From IMG/VR virus record IMGVR_UViG_3300018424_000013: DNA of 64,000 bases; one strand, given 5' to 3'. Made by a program: the position numbers and the translations under genes. The first letter of the stretch is position 1. Each line of letters starts with the position of its first letter. The notes under the pieces are model-generated. The model was not told the DNA's origin. It saw nothing but the letters and a program-made list of their open reading frames with translations, and did not search any database. The stretch comes from an uncultured virus (IMG/VR IMGVR_UViG_3300018424_000013) (Duplodnaviria > Heunggongvirae > Uroviricota > Caudoviricetes). Positions 1 through 64,000 of this stretch are shown here, piece by piece.

Positions 1-137
1 AGTGCTTTAAGTATATCATCAAGCTCTTTAGAGTATGCATCATTAATAGACTGCATATCTTCTGTCATTTTACGAAGACTGCTTACCATTAATGATGCAT
101 CTTTAATTCTTTTTTTATGTTTATTAGTTAATGCCAA
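1..137 (-). CDS. partial hypothetical protein (runs off left edge)
   Basis: Open frame read by hand from TTG at 137: (M)ALTNKHKKRIKDASLMVSSLRKMTEDMQSINDAYSKELDDILKAL..., starting just after the stop of the upstream gene. Confidence 0.5.
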   Translation of the reverse strand, partial: MALTNKHKKRIKDASLMVSSLRKMTEDMQSINDAYSKELDDILKA

Positions 138-139
138 TA

Positions 140-376
140 TTATTCATCCGTAACAATTTCTTTTTCAAAATTCTTTTGTTCAATATCTTTTAACATGTCC
201 TGAATACTTTTTTCAAATAATTCATTAGTTTCAGGTGAAGGGACCAAATAATCTTCATCATTTTTTACCAAAGACAAAAGTCTTAAATGATCGACTATAT
301 CAGTACCACTAAGTATTGCTACTTGAATAATTTTAGCTATATGTGCTATTGTTTCGTCAGACAGTTTTAGGCTCAT
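140..376 (-). CDS. hypothetical protein (likely start MSLKLSD at 376)
   Basis: ORF 140..427; GGAG Shine-Dalgarno precedes the ATG at 376; overlaps the end of the glycosylase gene. Confidence 0.7.
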   Translation of the reverse strand: MSLKLSDETIAHIAKIIQVAILSGTDIVDHLRLLSLVKNDEDYLVPSPETNELFEKSIQDMLKDIEQKNFEKEIVTDE

Positions 377-1196
377 TGTTATCTCCATTAGTTTGTACCT
401 TAGGCGACCAATGCGTTGTTCTACCATCAGGTGTTTTTATTTTTTCTACTAAGTTTCCTTCAGGGTCACTTTTTTGATTATACACTAAAAAACGCCGGGA
501 GTAATTACCTAAATTGCCATTAATGTCACTATAAGATTTAAAAGTTGCACCACCTTCTTCAAAACTGGTTCTTAAAACTTTTTTGACAGATCTGTTCAAC
601 ACTGCTAATTCACCATCTTCTAAATCAGATATTTTAGCATTAGGGTTTATTTTTGACAACCATAGACTATCAGCTTTTACATAATTCCCTACGCCAGCAA
701 TAACATGTTGATCCATCAAAGCTTTGCAAATATTCCATTTATTTTTAGCTCTTAGTAGGGTAATAAAATTTTGGTCTGATATATCTTCCACTAACATATC
801 TGGCCCTAATCCTTCTAGTTTATCAACTAAATAATCCTTACCAAAATCAAAACGAATTGTGCCAAAGTTTCTAGTGTCATTATAGTACACACGTGAATTA
901 TCACTAAAACAAAACTCAACACGAGAATGCTTTTGTTTTTCAATTGAAAAATTGCCAGTCATGCCCATAGTAAAACTAATGATTAACTGATCTTCTCTAC
1001 CTAGTGCATAAATGTATTTTCCATGAACACCAGCACCAACCATTTGTATTGGCAATTTAGGTTTCAAGTCATGAAAACCTTTTGGTGCTTCTCTTGAATA
1101 CTTGCCACTAAGGATATTAATATCAACTAGTGTCTTATATGATATTGCTTTTGCTAAACCTAAAGCAAACGTTCTACATTCTGGACCTTCCGGCAT
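357..1196 (-). CDS. mutM: Fpg/Nei-family DNA glycosylase/AP lyase
   Basis: N-terminal MPEGPE catalytic motif, GKY, GMTG, D-x-RNFG, LGPD, H2TH motif LMDQ..IAGVGNY..., C-terminal GRTTHW without Zn-binding cysteines (zincless finger). Confidence 0.93.
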   Translation of the reverse strand: MPEGPECRTFALGLAKAISYKTLVDINILSGKYSREAPKGFHDLKPKLPIQMVGAGVHGKYIYALGREDQLIISFTMGMTGNFSIEKQKHSRVEFCFSDNSRVYYNDTRNFGTIRFDFGKDYLVDKLEGLGPDMLVEDISDQNFITLLRAKNKWNICKALMDQHVIAGVGNYVKADSLWLSKINPNAKISDLEDGELAVLNRSVKKVLRTSFEEGGATFKSYSDINGNLGNYSRRFLVYNQKSDPEGNLVEKIKTPDGRTTHWSPKVQTNGDNNEPKTV

Positions 1197-1251
1197 ACAT
1201 ACTCCCTTTGTTAATTAGTTTGTATAGTACTATACCGTGTTAAAACATATT

Positions 1252-1572
1252 TTATAAATATTTTAATAGCGCAAAAACCATACCCATGAAAACTTGTACT
1301 GCAGCAAAAATCGTAGTTGCTTTAGTTGCAAACTTTTTTAGATCATCAACATCATTCTTCATTTCTTTCAACTGAGAAGGGCTAGCTATTTCGTCTACTC
1401 TTTCTTTCCACTGCAATAAACCACTTACCCTATCTTCTCTTTCTTTTAAAACTGCAATTTCGTTTTTTAAGTCATTAATCTGTTCATTTAAAGATTCAAT
1501 TGATTTATTAAGTGTCTCTAACTCTTTTAGGACTAGTTTAGAATACTCAGCCCAGCCTTCATTGTTTGTCAT
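1252..1572 (-). CDS. coiled-coil protein with C-terminal transmembrane helix (possible holin-like)
   Basis: Heptad coiled coil followed by hydrophobic TIFAAVQVFMGMVFALL; function is inference. Confidence 0.6.
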   Translation of the reverse strand: MTNNEGWAEYSKLVLKELETLNKSIESLNEQINDLKNEIAVLKEREDRVSGLLQWKERVDEIASPSQLKEMKNDVDDLKKFATKATTIFAAVQVFMGMVFALLKYL

Positions 1573-1651
1573 TTTAATTCTCCGAATATTAAATACAAAA
1601 ACTGAACTACCTTTTATATAAATATTATAGAAAAATCAAAATCGATTTTAA

Positions 1652-2374
1652 TTACACAGATAGGAATTCTGCTTTAAGATCCTCATCTGAAAGATTATTT
1701 ATCCATGCATTCACAGTTATTGGCCAATGTTTTTTTGCAATTTTTAAGCATGCTTTTGCCACTTGCTGTATTTCCCACTGAGCACCATCGTGAAGTCTTA
1801 AGGCACAAAACTTTAAAAGGTTATTTAAATTACAAGTCCCGTAGTATTCCGTATATAAACACTGAGGTAAAATCATCCTAGCTTGTTCTCTACAAACACC
1901 AACATCTATTAGATCATTAAACGTTTGCAAACAATCACTAATTCTGCACTCTAATAATTCAGATGCTTTTATCAAACTTAATGTTGGGTAAACCCGGGGA
2001 TTGATTAATTCATCCGGATTAGAAGCTTGTCTATTACTTGTATGCTGTGTTCTAAATTTTTTAGGTTTGTAAAAATTTAAGTTAACATCTGTATAACGCC
2101 TGCTTATTTCATTGTAAGACCATGTTCTGTGTCTGTGATGTTGAGACCTGATAAATAAAGGTACGACAAACCTAAAAGTTATAACATTGTGCTCTAATGT
2201 GCTAGTGTGCTTATGTTTTATGAGATAATTAATTAATTTTTTATCTTTGTCATCAACATTATCTTTCTGTTTGCCAAAAGAAACACGAGCACTATTTACT
2301 ACAGTGATGTCTTCGCCCATGTGTTGTACATATTCTACACTTCCAATTCCGTCATTATATATTTCTATTTTCAT
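1652..2374 (-). CDS. thyX: FAD-dependent thymidylate synthase ThyX (likely start MKIEIY at 2374)
   Basis: ARVSF, HTSTLEH, RHRTWSYNEISRRY signature, REQARMILP, AQWEIQ. Confidence 0.96.
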   Translation of the reverse strand: MKIEIYNDGIGSVEYVQHMGEDITVVNSARVSFGKQKDNVDDKDKKLINYLIKHKHTSTLEHNVITFRFVVPLFIRSQHHRHRTWSYNEISRRYTDVNLNFYKPKKFRTQHTSNRQASNPDELINPRVYPTLSLIKASELLECRISDCLQTFNDLIDVGVCREQARMILPQCLYTEYYGTCNLNNLLKFCALRLHDGAQWEIQQVAKACLKIAKKHWPITVNAWINNLSDEDLKAEFLSV

Positions 2375-2396
2375 TTTACTTCTACCAATGTTATAT

Positions 2397-2497
2397 AAAA
2401 AAGAGATACGGGTTTTTTTTGATGGTCTCCACCGGCTTTTGAAAGCAAGCATCTCGTCGTGCCCGTATCATGACCATATGTGACTGCAACTACAGTC
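2397..2497 (-). ncRNA. candidate structured RNA (pseudoknot-like) between lipoprotein gene and thyX
   Basis: GC-rich intergenic segment with two interleaved perfect helices (2405-2412/2462-2469 and 2422-2427/2472-2477), small hairpins, an A8 linker and a U-tract; not matched to any family I recognise. Confidence 0.45.
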
Positions 2498-2499
2498 TA

Positions 2500-2664
2500 T
2501 TACTCTGCTTCTTCTGTCTCACCGCTTTCCGTCTCTTCAGTTTCTTCAGTTTCTTCTGCTTCTTCTGCTTCTTCAACAATCTCTACCTCTCCAGTTTCTT
2601 GTGCAATGGCAGTGTCTTCTTTATCATCGCCGCATGCAAATAAAAATAATACTGATAAAATCAT
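2500..2664 (-). CDS. small acidic lipoprotein (54 aa; not in ORF track)
   Basis: Hand translation MILSVLFLFA-C-GDDKEDTAIAQETGEVEIVEEAEEAEETEETEETESGETEEAE; lipobox LFAC; GGAG SD upstream. Confidence 0.8.
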   Translation of the reverse strand: MILSVLFLFACGDDKEDTAIAQETGEVEIVEEAEEAEETEETEETESGETEEAE

Positions 2665-2713
2665 ATGTTCTCCATTTTGTTTGTGGTCTTCTCTCGACCG
2701 GTTATAATAATTT

Positions 2714-3586
2714 TTAATAATTTTTGATTAAGACCTCTGTTGCTTTCGCACCAAAGCCTTTGTTGTGTCTTCCTGCTGTGTATTTAACATTGTTAAATAT
2801 TTTAAAATTCCAAGTATGATCAAATCTAGATGAAAACCAATTATCAACTTCTTTGTTACTCATAGAAACCAAGTTACCACTTTTTGAAACTAATTTACAC
2901 GTATCAACCAATAATGCTTGTTTGTCATCGTTAAAGCTACTACCATATCTCTGCACAGTGTCTCTATAAGGTGGGTCACAATACAACCATGCGTTCTCAT
3001 ATGATAACATACATTTTTCAAAATCATCACAAGTAATTGTAAATGATCTTAAATAGTCAATATATTTTCTTAATCTACTTTCGCTAAAAGTCACAGAGTT
3101 TCCATTGCTTTTTTGAAGCCCCGAAGGAGTTGCATATCTGTCGCCTGATTCTTTCATTGTTTGCCATATGCCATTAAAGCCCGTTTGGATTAAATATAAT
3201 AAGGTAGCATTTTCTTTTATTCTACCAAGTTTTGCATATTGTAAACGATACTCATCTCGTTTTTGATAGTACATTTTCTTTCTATCACTAACATTCAAAA
3301 CAGAATATTGTGCGATTATTTTATTATATTCTTTTACAAAGTCTTCTGTATCACTGATCATTGTTTTATACATTTCGACTATATATCTATTATTATCATT
3401 TAAGACTATAGGTAAATTTGGATACCGGTCACGAACCCACATAGAAACACAACCAGTGCCACCAAAAACATCTACAAATAAATCATGTGAAGTGCTAGCC
3501 GGAAAAAAACCAGCACTTACATACTTTTCATACATTCTGTTTTTTGCACCTGCCCACTTAAATGGTGGTTTAAAATTATTTTTCAT
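2714..3586 (-). CDS. dam: DNA adenine methyltransferase (Dam/D12 class)
   Basis: PFKWAGAK, DVFGGTGCV (motif I), GFNG, CDPPY (motif IV), TEVLIKNY; start MKNNF at 3586. Confidence 0.9.
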   Translation of the reverse strand: MKNNFKPPFKWAGAKNRMYEKYVSAGFFPASTSHDLFVDVFGGTGCVSMWVRDRYPNLPIVLNDNNRYIVEMYKTMISDTEDFVKEYNKIIAQYSVLNVSDRKKMYYQKRDEYRLQYAKLGRIKENATLLYLIQTGFNGIWQTMKESGDRYATPSGLQKSNGNSVTFSESRLRKYIDYLRSFTITCDDFEKCMLSYENAWLYCDPPYRDTVQRYGSSFNDDKQALLVDTCKLVSKSGNLVSMSNKEVDNWFSSRFDHTWNFKIFNNVKYTAGRHNKGFGAKATEVLIKNY

Positions 3587-4646
3587 TGTTTCTTCCCGAG
3601 CATTCAATTGTACCACTACAGCTGTTTTCTATTATAGCAATAGATACAACATAAGGATTGGCATTACTGGCGGGTCTTCTGTCTTCTAAGTAACCTTTAT
3701 AACCATTGCGCACAAAATCATTCGAAACCCTAATTGATGCGCCTCTATCAGCAATACCGTAAGTGAAAACATCAATATGCTGTGTTTCATGCCTACCAGT
3801 CAATCTCATACTGTTGCCTTCGCCATAATCTTTAATATTAGCATGATGCTTTTCTTTAAAAATACTCATTAAATCTTTAAGATAAGTTTCTCCGCCAGTT
3901 TCTCGCATGTACTCGTTTGAAAAATTAGTATGCATACCACTCCCATTCCAGTCACCGTCGATTGGCTTTGGATCAAAGTTAATATCATATCCATAATCTT
4001 CTGCTAATAGTTTTAAAACATACCTAGAAATTATTACATCATCAGCCGCTTTCAAAGGTGACTTACCAAATATTTGATATTCCCATTGACCAATAGCAAC
4101 TTCCGCATTTGTGCCAGTAATATCCATCCCCATGTCAATACAAGCTGACATGTGTTGGAGAGTTAATTTACGACCAACAGCTTGATTTGTTCCTACACCA
4201 CAATAATATTGGCCTTGAGGTCCAGGAGTTCCCATTTCCGGAAAGCCAAGCGGTCTTCTATTCTTTGTAATAAAATATTCTTGCTCAAAACCTAACCAGA
4301 AATGATCATGCAAATATTTTTTATGTAATTTTTCTAACAAATGTCTTTTATTAGTAACGTGTGGTATACCATTTGCATTGTAAACTTCGCAAAGTACAAC
4401 AAAGTGGTTTTTTATTGAATATGGCCACCTATAAACTCTTACAGGTTTCAACAAACATTCAGAGTTATCCCCCTCTGCTTGTTTTGTAGAAGAGCCATCA
4501 AAATTCCAATCAGGTATTTTTGATATTTCAGGCATGTTATCACCAAAACTAAAATCTATATCAGCAGTATTGACAACCTTTATTTTTGATCTTAGATTCT
4601 GTGTTTTATATCCATCTAGCCAAACATATTCTAAAATAGTTTTCAT
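3576..4646 (-). CDS. glnII: glutamine synthetase type II
   Basis: EYVWLDG, LRSK, WNFDGSST, GFEQEY, PGPQGQYYCG, NAEV..GQWEYQ, DWNGSGMHTNFS, RLTGRHET, RGASIR, YLEDRRPASN. Confidence 0.95.
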   Translation of the reverse strand: MKTILEYVWLDGYKTQNLRSKIKVVNTADIDFSFGDNMPEISKIPDWNFDGSSTKQAEGDNSECLLKPVRVYRWPYSIKNHFVVLCEVYNANGIPHVTNKRHLLEKLHKKYLHDHFWLGFEQEYFITKNRRPLGFPEMGTPGPQGQYYCGVGTNQAVGRKLTLQHMSACIDMGMDITGTNAEVAIGQWEYQIFGKSPLKAADDVIISRYVLKLLAEDYGYDINFDPKPIDGDWNGSGMHTNFSNEYMRETGGETYLKDLMSIFKEKHHANIKDYGEGNSMRLTGRHETQHIDVFTYGIADRGASIRVSNDFVRNGYKGYLEDRRPASNANPYVVSIAIIENSCSGTIECSGRNNEK

Positions 4647-4707
4647 TATATCTCCAAATTAGTAATCTTATAGTAATAAGATTATACCAATTTAGAAACA
4701 ATGTACG

Positions 4708-5595
4708 TTATTTATTTTTAATATCTTCTATCATTGACCAAATATCGAGACCGGCACAGTCAATCTTTCGCGAAGTTATGTGATAGTGAGAACAAAAGCC
4801 TTTAAACTTACCTTTTTGTAAATCTTTGTCGACAGTGTCTTTGCTATTTGGTGCAACTAAAGGTATGCCCACAGCATTATGTATAGCTGACCACAGTGCT
4901 TTTGCAGCTTCCAGTTGCACATCATAAAAACCTGTAAAGGGCTTCATGCCTTTCCCATGTACTGTAGCATTGTCAATTATAGGTCTTTTTCCAAAACCAT
5001 TTTTCTCATACCATCCTTGATATTTAGGATAATATGCGTTGCTTATTTCAACACCAATAGATGCTGCATTTGAAGTACTTGAACCAGCATGAAAACATAT
5101 ATCATTACAATCTGCTAACTGATGAATACAACCATCATTGTCAATACAGAAATGTACTGATATATTGCGCTTGTTTAAAACTCTTACACAACTTTCACTA
5201 TTTAAACAAACATCCCAATGATTTACAAAATATTTAATATTTCTTTTCTTAGACTGCCTTCTCATAGCACCAGTTAATTTTAAACAATTATCATCATTAT
5301 ATGTGCTAACTTTATCCCATTCTATAGGAAACGGTTGTCCCATATAATATATAAACTTTGAACCACTTTTTACTTTTTGAAAAACATGATCACGCAACAT
5401 GTCTTGATCTGCTTGTATTCTTCTATAAGTCCCGGGGCCACACATTCCATCGGCCGTCATGCCATGAGCTCTTTGATATGCTCTAATAGCATTAATTAAT
5501 TTGTTATCAAACTGGTCATGACCCGGTATAAACCATTGTGGTTTCCACCCTAATTTTGAAGCGGACGCCTCATTGTAAAAAACTTTATCCATCAT
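4708..5595 (-). CDS. endolysin: N-terminal peptidoglycan-binding domain + N-acetylmuramoyl-L-alanine amidase (Amidase_2)
   Basis: AIRAYQRAHGMTADGMCGPGT (PG_binding_1), FVNHWD, SVHFCIDNDG, FHAG, SIGVEI, SHYH...KIDC. Confidence 0.88.
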   Translation of the reverse strand: MMDKVFYNEASASKLGWKPQWFIPGHDQFDNKLINAIRAYQRAHGMTADGMCGPGTYRRIQADQDMLRDHVFQKVKSGSKFIYYMGQPFPIEWDKVSTYNDDNCLKLTGAMRRQSKKRNIKYFVNHWDVCLNSESCVRVLNKRNISVHFCIDNDGCIHQLADCNDICFHAGSSTSNAASIGVEISNAYYPKYQGWYEKNGFGKRPIIDNATVHGKGMKPFTGFYDVQLEAAKALWSAIHNAVGIPLVAPNSKDTVDKDLQKGKFKGFCSHYHITSRKIDCAGLDIWSMIEDIKNK

Positions 5596-6059
5596 TTTAC
5601 TCCAACAGTAGATTTAACTCTTTGCTGTAACTTGTATACATATGATTCATACTCATTGGCTAAAGACATAATTAAATCGTCAGTGCCAAGAGTTAAATCA
5701 CCACTTGCCTTAAGCGTATTATAAGTTGCAGTTAAATATTTTATATAATCTTTCATAATCGCAAGTGCATGTGCAGCTATATAAGTAGCATCTTTATTAC
5801 AAGGTGATGGATAGTTATTTACGTGTTTCATACAACATTTACAGAGATGCAATGGACATGATACAGATTCATCATCACATATGCCAATAGATTTTTCTAC
5901 AATGACGTCAAAGTCAGCAAAAAACTTTTGATATATGTCTCCATATAATAAATCATGATCTCCAGCAAACCCTGTGCCTTTAGTACAATGGTGAGCTGAT
6001 TGAAACCACATCTGTACACATTTGTGCATTCCAATCCAATCCATTAGCATCTCTTTCAT
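5592..6059 (-). CDS. Dps/ferritin-like protein
   Basis: AHHCTKGTGFAGDHDLLYGDIY...FDVIVEK resembles the Dps ferroxidase helix motif; four-helix-bundle size. Confidence 0.75.
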   Translation of the reverse strand: MKEMLMDWIGMHKCVQMWFQSAHHCTKGTGFAGDHDLLYGDIYQKFFADFDVIVEKSIGICDDESVSCPLHLCKCCMKHVNNYPSPCNKDATYIAAHALAIMKDYIKYLTATYNTLKASGDLTLGTDDLIMSLANEYESYVYKLQQRVKSTVGVK

Positions 6060-6068
6060 AAATGTCTC

Positions 6069-6674
6069 CTAACCAACAAAATTAATTTCACACTTACTAA
6101 TTATGTGGAACTTCGGCATTTTTATGTGATCTGTCAAACCTATTGCAATTGCTTCTTCCGGGGTGACAAACCAATCTGCCCGTCCTCTATTAAATACTTC
6201 TTTGTTGAAATAACCGGGATCTTTTCCGCAATTTGTATCTAAAATTTTGTAAATCTTTTCGTTTAATCTTTTTGTTTCATCAGCACTTGCTTGTAACTCT
6301 GCATTTTTACCATACTGCATAGAAGAAACATCATGTATCATTAATGTTGCATCTTCAGTTACATATCTATAACCTTTTGTGCCGCAAGAAGCTAATAACA
6401 CACCACAGCTCATTGCTTTTCCTTCAACTATAGTAGCTATTGGCAAAGTTGAAGCTTTTATTGAAGCAATCATTGACATCAAACTATAAACTTGACCGCC
6501 GTAACTGTCAATAACAATAGGAATAACGTCTTGCCCAGTGTTGTGTGCTAACCCAATTTGCTTAGAAAAATCAGATGCTGATTGTTCATTAAATTCATTA
6601 ACGCGAATAATAACAGGGTTGTGTCTTAGTTGTAATTCGAGAATATTCGAACCATGTTCTGTTGTCCAATGCAT
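6069..6674 (-). CDS. clpP: ClpP-like serine protease
   Basis: IDSYGG, GKAMSCG (catalytic Ser), LMIHD (catalytic His), DWFVTPEEAIAIGLTD. Confidence 0.88.
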   Translation of the reverse strand: MHWTTEHGSNILELQLRHNPVIIRVNEFNEQSASDFSKQIGLAHNTGQDVIPIVIDSYGGQVYSLMSMIASIKASTLPIATIVEGKAMSCGVLLASCGTKGYRYVTEDATLMIHDVSSMQYGKNAELQASADETKRLNEKIYKILDTNCGKDPGYFNKEVFNRGRADWFVTPEEAIAIGLTDHIKMPKFHIISKCEINFVG

Positions 6675-6695
6675 ATTTTGTCCTTTTGTTAAATT

Positions 6696-6723
6696 AAAAA
6701 TGGGTACAAATTAATTGTACCCA
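6696..6723 (-). terminator. intrinsic terminator after nrdJ
   Basis: Stem TGGGTACAA/TTGTACCCA followed by U-tract on minus strand. Confidence 0.7.
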
Positions 6724-6754
6724 AATAAGTAAAATGTCTAAATAATATATTAAA

Positions 6755-9256
6755 TTATCCGCATGCGCCAAATCCACAAGAAGTACAAGTTTGACAGCCT
6801 TCTTGATAAACTAAAGTGCCTTCTGCTCCACAGTTTTCGCAAATAGAAACACTTGCCTTAGTACCATCAACTATATAATTTTTAAGTACACGAGCAATAA
6901 CTTTTGAAAAAGAAAATAAGTCAGCTTCTTTATCTTTTTGCATTTGTTCTACTAAAAACTGTACAGGGACACCATGGCGCAATGAAGTAGAAATTACACG
7001 TGTATAACCGGCATGATTAGGATTATCAAATACTGAAACAACATCTTTTATTACCAACTCTTCATCACCTTCACCAATTAGCAAATCATATTTACTATTT
7101 TGAGTTTTGAAAGATCTCTTTACTAGCGTTGCTTTTTTATGTTTTCTAGGTATTTCTATTAAATCAGCTTTCCCGCCTATTACTTCGTAAGGCTTGTTAT
7201 CCATTAGTCCTACTAAAACAACCCACTTTTCACCTTTAACACTAGTATGCACAATATTGCATTCCAAAGTCTCAGGTCTCTTAGGTGCATGTCTTTCAAC
7301 GATACTAGTTGTTCTATCTTCTTTTTTATCATCAGCAGAAACAAGAACACCACTTCTAGAACCATCCCTGTAAACAGTAATCCCTTTACATCCAAGCTCC
7401 CAGCCCATCATGTATATATCTTTTACTGTCTCTACGTCTATATCATTTGGAAGATTAGTTGTATTACTTATAGCATGACATATCCACTTTTGAGCTGCAG
7501 CTTGCAATTTAACTTTTGCTCGCCAATCAATTTCGTTTGCTGTTGCACCTGCATAAGGACTGTGAGAAACTGCTATAGATAAATCATCTGCGTGCCAATC
7601 ACACTCAGGATCAGTAGAATCCATCCAATCTTTGAACTTGTGATGGTATACATAATACTCTTGCCACTTATCACCTAAGTCATCAACAAAATCTACTTTA
7701 GCATCTTTGTCTTGTGGATTAATCTTTCTTCTTCTTTTATAATACAACATGAATGCAGGCTCAATACCAGAAGAAGTTTGTGTTAAACAAGATACTGATC
7801 CAGCTGGGGCTGTAGTTGTATTTGCAATATTTCTACGACCATATTCATTATAAGTCTCAATGTCTTCATCTTCTAAATGTTCGAAAATTCTATCTAAAAA
7901 TGGATGACTTATTTCCTTTTCAATGTCAAATATAGGGAATGCACCACGTTCTTTAGCTAACTTTATAGATTCCTTGTAAGAATATATTGCTAAATTTTTA
8001 TAAATGTTCTCAACAAAATCAACTGACTTTTCACCATATTGAAGACCTACCATAGCTATGGCGTCACCTAAACCAGTAATACCTAAACCTGTGCGTCTAC
8101 CATTAATGGCAGCTTGTCTTATATTGTGCCACAGTGATCTTTCATAATATTTCACTTCATCTGGCTCTTCATCTCTGTCTATTTTGGCAAGAATTTTATC
8201 AATTTGTTCTATTTCTAAGTCAATCATATTGTCCATTAATCTCTGTGCCTTTCTAACAACAGTGCCATATTTTTCAAAATCAAAAGTGGCCTCCGTTGAC
8301 CAAGCATTATCGACAAAATTAGTAAGATTAACAAGCATAAGTCTACAGCTATCGTATGGAGACAAAATAATTTCACCGCATGGATTAGTACTAGTTGAAG
8401 CAAAACCATCTGTAGAGTATATGTCTGAAGGCGTCATTCTTGTAGCAGTATCCCAAAACAATACTCCGGGCTCTGCAGAAGCATGTGCACAAGTTATCAA
8501 CTCATTCCAAACTTCCATCGCGTAGACATCAGTATTCACAATTTCTGGTTCAATAGCATCTATCGGCCACCTCTGTTCATATCGCTGACCAAGTTTAACT
8601 GCTTCCATAAATTCGTCTGTAACCCTGACAGAGATGTTTGCACCAGTTACCTTTTTTAAATCTTGCTTTATTTTAATAAAATCTAAAACTTGTGGATGGT
8701 GAACTGAAATAGATAACATTAGTGCGCCTCTTCTTCCGCCTTGTGCAACTTCACGGCAAGAATTAGAAAATCTTTCCATAAATAACTCTATACCATCTGT
8801 ACTTCTTGCAGCATTTTCACACGACAATCCACGTGGTCTTATATTCGATATGTCAAAACCAACACCACCACGTCTTTTCATAATCTGGACTTGTTCTTGA
8901 TCTGATTTTAAAATACCAGCATATGAATCATGTGGCGACTCAACAACAAAACAATTAGATATTGATTGTATTTGAAACTGATTGCCAATACCACTCATTG
9001 GTGACCCTTGTGGCACAATGTATTTAAAATCTTTTAGATAACCATATATTTCATCTTCACTCATTGCATTAGGGTATTTTTCTTCTACCCGCGCAAATTC
9101 CTTAGCTAAACGCTTATGCATATCATCGGGTGTTAATTCAAAATAATTGTCTTCTAAATCTCGAAGAGCATATTTTGTTACAAACACATTAGCTGCAAGA
9201 TCATCTCCTTTGAAATACTCCAGTGTTTTTTCTAAAACTTGTTCTTTATTGTACAT
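6755..9256 (-). CDS. nrdJ: class II (adenosylcobalamin-dependent) ribonucleotide reductase
   Basis: SNCFV, GGVG.DIS, GGRRGALM, TNPCGE, RRTGLG, TTAPAGS, GCKGITVYRDGSR, C-terminal CENC..EGCQTCTSCG; no nrdB partner nearby. Confidence 0.9.
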   Translation of the reverse strand: MYNKEQVLEKTLEYFKGDDLAANVFVTKYALRDLEDNYFELTPDDMHKRLAKEFARVEEKYPNAMSEDEIYGYLKDFKYIVPQGSPMSGIGNQFQIQSISNCFVVESPHDSYAGILKSDQEQVQIMKRRGGVGFDISNIRPRGLSCENAARSTDGIELFMERFSNSCREVAQGGRRGALMLSISVHHPQVLDFIKIKQDLKKVTGANISVRVTDEFMEAVKLGQRYEQRWPIDAIEPEIVNTDVYAMEVWNELITCAHASAEPGVLFWDTATRMTPSDIYSTDGFASTSTNPCGEIILSPYDSCRLMLVNLTNFVDNAWSTEATFDFEKYGTVVRKAQRLMDNMIDLEIEQIDKILAKIDRDEEPDEVKYYERSLWHNIRQAAINGRRTGLGITGLGDAIAMVGLQYGEKSVDFVENIYKNLAIYSYKESIKLAKERGAFPIFDIEKEISHPFLDRIFEHLEDEDIETYNEYGRRNIANTTTAPAGSVSCLTQTSSGIEPAFMLYYKRRRKINPQDKDAKVDFVDDLGDKWQEYYVYHHKFKDWMDSTDPECDWHADDLSIAVSHSPYAGATANEIDWRAKVKLQAAAQKWICHAISNTTNLPNDIDVETVKDIYMMGWELGCKGITVYRDGSRSGVLVSADDKKEDRTTSIVERHAPKRPETLECNIVHTSVKGEKWVVLVGLMDNKPYEVIGGKADLIEIPRKHKKATLVKRSFKTQNSKYDLLIGEGDEELVIKDVVSVFDNPNHAGYTRVISTSLRHGVPVQFLVEQMQKDKEADLFSFSKVIARVLKNYIVDGTKASVSICENCGAEGTLVYQEGCQTCTSCGFGACG

Positions 9257-9257
9257 A

Positions 9258-10676
9258 CTAAAACTCCTTCTCTTTTTGAATTTCTTTCCACACTTCCTTT
9301 AACTGTTTTTTAGGGTTTAAGGCTAGTATTTCATCTTCACTAAGTGTTCGGAACTTAGATTTAGATGTATCAATATTGATATGCATTTGTATACCATCCA
9401 TACCCGCTCTATTTTTTGCAACGAAAAGTCTAGCAGTCCCCAGTGCCTTTTCTTCAGGTTTTCTACTTAGACCTAAAACGACATCAGATACTTGCGCTTT
9501 TCCATAAGATTCCCCCATGTTTTCTAAGCCAACTAAATCAGCATTAGCACCATTCTTGTTGGATTGACTTGCAGTCCAAACAGGTACATTAAAATCAGCT
9601 GCTAGTTGTCTTAGCTCTTCATAAATTAACATTAATTCATGTCTTAATGCGTCGTATTCTTTAGTAGAACGCATTACGTCTGCATAATCAACAATAACCA
9701 ATGATGGTATTTTTCCTCTTAATTTTAGTTTGTCCAGGTGATTGCGTAAAGTATTAACACTCGCTGTCCTGGTTGGATAATATTTTATTGTCAAACTACC
9801 AAAATCTTCATTGTCCTTATATAATTCTCTAACTTTGTCTTGATTTTCTTTTAACTTTAAGTCTGATACACTAATATTACAAAGGTTTGCATCATATCTT
9901 TTACCAGTTAAATGTTCACTTAATTCAAAACTATAATGTACAACGTGTTTGCCTCTTTTTACTGCTTCGGCGCCCATTGCTACTAACCAATGTGATTTAC
10001 CAACACCAGTCGGTGCTACAATTACGCCTAACTCACCTCTGCCTAAACCACCATCTAAAACTTCAGGTTTATCGAGTTGTTCTAGTCCTGTCGGTGAAGT
10101 TATACGCTGTATTTCTTGAAACCTTGATTCCATATCTTCGAAAAAATCGTGACCAATTGTCGATGGCATACCAACTGAAACAGCTTTTCTCATAAGGTCA
10201 ACAACAGATTCAAACTTTTCGCCTTGCACTAATTCAACAGCACTAGTCAAAGCAGCTTTAAATGCTTGTCTTTTGCAAAAATCTAAACTTTTGTCTTTTA
10301 CGTATGGCAAATCTTCAGGATTAGGATTTAATCGCATTCTTTTTATAAATTGAATGATTTGATCTCTTAACAATGTGTCACTGTTATCAGTTGTTAAATC
10401 TTCTCTTACCATATCTAACAATATTTGCATTGTAGGAAAACATCTATACTTGTCAAAATAAGAAAAGTACTTTTCACACAAATATTGCAAATATTTCAAG
10501 TCAAAAAAATCTGGCTTCATTACTTCATGCATTTGCTGTGCCCAATTTTTATCAATAGCCAAACCTTGAAAAATCTTTTCTTGAAAACTCTTTCCATAAT
10601 GTTTAAATGAAGTGTTTTCGTCACCAATAATGGGTTTTAATACAGCTGCTTGTTGCAGCGCTGCTGATTTGCTCAT
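9258..10676 (-). CDS. DnaB-like replicative helicase (T4 gp41-like)
   Basis: Walker A APTGVGKS, SFEL, IVDYAD, WTASQ, KNRAG. Confidence 0.93.
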   Translation of the reverse strand: MSKSAALQQAAVLKPIIGDENTSFKHYGKSFQEKIFQGLAIDKNWAQQMHEVMKPDFFDLKYLQYLCEKYFSYFDKYRCFPTMQILLDMVREDLTTDNSDTLLRDQIIQFIKRMRLNPNPEDLPYVKDKSLDFCKRQAFKAALTSAVELVQGEKFESVVDLMRKAVSVGMPSTIGHDFFEDMESRFQEIQRITSPTGLEQLDKPEVLDGGLGRGELGVIVAPTGVGKSHWLVAMGAEAVKRGKHVVHYSFELSEHLTGKRYDANLCNISVSDLKLKENQDKVRELYKDNEDFGSLTIKYYPTRTASVNTLRNHLDKLKLRGKIPSLVIVDYADVMRSTKEYDALRHELMLIYEELRQLAADFNVPVWTASQSNKNGANADLVGLENMGESYGKAQVSDVVLGLSRKPEEKALGTARLFVAKNRAGMDGIQMHINIDTSKSKFRTLSEDEILALNPKKQLKEVWKEIQKEKEF

Positions 10677-10702
10677 AAAAGCTCCTTATAATCGTTTGTT
10701 AG

Positions 10703-11668
10703 TTATTTTATAGATGCGTTGAGATTATAATATATACGGTCTATGTTAATTTTATTAGGAAAAGTTACGCCTTCAGTAATTAAATCTCTCATCATTGAGA
10801 TTTTATCATTTTTGTGTTCAGCATTCTCGTATGAATACTTTAACTGATCTATGTGTGTGGCACTTAAATTACTGACGTCTAAATACATAATTTTCCAATT
10901 CCTCTTCGGCACATCCCTGTTTTCAAGTATATCTCGATATAACTTAATTTTTGGGAATTGCTCTGCTTTAACTTCACACAATTTAATTATATCATCAACA
11001 CTTAAGAACCGATTTTCTTTCAATTCAGGTATTCTCTTTACCAGCGTTTTGAAACCGCAACCTTTTATGCCTGGTATCGCATCAGACTTATCGCCAATAA
11101 ATGCCCGAGCTGTAATAAAATTCTCAAAATATATGTCAAACTTACTTTCTACATCATAGTGCGTAACCATTTTTTTACCGGCCGGACTATATTGTGTGAC
11201 ATTTTTACCTAAAAGCTGATACATATCTTGGTCAGATGATGCAATAACAATTTGATCATCTTTATCGTATGCATATCTAGCTAAATAACCTATTATATCA
11301 TCTGCTTCGCATTCTGATACATACATTTGTTTTACTGGCATATGTTTTAACAATCTAGTGCATAATGCTACTTGGTAATTAAAATTTTCTCTAGTGTCAG
11401 GAATGTCTTCATATATATCGCTTCTATTTAATTTTATTGGTTTTCTACCAGTTTTATATTCGGGCAATATTTTTCTTCTTCTGGCAGATCCACCACCTTC
11501 CCAGCATATTACTATTTCATTAGGACTAAATTTACTAGCTAACACACCAAGAGATTTTAAAAATCCCAAAGTACCGCCAATATGTTGGCCATTTTCACTC
11601 ATAGATGGGTTAACTGCGTAAGAACGTGCAAATATGTTATATGCATCAACTAATAATATTTTTTTCAT
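10703..11668 (-). CDS. 5'-3' exonuclease / RNase H (PolI N-terminal/FEN family)
   Basis: LLVDAYN, R.KILPEYK.GR, EADDIIG, SSDQDMYQL, GDKSDAIPGIKGCGFKT. Confidence 0.92.
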   Translation of the reverse strand: MKKILLVDAYNIFARSYAVNPSMSENGQHIGGTLGFLKSLGVLASKFSPNEIVICWEGGGSARRRKILPEYKTGRKPIKLNRSDIYEDIPDTRENFNYQVALCTRLLKHMPVKQMYVSECEADDIIGYLARYAYDKDDQIVIASSDQDMYQLLGKNVTQYSPAGKKMVTHYDVESKFDIYFENFITARAFIGDKSDAIPGIKGCGFKTLVKRIPELKENRFLSVDDIIKLCEVKAEQFPKIKLYRDILENRDVPKRNWKIMYLDVSNLSATHIDQLKYSYENAEHKNDKISMMRDLITEGVTFPNKINIDRIYYNLNASIK

Positions 11669-12843
11669 TAAATCTCCAAATCATCGGTTAGGGTTTGACT
11701 AAGTTGTTTCATTTCTTCATAACTTTCAGCATCGATGTCCATATTGTCAACAAGGCCTAACTTAGCTTTCATTGCACTGTTAACAATAGCATCAATATAA
11801 TCTTTGTACTCTTCATCATTTATAACATTGATAAAATCAGCTTTATAAAATTTCTTTTCTGTTAAAACTTCACCGGTTGATTTGTCAACTACAGTTAAAG
11901 ATTTCCATGCACCAGTACCTGATAATGACAATAATTTATCATCATAATCAACATCACCATCTTTACAGTGTATTCTTAAAACATCAAACAGCTCTTCATG
12001 CTCAAATATACCTTTTCCAAAATGTATTTGAAAGTTGCAACTTCTAAATGGTGGTGCTATTTTGTTTTTAATTGTTTTAGCCGAGACATTAATGCCCATA
12101 ACATTCCCGGCTTTGTCTTTGATTTGTTGTCCCGCTCCCAATTTGATTCGTACAGATGAGTGAAAAGGGATTGCCTTACCTCCGGGTGTAGTAGTAGGAT
12201 CGCCATACATAACTCCAATTTTTTCTCTAATTTGATTTAAACATAAAAATAGTACTTTTTGATTTGCGATTACGCCAGTAATCTTTCTCATCCCTTTAGA
12301 TATGGCACGAGCATTCAAACCGATGCTTTCTTTATCATAATCACCTAATAATTCTGCTTTTGGTGAAGTAGCTGCAACGGAGTCCCAAATAATAGTAACT
12401 GGCACGTCTTTATTCATTGCTTTTGCTTTTAAAATAGTCGACTCTGCAATGGATAGTACTTCTTCTGTACAATGCGTGTCTACATAAACAAATCTCGTCT
12501 TTATGTCTACGCCAAGTAGACCTAGATTTTCAACAGATGTTGCATTTTCAGTATCGATATATACAACGACTCCACCTTTCTCTTGTGTGCTTCTTGCTAT
12601 CTGTATAGCAATATGACTTTTACCAATACTAGGTGGGCCAAATATTTCTACTATTCTACCTACGGGAAGACCACCATTGGGTTTTCCAGATATCATATAA
12701 TCTAACTGTTTTGAACCCGTAGATATCCAATCACTTACGTGTGTTGGAGATTGGTCAACAGATAAATTGTATGCTACACGCGTGCCATGTTCTTTGTTCA
12801 ACGACTTAATTAAGTCAGATGTAAAATCGTTAGTCTTACCCAT
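11668..12843 (-). CDS. recA: RecA/UvsX recombinase
   Basis: ISTGS..LD, GLPVGRIVEIFGPPSIGKS, YIDTE, WDSVAA, NQIREKIGVMYGDPTTTPGG, KNKIAPPF. Confidence 0.96.
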   Translation of the reverse strand: MGKTNDFTSDLIKSLNKEHGTRVAYNLSVDQSPTHVSDWISTGSKQLDYMISGKPNGGLPVGRIVEIFGPPSIGKSHIAIQIARSTQEKGGVVVYIDTENATSVENLGLLGVDIKTRFVYVDTHCTEEVLSIAESTILKAKAMNKDVPVTIIWDSVAATSPKAELLGDYDKESIGLNARAISKGMRKITGVIANQKVLFLCLNQIREKIGVMYGDPTTTPGGKAIPFHSSVRIKLGAGQQIKDKAGNVMGINVSAKTIKNKIAPPFRSCNFQIHFGKGIFEHEELFDVLRIHCKDGDVDYDDKLLSLSGTGAWKSLTVVDKSTGEVLTEKKFYKADFINVINDEEYKDYIDAIVNSAMKAKLGLVDNMDIDAESYEEMKQLSQTLTDDLEI

Positions 12844-12905
12844 AAATACTCCTTTTTTAATAATATATTGTATTGTCTAAAACACAATTGTCTAAAAGAT
12901 TTAAT

Positions 12906-12933
12906 AAAAAAGAGGGAATATAAATTCCCTCTT
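12906..12933 (-). terminator. intrinsic terminator after SSB gene
   Basis: 10-bp stem AAGAGGGAAT/ATTCCCTCTT with U-tract on minus strand. Confidence 0.75.
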
Positions 12934-12963
12934 AGTGCATTTACCAGAAATATATGCTATAGA

Positions 12964-13737
12964 TTAAAAACCTAAATCAATATCCTTAAACGCTTTATCT
13001 AAATCAGATTCAGTATCACTGCTTGAACTACTGGTGCTTGTAGAAGTACTAGAACTTTCGAATTTTGTTGTTTCAGTTTCATCATCATCACCATTCAACC
13101 AAGCATTAATAATGTTACTTAACTCATCATAAGATTTTAATGAATAAATATCATCTAACTCAGGTATAGAATCAGACCACTCTTTTACTTGTGCTTTTGT
13201 ACCCAAAGGAGTATTTTTAGGTCTCGCTCTGACTTCAGTAGTAGCCCATTGCTGCCCAGGGTTTTTAGAACAATAAACTTTAATATCATGACCATCTGAA
13301 ATATCAGTGATATCACCGTAATCAGGATCAAGCATAATATTCAAAAGAGACTGATAAACCATTTTTCCAAATGACCAAAGTTTTACACCTTCATCTTCTT
13401 GTCCTCTTACAATAACAGCAGCAAAACTTCTCATTTTAGGGTAAAGTTTTTTAGCCATTTCATATGATTCTTTTGTTCCATCTGATTTCAACTTTTGAAT
13501 AAGCTCATTAATTGGATCAGGTTTTCCAAATTGATAAGGTGCTAAAAGACCAGGGTTGTTACCAATATTATAGTAAAACCAACGTTCCTTAAAAGGAGTG
13601 CCATCATTGTCAGTAAATGCAATAATACGCACAACGTGTTCTTCACCTTCTTCAGGTCGCCACATTACGTTTCTTTTGCTAGAGTTTCCAGATAGTTGAT
13701 TTAATTTTTTGCGAATAGCGTCCATATCTATCGACAT
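12964..13737 (-). CDS. single-stranded DNA-binding protein (T4 gp32-like)
   Basis: WRPEEG..VRI, DPINE, GVKLWSFGK, DYGDITD..GHD, Ser-rich linker and acidic C-terminus; sits upstream of recA and helicase. Confidence 0.85.
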   Translation of the reverse strand: MSIDMDAIRKKLNQLSGNSSKRNVMWRPEEGEEHVVRIIAFTDNDGTPFKERWFYYNIGNNPGLLAPYQFGKPDPINELIQKLKSDGTKESYEMAKKLYPKMRSFAAVIVRGQEDEGVKLWSFGKMVYQSLLNIMLDPDYGDITDISDGHDIKVYCSKNPGQQWATTEVRARPKNTPLGTKAQVKEWSDSIPELDDIYSLKSYDELSNIINAWLNGDDDETETTKFESSSTSTSTSSSSSDTESDLDKAFKDIDLGF

Positions 13738-13802
13738 AAATACACCTCCAAATGTGTAAATTTTTAAATGTTTTGTAACGTTATCAACACGATAACTTTA
13801 TT

Positions 13803-13831
13803 ATTATATTTACACCATTGGAGTTGTATAA
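13803..13831 (-). promoter_or_regulatory. sigma70-like promoter for SSB operon
   Basis: TTATAC-N17-TATAAT on minus strand. Confidence 0.55.
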
Positions 13832-13838
13832 AATATAT

Positions 13839-14096
13839 TTAATATTTTCTTTCCGGGTCTGGATTAAATGCTGGGCCAACTACACCAGCTATTCCGCCAA
13901 CAACACTTGCTTCATCAACATCCTCGTCATAAACATCATCATACGGATCTTTTTCATTTTCCCGGTCTTCTTTAACGTCTGGCTCTATTAACAAATCATC
14001 TTCATCACCCATCTCATGCACATCATCCGGATCATAAGCTTCAATTATAATTTTTCTAATATACTCACGTATTTTTTCAATCATGGTTTTCTCCAA
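13839..14096 (-). CDS. small acidic hypothetical protein (possible head-internal protein)
   Basis: IREYIRKIIIE helix followed by an acidic tract. Confidence 0.65.
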   Translation of the reverse strand: MEKTMIEKIREYIRKIIIEAYDPDDVHEMGDEDDLLIEPDVKEDRENEKDPYDDVYDEDVDEASVVGGIAGVVGPAFNPDPERKY

Positions 14097-14099
14097 CTA

Positions 14100-14702
14100 T
14101 CAAAATCTTACCGGTTGCGCAATGCCCCAGTTTTTTGCTCTGTTTGCAAAATAAATAATTAAATGTGTTTGACCGGGAATTGCTTCTATTCTCAAGTGTC
14201 TATCAAGAAAAGTCTTTTGACCTTTTATTTGATTTATTCTGTGCTTTGCTTTGATAGTATCTTTAATCCAAAAAGCAACGTTGCTAGGAGAATAACCAAA
14301 AGCGAATGTATTAACCTCAAAAAGCACACCCTTTTGTCCAGTGTTACTTTCAACTAATGTAGCTTTATCAATAACTTGTTGAATGTCTTGATGTTTTGCA
14401 AAACCTTCAACAAAAACATGTGAAAGTAAATCACCAAAATTATTTCCATTATATGTATAATCGATATTAAATTCACGCATTAATTTAGCCGGATTTGTTT
14501 CAGAAGCCAATCTATATTTCTTAGCTATTTCATCATACTTCTTACCAACTAGTGCACTTTCCGTTGAAGCAGCTAATTTTTTAATTGGGGTTGAATTATT
14601 TTTAGGCTTTGGTTTTGGCTTTGGTTTAGGCGTTGTTGTTTTACTACCCGAGCCACTTCCCCCGGTTGTTTCTGCTATTATGTAATCATATAAACTACTC
14701 AT
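14100..14702 (-). CDS. hypothetical protein
   Basis: 200-aa ORF with GSGSGS/PKPKPKPKP linker; tightly packed in operon. Confidence 0.7.
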   Translation of the reverse strand: MSSLYDYIIAETTGGSGSGSKTTTPKPKPKPKPKNNSTPIKKLAASTESALVGKKYDEIAKKYRLASETNPAKLMREFNIDYTYNGNNFGDLLSHVFVEGFAKHQDIQQVIDKATLVESNTGQKGVLFEVNTFAFGYSPSNVAFWIKDTIKAKHRINQIKGQKTFLDRHLRIEAIPGQTHLIIYFANRAKNWGIAQPVRF

Positions 14703-15740
14703 TTATATCTCCGTATATTCGACTGGTAAAAATATATCATCCGTAATTTTTAGACTTTTAGGTAAATCTACATCAGTACATTTAAATATTAACGCATCAT
14801 GTATTATCCAGTATGGATCTAACTTATAATTATCTACTAACCAGTTAAAACCTAATAAAGATGCGTCAACTGCTGATGATTGTATGTATATAGCTAATAA
14901 GTTATTTTTATCTGTGTCACTTACATCAACTACACGACCAAAATAATTTTCTATTTTGTTACTCTTTATACTTTTGTGAAGTTGATCATTCCATTCATCA
15001 ACAGCAAATAAATCATTGATTTCTTTTACTTTTGTACCGCCATACAAGCTAGTAATAATTTTTATCTTTAACTTTGATCTTTCTTCTTTTATACCTGTCT
15101 TTTCGCCGACCCAGCTGTATAAATCACCATCTATTTTTATACCTAATATTGCTAACAAAAGCCTAGGCTCCATACTGTTAAAATCTACCTGCATGCAATT
15201 AGCTAACATGTTTCTATAACTCTTTTTCAATGTTAAAACATTTGGTCCATCAACAACAGTCAACCTTCCAGTCTTCGTATTTAACCTAGAATAAACAGGC
15301 GTGTTTAAATGCTTATTAGTCATAACGAAACCCGGAAGATTAACGTTTGATGCATTTATTGCTGCGTATCTAATTCTATCCACCTTTGGTCTTTTTAGCC
15401 GATTTATAAACTTCTCTGTAGTTTCTAAAACAGGTAAATACTTGTGATCATTATATTTTTCTAAAAACTTGTCATACGTATCACAATATCTTTGACATGA
15501 TTCTTTTATAATTGGTGCGGGAATACATCTAGCCAAGTTAGTTGTACTTATGTTTTTACACATTTTCATGTAACTATCTGGGAATAAAGAAGGTATGTTA
15601 AAATCAAATGTTTGCGCTATGTTTTTAAACTCTACAGAACTTGTGTACTCACTTTCTATATCATTTTTCCAAACAAACTTTTTCTTATTATAAGTAAGAT
15701 GTTTTTCAGTGCCAAATATAGATCTATCAAAATATAACAT
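14703..15740 (-). CDS. miniature family-A DNA polymerase-like protein
   Basis: TKTGRL, motif A QVDFNSMEPRLL, motif B-like RSKLKIKIITSLYGG, NYFGR, IQSSAVD, motif C IIHDALIF; GAGG SD before ATG 15740. Confidence 0.8.
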   Translation of the reverse strand: MLYFDRSIFGTEKHLTYNKKKFVWKNDIESEYTSSVEFKNIAQTFDFNIPSLFPDSYMKMCKNISTTNLARCIPAPIIKESCQRYCDTYDKFLEKYNDHKYLPVLETTEKFINRLKRPKVDRIRYAAINASNVNLPGFVMTNKHLNTPVYSRLNTKTGRLTVVDGPNVLTLKKSYRNMLANCMQVDFNSMEPRLLLAILGIKIDGDLYSWVGEKTGIKEERSKLKIKIITSLYGGTKVKEINDLFAVDEWNDQLHKSIKSNKIENYFGRVVDVSDTDKNNLLAIYIQSSAVDASLLGFNWLVDNYKLDPYWIIHDALIFKCTDVDLPKSLKITDDIFLPVEYTEI

Positions 15741-15754
15741 AATCACCTCAGCAA

Positions 15755-15782
15755 ATTATATACGTAAAAAAACAATTTACAA
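15755..15782 (-). promoter_or_regulatory. sigma70-like promoter for mini-PolA
   Basis: TTGTAA-N16-TATAAT. Confidence 0.5.
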
Positions 15783-15791
15783 ATAATCTTT

Positions 15792-18686
15792 TTATTCTAG
15801 AGACTCATTAGTTATATCTATTTCATTAATTAATTTCTGTGTTGATTTTAATATGCTTTCAAATTGACCTTCACGTTGCAAAGGAACTAGTTGAACATTA
15901 GTAGAAAAAGACCCGGGAGCTATTTTATGTGAAAAACCTTTAACTGCGTATACGTCATCTGCAGTCGTATTTGTTTGAAAATCAACAAAAAACTGTTGCC
16001 CAAATATGATAAATGGACAACCATAACATTCTAATTCTAAACTAGTTCTTAGCGTTTTTAAAGGCATACCATCATCAGAATCTGCATCTGGAGAATGCGC
16101 ATTCTTTTGAAATTGTTTTTTCATGTGTATTGCCTGCAATGTTGGGTCAGTACTAGTTGAAAGATTTGCATTAATAATACCTGAAGCTTCGGTTCCATAT
16201 TTTAAAGTAGGCATTGTATATGTAAAAAAAGATCTAATTTTGTTAGGACCACCATTTATATAAACAACTTCTTGATTTTTTTCAACATTCTGGCCAGCTT
16301 CATTTTTTTCTATTACTTTTATTTGTTTACTTTTAAAAAAATTATTAAATAAAGGATTTTGAAAAATATCATTGGCAGACTGAGCGTAAACTTTCCCATG
16401 GTCACCTCTTGCACTTGCTTGACTATTACCTCCTTTTTTAATATGGGTGTGCTCTTTATCAATTGCTTCCCGATTAAAGGTGCTGTAATTAGAATCTAAT
16501 GCAGCTTGATAAACATCATAATAACTAGAATAACTAGTTGTAGATGCATCAAAAAAATGCATTCTGCATATGGATTTATTAGGGTCATTAATATGAGGCA
16601 CAGTTTCTATAACCAGCTGTATACTTGGTTTTTTAAATTTCAATGCGGAACCTTTTCCACCATAAGCTTCTACTAATACGTTTTCTTTTTCAGCAAGAAT
16701 ATTTTTTTTCTTTGCATTTGATTTAACTTTTGATTGCCCATTTTCATCACGCTGATATATACTGCCAAAACCATATGCATCTGATGCTAAATTTGAAAAA
16801 AATATACTGTTCATAAAACCTATAAACTGGATTATAGACATTGTATAATTTTCTTTTATTCTTTCACTGAAATATTTTTTGAATTTGCTTATGTTGATAG
16901 GGAAACTACCTACATCATCATCTCTGCAATAACCAGAATATTCATTCATAGGATAAAAAACTAGTTGTACTTCATCAAAGTTTTTATTAGCTGCAATATT
17001 TTTTGCCATAAATATAGTAGCTAATTTTGCAAAACTTACGTGTGTTTTCTTTTTAGGTGCACCTTTGTACGTTTTATCTTTTAAAAAAGGATCATCGCCT
17101 TTTCTAATATCAGCCAGTAGTTTGTTCACTGTTGTTGTTAAATCTTTTTTTAACACGCTAGTATTATCTAATGCTTTATTTAATTTTGTGGTCATGTTTT
17201 TTAAAGTACTTTTCACATCAGTGTTTTGAAGATCTTTTAAATCATTAGAAAGCTTTACAATAATTTTTTTAACTTCCTCTATTTCTTTGTTATCTAATGT
17301 TAAAATATTATTTGTGCTATTTAACTTCCCCAATATCTGTGAATCTGCAATTTGAGAGTAGCTTGGTACTTTTACTAATTTCTTTTTAATTGCTTTTATT
17401 TCTTTAAGCAACACTGTTAGCTCATCCATTGTATGTTTAACACCGTCATCAGTAATTAACCCAAAAGCAATATCATCAATACCTTTAGAAAACATGGTTA
17501 ATGTTATATCCATCTCTCCAGCTGGGGTAAAATTATAGGAAGTGCTAGAAACCCTGAATTTATTAACAACTCGACACGCATTTAATAACTTACCGTACGG
17601 TGTGTCTTTCCTAGGGTGAGACCACCCATATTCAATTAGTATTTCAACTTGGTTTAAAGTACCTGGGACAACTAACTCAGATATATCCGACAATCTAGAT
17701 CTATCGTGTAATGTAAGTGATAATGTTGCAGATGTGCTGCTTAACATACCACTAGCAGGCACTACATTTACGTCAAAACTTTTAACTGTCATAAAAGGTC
17801 TTTTAGGATCTAAAATATTTCGTCTTTCACTACTTTTATCTAGGAAACTTGTGTCTCTAAATTTTTCGCCAACATAATTCATAGTTTGAGGAGCAGTGAA
17901 CAATTCCATACCAGCGTAGGCAACATTAATTACTTCTTCACTTTTCAATTTGCCACCTAAGTCAGCTGAAGTAGTAAATCTTTTTGCTCTTTGCATGTCT
18001 AATGCGCTATCATTTCTTACGTCTTTAGATAAATATTTTATTAAACTTAAGCCATTTGGTGTTGATTGCCCGCGATCAGATTTTAAAATAGTATTTGCAG
18101 ATGATATGATTTGCAAATCAAAAAATGGCACACATTTTGATATTTCTGTACTAGGTACAGCAGATAAAAAAACAGATGCAAACCCTGCACCGCGGTTTGC
18201 ATAATTTAAAGTTGTACTATGAAACTGTACGACACCGAAAGAAGGATTTTGTTTCGTGGGACTGGAGGTTTGTTGGTTGTATTTTGATCCATCGCCAATA
18301 ATTTTAGATATTTTACTAGTACTTAAAAAATTGTAATTCTCTTGCTCAGATTCATGTGTTATTGTAAAAAGCCTCTGTTCTTTATCATTAATCTTTTTTG
18401 TTAAATCAGATTCGCCTTCATCACCTGAAATAAAACTTTTAATATTTGCTTCAAATTCATTTAAAAAAGTGCCGCCATTTTGCATGTCTAAAATATATTT
18501 TACTAAATCATCTAATTTGATGTCATTTAGTAAAAAATTAATATTGTTTAAGTCTATGTTTCCATTGACTTCAGCACCTATTAATTTTGCTATCAAATCA
18601 TTTTCTGTTTTTACATTTAAAATTTGACTTAACTCTGTTAAAGCCTCTTTTATCATGTTTCTTTTTTCATGAAAATAATTTATCAT
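15792..18686 (-). CDS. baseplate hub-like structural protein (gp27/VgrG-type, inferred)
   Basis: Follows LysM gene in tail module; ILIEYGWS, ELECYGCPFIIFGQQFFVDF, YAVKGFSHKIAPGSFSTNVQL resemble hub beta-strands. Confidence 0.6.
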   Translation of the reverse strand: MINYFHEKRNMIKEALTELSQILNVKTENDLIAKLIGAEVNGNIDLNNINFLLNDIKLDDLVKYILDMQNGGTFLNEFEANIKSFISGDEGESDLTKKINDKEQRLFTITHESEQENYNFLSTSKISKIIGDGSKYNQQTSSPTKQNPSFGVVQFHSTTLNYANRGAGFASVFLSAVPSTEISKCVPFFDLQIISSANTILKSDRGQSTPNGLSLIKYLSKDVRNDSALDMQRAKRFTTSADLGGKLKSEEVINVAYAGMELFTAPQTMNYVGEKFRDTSFLDKSSERRNILDPKRPFMTVKSFDVNVVPASGMLSSTSATLSLTLHDRSRLSDISELVVPGTLNQVEILIEYGWSHPRKDTPYGKLLNACRVVNKFRVSSTSYNFTPAGEMDITLTMFSKGIDDIAFGLITDDGVKHTMDELTVLLKEIKAIKKKLVKVPSYSQIADSQILGKLNSTNNILTLDNKEIEEVKKIIVKLSNDLKDLQNTDVKSTLKNMTTKLNKALDNTSVLKKDLTTTVNKLLADIRKGDDPFLKDKTYKGAPKKKTHVSFAKLATIFMAKNIAANKNFDEVQLVFYPMNEYSGYCRDDDVGSFPINISKFKKYFSERIKENYTMSIIQFIGFMNSIFFSNLASDAYGFGSIYQRDENGQSKVKSNAKKKNILAEKENVLVEAYGGKGSALKFKKPSIQLVIETVPHINDPNKSICRMHFFDASTTSYSSYYDVYQAALDSNYSTFNREAIDKEHTHIKKGGNSQASARGDHGKVYAQSANDIFQNPLFNNFFKSKQIKVIEKNEAGQNVEKNQEVVYINGGPNKIRSFFTYTMPTLKYGTEASGIINANLSTSTDPTLQAIHMKKQFQKNAHSPDADSDDGMPLKTLRTSLELECYGCPFIIFGQQFFVDFQTNTTADDVYAVKGFSHKIAPGSFSTNVQLVPLQREGQFESILKSTQKLINEIDITNESLE

Positions 18687-18967
18687 ACATACACCAATAC
18701 ATCTTGCAAGTTTGATGGGTATTCTATAATAGTATTAGGTGGTATCTGTAAAGACCACCCAATATTTGAACATATTGCAATTAGCCACCAATAGCTAGAA
18801 TCTCCATATACCCTGCCAGCAATTACATCTAACCTATCGCCTTCTTTAGAAATATACCTAGTTGTTTGTATTGTGCCTTTTTTTACTAAATCTCTAACAA
18901 CGCGTATTGTTTGATTGGTTGACAAAGCTTTTCCGCCTTTAATTAAGCTACTGTTTCTATATCTCAT
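18683..18967 (-). CDS. LysM-domain baseplate protein (gp53/gpX-like)
   Basis: YISKEGDRLDVIAGRVYGDSSYWWLIAICSNI...IPPNTII. Confidence 0.82.
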   Translation of the reverse strand: MRYRNSSLIKGGKALSTNQTIRVVRDLVKKGTIQTTRYISKEGDRLDVIAGRVYGDSSYWWLIAICSNIGWSLQIPPNTIIEYPSNLQDVLVYV

Positions 18968-18977
18968 TTATAATTCC

Positions 18978-21900
18978 TTATATCGGTGAAGTTTTACTAA
19001 TGGTTGATGAAATAGTTTCAGTGTCACTTTTATTTAATTCATCTAAAAGCTGATCAGAATCGTTTGTATCGTCAAAAGTATCCAACGCAGAATTCCTTAC
19101 GCGTTCTGCAGAGTCAATTAAACTTTTGCCATAATCACTTGTTTCTGTAAATTCGCCATGCAAACTATTTGAAGAAGCCCCAACTTTATATATCGGCGCT
19201 CTGTTAACACCATTGTAATCAATACCAGGCGTAATGTCGTGAATAGGATTAAGCGATAAACTTACTTTACAGATTGTTGGAGCACGTTGCCCTGCTTCTA
19301 GATCCCAGGGCACAGTATTAATACCCCAGTCAAATGTTAACGATGTAATTACTCCAGCTAAACCTTCTGACATAGTGCTTTCGAAAGAGCGTACAATAGG
19401 GTTTTGATCATTAAATATTTTTTTGAAACCATCTAACTCTGCAGAAGAAATTGTTGTATTAACTTCCTGCGTGGTATTAACTGCTATTAATTCTTGTTCT
19501 TTCTTTGTCTTTGATATGTAATAGCCTATAGGTTTATCTCTCAGTTTTTTTGAAAGCTTGTCATAACCAGTACATAACATGCTAATATATTTAGGCGGGA
19601 CAACACCAGCGACACCTAAACCGGCCTGTGGGTAATGCCATTGATGAGCGTAATCTTCATCTCCTAATATCTCAAATGTATACATTAAACCAATGCTGAA
19701 AGTGGGGTTTTCCTTTGTACTTTTATTCGCAAAAGACCATGTATCCCAATCAACTACTTTTGCTGCTACCAATTTCATCCGCGTACTTTTTCTAAGGTGT
19801 TTACCAAAGTGATCTGCCAGATATTGTGAACGCAGTGTATTTATATCTGGTTTCCAAGATCCAAAAGGCACTACTGGTTGATTTCCATATTCTGTTGTAA
19901 ATGTATTAAAAACTGCAGGTTTAGACCAGATAAAGGTATCAACATCTGGCACTGGGTCAAAACCTAAACTATTAATTACTATATTGGCTTTTGGTAAAGA
20001 ATCTAAATTTGTTTTATACCCAACTGCTTCGAAGTCTTCCATAGTTACTTCTTCACTGCCTTCATTAATATTTATGCTGCCGACATTTTGTATAAAATCG
20101 TATAATTCATTGTCTGATACAAACTCAGAATATTTTACTAGTTTTTCTTGATGAATTTTTGTTTGTTTTTCTTCACCGCGGGTAATTTCAAGTTTTGCTG
20201 CATCTTCTACACCATGTATTTTAGCCAAAGCTTTTCTACTATAATTATTTTTAATCAAGTCTCCTAATCTCACTCGGACTAATGGAGTAGCTGTTGGTAT
20301 TTGACTAAAAGGCTGTGTAAATATTGTTCCACCTTCTTTACCATCTAAATTTTCTGTTAAAACTGTGGTCCCTTTTGACCATTGCGGATATACTAAAGTT
20401 GTTAGCTTATTTATTTTAGCATACATTTCATCCATGTCAGAAGAAGAATATGCAACAACCGTAAAATCAAATGACAAAGACCTTGTTGTGTCGCTATATA
20501 CTTGCGTACCTTCTATTCGACCAAAACCTTTTTGACTATTATAATTTGCGGAGTAGCTATCACTCAAGCTGTTTAAAAATGCATGAAAACTTACTATTTC
20601 ATTTGTTCTTGTATCATGAAAATAAAAAGGCATATATTCTGCTTCAAGTGCTTTTTCAATATTCTTAACTTCTTCGATGTCAATATAATGTTCGACAGTA
20701 ACCCCACTATAACCTGTGCCTTGTTTATTTTTATTGTTTCCCATATAAACTGGCAATTCGCCGGAAACTGTTTGACCTTTCCTGGTCGTTAAACCGATCA
20801 TTGCCATATTGTCCCTTTGAAACATATCAGCTCTAGGGTTATATAGTAACATCGATGGCAATAATGAATTAGACAAAACATTTTTCCCAGAATTGTCTCT
20901 AATATGAGAAACTCTAATAGATGGTAAAAAATTGTTGCCTTTTACATAATTTTCAGAAAATAAATTTTTACCATAAAAACCACCAGCCACTGCAATATCG
21001 CCCATGCTACTTATAATTCTTAAAAAACCTAAAATCTTACTATCTCTCAATTTTTTAAAATATGGCAATAGTTTTAAATTGAAGCCAGTATCTCTGGCCG
21101 TCTCTAAGTTTGATCTTAAAACACCTCTATAAACTGCAGCAAAAAAACCAGAGCTCCCTCCAAGATCTCTAACTGTAGCTATAAGAAATTTTATAAAGCC
21201 TACAATTACAGACTGTGTAAAAGCTGTTAAGGTTAAAGCAGCACCTTTAATTCTATTATTTTGCAATTTTGCATTTTTGATAACATAGTATGGTATTTTT
21301 ATATTTAAATAATCTAACATAAAAGCAGGTAAACTGGCAACTATCTTTTTTAATAAATCGGCTATTTTTCCACCAAACCCGTTACCTTCTAAGTTATCTA
21401 ATGATAAATCAATTTTTCCGCCAGTTAATTTACTTGCACCTTTGTCATATGAATTAATACCAGGTTCATAATAGTTTGATACGTATAAATCATCTGGGTT
21501 TATACCACCTAATTTTAACGTTAAATTTTTAGCTATTAATATACCTTCACATATCAAAGCAATTTTCAATGATTGTACAACACAACCTATTAAAGATATA
21601 ATTGAAATTCTTAACATAGGACCAACTAGTGACTGATTAAAATCATTTTCAAATGGTTCAAAATAAGAATTTAAATTTCCAAAAGAGTCTTTTGTGTAAC
21701 TGACAAAGTTAATATTTTCTTTTTCAAAATACGATGCTGCATCTTTTGGCTTTAAATTAGACAAATCAACTTTTGCAGTCGCTGCGGGTATGTTAGGCGC
21801 ATCAGCACTAGTACCTAAAAAAAGATTTTTAATTGGTAACTTAAAATTATTTTTTATTGCTTCATCTTCAAAGTCTGCAATTATTTCACTGTTTGGATCC

Positions 21901-22547
21901 AGTTCATTTTTTATTACACGATCTCCAGTTGCGCCCAGCATTAAACTAGCTGCTATATTTAAACCACCAGTCATATTAACTAAACTTTCTTTGTCATCAA
22001 GATTGTCTAAATCAGAAAACCGGTTTTTAAACTGCCCGGGTGCATACCCGCTTAAATTATTTAAATTAGTTTGCCCACTACGGTTGTTACTAATTTGACT
22101 TAATAACGCATTATTGTTTTTACTTAAATCACCTTTATTGACATTATCATAAGCATTGCCTGTTGTTTCAGAAACATTTGAATACACCCCTTTTTGCAAA
22201 CTGTTAAACCGGTTTTCAGGATGTTTTCCATACGTAGCAGTATTTGATAAATTTTCAAAATAACTTACAGCATCTGATTCTAATCTTTTCATTTCAGCAA
22301 GAAAAGTATCATTAACAGTATCCGGAGAAGGTGCCTCAAATTTATTTTCCGAAGCTTCAGGATAACCATTTTCAACATCTAAATCTTGACTAGATGCTTT
22401 ATACGTATTTTTTTCTGACAACTCTTTTAAATACTGACCTATAGTTGCCTTGTGTATAGGTTTAACATCCGTGTCGTCAAACTTTGCTTTTTCTTCTGCT
22501 GTTTGATCGGGATGCATAAAGTGTCCGACATGTTTATTTCCCGTCAT
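18978..22547 (-). CDS. large baseplate/tail-tube initiator-like protein
   Basis: PFYFHD..SFHAFLNSLSDSYSANY..GRIE..YSDTTRSLSFDF..L..LVYPQ..PLVRVRLGD and GVITSLTFDW..PW..P..CKVSL..IHD (tube-fold initiator pattern); downstream of TMP. Confidence 0.62.
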   Translation of the reverse strand: MTGNKHVGHFMHPDQTAEEKAKFDDTDVKPIHKATIGQYLKELSEKNTYKASSQDLDVENGYPEASENKFEAPSPDTVNDTFLAEMKRLESDAVSYFENLSNTATYGKHPENRFNSLQKGVYSNVSETTGNAYDNVNKGDLSKNNNALLSQISNNRSGQTNLNNLSGYAPGQFKNRFSDLDNLDDKESLVNMTGGLNIAASLMLGATGDRVIKNELDPNSEIIADFEDEAIKNNFKLPIKNLFLGTSADAPNIPAATAKVDLSNLKPKDAASYFEKENINFVSYTKDSFGNLNSYFEPFENDFNQSLVGPMLRISIISLIGCVVQSLKIALICEGILIAKNLTLKLGGINPDDLYVSNYYEPGINSYDKGASKLTGGKIDLSLDNLEGNGFGGKIADLLKKIVASLPAFMLDYLNIKIPYYVIKNAKLQNNRIKGAALTLTAFTQSVIVGFIKFLIATVRDLGGSSGFFAAVYRGVLRSNLETARDTGFNLKLLPYFKKLRDSKILGFLRIISSMGDIAVAGGFYGKNLFSENYVKGNNFLPSIRVSHIRDNSGKNVLSNSLLPSMLLYNPRADMFQRDNMAMIGLTTRKGQTVSGELPVYMGNNKNKQGTGYSGVTVEHYIDIEEVKNIEKALEAEYMPFYFHDTRTNEIVSFHAFLNSLSDSYSANYNSQKGFGRIEGTQVYSDTTRSLSFDFTVVAYSSSDMDEMYAKINKLTTLVYPQWSKGTTVLTENLDGKEGGTIFTQPFSQIPTATPLVRVRLGDLIKNNYSRKALAKIHGVEDAAKLEITRGEEKQTKIHQEKLVKYSEFVSDNELYDFIQNVGSININEGSEEVTMEDFEAVGYKTNLDSLPKANIVINSLGFDPVPDVDTFIWSKPAVFNTFTTEYGNQPVVPFGSWKPDINTLRSQYLADHFGKHLRKSTRMKLVAAKVVDWDTWSFANKSTKENPTFSIGLMYTFEILGDEDYAHQWHYPQAGLGVAGVVPPKYISMLCTGYDKLSKKLRDKPIGYYISKTKKEQELIAVNTTQEVNTTISSAELDGFKKIFNDQNPIVRSFESTMSEGLAGVITSLTFDWGINTVPWDLEAGQRAPTICKVSLSLNPIHDITPGIDYNGVNRAPIYKVGASSNSLHGEFTETSDYGKSLIDSAERVRNSALDTFDDTNDSDQLLDELNKSDTETISSTISKTSPI

Positions 22548-22779
22548 CTTCTTTCCCTTTTACTATTTCTTGAAATTTAACTTTACCAACTTCATTGATA
22601 AACTCGTTCAAGCTATTTTCATCAATGTTAGCTAAAACACCTTCTACTTCCTGCATTGCCTGTTCTGTCATTGAATTAATTGCGCTTTGCACTGAGTTTT
22701 TCTCTTCTTCTGGCAATTTTGCTATTAAATCTTTTAATATTTTTATTTCCATTAACATGTCTTTAATTTTATTACTCAC
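22534..22779 (-). CDS. small hypothetical protein in tail module
   Basis: 81-aa helical ORF coupled between TMP and baseplate gene. Confidence 0.65.
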   Translation of the reverse strand: MSNKIKDMLMEIKILKDLIAKLPEEEKNSVQSAINSMTEQAMQEVEGVLANIDENSLNEFINEVGKVKFQEIVKGKEDDGK

Positions 22780-22782
22780 ATT

Positions 22783-25700
22783 TTACTCCATAAATTCTAG
22801 TTGCCCACGTGAATCACGCCATGCATCATTTGGTTTAAAATAAGGTTTCGAACCATCAGGTTCAGGACCCATTAATCCAACAGCAACATCTTTAGCATCC
22901 ATTGTAACATTAAGTTTTAAGTTTAACTGTAGCGGTGCTGTTTCTAATTTCACAGTTTTTACACCATTAAAGGCCAACGCATTTCCGACTTGTTTTAATT
23001 TAGCAGCACCAGCATCTATCCCAGGCAATTTTTCTAGTAACGTTTCTATAGATTCAACTTCTTTTATTACACTTTGAATAGTTTTTATATCACCTGAAGC
23101 TTTTACCTTTTGCGCAAATTTTGTTACATCAGTTATGCTAGTTCTTATTGTATCTAAATTGCCACCTAAATCTTTTAAATTTTGAAGTTTTTCTTCTTGA
23201 TTTAAACCATTAGCAACAATCATCATTTTGTGCACAGCTTCCATCATATTTGATAAAGCAGCCATGCTTTTGTCAGCATCTTTTGGAAATTTTAATCCAG
23301 CAACCATGTTTGCCATTTTTGTTATTAAGCCTGGTAACTCTTTTGACATACCATCAAACATACTTTTTAAAACACCACTTATTCCAGAAAACAGCTGTTT
23401 AATTTTTTGAGGATTTTCGAAAACTGAAGGGTCTAAATTGCCCAGCATCCCCAGTGGTTTGCTTACTGCGCCTGTAACACTAGCAACAGCTCCAATGATT
23501 TGTGCAATTGCGGGCATCGCCTTAGTTTGATTTTCATCTAATTTTATACTAAGCATATCTTTTAATTCAAATATTATACTTTTGACACCCGGTATTATGA
23601 CTTTTAAAACTTTTGTCATTTTATCCATCATGTCTTTCATTATTTTAGGGTTGTCAAATATATATCCTTGACCAGCACTCACAGCAACTTTCCCCATAGA
23701 AGCAGATGTTTTTCCTAAAGATGCTATCAGATCAGCTACGGATGCAATTACGCTTATTTTTGCTTTTAATAAATCAACACCTCCCGGTATTGTTAATTTT
23801 GCCAATGGCGTAAATATTTGTGGAATAATTTTATCAATAATTAATTGTACAATATCTTGTATAAAACCGGTTGCTTGTTGTATCGGGCTTACACCAAACA
23901 ATCCAGCAAGTAACCCAGTAATTCCGGAAGAAGCTTCTATAATAGTAGCAAATGGACTAACAATACCCTTTAAAAAACTGCTTAATAAATCAAAAATACC
24001 TTTTGCCTTTTCTTTGTCTATAGTACCAGCAGCTGCTACTACAGTTGCCATTGCGCCTAATAATGCTAACGCAGAACCGGTTAAAAAACCAGCTATTACT
24101 AGTACACCAATAGCAATTGCGGCTAATATAACTCCTGCTCCTATACCACCAGTAGCATTTGCGGCTGCCATTATAACACCACCTAGGGCAGCTGATGCTA
24201 AAATCATTGGTATGCTAAATAACATAACAGCTGTAAGTAAAGCCATTGTTTTCATTGCTGCACCAAAATCAACCATTTTTTTAGCCATGAAAGTTACAAC
24301 ACCCAAAGCAGCTAAAAACACAGTTCCTATTATAGTAAATAATCCAGCTAATGCAATAATACCTACGCCTAAATTCATCCAATCTCTCGCAGTCATTGAC
24401 CTTATATATACACCTACGTCTACCAGGGTTTCTAAAAGATCAGGCACACTAGTAAAGGCATCTTTAATACTTTCTAAAATTCCTTTAGATTCTGCTGGGG
24501 CATCGCCATCACCACCGCCGCCAAGACCTAATTTTTTAAACAAGCCCCCAGTTAAATCTTTAAAGAAACTTACCATTGTGCTTAGAGCGCCAGTCATTAT
24601 TGCTGTTGTTAAAACTATTCCAATTACCTTTAATACAAATATTCCAAACATTGTCATAAGATATGGTTGTAAAATTGGCCACAATGCATCAAATATCCTA
24701 GTAAATAAATCTAACATTACAGGGAACACGTGTTCATACAAAGCCATAATAACATTAGTTAAAGCAGCACCTATAGAACCTAATAGTGAATTATGAGTAG
24801 CTGCTGAATTACTAAGTCCGTCAAATATTTCTTCTAGAATACCACTTAAACTAGTAGCAGCTTCTTCAATTACACTGTCAGCATTATCAGCAATCATCTG
24901 GAATAATCCTATAAGCATATTTTCCATATAGCTAAATAACTCGCCGCTAGCACTTAATTGACCATCTGTAAATTCTTTAAAAGCATCTATTATTCCAAGA
25001 AATAATCTTTTCATTGCTAAACTAGGATCGATCATGACATTATTGAAAAAGCCTTCAAATAAATCATGAAAAGTATCCATAAACTTTTGCGCACGGCCGA
25101 CATCAAATATACTTTCAAACAAATTTCTCATTGTAAATAAAGCACCACCCGGAGCAATAACCTTATTTATTAATCCGGCAAATTTCGCACCTGACTTCAA
25201 GAAAACTCTGTAAAACATTCTTACAGAATTTATAACTTTTCTTACTTCCGGCATGTATCCCATCATAGTTGTAAAACCATGAAAAAACTGACCAATTGCA
25301 CCTAAACCTTTCTGTAATGTTAAAAATACATTTGTTAATTTTTTAATGTTTTTAGCCATTTCATTTGTGGCTTCTTCCATAGTCATAGGCTTTGTAGCTT
25401 CTTCTAATTTATTTTGGAAGTCATCAAAACTCATTTCATCTAAAGGAGTACTAAATATTTTCTTTATGTTGTCGATATTCTGACCAGTAGAATTTGCCAG
25501 ATAATCTAACTGACGTCTATCCAGGTCTGCAACAGAATTTCCCGCCGCTTCAAATGATCTACGTAATTCATCTATTCTTTCTGCAGGGTTGTCTGTCATC
25601 ATCATTTTCATAACATCAACATTCATACCAAATGCTTCAGATAATTTACCCGCAGATTCTGCTGCAGAGTCAAATGTATCAAACTGAGCCATTATACCTT

Positions 25701-26757
25701 GCAGATCAGACATTTCAGCACCTAGCTTTGTTGTATAACCAGCTACTGCTACTAATTCTTTCTCAGATAAATCACCAAAGTTTTTAGTGTCATTCATCAT
25801 CCCGCTTAAAGCTTCCTTAACAACCTTAGCACTTATCCCCATATCTTTTTGCATAGCAGCTAATGATATAGTTACATCTTGTAAAGACTCTGACATGTCT
25901 TTGCCAGATTTTGCAGCTGATAGAGCCATAAATTTAAAATTCTCTGCAGTTAAACCGGCACCTTTATCTAGCACCATCATACTAGTAACATTGCCTTTAA
26001 AAGAATCTGTTAAACTATGAAAAGAAGATCCTAATCCTTGTGCTAAGGAATTTACATATTCAAGCTGGGCTGGCATTTCACCAATAGTATTTATTAAAGA
26101 TCTGCCAGATTTGCCTAAAACTTCTTGACTTTCTCTCAATTCATGAAACATTTCTTTTACTTCAAGACCTTCGTTCTTTGAAAGATCTCCAAAGCTTTCT
26201 CTGATGTTTTCATTTGCCTCAAATATTTGTTGACCTAGTTGATCTAATTCTGCTGCCGCGTTAATAAATGTCTGTGTTACACCATCTATTACACCCATTC
26301 CAGTTTTTAAAATCTCGAAAAAACCGGTTATACTAGCAGTAATACCATATATAGTTGCGTCGATCATGCCGCCAGCAGTTTTAAATATTGAGTATATCAT
26401 ATTCATGCCAGCAGCTGTTTTCAAATATTTATTTGTTTTGCTTTCTAAGTTTTCAACTTCATCGGCAGCTTCCTGTAATTCAAGCGATAAATCATTGAAA
26501 TTTATTTTTGCACCATTAGCAGCATCGGCTGCATCATTTGCTGCTTGCGTTAAATTAGATGTACCGCCAGCAGCATTATTCATTGCATTGGCGGCGGCAT
26601 TAGCAGCATTTGCCATATTTTGAGAAGTTTGTGCATTTTGTCCTAAAGCGGAACCAATCTTCCTTAACTCTTCGTTTTGAGCTTGAAGAGCTGCTAATAT
26701 GGCATTCTGTATATCTAATTGTGCCTGATCATTATTTCCAGACGGTGGCGGCGGCAT
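22783..26757 (-). CDS. tape measure protein
   Basis: 1324 aa, alanine-rich helical, FDTFDSAAESAGKL, central hydrophobic segments, position before baseplate genes. Confidence 0.82.
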   Translation of the reverse strand: MPPPPSGNNDQAQLDIQNAILAALQAQNEELRKIGSALGQNAQTSQNMANAANAAANAMNNAAGGTSNLTQAANDAADAANGAKINFNDLSLELQEAADEVENLESKTNKYLKTAAGMNMIYSIFKTAGGMIDATIYGITASITGFFEILKTGMGVIDGVTQTFINAAAELDQLGQQIFEANENIRESFGDLSKNEGLEVKEMFHELRESQEVLGKSGRSLINTIGEMPAQLEYVNSLAQGLGSSFHSLTDSFKGNVTSMMVLDKGAGLTAENFKFMALSAAKSGKDMSESLQDVTISLAAMQKDMGISAKVVKEALSGMMNDTKNFGDLSEKELVAVAGYTTKLGAEMSDLQGIMAQFDTFDSAAESAGKLSEAFGMNVDVMKMMMTDNPAERIDELRRSFEAAGNSVADLDRRQLDYLANSTGQNIDNIKKIFSTPLDEMSFDDFQNKLEEATKPMTMEEATNEMAKNIKKLTNVFLTLQKGLGAIGQFFHGFTTMMGYMPEVRKVINSVRMFYRVFLKSGAKFAGLINKVIAPGGALFTMRNLFESIFDVGRAQKFMDTFHDLFEGFFNNVMIDPSLAMKRLFLGIIDAFKEFTDGQLSASGELFSYMENMLIGLFQMIADNADSVIEEAATSLSGILEEIFDGLSNSAATHNSLLGSIGAALTNVIMALYEHVFPVMLDLFTRIFDALWPILQPYLMTMFGIFVLKVIGIVLTTAIMTGALSTMVSFFKDLTGGLFKKLGLGGGGDGDAPAESKGILESIKDAFTSVPDLLETLVDVGVYIRSMTARDWMNLGVGIIALAGLFTIIGTVFLAALGVVTFMAKKMVDFGAAMKTMALLTAVMLFSIPMILASAALGGVIMAAANATGGIGAGVILAAIAIGVLVIAGFLTGSALALLGAMATVVAAAGTIDKEKAKGIFDLLSSFLKGIVSPFATIIEASSGITGLLAGLFGVSPIQQATGFIQDIVQLIIDKIIPQIFTPLAKLTIPGGVDLLKAKISVIASVADLIASLGKTSASMGKVAVSAGQGYIFDNPKIMKDMMDKMTKVLKVIIPGVKSIIFELKDMLSIKLDENQTKAMPAIAQIIGAVASVTGAVSKPLGMLGNLDPSVFENPQKIKQLFSGISGVLKSMFDGMSKELPGLITKMANMVAGLKFPKDADKSMAALSNMMEAVHKMMIVANGLNQEEKLQNLKDLGGNLDTIRTSITDVTKFAQKVKASGDIKTIQSVIKEVESIETLLEKLPGIDAGAAKLKQVGNALAFNGVKTVKLETAPLQLNLKLNVTMDAKDVAVGLMGPEPDGSKPYFKPNDAWRDSRGQLEFME

Positions 26758-26809
26758 ATATAGGTCTCCGATTAATATTACCTATAATTATACCAAATTA
26801 AAAAATTAG

Positions 26810-27052
26810 TTAAAAAGGCCAAGATTTATTTGTTATCTTTCGATACTCTTCTGCCACCTTTCTTTTTTCTTGTACTAGTTTTTCTACTTGTGCTAGTGTT
26901 ACGTTTTCTTGATGTAGTGCTTCGTACAGTCTTCTGCTCGCTAGTAGACACTTTGTTGTTACTTCTACGAGTTCTTTTTTTCCTGTTATTTTTAGATTGT
27001 TCTTCTTTCCGGCTATGAATTTCACTGATTCTTTTATTAAGTTCGGCTTCAT
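26810..27052 (-). CDS. small conserved-looking hypothetical protein
   Basis: Strong GAGGAGG SD upstream; NLIKES motif; ends WPF; lies almost wholly inside 26826..27299 in another frame. Confidence 0.7.
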   Translation of the reverse strand: MKPNLIKESVKFIAGKKNNLKITGKKELVEVTTKCLLASRRLYEALHQENVTLAQVEKLVQEKRKVAEEYRKITNKSWPF

Positions 27053-27299
27053 CAATTCCCTCCTCTAGTCTCTTATTATAAATATATTGTAATGGATCTT
27101 GAAATTTACTTTTCTTAGGAATTTTTTCGCCCCAAAAAGCATTAACCTCTGAAATGACACGATGCTTGCCTTCAGAGGTTAGTACTTGCACGGCATACTC
27201 AATTTCATATACCTTAATTATCTCGCCACAACTTTTTTTCCCTGTTTTTTCTATAAACCAACAAAAGTCGCCCTTATTTGCTTCACTAGCATCTATCAT
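26826..27299 (-). CDS. hypothetical protein: SH3-like N-terminus + basic low-complexity tail
   Basis: KGDFCWF..GEIIKVY..AVQV beta pattern; start overlaps upstream stop (TAATG). Confidence 0.65.
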   Translation of the reverse strand: MIDASEANKGDFCWFIEKTGKKSCGEIIKVYEIEYAVQVLTSEGKHRVISEVNAFWGEKIPKKSKFQDPLQYIYNKRLEEGIDEAELNKRISEIHSRKEEQSKNNRKKRTRRSNNKVSTSEQKTVRSTTSRKRNTSTSRKTSTRKKKGGRRVSKDNK

Positions 27300-28342
27300 T
27301 AAAACCCCTTTATTTTTGCTCTACTGAAATACTGATAACCACATGTGTAAACTTTTGTGCCAATCATTACATCAATAACTAAACCATTTTGGTAATAGTG
27401 TATATTACCATACTTGATATAAGGACTATTTACAATTAAACACATAGGGTTTTCACCTTCTTGTATTTCAATATCTGAATTGCTTAATAAACCTTTAACA
27501 AAAGAACGTCTTCCTTCAAGGTGCTTTGATTTAAATTGTATCATGTTCCCGACAGCAAATCTCGTGTTTTCCTTTACTTTTTTGATGTCTGCTATTGTTT
27601 TGCTATACAATTCAAATGCATCGTCCCAATCTCTATCATACAACTGTACAATATTTCCTTTACTGCGATAATCATCTACATGATTAACAATAAAAGAAAG
27701 GTCTGTATTCTCTTCAGCTTCCGGAACAATATCACTGACACTAACTGAATTGTTAACAACTATATTTACAGCATCTACTATTTGTTCGTCAGTATAGTTA
27801 CAGTATTGCTTTAATGATTTACACATTAATGCTCGTATAGAAAGCTCTCTTTTCAAAAATGCTTTTCTATGATTATTAGTGTTTCCATCATATGCCATGG
27901 CTTCGCTAAGCAATTCTAATTGTGGAAGTTTTTCTATAGTTAAAACTAATGGCTTGCTTTCCATATTAGCTTTTGCATTACCAATAATTTTATCTAAGAA
28001 TGCACGCTGTTTTTCACTTAAGTTGACATTGTTTTTCACAGCAGAAATTAAATCCTTAGCAGCATTCAACTGAAAAGCGTTGTTGATATATGGCAAAAAT
28101 GCTTCGTATTTTTCAGCCTCAGGATTAGTAGCCACTTCTGGTGTACCACGTGCAATTAAATCCTCAAGAAACTTACGTTGACCTGGAGTAGGCGTACGTT
28201 TTTTTCGAGCCAAATTTTTGATTGTTCTTAAAAAGTTAATAACTTTCCAATGTTTGCGTTCCATGTATTTATCAGCAGTGTAATAAGCCAAAAGCTCTTC
28301 AGCGTGATTAATACGTTCTTGATTTGTCATTCTTATAGTCAT
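27299..28342 (-). CDS. hypothetical protein with repeated (L/P)(S/T)xxQRxFL helices and SH3-like C-terminus
   Basis: PTPGQRKFLEDLI and LSEKQRAFLDKII repeats; FAVGNMIQF; GAGG SD before ATG 28342. Confidence 0.75.
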   Translation of the reverse strand: MTIRMTNQERINHAEELLAYYTADKYMERKHWKVINFLRTIKNLARKKRTPTPGQRKFLEDLIARGTPEVATNPEAEKYEAFLPYINNAFQLNAAKDLISAVKNNVNLSEKQRAFLDKIIGNAKANMESKPLVLTIEKLPQLELLSEAMAYDGNTNNHRKAFLKRELSIRALMCKSLKQYCNYTDEQIVDAVNIVVNNSVSVSDIVPEAEENTDLSFIVNHVDDYRSKGNIVQLYDRDWDDAFELYSKTIADIKKVKENTRFAVGNMIQFKSKHLEGRRSFVKGLLSNSDIEIQEGENPMCLIVNSPYIKYGNIHYYQNGLVIDVMIGTKVYTCGYQYFSRAKIKGF

Positions 28343-28377
28343 AAGCACCTCGAGTTGTTTAGTAAGTTAGTAATAGT

Positions 28378-28406
28378 AATATAATTGATTGTTGAGTTAT
28401 TTACAA
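28378..28406 (-). promoter_or_regulatory. sigma70-like early promoter
   Basis: TTGTAA-N17-TATATT with T-rich upstream element. Confidence 0.65.
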
Positions 28407-28432
28407 TATTTGCTAAAAAAAATATTATTTAT

Positions 28433-28654
28433 CTAAATTTTTTCACATATATCTGACCATGCACGTGAAACTTTTAATACATTATGGATTGTGTCTGCAT
28501 CATTATCTATATTTTTACTTAGGCCTAATATTGCAGTTACACACCAAAACATTTTATTTATTTCTTGTTTTGTTGGATTTTTTAAATCTGAAATTTTAAA
28601 ATAACAGTCGGTCCAAAAATAGCCGATTAGTTGGTTTATTTTAGTGTTACGCAT
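28433..28654 (-). CDS. hypothetical protein
   Basis: 73-aa ORF with AGGAG SD. Confidence 0.65.
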   Translation of the reverse strand: MRNTKINQLIGYFWTDCYFKISDLKNPTKQEINKMFWCVTAILGLSKNIDNDADTIHNVLKVSRAWSDICEKI

Positions 28655-28662
28655 AATTTCTC

Positions 28663-28827
28663 CTATCTAAATGAATGGTGTGAAGCAAGAGGGTGGTCTT
28701 TCTTTTCTATAGGTTTAATATCCAAATTGTTATCTTGCATTTCTTCTAAAAAAGCAAAAGCAGAGTCGATATCAGGACAAGTAATTAAAACATGACCAGT
28801 GTGAATATTATATACTTGATAATACAT
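28663..28827 (-). CDS. small hypothetical protein (54 aa; not in ORF track)
   Basis: Hand translation MYYQVYNIHTGHVLITCPDIDSAFAFLEEMQDNNLDIKPIEKKDHPLASHHSFR; AAGGAG SD; promoter directly upstream. Confidence 0.7.
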   Translation of the reverse strand: MYYQVYNIHTGHVLITCPDIDSAFAFLEEMQDNNLDIKPIEKKDHPLASHHSFR

Positions 28828-28854
28828 GTAAGCTCCTTTGTTAGTTACATATAT

Positions 28855-28883
28855 AATATAACAAGCTTAAAGAATATTTGCAA
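28855..28883 (-). promoter_or_regulatory. sigma70-like early promoter (extended -10)
   Basis: TTGCAA-N17-TATATT with TG at extended -10 position. Confidence 0.65.
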
Positions 28884-28900
28884 AAAACACAGAAAATAAT

Positions 28901-29212
28901 TTAATTATTTTTTTTATCTTCTTCTAAATAATATCGTTGCTCTTCAGGCGTAAGCTCCTGTGTTATCTCTGTAACAGTTACTTTTAATCCGCCCATACCT
29001 ATTACGCCATTTAATCTTTCTAGTAAATCATATATGTTTTTGCGCATAAGAATGCAGTTTAACAAGTATTGCTTATCATTTGTTTTGCCATTTTTTTGCA
29101 AAAAACTATTTTTCATACTTGCTAAATCAGCTTCAAACTTAATTTCATCAATAATCTTTCTTAATTCTTCTTTTTTCTTTGTACCTTCACTAACGTACTT
29201 TTTTCTAGTCAT
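28901..29212 (-). CDS. hypothetical protein (likely start MTRKKY)
   Basis: AGGAGG SD before ATG 29212. Confidence 0.65.
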   Translation of the reverse strand: MTRKKYVSEGTKKKEELRKIIDEIKFEADLASMKNSFLQKNGKTNDKQYLLNCILMRKNIYDLLERLNGVIGMGGLKVTVTEITQELTPEEQRYYLEEDKKNN

Positions 29213-30407
29213 CAATACCTCCTGAAATATATTTAACAGGCATAAAATATTCATCATCATTTATTAAAACACTAACTCCAATAAATCTACTCGAGTAATC
29301 CATGACATTTTTTGTTCTATTCATTAATCTAATATAATTGTTGCAACCAAAATTTATAGTCACTTCACCAGTTATGATACCAGTTACAGTTTTGTCTTTC
29401 ATACCTAGATTTTCTAAAACTCCATTACTCATTTCAAAGTCTTTAGTCATGACTACTATTTCACCAATTTGCAAATAATCCATTTTTTTATATTTGTCGA
29501 CAATGCTGGTTATTTCCTTAACCTCATTTTTTAAATAATTTATTTCCGCAACGTAATACATGTCTTCAGATTTATTTAATTTGTTGTTTGCACCTTTAAT
29601 CCCTTTAATTAATTTAGCTAAATTACGGTCGGTATTTTTTGGTGGTGAAATATCAAAATCATCTAATAAATCTAAAACTCTGACGATATTTTGTTCTACT
29701 TTACATATGTTAAAATCTTTATTTAAATAATTTACTATATCATCATAGCTATTCAATAGATTACACTTTTTTCCTAAATAACATTTTTCACGTTTGCAAT
29801 CTAAATGTTTTTCTAAACCATCAATAAAAGTATAAAGTGATTCGTATTTTTGCCGTATGTCATTTCCTAGGTAAGACTTATTAATTTTAGATTTTAAGTA
29901 ATGAGCTGCGCATAAATACTTTATTTCTTCTATAATTTCTTTTGTAAATTCAATCTGATTGTATTGTTTGCAATTTGATAAAAACGTTTTAAAGTCATCT
30001 AACACTTCTTGTTCTTCACGTAAAAGTGTTTTCCATTTTCCTGACCTGGTGTGATAAGCTGATTCTTCTAAAAAATGAGTTAATTTAGTATGGCCTAAAA
30101 AAGCAGCTATAGAAGCATAGTCTTCAATTTCATCAGCAATACTATTTTTGGGTACAGGTTTTTTCTGATTAACTGTTTGTCTAATATTTTCCATTTCTTC
30201 TGCGTTAATAGCTAACATATCAAGTTTAAAATTTAGCTCATCATAATAATCTTGTCCTTGTGTTAGAGCAAATCTATAATTGTGTAAAAAACTTATTTCT
30301 CTTTTATATGTTTTCTCATAATACTTGTTCTCTGTTAAAGATTCAATAAACTCTTCAACTCTATTCAATTCTTCATATACTATATCTGCTTTTGCTATAT
30401 CTCTCAT
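29205..30407 (-). CDS. hypothetical protein with SH3-like C-terminus
   Basis: 400-aa ORF; C-terminal LQIGEIVVM..TGIITG..GVSVLI. Confidence 0.75.
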   Translation of the reverse strand: MRDIAKADIVYEELNRVEEFIESLTENKYYEKTYKREISFLHNYRFALTQGQDYYDELNFKLDMLAINAEEMENIRQTVNQKKPVPKNSIADEIEDYASIAAFLGHTKLTHFLEESAYHTRSGKWKTLLREEQEVLDDFKTFLSNCKQYNQIEFTKEIIEEIKYLCAAHYLKSKINKSYLGNDIRQKYESLYTFIDGLEKHLDCKREKCYLGKKCNLLNSYDDIVNYLNKDFNICKVEQNIVRVLDLLDDFDISPPKNTDRNLAKLIKGIKGANNKLNKSEDMYYVAEINYLKNEVKEITSIVDKYKKMDYLQIGEIVVMTKDFEMSNGVLENLGMKDKTVTGIITGEVTINFGCNNYIRLMNRTKNVMDYSSRFIGVSVLINDDEYFMPVKYISGGIDD

Positions 30408-30474
30408 AAAAAACCCTCTACTTAATTATAGAGGGCATTTTAAAAAACCCTCTACTTAATTATAGAGGGCATTT
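30407..30474. repeat. exact 34-bp tandem duplication containing hairpin, -10 box and SD
   Basis: TAAAAAACCCTCTACTTAATTATAGAGGGCATTT at 30407-30440 and 30441-30474; internal inverted repeat CCCTCTA/TAGAGGG. Confidence 0.95.
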
Positions 30475-30490
30475 TATTTTGTATAACAGA

Positions 30491-30760
30491 TTATGTAAAT
30501 CTTCGAAGTTTTGCTGGAACCATAGATCTATGATTACCTTGCATTTGTCTCATTTCAGGTGAGTTTGCATGCGCTGCTCTACTTGCGGAACTTTGTTGTT
30601 CATTAGATTTTTTTATCTCTTCATTTAGTCTATTCATAAACCACTGTCTTTGCCACAATGGTATGTTATACGCTTCTTTATAAGTAAATCCCATATAGTA
30701 CATTAAATTAAAAATATACTCTAGATATATGTGCTTATCATTCGGCGTCAGGCCAAAAAA
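30491..30760 (-). CDS. tail/baseplate assembly chaperone C-terminal part (gp51/gpT-like), probably expressed by frameshift
   Basis: Frame stays open upstream of the annotated ATG back to the U7 run: FFGLTPNDKHIYLEYIFNLMYYMGFTYKEAYNIPLWQRQWF. Confidence 0.7.
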   Translation of the reverse strand, partial: FFGLTPNDKHIYLEYIFNLMYYMGFTYKEAYNIPLWQRQWFMNRLNEEIKKSNEQQSSASRAAHANSPEMRQMQGNHRSMVPAKLRRFT

Positions 30761-31610
30761 ACGATGCCCCTAAGGGCAAGCTAACCTCCGACTCTTCAAA
30801 ACAACTTGGGCAATTCATATGACTTTTCATTTCAACACCTGGTTCATTAGCATCAATAGCCTTTCTCAAATGTCTAGACTGAAAAGCCGGCATTCTATCA
30901 ATAAACATACTTAACTTTGACCTATCTGACACGCCATTAATGCTAACAACCTGATATTTGTATCTAGTTGTAATTAAATTATCTGCAGAGAAACCTTGTT
31001 TTTTCTTTCTCTCTTGCAATATATTAATGTCAGTTTCATCTTTCCCAGTCAGATACTTATATCTTACAACTAATTCAGGATCAGTTTCTTTTCTTTTTGG
31101 CAAAGTAGTTTCAAACACATTAGCACCTTCAGCAACTGGATCATTTTCCAATCTTTTCAAAGGCAGCTGAGTTAAATCAAAGGTTTGTTTTGATTTAGCA
31201 CTACAACTTGGACATGTTACTTCTACTTTGTAATCACTTCCATATCCTGTAATTCTTAAACTAGTCATAATAGCATTTCTATCACCAATTAAAAGACTGT
31301 CAGGATTAATTCTTTTATCAACCAAACAACTTTTTAATAACTCAGTTAATACAACACCTTTTTTAATTAATGCTCTACTAGTCAAGATATCTTCTTCACG
31401 TGCAGTCATTGGTCTAATTTCTACTACTTCTTTCATATGTAATGGGTGATCACTTGGATATGGCCGACCCTGTGATGGCAAAGGCACTAATTCATGTGCA
31501 ATATCTAAGCCAAATTCTGCCATAATATCAGATCTTTGTCCTTGCCATTGTTCTGTTGGTGAACCTTGTCCATCACCAGCAAAAACCTTATTATTTTTTC
31601 TCTTACTCAT
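30738..31610 (-). CDS. baseplate hub assembly / tail chaperone (T4 gp26-like)
   Basis: VPLPSQG..Y, IRPMTAREEDIL, LLIGDRNAI, GYGSDY, two CPSC motifs, ends FFWPD; directly after tail tube. Confidence 0.8.
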   Translation of the reverse strand: MSKRKNNKVFAGDGQGSPTEQWQGQRSDIMAEFGLDIAHELVPLPSQGRPYPSDHPLHMKEVVEIRPMTAREEDILTSRALIKKGVVLTELLKSCLVDKRINPDSLLIGDRNAIMTSLRITGYGSDYKVEVTCPSCSAKSKQTFDLTQLPLKRLENDPVAEGANVFETTLPKRKETDPELVVRYKYLTGKDETDINILQERKKKQGFSADNLITTRYKYQVVSINGVSDRSKLSMFIDRMPAFQSRHLRKAIDANEPGVEMKSHMNCPSCFEESEVSLPLGASFFWPDAE

Positions 31611-31675
31611 ACATGTATCTCCGAATAAAATATATTTGCATATCTTATAATATCAATACAATATAATTTGTATAT

Positions 31676-31698
31676 AAAAAAAGGCGCATAAATGCGCC
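31676..31698 (-). terminator. intrinsic terminator after tail tube
   Basis: GGCGCA/TGCGCC stem followed by U7. Confidence 0.75.
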
Positions 31699-31753
31699 AA
31701 TTTTATTTTAAGAATTATTTATACAAAAATTATTCTATTATATAAATTAATTA

Positions 31754-32245
31754 CTAGAATTGTAATACACAATTATCATATCTACATGTTAAACTAATTT
31801 CTGAAGGAGTTCCATCTTCATAACTAAGATCACCAAATCCAGCACTTGTAATAAATATCCCTTTAATGTCCCATAATTCTATAACTGTCCCAACAGGATC
31901 AACTAATTTAAGTTGCGCATCACGCTTATAAAAGTCTGCATAACCTGCACGACCAGACACTGATTCAAAGTGTGTACGTACCCATTCCATTACTTGCTGA
32001 GCACCTGATGGCGAAATAGGATCATGCAATGTAAGATTTAAGGCGTCGAATGTAGCAAGTCCAGCAACATATCTTTTGCTGTTCATAAAAGATATAGTCT
32101 GTTCTTCAATAGAAATAGTAGGTCTATTGACTGTTTTAATCAAAAATGAGTCAATTCCTTCTAGCGAAAATATCCACCGGTTTTTTAGTTTTACTTCAAA
32201 CTTGTTCGGTAGCATATCTGTAACGGATAATGTATCTGTAGCCAT
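31754..32245 (-). CDS. tail tube protein (gp19-like)
   Basis: FEVKLKNRW, RPTI, LTLHDPISPSGAQQVMEW, GYADFYK, GPV-like DPVG..IELW; follows sheath. Confidence 0.9.
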   Translation of the reverse strand: MATDTLSVTDMLPNKFEVKLKNRWIFSLEGIDSFLIKTVNRPTISIEEQTISFMNSKRYVAGLATFDALNLTLHDPISPSGAQQVMEWVRTHFESVSGRAGYADFYKRDAQLKLVDPVGTVIELWDIKGIFITSAGFGDLSYEDGTPSEISLTCRYDNCVLQF

Positions 32246-32291
32246 TTATTTTTCTCCAATAATTTTTGTATATTAATAAATATTATGTATT

Positions 32292-35282
32292 TTAAATTTC
32301 TGCGCCACTATTTGTAACAACAAAGTCTAATGATATAAATTCGATAGATTTAGTTGGTTGCAAAAAGATTTTTCCACGAATAGTGTTATTTTCCACATCT
32401 TGTTGAGTAGTCGTTGTTGTATCAATTACAACTTTATATCTTGTTACACCTTGTTGTTGTTTAACACGTGCCAATATAGGTTCAACAGCTGTACTAAATC
32501 TTTGCAATGTTGTTTCTCTATTTGGTTCGAAAAGAATAGTGTTAGCAACATTTCTAACTTTTCTTCTTATATCAATCAACAATCTTCTTACGTTAACTCT
32601 GTCTAATGCACTCTGCGCTTGAAGCAATGTTTTCTGGCCAAAGACAACAACGCCACTATTTCCTGCAAAGCTTGTTAAAGGATTAATGTCAGCATCATAA
32701 AGAGCGTCCATATTGTCTCTGTTTAACTTTACTTGTGCTTCTGCTGTAGTTGGCAATGCACCACGTGAAAAACCAGCTGGAGCAAACCAAGGATGAGCAA
32801 CAGCATCATTAAAAGAAAGCGCACCTAATACACCAACAGAAGGTGGAGCTTGTACCAAAGTATTAGTTGTTGGATCATTAACAAAAATGTCTGGGAAGTA
32901 AGTTGCTGCAAAACTAGTATCTAGATTTCTGTTTTGGAAACGACTAATTGTATTAGTTACTGATACTTCTTGCAAAGAACCCGTTACCAAGTTAGAAAAA
33001 CTAGTACCTACCATATCACAAACTTCCATATCCATAATATAGAGCGCATCAAATCTTTCTTCTGTTTGAGTTATAGCGTTATCTGTAATAGCTTGCTCAC
33101 GCATACCTGGGATAGCTAACAACTGAATATCAACATCAGACTTTTCTGCTAATATATCAACAGCTTTTATGTAAGCTGATACTGTAGGGCCATTTGTTCC
33201 ACCCTGATCTGTCGCAAAGTTAACTTCACGAGAAGCCGCAATATCAGACATGTTAGTTTTTTCTTTATCAAATATATTCAATCCGTCAAAAGCACCACCA
33301 ACTGGCAATGTAAATTTCATATATCTTTTAGAAGCCTGTTGCCCAAAATCTTTAGAGACATCAAGCAATCTATATGCACTAGAACTATATCCACTAGCTA
33401 CAGTGCCTTGTCGTCTATATATTGCATTTGCCCACTCACTAGGATCTACAACATCGTTACTACCATCAACTGTACCTTTTACTTTTATCTGTACTCTTTC
33501 TAAAGAAAAGATGTTGTTGTTAAACAAATCTGCATCTAATACTTCACCAGCATTACCATTCGCTACGCCTTCGTTTGCACCAACTGTAGCAGGATATGTG
33601 CCTTCATATCTAGGTGTGTACAACGTTAAATTATCAATCAACTTTGACTTTTCTTTTTGATTATTTGGATCTGTTATAAGAGTAACTTTTTCTTGTTGCA
33701 TACCCCAATACAAGCGATTATCAACTCTTTTTTGATTACCAACACCAACAGCAACTGATTGTCTGTAAGGAATTGGTGGTTGAACCATTGCTGATTGTAA
33801 ACTTTCATAATCACCCAAGTTACTAGAAGGAGCAGATATTAATGCAGAACCTGAAGTTACTAAATGATGTATACCACGATAACCCATCGGCAATGCTGTG
33901 TCTGCTATTGTTCCGTCTGCAACATCAGTAGCCATTTCAACTCTAATGTAGTTTGATCTATTTGGATATGAGCCATCAAGTACTATTTTTTGATTTCCTT
34001 CATTTTTATCAAAATCAAAATACAAGTGTTGATCACCAATAATTCTAGCTATGTATCGATCTGAATTTGGATCAAGTGATAATCCAACATATTTTTCTAA
34101 AACAATGGGGTTTACATCATCATCGTCATACCTTCTGACTAACAAATCAAAAGAACCGTACTTGTATGCTTCTTCACGAGAGTTAGCAATATTAGCAATA
34201 GAGATCTTGAAATTTCTATTACCAGCTGTACCGTCATCTAATGCATGTATTTTAAAAAGATTTTTAGGTCCATCACCTAACGTTTGTGAAATAACAAATG
34301 GTGAAAAAGCAGCTGAATATCTGTCTTCAAATCCTTCAAAGTTTGGTTCATAATCTGAACCTGACCCTCTGCTATTTCTGCCAGCAGAACCAGTAACCAT
34401 AAACAAACGATGTTCGTAATTTGATGAATGGTACCCAGGATTTATTGTAGCTAAAGCAGGGTCTACATCATAATGTGCATACAAATAATGTCCAGCATCT
34501 TCGATTTTTTGTGGATCAGTATTTAAAACGTTTGCAAAGTAATTTTTACTTAATGGGTTCATTGAAGCTGTGATAATATGTGGATACAAATCTCTATTAT
34601 CAAAACCATTTAAAAATAGTACAAAGTTTTGATCACCATCAGAATTCATATTAATAGCACCGACATTCCAACCAGCATCCTGTGAAGCACCAAAAACACC
34701 AGCTGCGGTAGTTGGAACAGTTTCTAATTCACCACCATCCCATCCGGAAAGTGCAGGTATAATACCTTGAGGAGCCATCAAAACCGCTCTTAATATTGAA
34801 GCAGTTGCTGCATTAGTAATTCCAGCGTCAGTAAAATAAGATGAGCCATTTGATTCACTCATCCAAGCACCTAAGAAATATGTACGACCTAAAGTGGTGT
34901 CACCAGCATAAGTGTTATTTCCATAGTTACCGTTTGACTGTATATTCTTTTGACCAACTACAAAACCAGCGTTAGTAACTGAGTTTGTTGATGTATTTCT
35001 TTTTTTACAATCACCAGCACCTAAAACACGAACATATGTACCAGCTGTAGCATTACGCATCCATTCTGACACGGCTAATGGTCCAAATTTTTCCCCATCA
35101 GTAGCACCAAATATTTCTGCAAAATCAGCATAAGATGCAAATGTTATTGGTACAAAAGCAGGTCCTTTATCCGCCGTGCCAACAATAGCAGCAGGTACCC
35201 CGGAAGGTCCTGTTAGTGTTGGTTGCGATAAATCTATTTCCCTAGTTGTTACACCTGGGCTTTTTAATACTCTTTCTGCCAT
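32292..35282 (-). CDS. tail sheath protein (copy 2)
   Basis: SPGVTTREIDLS, GPAFVP, PWFAPAGFSRG, INPL, FGQKTL, SALDRVNVRRLL, FEPN, FISLDF. Confidence 0.93.
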   Translation of the reverse strand: MAERVLKSPGVTTREIDLSQPTLTGPSGVPAAIVGTADKGPAFVPITFASYADFAEIFGATDGEKFGPLAVSEWMRNATAGTYVRVLGAGDCKKRNTSTNSVTNAGFVVGQKNIQSNGNYGNNTYAGDTTLGRTYFLGAWMSESNGSSYFTDAGITNAATASILRAVLMAPQGIIPALSGWDGGELETVPTTAAGVFGASQDAGWNVGAINMNSDGDQNFVLFLNGFDNRDLYPHIITASMNPLSKNYFANVLNTDPQKIEDAGHYLYAHYDVDPALATINPGYHSSNYEHRLFMVTGSAGRNSRGSGSDYEPNFEGFEDRYSAAFSPFVISQTLGDGPKNLFKIHALDDGTAGNRNFKISIANIANSREEAYKYGSFDLLVRRYDDDDVNPIVLEKYVGLSLDPNSDRYIARIIGDQHLYFDFDKNEGNQKIVLDGSYPNRSNYIRVEMATDVADGTIADTALPMGYRGIHHLVTSGSALISAPSSNLGDYESLQSAMVQPPIPYRQSVAVGVGNQKRVDNRLYWGMQQEKVTLITDPNNQKEKSKLIDNLTLYTPRYEGTYPATVGANEGVANGNAGEVLDADLFNNNIFSLERVQIKVKGTVDGSNDVVDPSEWANAIYRRQGTVASGYSSSAYRLLDVSKDFGQQASKRYMKFTLPVGGAFDGLNIFDKEKTNMSDIAASREVNFATDQGGTNGPTVSAYIKAVDILAEKSDVDIQLLAIPGMREQAITDNAITQTEERFDALYIMDMEVCDMVGTSFSNLVTGSLQEVSVTNTISRFQNRNLDTSFAATYFPDIFVNDPTTNTLVQAPPSVGVLGALSFNDAVAHPWFAPAGFSRGALPTTAEAQVKLNRDNMDALYDADINPLTSFAGNSGVVVFGQKTLLQAQSALDRVNVRRLLIDIRRKVRNVANTILFEPNRETTLQRFSTAVEPILARVKQQQGVTRYKVVIDTTTTTQQDVENNTIRGKIFLQPTKSIEFISLDFVVTNSGAEI

Positions 35283-35321
35283 TAATGTGCTCCTTTTATT
35301 TTATCTTCTATTCTATATATA

Positions 35322-38300
35322 TTATTCAAAGCTAACACCCGAGTTAGTAATAATAAAATCAATTGCAATAAATTCAATTGCTCTAGTAGGTACAACCACA
35401 ATGGTACCATTTAATCTGTTTTCATCAACATCATTAGCACTATTGTTTGAATTATCACATATTACTCTAAATTCTTCTACACCCGCCTGAGCCTGTACAA
35501 CTGCAAGCAAAGGAGATACTTGTGAAACAAATCTTTCTCGAGTTGCACTATCATTTTGTTCAAAAACAAATCTATTTGCAACAGCTGAAACCTGTCTCTT
35601 AACTTCTAATAGTAATCTTCTTACGTTAACTCTGTCCAAAGCACTTTGTGCTTTTTGCAAAGTTTTTTGACCAAATATTACAAAGCTGCCATCAGGAAAA
35701 TTTGCAATCGGGTTAATTCTATTTTCGTATAAAGAATCTCTGTCAGCAACGCTTAATTTTGTTTTAGTATTTGTTACGAAACCTAAAGCGCCTCTATTAA
35801 AACCTGCAGGTGCATACCATGGATAACTTACAGCATCGTTAAATGCCAAAGCACCTAATGCCGCTACTGAAGCAGGTACATTAACTCTTCTGTTATTATT
35901 TTGAATGTCTTCCATCTGAACATCTGGGAAGTATGCAGCTGCTGCATTGTCATCTAATGTTCTAGCAGCTAAGTCATCAACTGTTTTATCAACATCTGGT
36001 TTAGCAGTACTGTCATCAAACAATCTGTTGCCATCTTCATCGAATGTTGGAATATCCATGACATAAAGTCCCATAGAGTAATCTTTATTCTTTTCTACAG
36101 CATAATCTGTTATATAAGAATCACGAATACCAGGAATAGCTAATATATTGATGTTAGAAGCCATAGGATCTGTCATAATATCAATAGCTGTTCTATAAGA
36201 AGCCACTATGCTATTATTTTTACCAGTACCAAGTGCAACTTCTGAGCCAGTTTGATCTGCTGAACCGTAGAAACCTAATCCACCAGTAATAGTATCACCA
36301 GCATATCCAACTTGAGAACTAGCTTTATCATTCATGTAATACAAATCTTTATTTAGAATATTTGCACCATCAAACCCACCATGGAATATGTTAGTAAACT
36401 TAGCAAAGCCAGAAAACTTATTAAATGTTGTAGCAGAACTATTTAGAATAGTAGCAAAGGTAACTCTGTTTAAACTTGTGTCGATTGGATCAGCGATTTG
36501 ATAAGTTTTCTGATCTATAACACCATTTCTAATATAAGCTGCGTCTTTCATATGTGTAGGTATTGAAGCTGTAAATGATGGTAATGAGCCATTAGCACTT
36601 AGTGTTTGCACCAATGCAACTCGACCTAAAGTAAATTTATTATTATTGAATGTATCTGCAGATGATCCAGTGACCAGCGTGTCTAACTTGCTTATCCCTT
36701 GAAATTTTGAGTAAGCATCAATAACTTTATTATATTGAGATGAAACATTTGAATTTAAAACACCATCTGCAACTCGAGCAGAATCTACTATTCTGTCTGT
36801 TTTAACGCCCCAGTAGAATTGTTCTCTTGTTTTTTCTTTTGAACCAGGGTGACCTACAAAAGAAGGAGAGGTAGAAACACTGCCGCGAGTAACTTTAAAT
36901 CGTAATGGCAAAGGTGGCACTATAGAACCAGTAATACTGTTACTAATTCCTTTACCAGCTAATCTTTGATTATCAGTAAAAACAGCACTGCTGTCATCAA
37001 TTAACATTGGGTTAGTTTTTAAAACTGGTATTCCCTTAAAACCGAAAGGTAAAGCTGTTTCAGGCACGTCTTTTTTATATACAGCATCGTCAATAACAAT
37101 TCTAATATGACTTGAGACATTAGGGTATCGTCCAGATACGACTAATCTCTTTTCTTCATCTAAATCAGCGTCAAAATTAAATTTTACTTTTCTATCACCA
37201 ATAAGTCGACCAACAAATCTTTCGTTTGTAGGGTCTAAGGAACAATTAATAAATTCTTCTAATATTTCTGGTTTAGGGTCTGTATCCTTTAATCTTCTTA
37301 CTTGTACATTAAAGGTACCATACTTGTAATTGTCTTCTACGGAAGCTTTAATATTGCTAATAGAAACTTTTATTTGATCTTGTTGCATTGCACCATCTGA
37401 CAGTGTTTCGAAATGAAACAAGTTATATTCTGTCTTTCCAAACGGTTGTGATATAAACTTAGTAGTCTTTGGCGTTGTATATCTTGTATCATAGCGACCA
37501 TAAAGAGATCGGTAAGACTTGTCTGTAACATTAGCAACAGTTGAATCAGAATTTGAACCAGATAAAATAGCTACTGCGTTGGCACCTCCAACTACAGAAG
37601 CTAACTCGTCTTCAACAGCATAATCTAAATATAGCAGATGTTGTTCTCGATCGAATTTTGTTGGGTCCGTATTTAACACTTTACCAATATAATCTTTGTC
37701 GTCTGGATCTAAACTTACGTTAAAAACTTTAAAGCCTTCAACACCGTCTGTTGTTGCAAAATCTGAACCCTTCTCAGAATATAGTAGCAATCTAAATTTT
37801 TTCGTATTTGTATTTGTAGTTGCAATGTCTGCTGAAACACTATCACTATCAGCCGGCGTAGAAGCGTTATGATCTTGTACAAAGAAAACTGATCCAGTTG
37901 TGGTAAAAAGTACTGCTCTTACCAAATTAACTGTATCATCAGCTGCGCTAGCTTCTCTTAAGTTTGGGAAACTATTATTATCAGTAAAACATGGGAAGCC
38001 TACATCACTGTTTGCACTGACAGTATGTCTAGCAGTTAAAAACTGTACAACACCCAATCTTTGTCCATTCGCTGTTGCATCAGCATCACCATTGTCTATT
38101 CTAAAACCAGCATTTTTTACTATACCTTTCTCTTCTGTGTTAGCGATATCCGTCGTGGAAGTATTTGCACCAGCACCTAACACTCTTAAGAAAGTCACGC
38201 CAGCTTTGTTTTCTAAAAATTTCTCAACTGCATAGGGTCCGAATCTTTCAACATCATTTGTTCCAAAAATATTATCAAATTGTTCTTTGCTTCCTATTGT

Positions 38301-38435
38301 TACGGGAACAAACGCGGGCCCTTTTTTACTAGTACCAATAATACCAGCTGGAGTTACTGACGGAGATTCAACTTGTGCTGTAAGTTCAATTTCTCTATCA
38401 AAAAACCCGGGGCTTTTAAATGTATTTTCTGCCAT
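35322..38435 (-). CDS. tail sheath protein (copy 1; start MAENTF)
   Basis: SPGFFDREIE, GPAFVP, PWYAPAGFNRG, INPI, FGQKTL, SALDRVNVRRLL, EFIAIDF. Confidence 0.93.
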   Translation of the reverse strand: MAENTFKSPGFFDREIELTAQVESPSVTPAGIIGTSKKGPAFVPVTIGSKEQFDNIFGTNDVERFGPYAVEKFLENKAGVTFLRVLGAGANTSTTDIANTEEKGIVKNAGFRIDNGDADATANGQRLGVVQFLTARHTVSANSDVGFPCFTDNNSFPNLREASAADDTVNLVRAVLFTTTGSVFFVQDHNASTPADSDSVSADIATTNTNTKKFRLLLYSEKGSDFATTDGVEGFKVFNVSLDPDDKDYIGKVLNTDPTKFDREQHLLYLDYAVEDELASVVGGANAVAILSGSNSDSTVANVTDKSYRSLYGRYDTRYTTPKTTKFISQPFGKTEYNLFHFETLSDGAMQQDQIKVSISNIKASVEDNYKYGTFNVQVRRLKDTDPKPEILEEFINCSLDPTNERFVGRLIGDRKVKFNFDADLDEEKRLVVSGRYPNVSSHIRIVIDDAVYKKDVPETALPFGFKGIPVLKTNPMLIDDSSAVFTDNQRLAGKGISNSITGSIVPPLPLRFKVTRGSVSTSPSFVGHPGSKEKTREQFYWGVKTDRIVDSARVADGVLNSNVSSQYNKVIDAYSKFQGISKLDTLVTGSSADTFNNNKFTLGRVALVQTLSANGSLPSFTASIPTHMKDAAYIRNGVIDQKTYQIADPIDTSLNRVTFATILNSSATTFNKFSGFAKFTNIFHGGFDGANILNKDLYYMNDKASSQVGYAGDTITGGLGFYGSADQTGSEVALGTGKNNSIVASYRTAIDIMTDPMASNINILAIPGIRDSYITDYAVEKNKDYSMGLYVMDIPTFDEDGNRLFDDSTAKPDVDKTVDDLAARTLDDNAAAAYFPDVQMEDIQNNNRRVNVPASVAALGALAFNDAVSYPWYAPAGFNRGALGFVTNTKTKLSVADRDSLYENRINPIANFPDGSFVIFGQKTLQKAQSALDRVNVRRLLLEVKRQVSAVANRFVFEQNDSATRERFVSQVSPLLAVVQAQAGVEEFRVICDNSNNSANDVDENRLNGTIVVVPTRAIEFIAIDFIITNSGVSFE

Positions 38436-38480
38436 TAATAATCTCCTTTCATCATACATTAAATATGTTGATTTTTTTCA

Positions 38481-39617
38481 TTATTCCAAAACTTTAATAA
38501 TCAATTCACCTTTTGAACCTTTTTGTATATTTGCACGAACATTTTTACTAGAAAAAGGGTCATTTACTTTCGAAACTACTCTGTTATTTTTAATTATATT
38601 AGTCTCACGCATAATACCATCATTTAACTCACCTTTTTTTGCAACAACTCTAGTAGGCAAAGGATCTGCTTCATTTTCAAAGTCTTTATATATATAATCA
38701 TCTGGATTTGAACTAGCAACATTATTTGTTGGTTTTTTGTCAAAATCATCAGTCTGTAAAGTAAAATTTAACATTGGAGCTGAAGTGTATTTTTTCAAAA
38801 CTGGTAAATGACCATCACCCGATGGGTTTATTAAGTAACCATTTACACTAACATTAAAACTTTGTCTTACCATTCTTTCATCTTCAGAATAACTGTCTGT
38901 GTTACTTTGTTGACTAAAACTTTGATCAACAGTAGCTACAAACCAATAACCTTTATCAGTTTCAATTCGAAAACTTCTTGCTGGATTAATGTTGTATGAT
39001 TGCATTAATATTTCTAACATGTTATTCATTTGCGTTTGATAATGCGTCCAAAAAGTTATTTCATACGTAACTTTAAAATACCTAGGTGACGGCATAGTAA
39101 TAATTTCATATATGTTATCACTGGAAGTATTTTGAACAGCTATTTTTGATCTTGTGTTTCTGTAACCATTTACAGATGCTTTTTCTGCTTTGTTTCTTAA
39201 ATCTTTATCCGTTAAAACTTTGTAGTCTGCATTTTTTTCACTTATTTTTTTAGAAATGATCATTTCACCATTTCCAGGTCCAACACCAGCTTCACTACCT
39301 TGTTCAATTGATGATCTGACTATGGATATAATAGGTAATATCAAAGTTTCATTAACATCATGCAGTGGTATTTTCTTCCTTAGTAAAAAAGCTCTTTCAC
39401 CAGTAGCAAAAATAACAGGCACTTTTTTTGTCTGTCCACCTTCTGTGTTAATAAAATTTAAATCTTTATCAAAAAGGTTAAAAAGTGCTCTGTCAACATC
39501 TTCGATACCACAAGAAGGTAAGTAAAAATCATCTACTGTTTCCTCTATTTTGTCATACTTGTAGAATCTTTGCGTCCCTATACTTGGGACCTTGTTGATT
39601 TTAAACCTAGTCGACAT
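38481..39617 (-). CDS. tail terminator / sheath stabilizer (gp15-like)
   Basis: IEDVDRAL, KVPVIFATGER, LPIISIVR, P.YFKVTYEITFWT..QMN; position between neck and sheath. Confidence 0.72.
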   Translation of the reverse strand: MSTRFKINKVPSIGTQRFYKYDKIEETVDDFYLPSCGIEDVDRALFNLFDKDLNFINTEGGQTKKVPVIFATGERAFLLRKKIPLHDVNETLILPIISIVRSSIEQGSEAGVGPGNGEMIISKKISEKNADYKVLTDKDLRNKAEKASVNGYRNTRSKIAVQNTSSDNIYEIITMPSPRYFKVTYEITFWTHYQTQMNNMLEILMQSYNINPARSFRIETDKGYWFVATVDQSFSQQSNTDSYSEDERMVRQSFNVSVNGYLINPSGDGHLPVLKKYTSAPMLNFTLQTDDFDKKPTNNVASSNPDDYIYKDFENEADPLPTRVVAKKGELNDGIMRETNIIKNNRVVSKVNDPFSSKNVRANIQKGSKGELIIKVLE

Positions 39618-40261
39618 TATTGGTCACCATAAAATGAAGATTTAATAGCGCCATCTTCTTTTTTAACTGTTTTTGCACCAGTAATAGATTCTTCCAAAGT
39701 GCCATCAGATACCAATTCTCTTTTATCACTTTTTTCACTGTTTCCACGTTGCTGCGTAAATTCAGTTTGCACAGCATCATCTTCAGTATAAATTTCTGAC
39801 GTCGGGCCAATCGGAGTTTTATTGATAAGACCTTTTCTAGCTGTTTTTGCCTTAAGTATATAACCAGTTAAATGTTCTATTTGACCAAAAATCATTTTGT
39901 CATAGACTATAGTTGTAACTTCAAAAAAGTTTTCTCCAAAACTAAAATAGTCACCCGGCATTAAATCTATATTTCTATCTATCATGTCTCTAAAATGAAT
40001 ATATACAGAGACATTATATGTTCTATCATAACTAAACTTATCAATATTTACTGTTCCTTGGTCCCATTCAAATCTACAATCTATTTCAATCGGAGGATCA
40101 AATATTTTATCAATACTTTCATTGTAAATATCATGTACATTCGAAACATCTTGACGAACTCTATAATAGTAAATAACTTGACCTATAACATCTTTTGTTA
40201 TTTCTTTTGTCAAGTCTGAAATAAAATCTATTTCTTTTGGTGTTATGAATAATCTAGCCAT
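39617..40261 (-). CDS. neck / head-closure protein (gp14-like)
   Basis: GQVIYYY, DIYNE, FDPPIEI, GDYFSFGENFFEV; position after adaptor. Confidence 0.72.
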   Translation of the reverse strand: MARLFITPKEIDFISDLTKEITKDVIGQVIYYYRVRQDVSNVHDIYNESIDKIFDPPIEIDCRFEWDQGTVNIDKFSYDRTYNVSVYIHFRDMIDRNIDLMPGDYFSFGENFFEVTTIVYDKMIFGQIEHLTGYILKAKTARKGLINKTPIGPTSEIYTEDDAVQTEFTQQRGNSEKSDKRELVSDGTLEESITGAKTVKKEDGAIKSSFYGDQ

Positions 40262-40271
40262 TATTTATCCT

Positions 40272-41453
40272 TTATCCTATAGTTATACATTTGCCTAAAG
40301 GAACTGGCACTAACTTTAACAATCTGTTTTTAGATTCTGCTTCCGCTGCCGCAGTTTCTAATATTTTATCATACGTCATACTCTCAAGCATTTCTTTAAG
40401 ACTCGTTTTTAATTCTGTTTTTTCTGTTTGAGCTTGACTTAATAAATCAGATCCATTAAGCTGTAAGTCACCATTAGGTATAGGTACGCTACCAAACTTG
40501 CTTCTTACCAAGCCTAAAATTTCTTTTGATAAAGCTAATGTATATTGTCTTATCCATTGATGCCCCGTTGAATTAATTGCCTTATATTCTAATGTGCCAA
40601 AAGGGACATTGTGCAAACCCGAAACACCATCAATCGAAGGATCTGTATAAGTTGATATAGAAGTACCAGTCATTGGAAAACCAACATTTAGCCATAGTTT
40701 TTGTGTCGCTTGATCTGCAGAAGGTTTTGGAAATATGCGTAATTTAGTACCAGTTATTGTGTAACTATAATTACTTCGTCGCACACGATTAGAAACGTCC
40801 ATTTGTTGTGCACGCAATAAATCTTCATATACTGGCAGTACATAGAAGACAGTTTCTGGAGTAAAACTTTCAAAAGCAAATTCGTTATTCAAATAGTTAA
40901 TAGCTGAAGTTGTATCAAAAAATCTATATGCTGCTTGTGGGCTAAAATGAAATATCTCCCATATTCTAAGTTTTCCATTAGCTTGATCAATTAATAAGTT
41001 TCCATCACCATCTTTTAAGTCTGTTGCTAAATCGTAATCTTGTTGTCCAGCAGTTAAGGCAATACTGCCGCTTACATTATTCCATGATCCACCTAAACCT
41101 GCATGAGCAATATAAGGTTCAGATTTACGCATTAAAAATTCAAATGTTTCTCTAGGAAATTTGCCTTGTAAACCAGTAGGGCCATAATTGCCATCTAAAC
41201 TACCAGTACTTTCGCCTAACAAATTACCTATTTGTGACTTTGCTTGGTATTCGTTAATCATTTTAGAATATTCAAATACAGCTTCCTCAAAACTAGCCCA
41301 TACTTGCTTCTTTGTTAATTCCACAGAGAGTATATCATCACCTAGTTTTCTACGTACAAAAGTAAACATAGAATCTGCATGTGCTATAAATGCAGCATCA
41401 CTATCAAAAACACCAAAGGGTGTTGGATTTACAGTATTTTCAAAAGTGGCCAA
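40272..41453 (-). CDS. neck / head-tail adaptor (gp13-like)
   Basis: RKLG..ILSVEL, WIRQYTLALSKEILGLVRSKF..IP..LNGSDL. Confidence 0.8.
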   Translation of the reverse strand: MATFENTVNPTPFGVFDSDAAFIAHADSMFTFVRRKLGDDILSVELTKKQVWASFEEAVFEYSKMINEYQAKSQIGNLLGESTGSLDGNYGPTGLQGKFPRETFEFLMRKSEPYIAHAGLGGSWNNVSGSIALTAGQQDYDLATDLKDGDGNLLIDQANGKLRIWEIFHFSPQAAYRFFDTTSAINYLNNEFAFESFTPETVFYVLPVYEDLLRAQQMDVSNRVRRSNYSYTITGTKLRIFPKPSADQATQKLWLNVGFPMTGTSISTYTDPSIDGVSGLHNVPFGTLEYKAINSTGHQWIRQYTLALSKEILGLVRSKFGSVPIPNGDLQLNGSDLLSQAQTEKTELKTSLKEMLESMTYDKILETAAAEAESKNRLLKLVPVPLGKCITIG

Positions 41454-41494
41454 TATATTTCTCCGGTTTCTTATTCTAATTATATAATAAAAAC

Positions 41495-41523
41495 AAAAAA
41501 AAGAGGGTTTACCTACCCTCTTT
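41495..41523 (-). terminator. intrinsic terminator
   Basis: AAAGAGGGT/ACCCTCTTT stem with U-tract on minus strand. Confidence 0.7.
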
Positions 41524-41561
41524 AAAATATCTGCAAATATATTTTAAAAAACCTATAAAAT

Positions 41562-41867
41562 CTAGATTTTTGGCCATTCCATATTTGGTCTTCTGTTTGA
41601 CCTTAATATTTTAATGACATCTCTAATTGCAGATCTTGCCTCACCGTCAACTGTTCCAGCAGTTGCAGCCACAGGCTTAGGGGTAGAACTAACTTTTTCT
41701 TGCAATTCTTTAACAAGCGACAAAGCTTCTGATAGACTTTTTTCTAAACTACCAATCTTTGCCTCTAACTCCTTAACATTTTTTTCACAAGCTTGGCAAC
41801 ACTCTTCTTTCTCTACAGTTTGCTTATCTGTCGTAACAGTTTTTGTTGTTTTCTTTGTAATAGCCAT
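41562..41867 (-). CDS. hypothetical coiled-coil protein
   Basis: 101-aa ORF with CCQAC and coiled coil; GGGAG SD. Confidence 0.7.
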   Translation of the reverse strand: MAITKKTTKTVTTDKQTVEKEECCQACEKNVKELEAKIGSLEKSLSEALSLVKELQEKVSSTPKPVAATAGTVDGEARSAIRDVIKILRSNRRPNMEWPKI

Positions 41868-41906
41868 AACTAACTCCCATAACTTAATAATATAAAGATA
41901 ATAAAC

Positions 41907-41944
41907 ATTATAAAACGAGGAAGCTGTATGTAAACTGCTTCCTC
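41907..41944 (-). promoter_or_regulatory. hairpin overlapping sigma70-like promoter
   Basis: Stem GAGGAAGC/GCTTCCTC (41917-41924/41937-41944); TTTACA (in loop)-N16-TATAAT. Confidence 0.5.
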
Positions 41945-41971
41945 TTTTAATTATACAAAAGTTTTAAAATA

Positions 41972-42184
41972 CTACTTTTTATTTACAAATTGATATAATT
42001 TTTCTGCCTCTGCAATAATTTCCTCTGTCGTGGGTGGATCAGGCCATTTGACTTCAGAAGGACTTTTTCCAGTTTTGTCGATTAATAAAAAAAGCCTACC
42101 TTTAGCATCTTCGTATTTGCGATGTAATATATGTTCTGCTTGGCTTAACAGATCTGCTCTTGTCGTATATGGGTTTTTACTCAT
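41972..42184 (-). CDS. small conserved T4-like hypothetical protein (start MSKNPY)
   Basis: NPY..R..LL..A ... PTTEEIIAEAEKLYQFV pattern common in T4-like phages; GGAG SD. Confidence 0.75.
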   Translation of the reverse strand: MSKNPYTTRADLLSQAEHILHRKYEDAKGRLFLLIDKTGKSPSEVKWPDPPTTEEIIAEAEKLYQFVNKK

Positions 42185-42234
42185 AAAAAACTCTCCGTGT
42201 AACGTGTAAATAATGTCTCTGAATGAGACAATAT

Positions 42235-42263
42235 AATATACTAGTTTATATAACATTGTATAA
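42235..42263 (-). promoter_or_regulatory. sigma70-like promoter
   Basis: TTATAC-N17-TATATT immediately after the capsid terminator. Confidence 0.5.
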
Positions 42264-42286
42264 AAAAAGGTGACCGAGCCACCTTT
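42262..42286 (-). terminator. intrinsic terminator after major capsid gene
   Basis: GGTGGC-TCG-GTCACC stem-loop plus U7. Confidence 0.78.
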
Positions 42287-42320
42287 CTTACATTGTTGAA
42301 CAATATATCTAATAACTAGA

Positions 42321-44294
42321 TTAGATGATGTTCATATCCAAACATGTTACAGTTCCGTAGAAGTCTGATCGAACCATCTTCTTTCCGTATCGAGTCATTA
42401 CACCCTTACGTGGTGTGAAGTCTTCAGGAGCAAAGATTGTAGGTGTTACGATAAGAGGTACGTAAGGAGCATATACATAACCTGTTTCAAGGTAAGATCC
42501 ACCTTTGTAACCGACAAGAATCTTGTTACGTGGGAAGTAAGGATCTTTGTAAACTGTGAAACGGTTTGTCAAGTTACCAACACGTTCAGCACCGATTGTA
42601 AGACCAGCTTGTGCTTGTCCATCACCATCAAGTGTATATGAAGGCTTGTACATTACTGAAGCTTCAAGAATAGTAGCAACATCAGGTCCAACTACGATAA
42701 AGTTAGCTGATCCACGCAATGTCTTACGTTGAATTGTGTTAGCTACATCAATAATGGTCTCAACAAGAGTTTCATACCATTCACGAACTGTACCAGTAAA
42801 GTTAGGTCCAGGATCAGCTGTTGATGTACCTTCTGCACGTTTTATAGTTGTTCCACGCTCTTTGTTAACAAATTTTCCAGGAGCACGTGACCAGAAGAAG
42901 TTAGCACCATTAGCAGCTGTCAACAAGTCATTAAGAATTTCACGGTCCAATTCAAGAGCAATTTGCTCGGAAAGGATTTGTGTCAATTCAACTTCAGCAT
43001 CCAATGAGTGATAAGCATTAAGATCTTGTGCCAATTCTGGAGACCAACGAGCACGCAACTTACGAGTTACAGCTGTTACTGAAAGAGATTCAATTTTGAT
43101 ATCAATTTCTGGAATAACAGGGGAAACTTGTGAATAAGAACTACCGTTTTGGCTATCAAGGTTTGATTCGAATGTTGGAATAGTCAATGCATCACCAGTT
43201 GTAGAACCAACATCAAGCTGTGCCTTAATAGGATAAGAAACAGAAATATCTTCGTCACCAATGTCACCAGATGCAGGAACTATAGTTAAAGCTCCATCCA
43301 TTCGAAGAAGTGTCAAAAGATATGCATCAGCTACATCAGATGTCGCTAGTGGTGCAGGAGTTACTTTGTTTGTACTACTATTGTATTGTACAATTTGATT
43401 CAATCTTCGAAGGTTAAGAAGGTTGTTACCAGGCTGATCAGTTGTGTCAAAAGCACCTATGTTAGTACTGACGTTAACTGTACCAGTTGTAAAAAGACCG
43501 ATGTCTTTAACCATGGTTTCATCAACTTTGCCCAAAGAACTAGTTAGTTGAGAAAGCTTTACCAAAGCCCAAATTGCATCATAATCACCATTGTCAATAC
43601 GATTAGCAAGTGCTGTATCATATCCAGAAAAACGACCGTTACCTGCAGAGAACAAGTCCTGAGCATCGGCACTAGCTGTACCTTCTTGAATAAGATTTGT
43701 TGTAGTAGACCAAGTATTAAAATCTGTAAATGCACCTAAAATTAATTCACTATCAGAGTTGTCAAACTTTTGTGTTACATGACGTCTGGAAAAACCAGAA
43801 CCAAGCAAGTCGTATTGACCACCAGTTGCTTGAGAACCGCTTTGAATTCCCTTACCAGTAGGATTGTTATAAATAGATTGTCCAGAAGTGTACACTGAGC
43901 TGTCGTTATCTGTTCCAGATTGATCTGATCCACCAACATTTGATCCGTATGTGTAATCTAGATAGAAAAGAAGTCCGGAAGGAAGTGACATTGGTTGAAT
44001 AGAAACCAATTCGTTAGCAACCAATCCACCGAATACACGACGAACGATAGGAAATGCTACGTTTTGGAAACCACGAATATCACCGGAAGCAGATCCACCA
44101 TTTCCAAGTGTGTTAGCTTCACGCAATACTTGAGCAGCTTGGTTTTCAAGCAATACAGACATATTTTCTTTGTTTTGGCCATTAAGACCTCTAAGTAGAC
44201 CGGTGCGGTTCCATTTCTCGACTAGGCGTTTGTGTTGAGCGCCCATGTGTCGTTCACGGATACCTTCAGTCAACATTTTTACATTAAAAGACAT
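42321..44294 (-). CDS. major capsid protein (T4 gp23-like)
   Basis: LVEKW..GLL, LLENQ, FPIVRRVF, VSIQPMSLPSGLLFYLD, TRKLRARWSPELAQDLNAYHSLDAEVEL, YAPYVPL, PRKGVMTRY. Confidence 0.97.
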   Translation of the reverse strand: MSFNVKMLTEGIRERHMGAQHKRLVEKWNRTGLLRGLNGQNKENMSVLLENQAAQVLREANTLGNGGSASGDIRGFQNVAFPIVRRVFGGLVANELVSIQPMSLPSGLLFYLDYTYGSNVGGSDQSGTDNDSSVYTSGQSIYNNPTGKGIQSGSQATGGQYDLLGSGFSRRHVTQKFDNSDSELILGAFTDFNTWSTTTNLIQEGTASADAQDLFSAGNGRFSGYDTALANRIDNGDYDAIWALVKLSQLTSSLGKVDETMVKDIGLFTTGTVNVSTNIGAFDTTDQPGNNLLNLRRLNQIVQYNSSTNKVTPAPLATSDVADAYLLTLLRMDGALTIVPASGDIGDEDISVSYPIKAQLDVGSTTGDALTIPTFESNLDSQNGSSYSQVSPVIPEIDIKIESLSVTAVTRKLRARWSPELAQDLNAYHSLDAEVELTQILSEQIALELDREILNDLLTAANGANFFWSRAPGKFVNKERGTTIKRAEGTSTADPGPNFTGTVREWYETLVETIIDVANTIQRKTLRGSANFIVVGPDVATILEASVMYKPSYTLDGDGQAQAGLTIGAERVGNLTNRFTVYKDPYFPRNKILVGYKGGSYLETGYVYAPYVPLIVTPTIFAPEDFTPRKGVMTRYGKKMVRSDFYGTVTCLDMNII

Positions 44295-44346
44295 AAAAAA
44301 TCTCCAATAAATTTTGTTTTATAAATTAAGGTATAATTGAACGGGC

Positions 44347-46161
44347 TTATTTTTTAATACCAGCGAGTACCTGCCATCGATCTAACTCAGTTCCAATTTT
44401 AGCAGGAGACCCACTACGGACTGATTTGCTTGATCCAGATCCTATTATACGCCCTTCAGACAATCGACGTGCACTGCCCTTAGTGTTACGTCTCTGAAGT
44501 GATTCTGTCAAAGAAGTAAATAACAATTTTGCTTCACGTACTGTTTTAGCATTATCGAGAGCCTCAACAATAGCACGTTGTTGTTTCTTTGACAAGTTAT
44601 GGTTTTGTAAAAGTTTATTAACATAAAGCAACTTTGCGTTAAAAAGATTCGACTCACGCAATTCTTTTTTAGCAGCTATTGCTTTTCTTTCTGCAATTCG
44701 AGCTCTGCGTCTTTCTCTACGCAATCGAGCTTCAGGTACAACACCTTTTTGAATTGATCCACCACCAAAGTGACCAACCATTTTATCTGCGCCGCCTTCT
44801 GCATGCTCAGAGTTGATAGTCATATCATGAGCATCACCTAGCTCTTCAGCCAATGCATTAAGCAATGATTCTTCAGAAACATCTACGAACATATCTTTCT
44901 CAGCTTTTCCACCACCAAAAGAAGATGCTGCATCTTTAGCTTCGCTTTCTCTTAATCTACGTCTTCTTCTAGGTGTTCTTCTACGACGTCTTTTCGACTC
45001 ATTCATTTTTCTAAGTTCTCTTCGAAGCATAGATTCAGAAATTTCAACAACTTCTTTCTCATCTTCTTCAGCCATGTAACCTTCATCGGCATCAGCATCA
45101 TCAGCATCATCGGCATCAGCATCATCGTCTCCAAAATCTTCATCATCGAAGTCCATGTCTTCATCATCTCCGAAGTCCATGTCTTCATCATCTGCTCCAC
45201 CTTCATCTACTTCTAAACCAACGGCCGCAGCAAGATCTTCGACAGCAGATTTAATCGCATCAACATCGACGTCTATTTCTTCGTCTTCACCCATGTCTTC
45301 ATCATCCATGTCAAAGTCTTCTTCGTCTCCGCCTTCTTCTTCATCATCGAATCCAGCTTCTGCTTCTTCTGCTTCTTTTTCATCGCCCTCAGCTTCAAAC
45401 AACCACCAGGCGTTTTCATTAAGTCGACTACGTCGACGATTTCTTCTATTCATATTACTCTCCTTTAGTAACTTAGAAATACCCTCAGTGAGGACTGTTT
45501 TTGTTCCATTGTTTATAAGTATTAACTGTTTTTTAATTTTCGCTAATTCAGATAAAATTTTCTTTTGCTGGCGTCTATTTTTTGACTCTGCTAATTTTGC
45601 AATAAGGAAACCAGCTCTATCTTTCATAAGCTTATATCTCTTTCTACCAGACAAATGTTTTAAATTTTTATTTGCTGCTTGCTCAACAGTGATATTAAAA
45701 GTAACATTTTTACCACTATCACTATCAGGCATTGACATATCAGTGTCGACAGATATTGGTTCATCATTTGCAGAAAAATCAACATCCATATCATAGTCAC
45801 TTCCTGCATCTTCCATACCTAAATCATCTGACATACCATCTAGATTGAATTCTACATCAGAACCATAGTCTCCACCCGGATCATAAGCTTCATCTTCCAT
45901 GTCTAATTCGTCATCTAAATCATCCATTTCATCATCGATGTCATCATCTAAATCATCGTCATCTAGATCATCTAAATCATCTTGATCATCAATTAAATCT
46001 TCCATATCATCATCAACAAGCTCATCACCCTCTAATTCTTGCTCAATAAGTCTTCTTATTTTTGGTGTTACTGCTTCTATAATTTTATTAGTAGCGTTTG
46101 CTTCTGCAATTTCTTTGAGTTTCTTAGCATCAGCAATAGCTTGCTCATATATACTTTTCAC
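44347..46161 (-). CDS. prohead core/scaffold protein (gp22-like)
   Basis: Directly upstream of MCP; YEQAIADAKKLKE.A..NA, acidic tracts, NLFNAKLLYVNKL, LDNAKTVREAKL, RWQVLAGI. Confidence 0.8.
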   Translation of the reverse strand: MKSIYEQAIADAKKLKEIAEANATNKIIEAVTPKIRRLIEQELEGDELVDDDMEDLIDDQDDLDDLDDDDLDDDIDDEMDDLDDELDMEDEAYDPGGDYGSDVEFNLDGMSDDLGMEDAGSDYDMDVDFSANDEPISVDTDMSMPDSDSGKNVTFNITVEQAANKNLKHLSGRKRYKLMKDRAGFLIAKLAESKNRRQQKKILSELAKIKKQLILINNGTKTVLTEGISKLLKESNMNRRNRRRSRLNENAWWLFEAEGDEKEAEEAEAGFDDEEEGGDEEDFDMDDEDMGEDEEIDVDVDAIKSAVEDLAAAVGLEVDEGGADDEDMDFGDDEDMDFDDEDFGDDDADADDADDADADEGYMAEEDEKEVVEISESMLRRELRKMNESKRRRRRTPRRRRRLRESEAKDAASSFGGGKAEKDMFVDVSEESLLNALAEELGDAHDMTINSEHAEGGADKMVGHFGGGSIQKGVVPEARLRRERRRARIAERKAIAAKKELRESNLFNAKLLYVNKLLQNHNLSKKQQRAIVEALDNAKTVREAKLLFTSLTESLQRRNTKGSARRLSEGRIIGSGSSKSVRSGSPAKIGTELDRWQVLAGIKK

Positions 46162-46212
46162 AACATTTCTCCGTAAAAACTATTCATTAATTATTACCTA
46201 AAATAAGATAAA

Positions 46213-46464
46213 CTATTTTTTTTGTGATTTTTTAGCCCTTCTAATGCCCGCCTTAATTTTAGCCCGTCTTTTTTGACCGCGAGTTATAGGAGCAACCTTA
46301 TCTCTTAATTCCTTTATAATGCCGCTTTGTTTAAATTTTTTCTGAAACTTTTTAACTAACAACATGTTTTGATCTTCTAAACTCATGTCTTGAAACTTTG
46401 CTTTTTTCTTGTTAAATTTGTGCCTAACAGTAAAATTACCCTTAGAGTGACCTTTTTTTGACAT
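46213..46464 (-). CDS. rpsU: phage-encoded ribosomal protein bS21 (divergent)
   Basis: FTVR...LVKKFQKKFKQSGIIKELRDK...QKRRAK..AGIRR aligns by eye to the bS21 consensus; head-module location is typical of phage bS21. Confidence 0.72.
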   Translation of the reverse strand: MSKKGHSKGNFTVRHKFNKKKAKFQDMSLEDQNMLLVKKFQKKFKQSGIIKELRDKVAPITRGQKRRAKIKAGIRRAKKSQKK

Positions 46465-47043
46465 TTACACCTCAATTAAATTTCTTATATATTTTCTTAA
46501 AAGATTTTCTTGTTGGACATTAGCAACGTCCTCTAAATTATATATATCTTCCTCATTTTCATTTTCATCATAATGGTTGCCATCATAGCTTAAAATTGTA
46601 GAAAAACCATCATTGCTACCATAAGTGTCTGGCACAGTACTGTGCTTGACTGCAGGGATAACCTTTCCAGTTTTAGTGCCACCAACAGCACTTCTTTTAA
46701 AGTTTTTACCATACAATTTACTGTGTGGTATAGGACTTATAGACGTCGCTTCACCTAGTTTAGTATTCCCACCAGCAAAAGAAAAAGGATCATAATGCCC
46801 ACCACCATGATCATAGTCTCTCGGACCCTGTTGTTTATCAGAAACAGCTGCTATATCTTCTTCATCGACATCAGCGTCTTCCCAGTCAAAATCGCTATCT
46901 TCTTCCCACGTATACGGGTAGTTGTTACCCATACTTTTCATTCCATAAGTAGGTCGGAGACGACCATAACCTAGCCCGTCTCTACTGTCACCATGACTGG
47001 CCGGAAAATTTCCGCCTCCGATTGATACTTTTGAATGTGTCAT
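46465..47043 (-). CDS. hypothetical head-associated protein
   Basis: DSRDGLGYGR, acidic tracts, C-terminal LLRKYIRNLIE. Confidence 0.65.
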   Translation of the reverse strand: MTHSKVSIGGGNFPASHGDSRDGLGYGRLRPTYGMKSMGNNYPYTWEEDSDFDWEDADVDEEDIAAVSDKQQGPRDYDHGGGHYDPFSFAGGNTKLGEATSISPIPHSKLYGKNFKRSAVGGTKTGKVIPAVKHSTVPDTYGSNDGFSTILSYDGNHYDENENEEDIYNLEDVANVQQENLLRKYIRNLIEV

Positions 47044-47046
47044 TTA

Positions 47047-47562
47047 TTAACTTTTCGCACTAGCAGGGCTAACACCTTTTTGAAGAGTAGAAGGATCGCC
47101 TAAAGCAGCTTTTTCACTAGTTGATTTTGGATTACGCAGTACAATATTATCGCCTGTTCCAAAATTATCTTTTACAATAGCTTCTGCATCTTGCAAATGC
47201 TCACTAGGTGCTGGTTTAGAATCATCATCAAAAGAACCTTCACCGGGGGATCCTAGATTTGCCATAAAAGGATTAGATAAGTTTGCACCATCAACATCAA
47301 CTTCCGCATAACCGGGTGGTGAGATTGTTCCATCACCGGTAAAATCTCTATCATAACTAGCAAACATGTGCCCATTAATAACTTTACCAGTTAGCAATTC
47401 TTTTTTCTGTAAATCATGAACAGTCTGATCACCATAATCACCACTATAAGCCGGGCTACCTGGGTAGGCTGCAGCTAATCTGGCATGATTAGATCTACCT
47501 TTTTGTCCATCTTGACCGTTTTTATTTGATTCAACTAATGTGAAGCCTTTTCTTTTAGCCAT
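47047..47562 (-). CDS. hypothetical virion protein
   Basis: Gly/Pro-rich 171-aa ORF in head module. Confidence 0.65.
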   Translation of the reverse strand: MAKRKGFTLVESNKNGQDGQKGRSNHARLAAAYPGSPAYSGDYGDQTVHDLQKKELLTGKVINGHMFASYDRDFTGDGTISPPGYAEVDVDGANLSNPFMANLGSPGEGSFDDDSKPAPSEHLQDAEAIVKDNFGTGDNIVLRNPKSTSEKAALGDPSTLQKGVSPASAKS

Positions 47563-47574
47563 ATTATGTTACTC

Positions 47575-47886
47575 CTATAATTTTTTTGTTATTCTTCGAC
47601 GTAACTTATTCTTTGCTTCCTGCAACTTTAACATTTTTCTACGCATAATTTTATGTCTGCGATTTAGTTTTGCTTCATGAATTTTTAAAGCTTTCATAAA
47701 ATCTATATCTTGCTCAATACTATCAGCATACTCAGATGCATCTACTTCTTCAGCTTTGACTTTTGAAATATCTTCAACTTTGCCAGTTAATGCTTCCATT
47801 TGCAATTTTTTCACTTCACTTAAGATTAATCTCTTAAGCTCTGCGGCCGACATCTTTTTTACTTTTTTTGTGCGTCTTTTTCTCAT
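47575..47886 (-). CDS. hypothetical basic head-associated protein
   Basis: LKRLILSEVKKLQME helix; basic termini. Confidence 0.65.
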   Translation of the reverse strand: MRKRRTKKVKKMSAAELKRLILSEVKKLQMEALTGKVEDISKVKAEEVDASEYADSIEQDIDFMKALKIHEAKLNRRHKIMRRKMLKLQEAKNKLRRRITKKL

Positions 47887-47924
47887 AACATATCTCCAGA
47901 AAAGTGTACTTACCTAATTATATA

Positions 47925-48392
47925 TTAACTCGGTTTTTTATCCATAAATGCTAAATTAGCCCAACGACTTGAATTTTCAAACAAGTCCATAGGGTCATTC
48001 TCATTTGCAATTCTAGCATATGTGTCATTTCCACCTACAGGGCCAGAAATACTACCGCGCTTTCCTTCAACTTGTTCCACCAAAGTAGTCTTAGCTGTAT
48101 CCGCAAAAATACTTTGCATTACACTATCAGATGTTATATCAGAAAAATCTTGTTTTACTTGAGGCTGTGAATTAACACGAACTTTATCTAATTCATCTCT
48201 TTGTTTTTGTATTTGCTGCATTTTTTGTTTATAAGCATTGCTAGTTTTTTTCTTCGTACGTTTAGGTTCAATATCAGATCTATAAAACGACTCTTCCAGA
48301 ATATCTCCTTCGTCGCCAATTCCTTCTACTAATATTTCTACTAAGCATTCTTTGATTAGTTGCTTTAAAGCTTTTTTATTTAATTTAGCCAC
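47925..48392 (-). CDS. hypothetical head-associated protein
   Basis: LKQLIKECLVEILVEG; ends RWANLAF; GGAGG SD with GTG start. Confidence 0.68.
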   Translation of the reverse strand: MAKLNKKALKQLIKECLVEILVEGIGDEGDILEESFYRSDIEPKRTKKKTSNAYKQKMQQIQKQRDELDKVRVNSQPQVKQDFSDITSDSVMQSIFADTAKTTLVEQVEGKRGSISGPVGGNDTYARIANENDPMDLFENSSRWANLAFMDKKPS

Positions 48393-48412
48393 GTGGCCTC
48401 CATAATATTTTA

Positions 48413-48826
48413 TTAAACATCCGAGAAGTTTGTTAGATTAAGAGCACTGCCAGACAGGATATTTGAAGTCAAACCTGCCATGATTTGACAGTCACCAACA
48501 GAAGTAAACCAAATACCATTTGTCATTACTTCAATTCTAGGTGACATTTCACCACTAGGCACAGTAATAAAATTACCACTACCGATGCCACCTTCAGTAA
48601 AAGCTAACTGTACATTTCCTCCAGTAGCACTTACAATTATCCATCTACTTATAGTTTCAAAACTTAGGTTTACGTTTGACTGTGCGCCAGTGTAAGCTTT
48701 TACTAAAGGTATACCAGATACTTGATACGATGGTACATTAAACAAGCCTGAACTCATGCTTTGTTGTGAACCCGTAAAAGCAGGCAAGGTGCCATCTAAT
48801 CTTTTATCTATATCAAAATAAGCCAT
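48413..48826 (-). CDS. small beta-rich virion protein (possible head decoration)
   Basis: GLFNVPSYQVSGIP, beta-strand-rich; next to prohead protease. Confidence 0.6.
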   Translation of the reverse strand: MAYFDIDKRLDGTLPAFTGSQQSMSSGLFNVPSYQVSGIPLVKAYTGAQSNVNLSFETISRWIIVSATGGNVQLAFTEGGIGSGNFITVPSGEMSPRIEVMTNGIWFTSVGDCQIMAGLTSNILSGSALNLTNFSDV

Positions 48827-48828
48827 TA

Positions 48829-49440
48829 TTATTTTCTCCAACTTAAGATATCATTACAGATTCTATCTATTCTATCTGATTTATTAAATCTTTTATTTAA
48901 ATCTTTTTTACTAACTTCTTTACCTTCTTTCATCATAAATGCGCCCGGTGTAGATGGTTCAGAAACGAAGTCCCAACAAATTAATTGAAAATCATCCTGC
49001 ACAACTTGATTATCACCTTCTCTTCTAGTTGATCCAACACCACGTGAAGATATCCCTAATGTAACTCCAGTGTCAATAAGCGATTGCAATATTTTCCCAG
49101 ATGGCGTGTCTAAAATTTCCACTGTGCCATAACATATATCACCTTCCATATATGCTTCTCTGACAATGTGTGATGCGTTTTTCAGCTCAACAACACTAGA
49201 ATCAGGGTGGTCTAACTCGCCTAAGGCTCTGTTTTCAGCAATAAATTTTTGATAATTTCTAACTTCTCTTTCTAAAATTTCTAATGGGTATATTCTGCCG
49301 TTTTGATTTAACGTATTAGCTTTTTGAAGAATTCCTCTCATGATGTATTTTCCATCACCCTTTGCTCTCTCTTGCAGCATTTTATCTTTATCAAAATCCC
49401 ATGGTGCCCACTCTGTAAGTACTTTTAGATTACTCATCAT
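48829..49440 (-). CDS. prohead core protease (T4 gp21-like)
   Basis: GILQKA..NQNGRIYP, ALGELDHP, ILDTPSGKI, LGISSRGVGS, DFVSEPSTPGA. Confidence 0.95.
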   Translation of the reverse strand: MMSNLKVLTEWAPWDFDKDKMLQERAKGDGKYIMRGILQKANTLNQNGRIYPLEILEREVRNYQKFIAENRALGELDHPDSSVVELKNASHIVREAYMEGDICYGTVEILDTPSGKILQSLIDTGVTLGISSRGVGSTRREGDNQVVQDDFQLICWDFVSEPSTPGAFMMKEGKEVSKKDLNKRFNKSDRIDRICNDILSWRK

Positions 49441-50272
49441 TTGTCTCCAGTTCCTGTACTAACTGACACATCTGCATAAACTTAGCAATTGTATCATCTT
49501 TAACGTTAGCTACATCGATTTTTTCTATATCATTTTTAACTTCATTTAACTTAGTATTAACAAACTTATTAGTACTAGAAACATTGTATCTAGATATTTC
49601 GTTAAGCGTTTTCTGCTTAATATTTTTAATAGCATGTAAAAAACTATTTTTTTGACCTGATTGGAAAAATACATATTCTTTAATCAACATTTTTTGAGTA
49701 TCATCTAAATTTTTGTATTTTTGGTTAAACTTTTCTGTCATAATTTTAACAACTAACGTTTCCGCTTCCGGTGTTTTCAAAGTTTCTAAATCAGTTTCAA
49801 CCTTAGCTTCCATGAGAATATCATGGCATTTGGACTCGTACAATGCTAATTTAGATATATCAGGGTTTTTTGTTCTCCACATATCTAAAGTTGATTGGAC
49901 TGTGGCAAACTTTTTGTATTGAGACAACTTACTGCTATATACTTCTTTACCCAAAGTGTAATTAATTTCTTTTATCAATCTTGATTTTTCTTTATTAAGT
50001 AAACTAGCATTAAAATTCTTACTGGCATATTTTGCTTCTTCTAAGATCTTTGTTGCTAAACTGCCATCTTTTATTTCAACATTGACCAAAGCTTTAAATA
50101 ATTTATGTTCTTTATAAAGTTCAGTACCTGGTTTAAAAAATTTTTTAATAATTTTTTTTGTGTTATTTGCCGTTATAAAATTATCTTCGACTAATGCTTT
50201 GCTAAGTGTATACACTAGTTGTTCGTAGACAATCCCGACATTTCGTTTTTTGTTGTGGGATTTTTTAGTCAT
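49430..50272 (-). CDS. conserved hypothetical protein between portal and protease
   Basis: HNKKRNVGIVYEQL, LNKEKSRLIKEIN, KFNQKY; start MTKKSH at 50272. Confidence 0.75.
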   Translation of the reverse strand: MTKKSHNKKRNVGIVYEQLVYTLSKALVEDNFITANNTKKIIKKFFKPGTELYKEHKLFKALVNVEIKDGSLATKILEEAKYASKNFNASLLNKEKSRLIKEINYTLGKEVYSSKLSQYKKFATVQSTLDMWRTKNPDISKLALYESKCHDILMEAKVETDLETLKTPEAETLVVKIMTEKFNQKYKNLDDTQKMLIKEYVFFQSGQKNSFLHAIKNIKQKTLNEISRYNVSSTNKFVNTKLNEVKNDIEKIDVANVKDDTIAKFMQMCQLVQELETNDE

Positions 50273-52256
50273 CCTGATCCTCCAAATCAATATCTATTTC
50301 AAACTCTTCATCTTTATTTTCTTTTATTAACTTCTTAACACCAAACTTAGAATTCATTTTCTCAAACATTCTTTGTATAGAATAATCCATAACTGGTCTA
50401 TAACCTATATATGTATCTTCTTCCTCTTCTTCTTGATCAAAACCTAAAATTGAATCTGCTAAACGCAAATTTTCTCCATATATGTTACCAAAAGGATTTT
50501 TTAAAAACTCTTTTGTTGTGTTTCTGTTACTAGTTACACTAACCATGTTCATCCCGGATAGTTTACCCGGTGACAAAGTTTCTTTCTTTTCTCTTTTGCG
50601 ACTAGTTTTTAATGGTTCACCAAAAACATTTTTCTTAACAGATTTTTCCGGCTGTATTTTATAGTTGTCTATTTTATCATATACAAAATCGATATCTTCG
50701 TCTTCATCTTCATCTATTAGATCACCAACAACAGCTTCCGACTCTCTAAAATTGTCTGCAGCTAAATTATTAAGCAATGGTCCCTCAGGTTTGTCTCCGC
50801 TAAACAAACCACCCATTCCACCAGCGTCTCCACCAGCATCACCACCTTCCTCTCCACCAGCACTCCCAGCAGCTTCTAATGCAGCATCATCTAATTTCTC
50901 TTTCATTTTTTGCTTTTGAATTAATTCAATTTGGTTTTTAGTAAATGAAAAAACATTTTTATATAACCATGTTTTTGACACCATTCCTTCAGGTGCACTT
51001 CCAGCAATATCAAACTTAGTCTTAATTAATTCAAGCTTTTGTTGTTGTGCTAAAGAAGATGGATTAGACAAACTTAATGAAAAGTTTAACAACTCTTCAC
51101 CTTCAAACCCATGCGAATACAAGTGTATCATGGCTAGCTTATTTAACTCAGCAATAACAGTTTTCTGAATACGCTGAATTGTTCTACTAAATCTAACATC
51201 TTCTTGTGCCAATGTCGCTTTAGCACCTGTGTCTTCATCATACCCTAAATAAGCTTTTGGTATCTTAAGCGCAGCAAACAGTTTTTTCTGCACGTATTGT
51301 ACATCTTCAATGGCAGAAGCATTTTGCCCACCAGCCAAATTATCAATCCTAGTACCAGAATCACCACCTCTTACTGGGATAAAGTAATCTTCATCGACAG
51401 CCATTGGATTATATCTTAAATCTACTTGGCCAGTTGTTTTGTTAACAACAGAGTCTCTTTTTAAACTAGTTTTTGCTTGCTCTACGTATGTTGCTATATC
51501 TTCTGGCGGCACATTACCAACATCAATATAAAAAACACGTCTTTCAGGCGCCCTGATTACACGATATACTAACATAGCGTCTTCTATTAATATAAGCTGT
51601 CGCCATATTCTACGAGCTGATTCCAGCACAGATGACCCATATGGTAAAAATGCATCATTTCCCAAAAGCCTAAAATGTGTAATCTGCCAGTTTTCTAAAG
51701 TCTGATTGCCTTGTGTTATCCATCTAAACCTAACAGCTGAAGGATCATCTGCATCATAACCTTCTTCACGCTCGATTTCAGTTATAGGTATAGGATATGC
51801 ATTAATAACGCCGTATTCCGGATGCACATCATTAAAAAGAAAGAAGTCACCATACTTACACAAGTTTCTAACCCACATAACCAGGTTAAAATCAATGTTA
51901 AGAGTATCGTAAAAAAGTGTTTCTAATAATTCTTTCACTATTCTATTGTCAGAATATATGTGCAAAACTCTTCCTTCAGCATCTTGTGAAACAGTCTCTT
52001 CTGCATATATGTCAAGAGCTGAGGCTAGTTCTGGCGTACTTTCCATTTCTGAAAAATCACTATATCTAGCCATTCTATCGAATGTGCCATAAGCACTTAA
52101 TGTAGTGTTATAAACATCAGAGTGATGTTTTTTAAATAACTCAACAGCCGAGCTAGCATTTTTATCTGCTTTAGTATATGTCCTAACCTTTCTTTTAATT
52201 GTAGGCCCAGATCTGAAAAGCTTCGTTAATCTGTTGAATAGTGTTTCTTCCGCCAT
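50265..52256 (-). CDS. portal protein (T4 gp20-like)
   Basis: PELASALDIYAEE, YGSSVLE..RRIWRQLILIEDAMLVYR..RAPERRVFYIDVGN, EDYFIPVRG, ALKIPK. Confidence 0.96.
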   Translation of the reverse strand: MAEETLFNRLTKLFRSGPTIKRKVRTYTKADKNASSAVELFKKHHSDVYNTTLSAYGTFDRMARYSDFSEMESTPELASALDIYAEETVSQDAEGRVLHIYSDNRIVKELLETLFYDTLNIDFNLVMWVRNLCKYGDFFLFNDVHPEYGVINAYPIPITEIEREEGYDADDPSAVRFRWITQGNQTLENWQITHFRLLGNDAFLPYGSSVLESARRIWRQLILIEDAMLVYRVIRAPERRVFYIDVGNVPPEDIATYVEQAKTSLKRDSVVNKTTGQVDLRYNPMAVDEDYFIPVRGGDSGTRIDNLAGGQNASAIEDVQYVQKKLFAALKIPKAYLGYDEDTGAKATLAQEDVRFSRTIQRIQKTVIAELNKLAMIHLYSHGFEGEELLNFSLSLSNPSSLAQQQKLELIKTKFDIAGSAPEGMVSKTWLYKNVFSFTKNQIELIQKQKMKEKLDDAALEAAGSAGGEEGGDAGGDAGGMGGLFSGDKPEGPLLNNLAADNFRESEAVVGDLIDEDEDEDIDFVYDKIDNYKIQPEKSVKKNVFGEPLKTSRKREKKETLSPGKLSGMNMVSVTSNRNTTKEFLKNPFGNIYGENLRLADSILGFDQEEEEEDTYIGYRPVMDYSIQRMFEKMNSKFGVKKLIKENKDEEFEIDIDLEDQDD

Positions 52257-52294
52257 AATAACCCTCACATATAATTATACTACACTATTATTTT

Positions 52295-53890
52295 TTATAG
52301 CAACCAGTTAAATTCATCATCATCTTTATTAGATAACCTTGGATCTTTTACAATTCTTACATGTCTGCCATTAGAATCTTTGACATCAGTAGTGTTTTTA
52401 TTTTCCTGGTCTAATATTGTATCATTAAACTTCACAGAGTTAACAGAAAAAGCACCTAACATTGCTTTATTTACATCAAACCCTTGTTTCGATAACTGTG
52501 GTGATGTATCATACAACCACACACCAATAGCTAGTGCCATGACTAAGTCATCATGACAACCTTTTCTTGCTTGCGCTTTTTTACCAACCCATACAAAAGT
52601 TTTTAATTCTTCATACAACCTTTCTGAATATACTTTAATTTGTTTTGTACGCAGTACTTCTTCTAGTTTTGTTAAGATTTGCGGCCTAGTTTTTGAGTTA
52701 GTTTGAAAACCTATTTTTCCTATATCCACTGACCCATATAATGCTGCATATCTATCTTTTTCAGATGCGTAATACATATTCTTGTAATCTAATTCAACCA
52801 TCTTCATAATCAAAGCATAACCATAAGAATTGTTTTCAGGGCATATTAAAGCATTATTGTATCTTTTCCCGGCTTCTGCTAAAATTTGCGCAAATTGATC
52901 GGGTGGTGCTAAACCCCTGTATTCGCAAACTATTTCACTGTTTTCTGTGTCAATTACATGAAAAGTAGAAAAATCTTTAGAATCACCTCTACTTACATCC
53001 GCACTAATGATATATTTTTTTTCCGATAAAGAATATTTCCATACCCAAACATTGTTATCTGGACCCCATTTTTCAATAGGCGGTTTTATCCAGCTTAACA
53101 TATATTCTATATCTTCTGGCCTTATAAAAGTTTCACCAGAAGATTGAAAATCGCATAATAGCTCTTGCGCAATTTGTTTCTGCGTCATGTTCCTGGTTTC
53201 ATTTTCAAACCATTCATCATCCCGATCAGGATGCACGTCCCACATTAATTTTATTGGATTAAAAACATTTGTTTTATTTGTTGCACCAATCCATAAATCA
53301 TAATATTGACCACCAACACCGTTTGGAGTTGAAAGTATAATTGCACTACCACCAGTTGACAGCGTTGGATATAAACCAGTCCATATAGTATCAAAGTTTC
53401 TTACAAACGCAGCTTCATCTACTATTAGCAAAGACAAAGCTTCCGAACGACCAGCATCATCAGAAGTTGGCACAGCTTTGATAACTGATCCATTAGAAAA
53501 CTCTATTGTTTGTTTATTGTTTCCAGATATCTCAGGCAGCAAAAGCCAATTAGGCATTGACTTTATTATAAATTTGACTTTTTTTATAAAGTTTTGTGCT
53601 ACACTAAGTTTAGTAGCAATAATCAATATATTTTTATCTTTGTGAAAAACAGCTAACCATGCAACATAACCCGCAGCTATAGTAGATAAACCTAACTGCC
53701 GGCTTTTTAAAACTATATTAAACCTATGCTCCCTAAATGCATCAACACAATCATTTTGAAAATCATAGGTTTTAAATGGTATAGATCCTCTTTCCGGATG
53801 TTGAATTTTAACATATTTGTTAAAAAAATAATCTGGATTCTTTCCACATTTTATAATTTCTGCTATTTGCTTCTGTTTATGTGTACTCAT
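52295..53890 (-). CDS. terL: terminase large subunit (T4 gp17-like)
   Basis: LKSRQLGLST, GRSEA..LIVDEAAF, STPNG, QELLCDF, ADVSRG..DFS, ENNSYG, HDDLVMA. Confidence 0.96.
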   Translation of the reverse strand: MSTHKQKQIAEIIKCGKNPDYFFNKYVKIQHPERGSIPFKTYDFQNDCVDAFREHRFNIVLKSRQLGLSTIAAGYVAWLAVFHKDKNILIIATKLSVAQNFIKKVKFIIKSMPNWLLLPEISGNNKQTIEFSNGSVIKAVPTSDDAGRSEALSLLIVDEAAFVRNFDTIWTGLYPTLSTGGSAIILSTPNGVGGQYYDLWIGATNKTNVFNPIKLMWDVHPDRDDEWFENETRNMTQKQIAQELLCDFQSSGETFIRPEDIEYMLSWIKPPIEKWGPDNNVWVWKYSLSEKKYIISADVSRGDSKDFSTFHVIDTENSEIVCEYRGLAPPDQFAQILAEAGKRYNNALICPENNSYGYALIMKMVELDYKNMYYASEKDRYAALYGSVDIGKIGFQTNSKTRPQILTKLEEVLRTKQIKVYSERLYEELKTFVWVGKKAQARKGCHDDLVMALAIGVWLYDTSPQLSKQGFDVNKAMLGAFSVNSVKFNDTILDQENKNTTDVKDSNGRHVRIVKDPRLSNKDDDEFNWLL

Positions 53891-53893
53891 ATT

Positions 53894-54295
53894 TTAATCA
53901 AATTGTGATAAATTTATAACATAAGTGTTACAACGATAATACTTGGCCCTAATTAAAGATGGATTATGTGAAATATGTTCGACAATAGCATCTTGAATAG
54001 GATCAGCTGTAATTTTTAAAGTTACACCAGTTATCTCTCTAAATTCTTTTTTGCAATCTTTAATTTTTTCATTGATTGCTTTAATAGATTGTGCATCTAA
54101 TTCTTTTTTCTGCATATCCATACCAATACGTGGGTTCCAATTACAAATAGATTCAAATCTAATTTCTAACTTAGTTTCACCTTTAACACCAGTAAGTAAT
54201 TTATGTCTGACAGCATGACCTGCATTAGACATAGACTGAGTGCCAAAAGTTGCATCTAGAATTTGATTTAAAGCGCGTACGTGTTCAAGTTTCAT
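53894..54295 (-). CDS. hypothetical protein upstream of TerL
   Basis: 133-aa ORF with GGAG SD, coupled to terL. Confidence 0.7.
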   Translation of the reverse strand: MKLEHVRALNQILDATFGTQSMSNAGHAVRHKLLTGVKGETKLEIRFESICNWNPRIGMDMQKKELDAQSIKAINEKIKDCKKEFREITGVTLKITADPIQDAIVEHISHNPSLIRAKYYRCNTYVINLSQFD

Positions 54296-54319
54296 GACTT
54301 ATTCTCCATAGTAACACTA

Positions 54320-54589
54320 CTAATTATTGTTTATTTTATTTCTTGCCTCATTAATTGTAGGTCTCCAGCCATTTTCCCATTTTTCCCTTTGAGGAAATTT
54401 AAAATGGAGACAACATAGATAACAGCATCCTTCTTTTTTTAAAAAAACACAGTCTTTCTCTGACTGTAATGCTAAATTGCAAACTGGGCAATCGATTTCA
54501 GCTGCCCAGCCTTTAGGTTTTATAATTATAACATTATCTTTTTTAGTCCACACTTTTTCATTCGTATGATATTTTAGCGTCTCTGCCAT
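54320..54589 (-). CDS. small Zn-finger protein
   Basis: CPVC...GCCYLC...WENGWRP; start uncertain (MAETLK). Confidence 0.65.
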   Translation of the reverse strand: MAETLKYHTNEKVWTKKDNVIIIKPKGWAAEIDCPVCNLALQSEKDCVFLKKEGCCYLCCLHFKFPQREKWENGWRPTINEARNKINNN

Positions 54590-57500
54590 TTTTAGTAATC
54601 TCCAACATGTCATCTACTGAATCTTTTATTACATCGACATGAGATATAATCAATATTAACCTATAATATTTCTTAAATCTTTTTAGTAAACCACTAACAG
54701 CTTCAATATTTTGTGGGTCAAGTGCACCAAAACCTTCATCGACAATAAACATATCTGATTTATTAAGTGATGACACATTTGACAAAGCAACTCTAAGAGC
54801 CATTGACGAAACCATTTTTTCCATACCAGAACCACACTCTATTGGTCTTCTGCTGTCACCATAATTGATAAATATATTAGTGTTCCTTTCATCTACTTCT
54901 AATTCAACAGTAAAACCAGTTACATCTTCTAAAATCCTGCTTAATTCTAGGTTGATAACAGGCATTTGTTTTTCCATTATAAAGGTAGGTATACCGCGCC
55001 AGCTAGTTGCGCGCAAAAGAAAATCATAAACTGTCCACTCAACTTGCAAATCATCAAACTCTTTTTGATCTTGGATCAGTTTTTCAATTTGTCTTTGCTC
55101 GCTGCCCATATTTTGTAAAACAACATGCAACTTATTCTTCTTTTGCTTCTTCTGTGTAGTTACATCTGCAAGTTTTTTATTAATAGCTGATATTATAGCA
55201 TTATCGCTATTCTCTAACAACAACTCAATGTTCTGTGCATCTTTTGTTTTCATTGCAATAGATTTCTCTATTTCTTTTTTTGCATATTTTAATGAAATTA
55301 TTTGCTCCTTCAGTAATGCAATATTATTATTTACCTGAGATAGTTTGTTTTTAAGTGCATCATATTTCTTAATTTTATCTTTTAATTCAGTTTCGTCATA
55401 TTCCGATATTTTTTCTTTTAAGTTATCTATATCACCTTTTAAACTTTTAACCAGTGTTTTTTGTTCTGACAAGAGCAGTTTATTCTTATGACTTTCCGCT
55501 ATAAATTTACATGTAGGAAACTGATTACCACAGGGTACCTGGTTTAACAGTTTAACAGATTTTTTTTGATTATCTAATAACGAGTGTTCTTTACTATATT
55601 TTATCTTTATTTTAGAAATACTTGCATTAACACTATTGATTAAATCTAGCGTTTTGTGACAAAAGTCAATATCAACATTATTTAATATTTTTTTAGTATC
55701 AATAATATACTTTAGCTGTTTTGATATTTGTTCTGATTTATCTTTTATTTCTTCATTTACACTATCTAATTTCTTATTTTCTTTTTTTATAAGTTTTTGC
55801 AAATTGATCAGAGAATTTGGATCAACAAAATCTTTATTTTCACTCTTGGCCTCTGATTTTATTTTATCATATTCCGCTGTTAATTCACCAATATCAAACT
55901 TGAGTTTTTCTTTATTAATTTCCAAATTTTTTAAATTTTCTTTACATGCTAAAATTTCTTTTTCCCAATCTTTTTGCTCATATCTTTTCATCAAAGATTT
56001 AATGCCAGCGGATTCCTCTCTAATAACAGAAGATAAGTTATCGTAAACATCTAAACCTAAAAATGAGCTCAAAGTCTTCTTCCTATCAGTTGCGCCTTTG
56101 TTAATAAAATTATTCATATTACCTTGCGCAGCAAAAGAAGTCATCATAAATTCATCTGGGGAACCTATCAATTCACGTAAAGATTTTTCGGTGTCCTTTC
56201 TTTGTTCGCCTGATAAATCTCTAACAATGTTTTCATCATTGTCTATTTCAAATAAGTTTAGATACGACATAGCACCTTCGCCTCGAGGATTTCTATATCT
56301 AACCGATTGTCTTTCCAACCTATATGGTTTTCCATTAACAGTAAAAACAACATCAGCATTACATTCCTGAGATCTATTGTTTATTACATGCATTATAGAA
56401 GTCAAACCTCTATCGTTGGAATTAAACAAGGAATACATTAATGTTCCTGGTATAGATGATTTTCCACACCGGTTTTTGCCAAACAAACCTACAATGCCAT
56501 TTAATTTGCTAAAATTTATAGTGTTATCTTTACCATAACCAAATGTATTATCAAAATTCATCTTTTTTACTGACCACTTTGCTGATCTAAAATCAGATAT
56601 AGATTTTAAATTAGGCACTAGCTCATCAACTATTTTATCAACCTTGTTCCAAAAAACCTCATCTTTGTGAGATTCGTCAGCAGAATATTCTCTTAACAAT
56701 CTCTTATGAGTATCCGGATTTGACAAGTCTTCTAATTTTACTTTATTTGTTTGGTCTACTGTTAAACCTGTTTTATCGTTTCTTAAATCTATTTTATATA
56801 CTACTTCTTCTGCATTGTGTTCCCTTCTTAGTTTGTTACTTAGTTTTCTTTGTGTTTTAGGGTCTAAATTTTCATATGCCCTTATTCTAAATCTAGATTT
56901 TTTTGGCCAGTTAGTCATACAATTAAATGAAGTACTGTCTATATCACCAGCCCAATCTACAGTTACAAACGGAACATTATGTTTAACTTTTTTAAACTCA
57001 ACAGTGAAATTATCTTTATCCACAATGTCCCACAGAAGAAAACCCTTGTCCATGGATTCGCCATAATTTTGCTGAATTGTAGATCCGCAATACCATACAC
57101 GACCTTCTTTATCAAGTTGTTGTGTTTTATGAATATCACCTAGCATTGTAAAGTCAAATGGTTTAAATAGTGACATTCCTGTTTCACCATCTAACATGTA
57201 ATTTGTGTCAGTATGTGAACCCCAAACAGCACCGTGATATAATGCAATATTTATATTGCCATTATTCTTTGGCACAACGTTACTGTAATTCAATTCATCA
57301 AAAGGACTGAATACGCACCAGTTAACTCCAAGCTTATCACAAGGAAAAACACCGGAGTCCCTATACAAATGCACATTTGGAAGATTTAAGGCTCTTAAAA
57401 TAGGACTGATGGCATCTTGTCTATCAGTGTTAAGTACAAGTCCATCATGGTTACCTAGCATTACATACGTATCACATATATTATTCATCTCAGTAAACCA

Positions 57501-57689
57501 CCATCTTAAGCAATCAATAAGCTCAGGTGAAATACCTTGTGTTTTATTATGTACAATGTCACCAGCTACAACGATTGCATCCGGCTTAATCATTTTACAT
57601 TGATTAAACATGTCTGTGAAACTATCTTTATATTCTTTATGACGCGTCAGACCACGCCAATGAACATCAGCAATATGAACAATCTTCAT
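54558..57689 (-). CDS. fused Mre11/SbcD nuclease - Rad50/SbcC ATPase (gp47-gp46 fusion)
   Basis: ADVHW, AGDIVH, GNHD, HG, LGDIH phosphoesterase motifs, then Walker A GKNRCGKS, Q-loop AQG, coiled coil, signature GSGME, Walker B FIVDEGFGALD, ISH. Confidence 0.93.
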   Translation of the reverse strand: MKIVHIADVHWRGLTRHKEYKDSFTDMFNQCKMIKPDAIVVAGDIVHNKTQGISPELIDCLRWWFTEMNNICDTYVMLGNHDGLVLNTDRQDAISPILRALNLPNVHLYRDSGVFPCDKLGVNWCVFSPFDELNYSNVVPKNNGNINIALYHGAVWGSHTDTNYMLDGETGMSLFKPFDFTMLGDIHKTQQLDKEGRVWYCGSTIQQNYGESMDKGFLLWDIVDKDNFTVEFKKVKHNVPFVTVDWAGDIDSTSFNCMTNWPKKSRFRIRAYENLDPKTQRKLSNKLRREHNAEEVVYKIDLRNDKTGLTVDQTNKVKLEDLSNPDTHKRLLREYSADESHKDEVFWNKVDKIVDELVPNLKSISDFRSAKWSVKKMNFDNTFGYGKDNTINFSKLNGIVGLFGKNRCGKSSIPGTLMYSLFNSNDRGLTSIMHVINNRSQECNADVVFTVNGKPYRLERQSVRYRNPRGEGAMSYLNLFEIDNDENIVRDLSGEQRKDTEKSLRELIGSPDEFMMTSFAAQGNMNNFINKGATDRKKTLSSFLGLDVYDNLSSVIREESAGIKSLMKRYEQKDWEKEILACKENLKNLEINKEKLKFDIGELTAEYDKIKSEAKSENKDFVDPNSLINLQKLIKKENKKLDSVNEEIKDKSEQISKQLKYIIDTKKILNNVDIDFCHKTLDLINSVNASISKIKIKYSKEHSLLDNQKKSVKLLNQVPCGNQFPTCKFIAESHKNKLLLSEQKTLVKSLKGDIDNLKEKISEYDETELKDKIKKYDALKNKLSQVNNNIALLKEQIISLKYAKKEIEKSIAMKTKDAQNIELLLENSDNAIISAINKKLADVTTQKKQKKNKLHVVLQNMGSEQRQIEKLIQDQKEFDDLQVEWTVYDFLLRATSWRGIPTFIMEKQMPVINLELSRILEDVTGFTVELEVDERNTNIFINYGDSRRPIECGSGMEKMVSSMALRVALSNVSSLNKSDMFIVDEGFGALDPQNIEAVSGLLKRFKKYYRLILIISHVDVIKDSVDDMLEITKNGRDAKISYE

Positions 57690-58612
57690 AACATTTTTAT
57701 CCTTTGCAACAGTGCGCTTTTTTCAGACCATGGTGTTGATTTTTTATAAACATCTAGAACTTGATCTGGGTTTAAATCACCAATATCACCATTTTCAACA
57801 GTGACATGTGAAACGTTTACATTATATTCTACTAAGTTTTTAGCAATTTTATTTTTCTTTTTTTCCGCATCAATGTCTAAACAAAGTATCACATGTGTGT
57901 TATTTTTAACAATATTGTAAAACAACATATCATTCTCTTTAAGACTTGAACCTAATATGCATGTTGCATTTAAATGTTTACATTTTACCAAATCTAAGGG
58001 CCCTTCTACTACAAACAATGGTTTAGACCAATCAACATCTATTTCATTAAAAACGATATTCGTTTTTTTAATTTGTGCGTTTAAGTACTTATAATTATTG
58101 TCTTTTTGTATTGTGCGAGCTGCCCAGTAATTAATATCACCATCTACATCAAAGCTAGGTATTATTAAGCGGTTTCTCAACTTAAAATCTTTGTTTGTAT
58201 AACCTAATCTATATCTCCACATAAGATCTTCTGTTATTCCACGCTCTTCACAATATTTCTTTATTGCTTTAGCATCAGGGTCCCACAAAGACTCCATTAC
58301 TAATCTAAAACCTTCAGGTAATTCTGTTTTAGTAACTACAACTTCTTTTTCTATAGAGTATTTTGAATTACCAAATTTGTTAATATAATCTGATAGCAAA
58401 CCAGAATTAACTTTTTTAATAAGAAAGCTTAAGTTTCTACCTTTTATATCGCAGACCCAACAATGAAAATAATCAGTGTCAGTTCTTATAGCCAACTTTT
58501 TCTTTGTGCTACCAGGTTTAGAACAAAAAGGACAACGCACGGAGATCTCATTACCACCATGCTTTTTTATTGGGCCGAATATCTTCTGTAGGTATTTTAG
58601 TTTATCATGCAT
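57686..58612 (-). CDS. DNA primase (Zn-ribbon + TOPRIM)
   Basis: CPFC..HCWVC, ERGI, RLIIP, KYLN, VEGPLD, LDIDA, DIGD. Confidence 0.92.
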   Translation of the reverse strand: MHDKLKYLQKIFGPIKKHGGNEISVRCPFCSKPGSTKKKLAIRTDTDYFHCWVCDIKGRNLSFLIKKVNSGLLSDYINKFGNSKYSIEKEVVVTKTELPEGFRLVMESLWDPDAKAIKKYCEERGITEDLMWRYRLGYTNKDFKLRNRLIIPSFDVDGDINYWAARTIQKDNNYKYLNAQIKKTNIVFNEIDVDWSKPLFVVEGPLDLVKCKHLNATCILGSSLKENDMLFYNIVKNNTHVILCLDIDAEKKKNKIAKNLVEYNVNVSHVTVENGDIGDLNPDQVLDVYKKSTPWSEKSALLQRIKML

Positions 58613-58632
58613 GAATATACTATAACAAAAAA

Positions 58633-59178
58633 TTAATTTTGTATAAGTATTTGGCCAGCACTAGCAATTACCCAAGCATCCGACATGTCTCTTGCTTCCG
58701 CCACTATAATTTCTGTGCCTTTTCTAGGCCCACTTTTCAAAACTTTTTTAGGCCAAGGATACAGTAGTTTATTATTCACCCAGTTAAAAACTTGTTCTTT
58801 GATAGGAATGCCACATTTTTTTACGGTAACAGTTTTTATTCCCAAGGACTTTCTAGCTCTATTGACGTTAATTAAATGCACCTCTTTTTGGGTAGCTTTG
58901 TAACATATAAACTGTATTATTCCATTAAAGCTATAAAGGGTTGTTATGGTTTTTGCTGAAGACATACCTTTCCCAAAACCTAAAAAAGGTTCTTCGACAT
59001 ATATTTCTTCAACGTCGTTTTTACTTAACAGTATTGTTAACCACTCTTCAAAAATCTTTGCTTTTTCCATTAAAGTTTTTTTTGAAGAGAATTTGATATA
59101 ATGCATTGCTTTTATATCTTCGCCTTCTTTAAGACAATAGCCTATACAAGAAGTACTTACATCTAAACCTAAAATCAT
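58633..59178 (-). CDS. RuvC-like Holliday junction resolvase
   Basis: ILGLDVST, IYVEEP, KEQV, DMSDAWVIA. Confidence 0.82.
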   Translation of the reverse strand: MILGLDVSTSCIGYCLKEGEDIKAMHYIKFSSKKTLMEKAKIFEEWLTILLSKNDVEEIYVEEPFLGFGKGMSSAKTITTLYSFNGIIQFICYKATQKEVHLINVNRARKSLGIKTVTVKKCGIPIKEQVFNWVNNKLLYPWPKKVLKSGPRKGTEIIVAEARDMSDAWVIASAGQILIQN

Positions 59179-61604
59179 TAAAAATCCAATCTTAATCTTA
59201 TTAAATATTTGTCATTCGGCTGTTTTATTATTGGTTGTGCTAAAGTTGCTTTAGCTATTACGTTTAGATTGCTGTCATGCAAATTAACTCGAGTTATGTA
59301 TACAAAACTATTATCTTCTTCATGTACATAATCACTTGGCTTTAAAGATTGGTAATTAGGGTTAGATGAGCTAGTGAACAAGCCTCTTTGCACGGGTAGG
59401 TTATATTCTTTTACAAATACTTGGTTTTCACCTCTAAACTCAATATAAAACTCATAATCAAATATATTATACAGAGTAGGATTAGTAATTACAATTATTC
59501 CTGTAGAATAATCTATTTTGCCAATTTGATGTCTTTTTGCAGGAGTAGTAGAATCTGATCTGTAAAAAGCTCCACTTGTATCATCCACTAAAGTGATACT
59601 ATATTCATCATCATAAGGTTTGCCTCTTATAATAACACTGCCTGGCTTAATTCTTTCACCATAAAATATTTGTGGTATGGTAATCATGATGTACGTATTA
59701 TTTGATTTATCAAACTTATTTGCAACGTTAAACCAGCCGCTAAAAAATTCTGGTCTAGCTATAACTTCTTGTGCTTTCGTAGCACCACTGTTTTCAGCTG
59801 AAAATAACTTGACAACATCAGCATACACTTCATCAGCAATCATGTACAAAGAATTTTTATCATCAACAACAGCTACATCTAGTGTTTTTATTTTATTAAC
59901 ATCATTATTATAATATGAACCTGATTGAACGTTGCCGTTTAAAAACGGAGTCGCATTAAATGTAAAATCATAATTATCACTGGGTAATATTGTTAGATTT
60001 CTTTTATTACGTAACAGATTATCTTGAAAGTAACTACCGGTAAAACTGTGACAATTTTTATATAATGTGCGAGCTTCAGATTCGGAAAGCAAATGCAAGA
60101 AAGGATAATTTTTTGTTTTATATTCTTTTAGAAAATTAGCAATATTAACATTAGCAAAACCACCAATGTGCGCATGATTTATATTGTTAATATACGAACC
60201 TGATCTAACTTCCCAAGTTGTGTCAATATTCCAAAAATCAGTCAAATTATTAGAAGCAGCAATATTACTTTGGTTGTTTTTTAACACATTAGAATAAACT
60301 TGTGGGCCATTAGAATTAAACAAAAGCGGCAAATAAAACTTAAAATTGTCCATTGACCCAGTATATGATGTGTATCTGTCAGCAATATATTCATTTGTTT
60401 TTGCACCAGTTTCAATCTTTATTTCATGCATTTCAGCATTTAAACAATGCGAAATAAGCGGTGATATGTCAAATCCATCGACTGTTTCACTAGTAAATTC
60501 AACACCCTGTGTAACGCCATTTGCACCAAATATTTTATCTTGATCAGCTGTACTACCAGTAAAAAAACCACCTAATAATATTGCATTACTTGTACTGGTC
60601 GTAACACTTGCTAAAGGCGTAAAATTATTTGCTTGTTTGTTATAGTCTAATTGAATTACCGGCTCCCCACTATTATAATTAGGTGACCATTTAAACAAAT
60701 AATTTGTCCATTCCCCAGCTGTTAAGTACCCGCTGCTTCTATATCCATGAGTTCCCAAAGACACATTTTCTGGATTGCTAATACTGTTTCCTAACTGAGT
60801 AACTATTTCAAGCTTATCACTGTATCCATTTTCGTCATATGTAACTGGGTGTATTGAGACAGCATATTGATCCAAATGGTGCAATATACCTTCAGACCCC
60901 GTACAAAACTTAGATGGCTTTATCCAAAATGATATAGTAATACCATCAGAATCTAAGTTATAAGCATTATTTGAATTATAATAAAATATGCCATGCTTTT
61001 CAGTTGTTTTTTGCTTTAAATTTAATACATGAGCGTTATCAATATATTCATTTAAATAATTTAAAGCTGATATATTATTGCCACTATCGTACATGTTTTT
61101 GTAAATCATACTGGCAGAAGAGAAAAGAGAGTTGCCAGGTGACAGTATTCGAATATCTTTTTTAGTTGCATTTCTAGGATGCATACCAAAATCTGAATAT
61201 CCTTTATGCGCAAAGTTTAAATTCAGCTGACTATTAGGGGAAATTTCTGGTGGCCAGTTTGCTTGACTTTCATATGCACTAGCACCATCTAACAACAAAG
61301 CAAGAGCTGTTTCATGATTAGTTGCACCAGTTTTTCCTATGCCAACATTGCCTTGGTATATTTCCTGTCTACGACGCTCAAAAGTATTAACGTGAAAAGG
61401 TTGCACCAATGCTTCACCATTAGGTCCAACTCCGCCAAGTCCTTCACGCAAATCTATTGAATCTTTCTGTGTATCACTTCTATTAACAAATACAAATACA
61501 GAACCAGTAACACCACTTACACTAGATGAAGTAAAACTTCTAAATCCGTTCAGTACTGTGTTATAAGTTGTTTCATAAGATTTGCTAAACTTTATAAATG
61601 CCAT
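59178..61604 (-). CDS. virion structural protein with LamG/concanavalin-like domain and conserved C-terminal baseplate/collar domain
   Basis: TISFWIKP, GEWTN, AILLG, EIKI (LamG pattern); YGERIKPGS; C-terminal YITRVNLHD..IAKATLAQPIIK..IRLRLDF. Confidence 0.65.
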   Translation of the reverse strand: MAFIKFSKSYETTYNTVLNGFRSFTSSSVSGVTGSVFVFVNRSDTQKDSIDLREGLGGVGPNGEALVQPFHVNTFERRRQEIYQGNVGIGKTGATNHETALALLLDGASAYESQANWPPEISPNSQLNLNFAHKGYSDFGMHPRNATKKDIRILSPGNSLFSSASMIYKNMYDSGNNISALNYLNEYIDNAHVLNLKQKTTEKHGIFYYNSNNAYNLDSDGITISFWIKPSKFCTGSEGILHHLDQYAVSIHPVTYDENGYSDKLEIVTQLGNSISNPENVSLGTHGYRSSGYLTAGEWTNYLFKWSPNYNSGEPVIQLDYNKQANNFTPLASVTTSTSNAILLGGFFTGSTADQDKIFGANGVTQGVEFTSETVDGFDISPLISHCLNAEMHEIKIETGAKTNEYIADRYTSYTGSMDNFKFYLPLLFNSNGPQVYSNVLKNNQSNIAASNNLTDFWNIDTTWEVRSGSYINNINHAHIGGFANVNIANFLKEYKTKNYPFLHLLSESEARTLYKNCHSFTGSYFQDNLLRNKRNLTILPSDNYDFTFNATPFLNGNVQSGSYYNNDVNKIKTLDVAVVDDKNSLYMIADEVYADVVKLFSAENSGATKAQEVIARPEFFSGWFNVANKFDKSNNTYIMITIPQIFYGERIKPGSVIIRGKPYDDEYSITLVDDTSGAFYRSDSTTPAKRHQIGKIDYSTGIIVITNPTLYNIFDYEFYIEFRGENQVFVKEYNLPVQRGLFTSSSNPNYQSLKPSDYVHEEDNSFVYITRVNLHDSNLNVIAKATLAQPIIKQPNDKYLIRLRLDF

Positions 61605-61606
61605 TT

Positions 61607-62944
61607 CTAAAAATCTAAACGTACTTTAATTGTAAGCTGTGTTTGATTATCCTTCTCTAAAGGTCTAGACATTTTCGCAACAGCTAATAATTCTTCCGAG
61701 TCATTATACAACCCAACCCCAGTAATATAAACAAATGCTGAATCACCAGTTTCTTCGATTGTATTAATAGACCCATCAGATGTAATAAAAGTAGGGTTAC
61801 TACTAAAATTAAATTGGTCTGCCTGTGCATTACAAAAATATATTGTACTTTCAATATTTGTCTGATTTTGAAAAGCAGTCGCTGTTAAGGACCCAGATTG
61901 AAAACGTCCAGTTGAAATATGATCAATGACATTGTCGATAGAAGCTGAGCAAACAAAATCAGGTATAAATGTTGCACTGGCATTTCCACCGCCATCAGCT
62001 TCACCTATAGAAATTTCCCCGGCAGTTACTGCTCCAGCGCTAGCACCAGTATAGGAAGTATTATTCATGCCATCTATAACCCCAAGAATGTGTTGATCAG
62101 GGTCAAAAATTTTCTTCATATCTAAAACAGCCACACCAGCATCATAAAATATTAATCCAGCATTTTCTGTTGTATTGTCAGCAAACTTAAGTTGTGCGCA
62201 ATCTCCGGCATTGCTTAATCGTAAATTAGATGTAGCAGATATATCAGCAACAATTCTATTTCCTAAAATAGAAGAAGTGCATTCGCCTTTGATGCCAACA
62301 TTTGGTACAGCACCACTATCATTAGAACTAAGACTAGCACTTCTGTATATACGCATTGCAAATGTTTCTTTTCTAATTGCATCCCGCGCAAACAATCTTT
62401 TAATATCTAAAAACAAAGCTGTTCCTATTAAGTTGGAATTTGCATTAATGGATGAAGCTGCAAAGGTAGTATTTAGATTATTAGCCGGGAAGTTATCACC
62501 TAAATAAAACCCTGCTTCGGAGTCACCCAAGAGCACTTTTGCGTGTTGTCTATAAATGTCAATTTTTTCACGCATCATCAAGCTTGAACTCGGATACAAG
62601 GGCCGGTTGTTACTATTTACACTAGTGCAAATATCCATTGCTGGTGCATTTCCCCCACTGGCTTCACCGGCATCAAAGGCTGTTTTATTGAAAAACATTC
62701 CCATTGTCATATCCATAATAGGATTTGCTGTTTGCAAACTAAAATCTTGATCAAACACGGTTTGAAATAACGATGAAGTAACTCCGGGGCCAATGCCACC
62801 AGTTACAAATACCTGATATTTTTTTCTTGTAACACTGCCGCTAATATCTTCTTGAATTACATCAATAAGTTGATTAAGCTTTGTTCTAGTAGAAGTTTGG
62901 TTTCCCAATCCACCATCTTCAAAATTACCAAATTTAATTGCCAT
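61607..62944 (-). CDS. virion structural protein (paralogous C-terminal domain)
   Basis: GLIFYDAG, FNFSSNPTF, YITGVGLYND..LLAVAKMSRPLEK..IKVRLDF. Confidence 0.7.
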   Translation of the reverse strand: MAIKFGNFEDGGLGNQTSTRTKLNQLIDVIQEDISGSVTRKKYQVFVTGGIGPGVTSSLFQTVFDQDFSLQTANPIMDMTMGMFFNKTAFDAGEASGGNAPAMDICTSVNSNNRPLYPSSSLMMREKIDIYRQHAKVLLGDSEAGFYLGDNFPANNLNTTFAASSINANSNLIGTALFLDIKRLFARDAIRKETFAMRIYRSASLSSNDSGAVPNVGIKGECTSSILGNRIVADISATSNLRLSNAGDCAQLKFADNTTENAGLIFYDAGVAVLDMKKIFDPDQHILGVIDGMNNTSYTGASAGAVTAGEISIGEADGGGNASATFIPDFVCSASIDNVIDHISTGRFQSGSLTATAFQNQTNIESTIYFCNAQADQFNFSSNPTFITSDGSINTIEETGDSAFVYITGVGLYNDSEELLAVAKMSRPLEKDNQTQLTIKVRLDF

Positions 62945-62954
62945 TGTTTACTCC

Positions 62955-63668
62955 CTAAACTTCTACTTTAACTACTTTTGTTATGCTAATATTTGTGTTT
63001 GTTTCTATTATTTTTACTGGTACACTTATTTCACTATTAGCAGAATATGCAGCACTATATTGAGCATATATTTCTGATCTGTTTAATTGTACCGTTACTG
63101 TATCAGCCGTATTTACTGTTGGCGAAAAGCTTTGATCACCATCATATTCAGCCGCTTTTTTAAAACTGTTGTTAATAGTTTCTTCGCTGCTTCCCTCAGC
63201 CCGTAAAAATCTGCCATCATACTCTAGTCTAAATTTTCCATCAATGTTTTCCAATATTGTGCCAGCCTTCTTTTTCAAGTCAATAGTAAGTGATATTGCT
63301 TGAGGTGCTACACCTATTACACTGATTTTATTGTTCTGATTTGCAAATGATGCCTCTAAAAAGAAAAAATCCTGAGGCGTTTGAGCTATTTGAGTATTTT
63401 GATTAAACTCACTACTTTCTAATGTTAGTAATTGATGTTTTAAGCCAGTGTTTGCACTAGTGCTAGCTTCAAAAATAGGCGTATTTTTTTCTATTTTTTC
63501 ACGACCTATTGTTTTTCCGTATTTTTTAATGATAGTATAATCAATTTCATCATCAAAAAAAGCATACTGTTGAATGCTAAAATTACCATCTGCTATTGCC
63601 TTTCGGCCGGCATCTGTTAATACAGCATCAATTAAAATGTTGTTTGTACTATGATCTAACAATCCCAT
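62955..63668 (-). CDS. virion structural protein (tail-collar/baseplate-like N-terminus)
   Basis: DAVLTDAGRKAIADGNFSIQQYAFFDDEIDY..TPIFEA. Confidence 0.65.
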   Translation of the reverse strand: MGLLDHSTNNILIDAVLTDAGRKAIADGNFSIQQYAFFDDEIDYTIIKKYGKTIGREKIEKNTPIFEASTSANTGLKHQLLTLESSEFNQNTQIAQTPQDFFFLEASFANQNNKISVIGVAPQAISLTIDLKKKAGTILENIDGKFRLEYDGRFLRAEGSSEETINNSFKKAAEYDGDQSFSPTVNTADTVTVQLNRSEIYAQYSAAYSANSEISVPVKIIETNTNISITKVVKVEV

Positions 63669-63749
63669 ACGTATACACTCCTAAATTAACTTAATTTATC
63701 TATAAATATGCAAAAGTAAAAATAATAATCGTCGACAAAGCATTATTGT

Positions 63750-64000
63750 TTAAACTTCTTCTTCTAAATACAAATCTACTATTTTTTGTTGTTGGGTAAA
63801 TATATCAATTAATTGTACTTTATAATTTGGGTTAGCACTGTCTTTATTAACTTTTTTTGTTATTGTGTTGTTTTCTGGACAGTGATATATCTTTATATTT
63901 TTATATTTGCTAGCATTTAATGAATCTGATAAAAATATTTTATTGTCTAATCGATTGGGCACGTTGTTTATATACAAATTTGGTTGTTGCAATTGTGCAC
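63750..64000 (-). CDS. C-terminal part of a hypothetical (probably structural) protein, truncated by window edge
   Basis: Open frame continues to the right edge of the window. Confidence 0.55.
   Translation of the reverse strand, partial: AQLQQPNLYINNVPNRLDNKIFLSDSLNASKYKNIKIYHCPENNTITKKVNKDSANPNYKVQLIDIFTQQQKIVDLYLEEEV

Follow-up and report, generated by a model that had tools for sequence, protein, structure and literature searches.

A terminator-like helix with a long branched loop between an inserted small gene and thyX in a marine T4-like phage

In the genome of an uncultured virus, the gene encoding flavin-dependent thymidylate synthase (thyX) is preceded by a spacer in which two perfect helices are interleaved in the manner of a pseudoknot. 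A preliminary description had proposed that this spacer carries a riboswitch-like RNA belonging to the thyX leader, and the question raised by the locus is whether the element serves thyX, serves the small open reading frame (ORF) located upstream, or serves neither. The stretch of DNA analyzed here (64,000 nucleotides, hereafter the window) lies within a 269,598-bp viral contig, and a further contig, 21,977 bp in length, has the identical sequence at the element. The phage is T4-like, with a gp23 capsid protein, a gp20 portal protein, a T4-type terminase, and two sheath paralogs, and it also encodes RecA/UvsX, a DnaB-type helicase, and a ribonucleotide reductase. The window contains 58 ORFs, all encoded by the minus strand, that of thyX.

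The hairpin, the two helices of 6 and 8 bp, their a-b-a′-b′ order, the run of eight A, the U-tract, and the distance of 22 nt to the thyX ATG, which had been noted previously, were all present on the minus strand (Table 1). The two helices, called S1 (6 bp) and S2 (8 bp), are made exclusively of Watson-Crick pairs, and neither can be extended; S2 contains five G-C pairs. If they formed together, the connecting loops would measure 2 nt (L1), 34 nt (L2), and 9 nt (L3). The spacer between the 54-aa ORF and thyX is 125–126 nt long, and its GC content of 0.40 is the highest among the 21 gaps in the gene map that are 40 nt or longer (0.11–0.35 for the others), as expected from the earlier observation that this segment is GC-richer than other intergenic DNA. 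The core of the element (2405-2477) reaches a GC content of 0.479, within the top 1.4% of 73-nt windows. The Shine-Dalgarno (SD) sequence of other genes in the window is GGAG, whereas thyX is preceded by a weak SD-like sequence, GGUAGAAG.

Table 1. Features of the thyX upstream region and clear terminators of the window. Positions are those of the window.
Feature	Position	Strand	Remarks
N6-adenine DNA methyltransferase, dam-like	2714..3616	-	Pfam MethyltransfD12, E 1.8e-27
Left flank of the insert, 49-nt gap	2665..2713	-	GGAG 5 nt before the ATG of the 54-aa ORF
54-aa ORF (putative lipoprotein)	2500..2664	-	Hydrophobic N-terminus, LFAC lipobox-like motif, very acidic tail
Stop codon TAA of the 54-aa ORF	2502-2500	-	Followed by TAG, 2499-2497 (double stop)
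Hairpin 1, GACUG-UAGUUG-CAGUC	2497-2482	-	Five Watson-Crick pairs and U-G; without a U-tract behind
S1 5′ strand, AUGGUC (ATGGTC)	2477-2472	-	Doubles as the ATG of the 28-codon frame
28-codon ATG frame	2391..2477	-	Minus frame 1; crosses both S2 arms and the U-tract
S2 5′ arm, DNA GATACGGG, RNA GAUACGGG	2469-2462	-	5′ arm of the terminator-like helix
Inner small hairpin, DNA GCTTTCAAAAGC, RNA GCUUUCAAAAGC	2446-2435	-	4 bp usable
Local hairpin, GGUGG-AGA-CCAUC	2433-2421	-	Competitor of S1 for the GACCAU strand, 2427-2422
S1 3′ strand, GACCAU (GACCAT)	2427-2422	-	Partner of AUGGUC, 6 bp
A8 run	2420-2413	-	Loop 3 if a knot forms; otherwise unpaired part of the 49-nt loop
S2 3′ arm, DNA CCCGTATC, RNA CCCGUAUC	2412-2405	-	Pairs with the S2 5′ arm
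U-tract, DNA TCTTTTTT, RNA UCUUUUUU	2404-2397	-	7/8 U, directly after S2 (offset 0)
AU-rich spacer, 22 nt	2375-2396	-	Weak SD-like GGUAGAAG at 2386-2379
thyX, flavin-dependent thymidylate synthase	1652..2374	-	ATG at 2374; Pfam Thy1, E 3.4e-48
Clear terminators of the window	6723-6701; 12933-12910; 30490-30408	-	The last is a tandem pair
Further clear terminators	31753-31611; 41561-41370; 41971-41868; 42320-42257	-	Positions of the gaps

The two helices do not carry the same weight when compared with chance. In dinucleotide shuffles of the spacer, 1511 of 2000 sequences contained a perfect helix of 6 bp or more, and 164 of 2000 contained one of 8 bp or more. A crossing pair of 6 and 8 bp occurred in 42 of the 2000, so that 42 of the 164 shuffles containing an 8-bp helix (26%) also contained a crossing 6-bp helix. 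Given S2, the presence of S1 is at chance level. Across the whole window, 67 pairs of this type were counted, spread over 46 separate bins of 100 nt; a GC filter leaves 2 of the 67, namely the element itself and one within the fpg gene. The arrangement as a whole is not above chance expectation. As interleaved perfect helices are encountered in dozens of places per 64 kb of AT-rich phage DNA, calling a pseudoknot requires an argument from conservation or from position. Only the 8-bp helix next to the U-tract rises above chance: two of the 61 minus-strand U-tracts of the window adjoin a perfect 8-bp helix, against 0.05 expected per window when the 100 nt upstream of each tract were shuffled. 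With a looser definition of the U-tract, long-loop helices (at least 7 bp with at least three G-C pairs) were also found three times within coding sequence (62273, 39419, and 27143), and the signal is thus real but modest.

The position of the element was then considered in its gene context. The gene order, i.e., amidase, glutamine synthetase, methylase, the 54-aa ORF with its spacer, thyX, a gene for a 106-aa protein, and fpg, recurs in relatives, and the slot before thyX varies. In one relative (L058), 17 nt separate the methylase stop codon from the thyX ATG, compared to 339 nt here, and in another (L080) the methylase gene is followed by a different ORF of 67 aa (DUF7417), which thyX overlaps. 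The methylase is 45% and 41% identical to the products of the ORFs found upstream of thyX in L058 and L080, respectively, with aligned 3′ ends; a search for further relatives of the methylase returned only the two contigs of this phage. Three other loci (L060, L111, and L107) contain glutamine synthetase, one more ORF, and thyX; the additional ORF encodes a 4HBT thioesterase (Pfam) in L060, and those of L111 and L107 are similar in translation. In L053, the amidase gene is followed by a 50-nt gap containing a promoter-like site (TTGATC-17-TATAAT) and by thyX. Since thyX abuts the upstream gene in syntenic relatives, as in L058, the 54-aa ORF and the spacer form a lineage-specific insert. This insert (2375-2713, 339 nt) has a GC content of 0.389, compared to 0.328 for thyX, 0.320 for the methylase gene, and 0.335 for the window, and falls within the top 7.6% of 339-nt windows.

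The 54-aa ORF itself lacks a basic n-region, belongs to no Pfam family, gave only a weak match in PHROG (E 0.0056), and had no relatives in viral contigs beyond its own contig. Additional genes of this kind are known as morons, described in PMC3594210 as additions with a deviating GC content and a terminator of their own. The moron-like anatomy of the insert (extra DNA, deviating GC content, and a terminator-like end) suggests that the element belongs to the inserted ORF and not to thyX.

In parallel, the element was searched for outside this phage. Searches with thyX yielded 116 non-identical loci (36–77% identity), 37 of them viral and 79 from metagenomes, some contigs being common to both collections. 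The element was detected by blastn in none of the 116, and its only matches were the two contigs of the phage itself. A covariance model built from the single sequence (R1), run against the window itself together with 99 of the 116 loci (all except L007, L010, L014, L018, L019, L034, L035, L038, L086-L088, L102, L116-L118, L123, and L124), matched only the window, the next E-values being 3.4–9.1. A 19-mer scan of the viral collection returned the same two contigs; nine further contigs obtained with an 18-mer were GC-richer phage contigs with dissimilar flanks and were discarded as chance matches. Two scans of 185,579 prokaryote genomes gave no match, and cultured phages gave only chance matches of 24–33 nt (E at least 1) in addition to matches in thyX coding sequence. 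Diverged homologs of the element were found in none of the collections searched. The absence of the element from all 116 thyX loci, together with the direct abutment of thyX on its upstream gene in syntenic relatives, argues against the proposal that it is a feature of the thyX leader.

Variants of the same population were also inspected. Two of them, obtained from public runs, do not differ from the window anywhere in the element, and the nearest difference is a C>T change (plus strand) at 2379, inside the weak SD-like GGUAGAAG. The contig from run X10 (2027-3475, about 2% diverged) carries 27 differences, none of them in 2380-2610; this gap is uninformative on selection, as 3084-3403 is also devoid of differences. 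The contig from run X11 spans 2237-2563 and carries two differences. The sole variant change in the 54-aa ORF, at 2611, is a synonymous third-position change. RNA run X20 yielded one clean contig within thyX (1950-2118) and none at the element, which is neutral as evidence. A spike in read depth at 2523-2593 was traced to unrelated contigs with GAA repeats.

Folding predictions gave different pictures for the complete RNA and for the nascent one. In the nested ensemble, the probability of S2 is 0.94–1.00 for the 92-nt domain and 0.90–0.95 for 124 nt, and it falls to about 0.22 when a longer 5′ flank is included (164 nt), since the U-tract can then be engaged by the GAAGAA repeats near the end of the ORF. 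The predicted nested fold, at −19.3 kcal/mol, has S2 closing a three-way junction with two small hairpins, and the loop of S2 is branched and 49 nt long. An RNA ending at A8, i.e., without the last arm, is predicted to form hairpin 1 and S1, with a probability of S1 of 0.51–0.91. In this nascent fold, S1 encloses an inner helix (2467-2465 and 2463-2461 paired with 2436-2430) that occupies five of the eight bases of the S2 5′ arm. Before the last arm is made, S1 is thus predicted to be part of a competing fold and not of a knot.

These results lead us to favor tentatively, at a little under an even chance, the reading in which the spacer is the 3′ untranslated tail of the lineage-specific insert and ends in an atypical, probably leaky terminator or attenuator. 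In this marine T4-like jumbo phage, the insert would fill a slot of variable content that is bounded by the dam-like methylase gene and thyX, and S2 (2469-2462/2412-2405) followed by UCUUUUUU would act as an intrinsic terminator with a 49-nt branched loop. The nascent RNA would first fold S1 with the inner helix, holding five of the eight bases of the S2 5′ arm. Because that arm would be tied up in the nascent fold, the stop helix would have to displace the earlier fold in the short time that the polymerase spends on the U-tract, and some polymerases may read through into thyX. S1 would then have no role as a pseudoknot partner, being either coincidental or part of the competing early fold. 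We infer termination, leakiness, and read-through from the DNA sequence and the predicted folds.

Several observations speak for such a terminator. S2 is perfect, has five G-C pairs, and stands at offset 0 from a U-tract, an arrangement expected 0.05 times per window; it is located on the coding strand, about 100 nt past the point where the upstream ORF stops; and its 3′ arm, the U-tract, and the AUAUA context, which is frequent behind the U-tracts of the clear terminators, resemble ...CCCUCUUUUUUAUUAAA (12933-12910) and ...GCGCCUUUUUUUAUAUAC (gap 31753-31611). However, the loop of 49 nt is far from the 3–8 nt measured in the clear terminators of the window, the terminators judged by eye among the intergenic sequences look compact as well, and a consensus scan for loops of 3–8 nt reported no site in 2300-2850. 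Moreover, the stability of the fold does not exceed that of shuffled sequences, S2 becomes a minor state with 164 nt (about 0.22), and no homolog was found in which S2 is kept.

Leakiness was suggested by the promoter scan, which used a sigma-70-like consensus. On the minus strand, no such site was found in the spacer or, for the insert, upstream of the 54-aa ORF, and the one match obtained (2674..2646, 9/12) overlaps the start codon of that ORF. As neither the spacer nor the sequence immediately before it offers thyX a promoter-like site, the terminator is probably leaky, and thyX probably depends on transcripts initiated further upstream, e.g., at TGGTATAAT in the gap 4707-4647. A terminator located before a promoterless thyX would nevertheless be costly, which is also compatible with a functionless helix.

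The latter explanation, in which the segment is left-over sequence from a GC-richer source that was brought in with the small ORF and both helices are coincidental, is in our opinion rather unlikely. It accounts well for the 46 places in the window with crossing helices of 6 and 8 bp, for a block that is GC-richer than its surroundings and conserved nowhere, and for the three long-loop helices near U-tracts in coding sequence. It is also in line with the folding energies, which are ordinary with respect to shuffled sequences (z = −0.36 for 151 nt, −1.28 for 81 nt, and −0.93 for the 56-nt S1 domain). However, coincidence does not readily explain a perfect 8-bp helix whose end coincides with a strictly defined U-tract, for which the chance expectation is only 0.05 per window, nor the fact that this helix sits where a terminator would be expected, i.e., behind the inserted ORF.

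A two-state or pseudoknotted cis-regulatory RNA, in which S1 acts as a clamp between the 5′ flank and the sequence immediately preceding the last arm of the terminator, and in which a ligand, a protein, or the ribosome decides on entry into thyX, is closest to what had been proposed initially and appears improbable. In its most specific form, that of a "clamped terminator" leader existing as a singleton, the early S1 domain would hold the S2 5′ arm and thereby meter read-through into a promoterless thyX; we give this version a low probability. Ribosomes that have completed the small ORF could reinitiate on the 28-codon frame, following a pyrBI-like logic, or a ligand or protein could stabilize S1. 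Both helices are perfect, loops of 2, 34, and 9 nt are sterically possible according to rules of thumb, and the GC content of the core is unusually high for this phage. In the predicted nascent fold, S1 predominates (0.51–0.91), and the 88-nt nascent piece has a borderline z of −1.90, with 8 of 200 shuffles equally good. An ATG frame of 28 codons crosses the whole terminator, but this frame (2391..2477) has no SD sequence, is speculative, and is statistically ordinary. Structures located just upstream of terminators have been found experimentally to suppress termination (bioRxiv 10.64898/2026.06.17.733018).

On the other side, S1 is at chance level given S2 (42/164), and its 3′ strand is contested. 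The local hairpin GGUGG-AGA-CCAUC adds −6.5 kcal/mol to the three-way fold while occupying the GACCAU strand. Keeping S2 and exchanging this local hairpin for S1 would bring a stacking gain of about −10.6 kcal/mol, minus the penalty for the knot. The Dirks-Pierce value of this penalty is about 9.6 kcal/mol. The knot would then be about 5 kcal/mol worse than the nested fold, a crude estimate that depends on this penalty value, and we roughly expect the nested three-way fold to be favored.

Known RNA families did not support a regulatory RNA either. Rfam 15 gave no match at gathering thresholds in the whole 64 kb, and the E-value mode returned only noise (E 0.3–9; snoRNAs, U4, and RAGATH-27), two unrelated pseudoknot entries being among the sub-threshold matches (9–12 bits). 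The models for ZTP, THF, preQ1, SAM-II/V, and glutamine had no match at the element, as anticipated in the preliminary description, which had seen no likeness to ZTP, THF, or preQ1. The element also lacks a promoter of its own in the sigma-70-like scan, as well as any homolog or covariation, and it is absent from 116 other thyX loci. With S1 at chance, the nested fold favored, and no Rfam match, the proposal of a pseudoknotted riboswitch-like RNA is not upheld.

It was also considered that the element may be a 3′ stabilizing or processing structure that protects the upstream mRNA from exonucleases without terminating transcription. In favor of this, hairpin 1 lies directly behind the double stop, and the inserted ORF has the S2 domain at its end. 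However, nothing sets this explanation apart from termination, and the U-tract is better explained by the latter; we therefore regard it as having little likelihood. The earlier suggestion of a 3′ structure of the upstream gene with a U-tract following the second helix was nevertheless close to the terminator reading that we favor.

Coding capacity, whether as an extension of ThyX from the ATG at 2452, as the 28-codon frame, or as the remnant of a decayed gene, is very improbable. Over much of the spacer, all three reading frames of the minus strand are open, and the ATG at 2452 is in the thyX frame. However, no SD sequence precedes 2452 or 2477, and six-frame peptides of the spacer compared by tblastn with 125 related or chance loci gave a best E-value of 0.15. 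The ThyX proteins of relatives align from residues 1–5 of the protein starting at 2374, and the spacer is thus not ThyX coding sequence; an upstream start of ThyX, which had been named as a finding that would make the region coding, is thus largely refuted.

A gene for a small non-coding RNA, or part of a tmRNA, for which one could invoke a GC-rich island in an AT-rich genome, is the least probable explanation of all, as ARAGORN reported no tRNA and no tmRNA gene in the whole window, Rfam gave no tmRNA or sRNA match, no promoter was found, and no cultured phage has a ThyX more than about 43% identical to this one. A tmRNA, including a two-piece form, was rejected on these grounds; it had been considered because a tmRNA is located next to thyX in SAR11 (PMC2704228) and, together with a glutamine riboswitch, beside thyX in phage Melnitz (PMC9004378), according to the available text of these reports, in which no thyX leader RNA is described.

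The element is of an ordinary kind, with an unusual geometry, and restricted to a single phage lineage. It provides an example of small accessory genes that are slotted, with a 3′ structure of their own, between conserved genes of T4-like marine phages, and a gene located behind such an insert may require read-through. The case is chiefly of methodological value, since eye-catching interleaved helices are common in AT-rich phage DNA.

Comparison with known systems helps to place the element. With intrinsic terminators, it shares a G-C-containing helix ending at a U-tract, on the coding strand and behind a gene, as well as the AUAUA context. In contrast to them, its loop is branched and 49 nt long instead of 3–8 nt, no A-tract precedes the 5′ arm, the A8 run being inside the loop, and an earlier fold is predicted to sequester the 5′ arm; it was not called by the consensus scan.

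T4-like genomes contain hyperplastic regions. With the small-gene slots of T4-like phages and with morons, the insert shares extra DNA between genes that are adjacent in L058, a deviating GC content, a small membrane-type ORF, and a terminator-like 3′ end. It differs from morons in that no promoter of its own was found, and the phage is T4-like, presumably a lytic myovirus, and not a prophage.

The SAM-II, SAM-V, preQ1-II, fluoride, and ZTP riboswitches have in common with the element the a-b-a′-b′ order and an A-rich third loop, and also a downstream gene of folate or nucleotide metabolism. However, the element gave no covariance-model match to these classes at E-values up to 10 and no match to an aptamer in Rfam, its 34-nt middle loop has hairpins of its own, the ribosome binding site lies outside the helix, and conservation is lacking.

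The mRNA of gene 32 starts with its operator, a knot that is compact and conserved and to which the product of the gene itself binds. If the knot were formed, the element would share with the T4/T2 gene 32 leader pseudoknot a T4-type phage as host genome and an H-type knot that is separated from the start codon by an unstructured AU-rich stretch, whereas compactness, conservation, 5′-end position, and autogenous binding are features of gene 32.

The gene 32 knot of T2 was also one of the test structures in the study of tug-of-war (TOW) antitermination, in which upstream hairpins or a pseudoknot located a few nt from a terminator lower termination (Bushhouse, Fu, Lucks, bioRxiv 10.64898/2026.06.17.733018). 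In both cases, a structure adjoins a terminator with which it has no sequence in common; the TOW structure lies wholly upstream of a compact terminator, whereas here S1 straddles the 5′ arm of the terminator-like helix and ends in its loop.

The slot immediately 5' of thyX, the flavin-dependent thymidylate synthase gene, differs among the related marine T4-like phages whose loci were found via ThyX. It holds only the dam-like methylase gene in L058, the methylase and a DUF7417 ORF in L080, glutamine synthetase and one more ORF in L060, L111, and L107 (in L060, Pfam assigns this ORF as a 4HBT thioesterase), and an amidase with a promoter-like gap in L053. In the phage studied here, the glutamine synthetase-like protein is 41–44% identical to its counterparts in L060, L111, and L107, and the 3' end of its ORF overlaps the listed GTG start of the methylase ORF by 41 nt. 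An Fpg/Nei-type glycosylase gene adjoining thyX was also found in several relatives (40–57% identity); here, its 3' end is overlapped by the 95-aa ORF over 71 nt.

Features in the window
Feature	Position	Strand	Content or basis
95-aa ORF, next after the glycosylase	140-427	-	ORF list
Fpg/Nei-type DNA glycosylase, complete	357-1196	-	Three Pfam domains
Glutamine synthetase-like protein, 356 aa	3576-4646	-	Pfam Gln-synt_C and Gln-synt_N
Sigma-70-type sites, two gaps	4707-4647; 26825-26758		TGGTATAAT
T-rich motif, two intergenic gaps	28343-28432; 28828-28900	-	TTTTTT(A)GCAAATATT
Tandem terminator, one intergenic gap	30408-30490	-	AAAAUGCCCUCUAUAAUUAAGUAGAGGGUUUUUU
Two neighbouring ORFs, each ~1000 aa	32292-35282; 35322-38459	-	Tail-sheath C-terminal domain at end of both
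Single 1043-aa ORF	54558-57689	-	Metallophos (Mre11-like) N-terminus, SMC_N/AAA_23 (Rad50-like) parts

Between the methylase and thyX lies a small inserted gene, the 54-aa ORF, and many unrelated contigs from every run aligned to its GAA/GAG-rich tail (2523-2593), so that the read depth there, which reached at most 198, is meaningless. Within 2027-3475, the population variant contig diverged by ~2% has gaps amounting to 18 letters, a number divisible by three.

All 58 mapped ORFs of the window (1-64000), replication and structural genes included, are carried by the minus strand. Two intergenic gaps share a T-rich motif that is dissimilar to the sigma-70-type sites and may represent a phage-specific promoter class. 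In another single gap, a 34-nt terminator is duplicated in tandem, with the two copies back to back.

The two neighbouring ORFs of ~1000 aa are paralogous giant sheath-like proteins, since both end in the same type of domain. Finally, the 1043-aa ORF looks, from its predicted domains, like a fusion of the T4 gp47/gp46 nuclease pair, both parts of which are here contained in one ORF.
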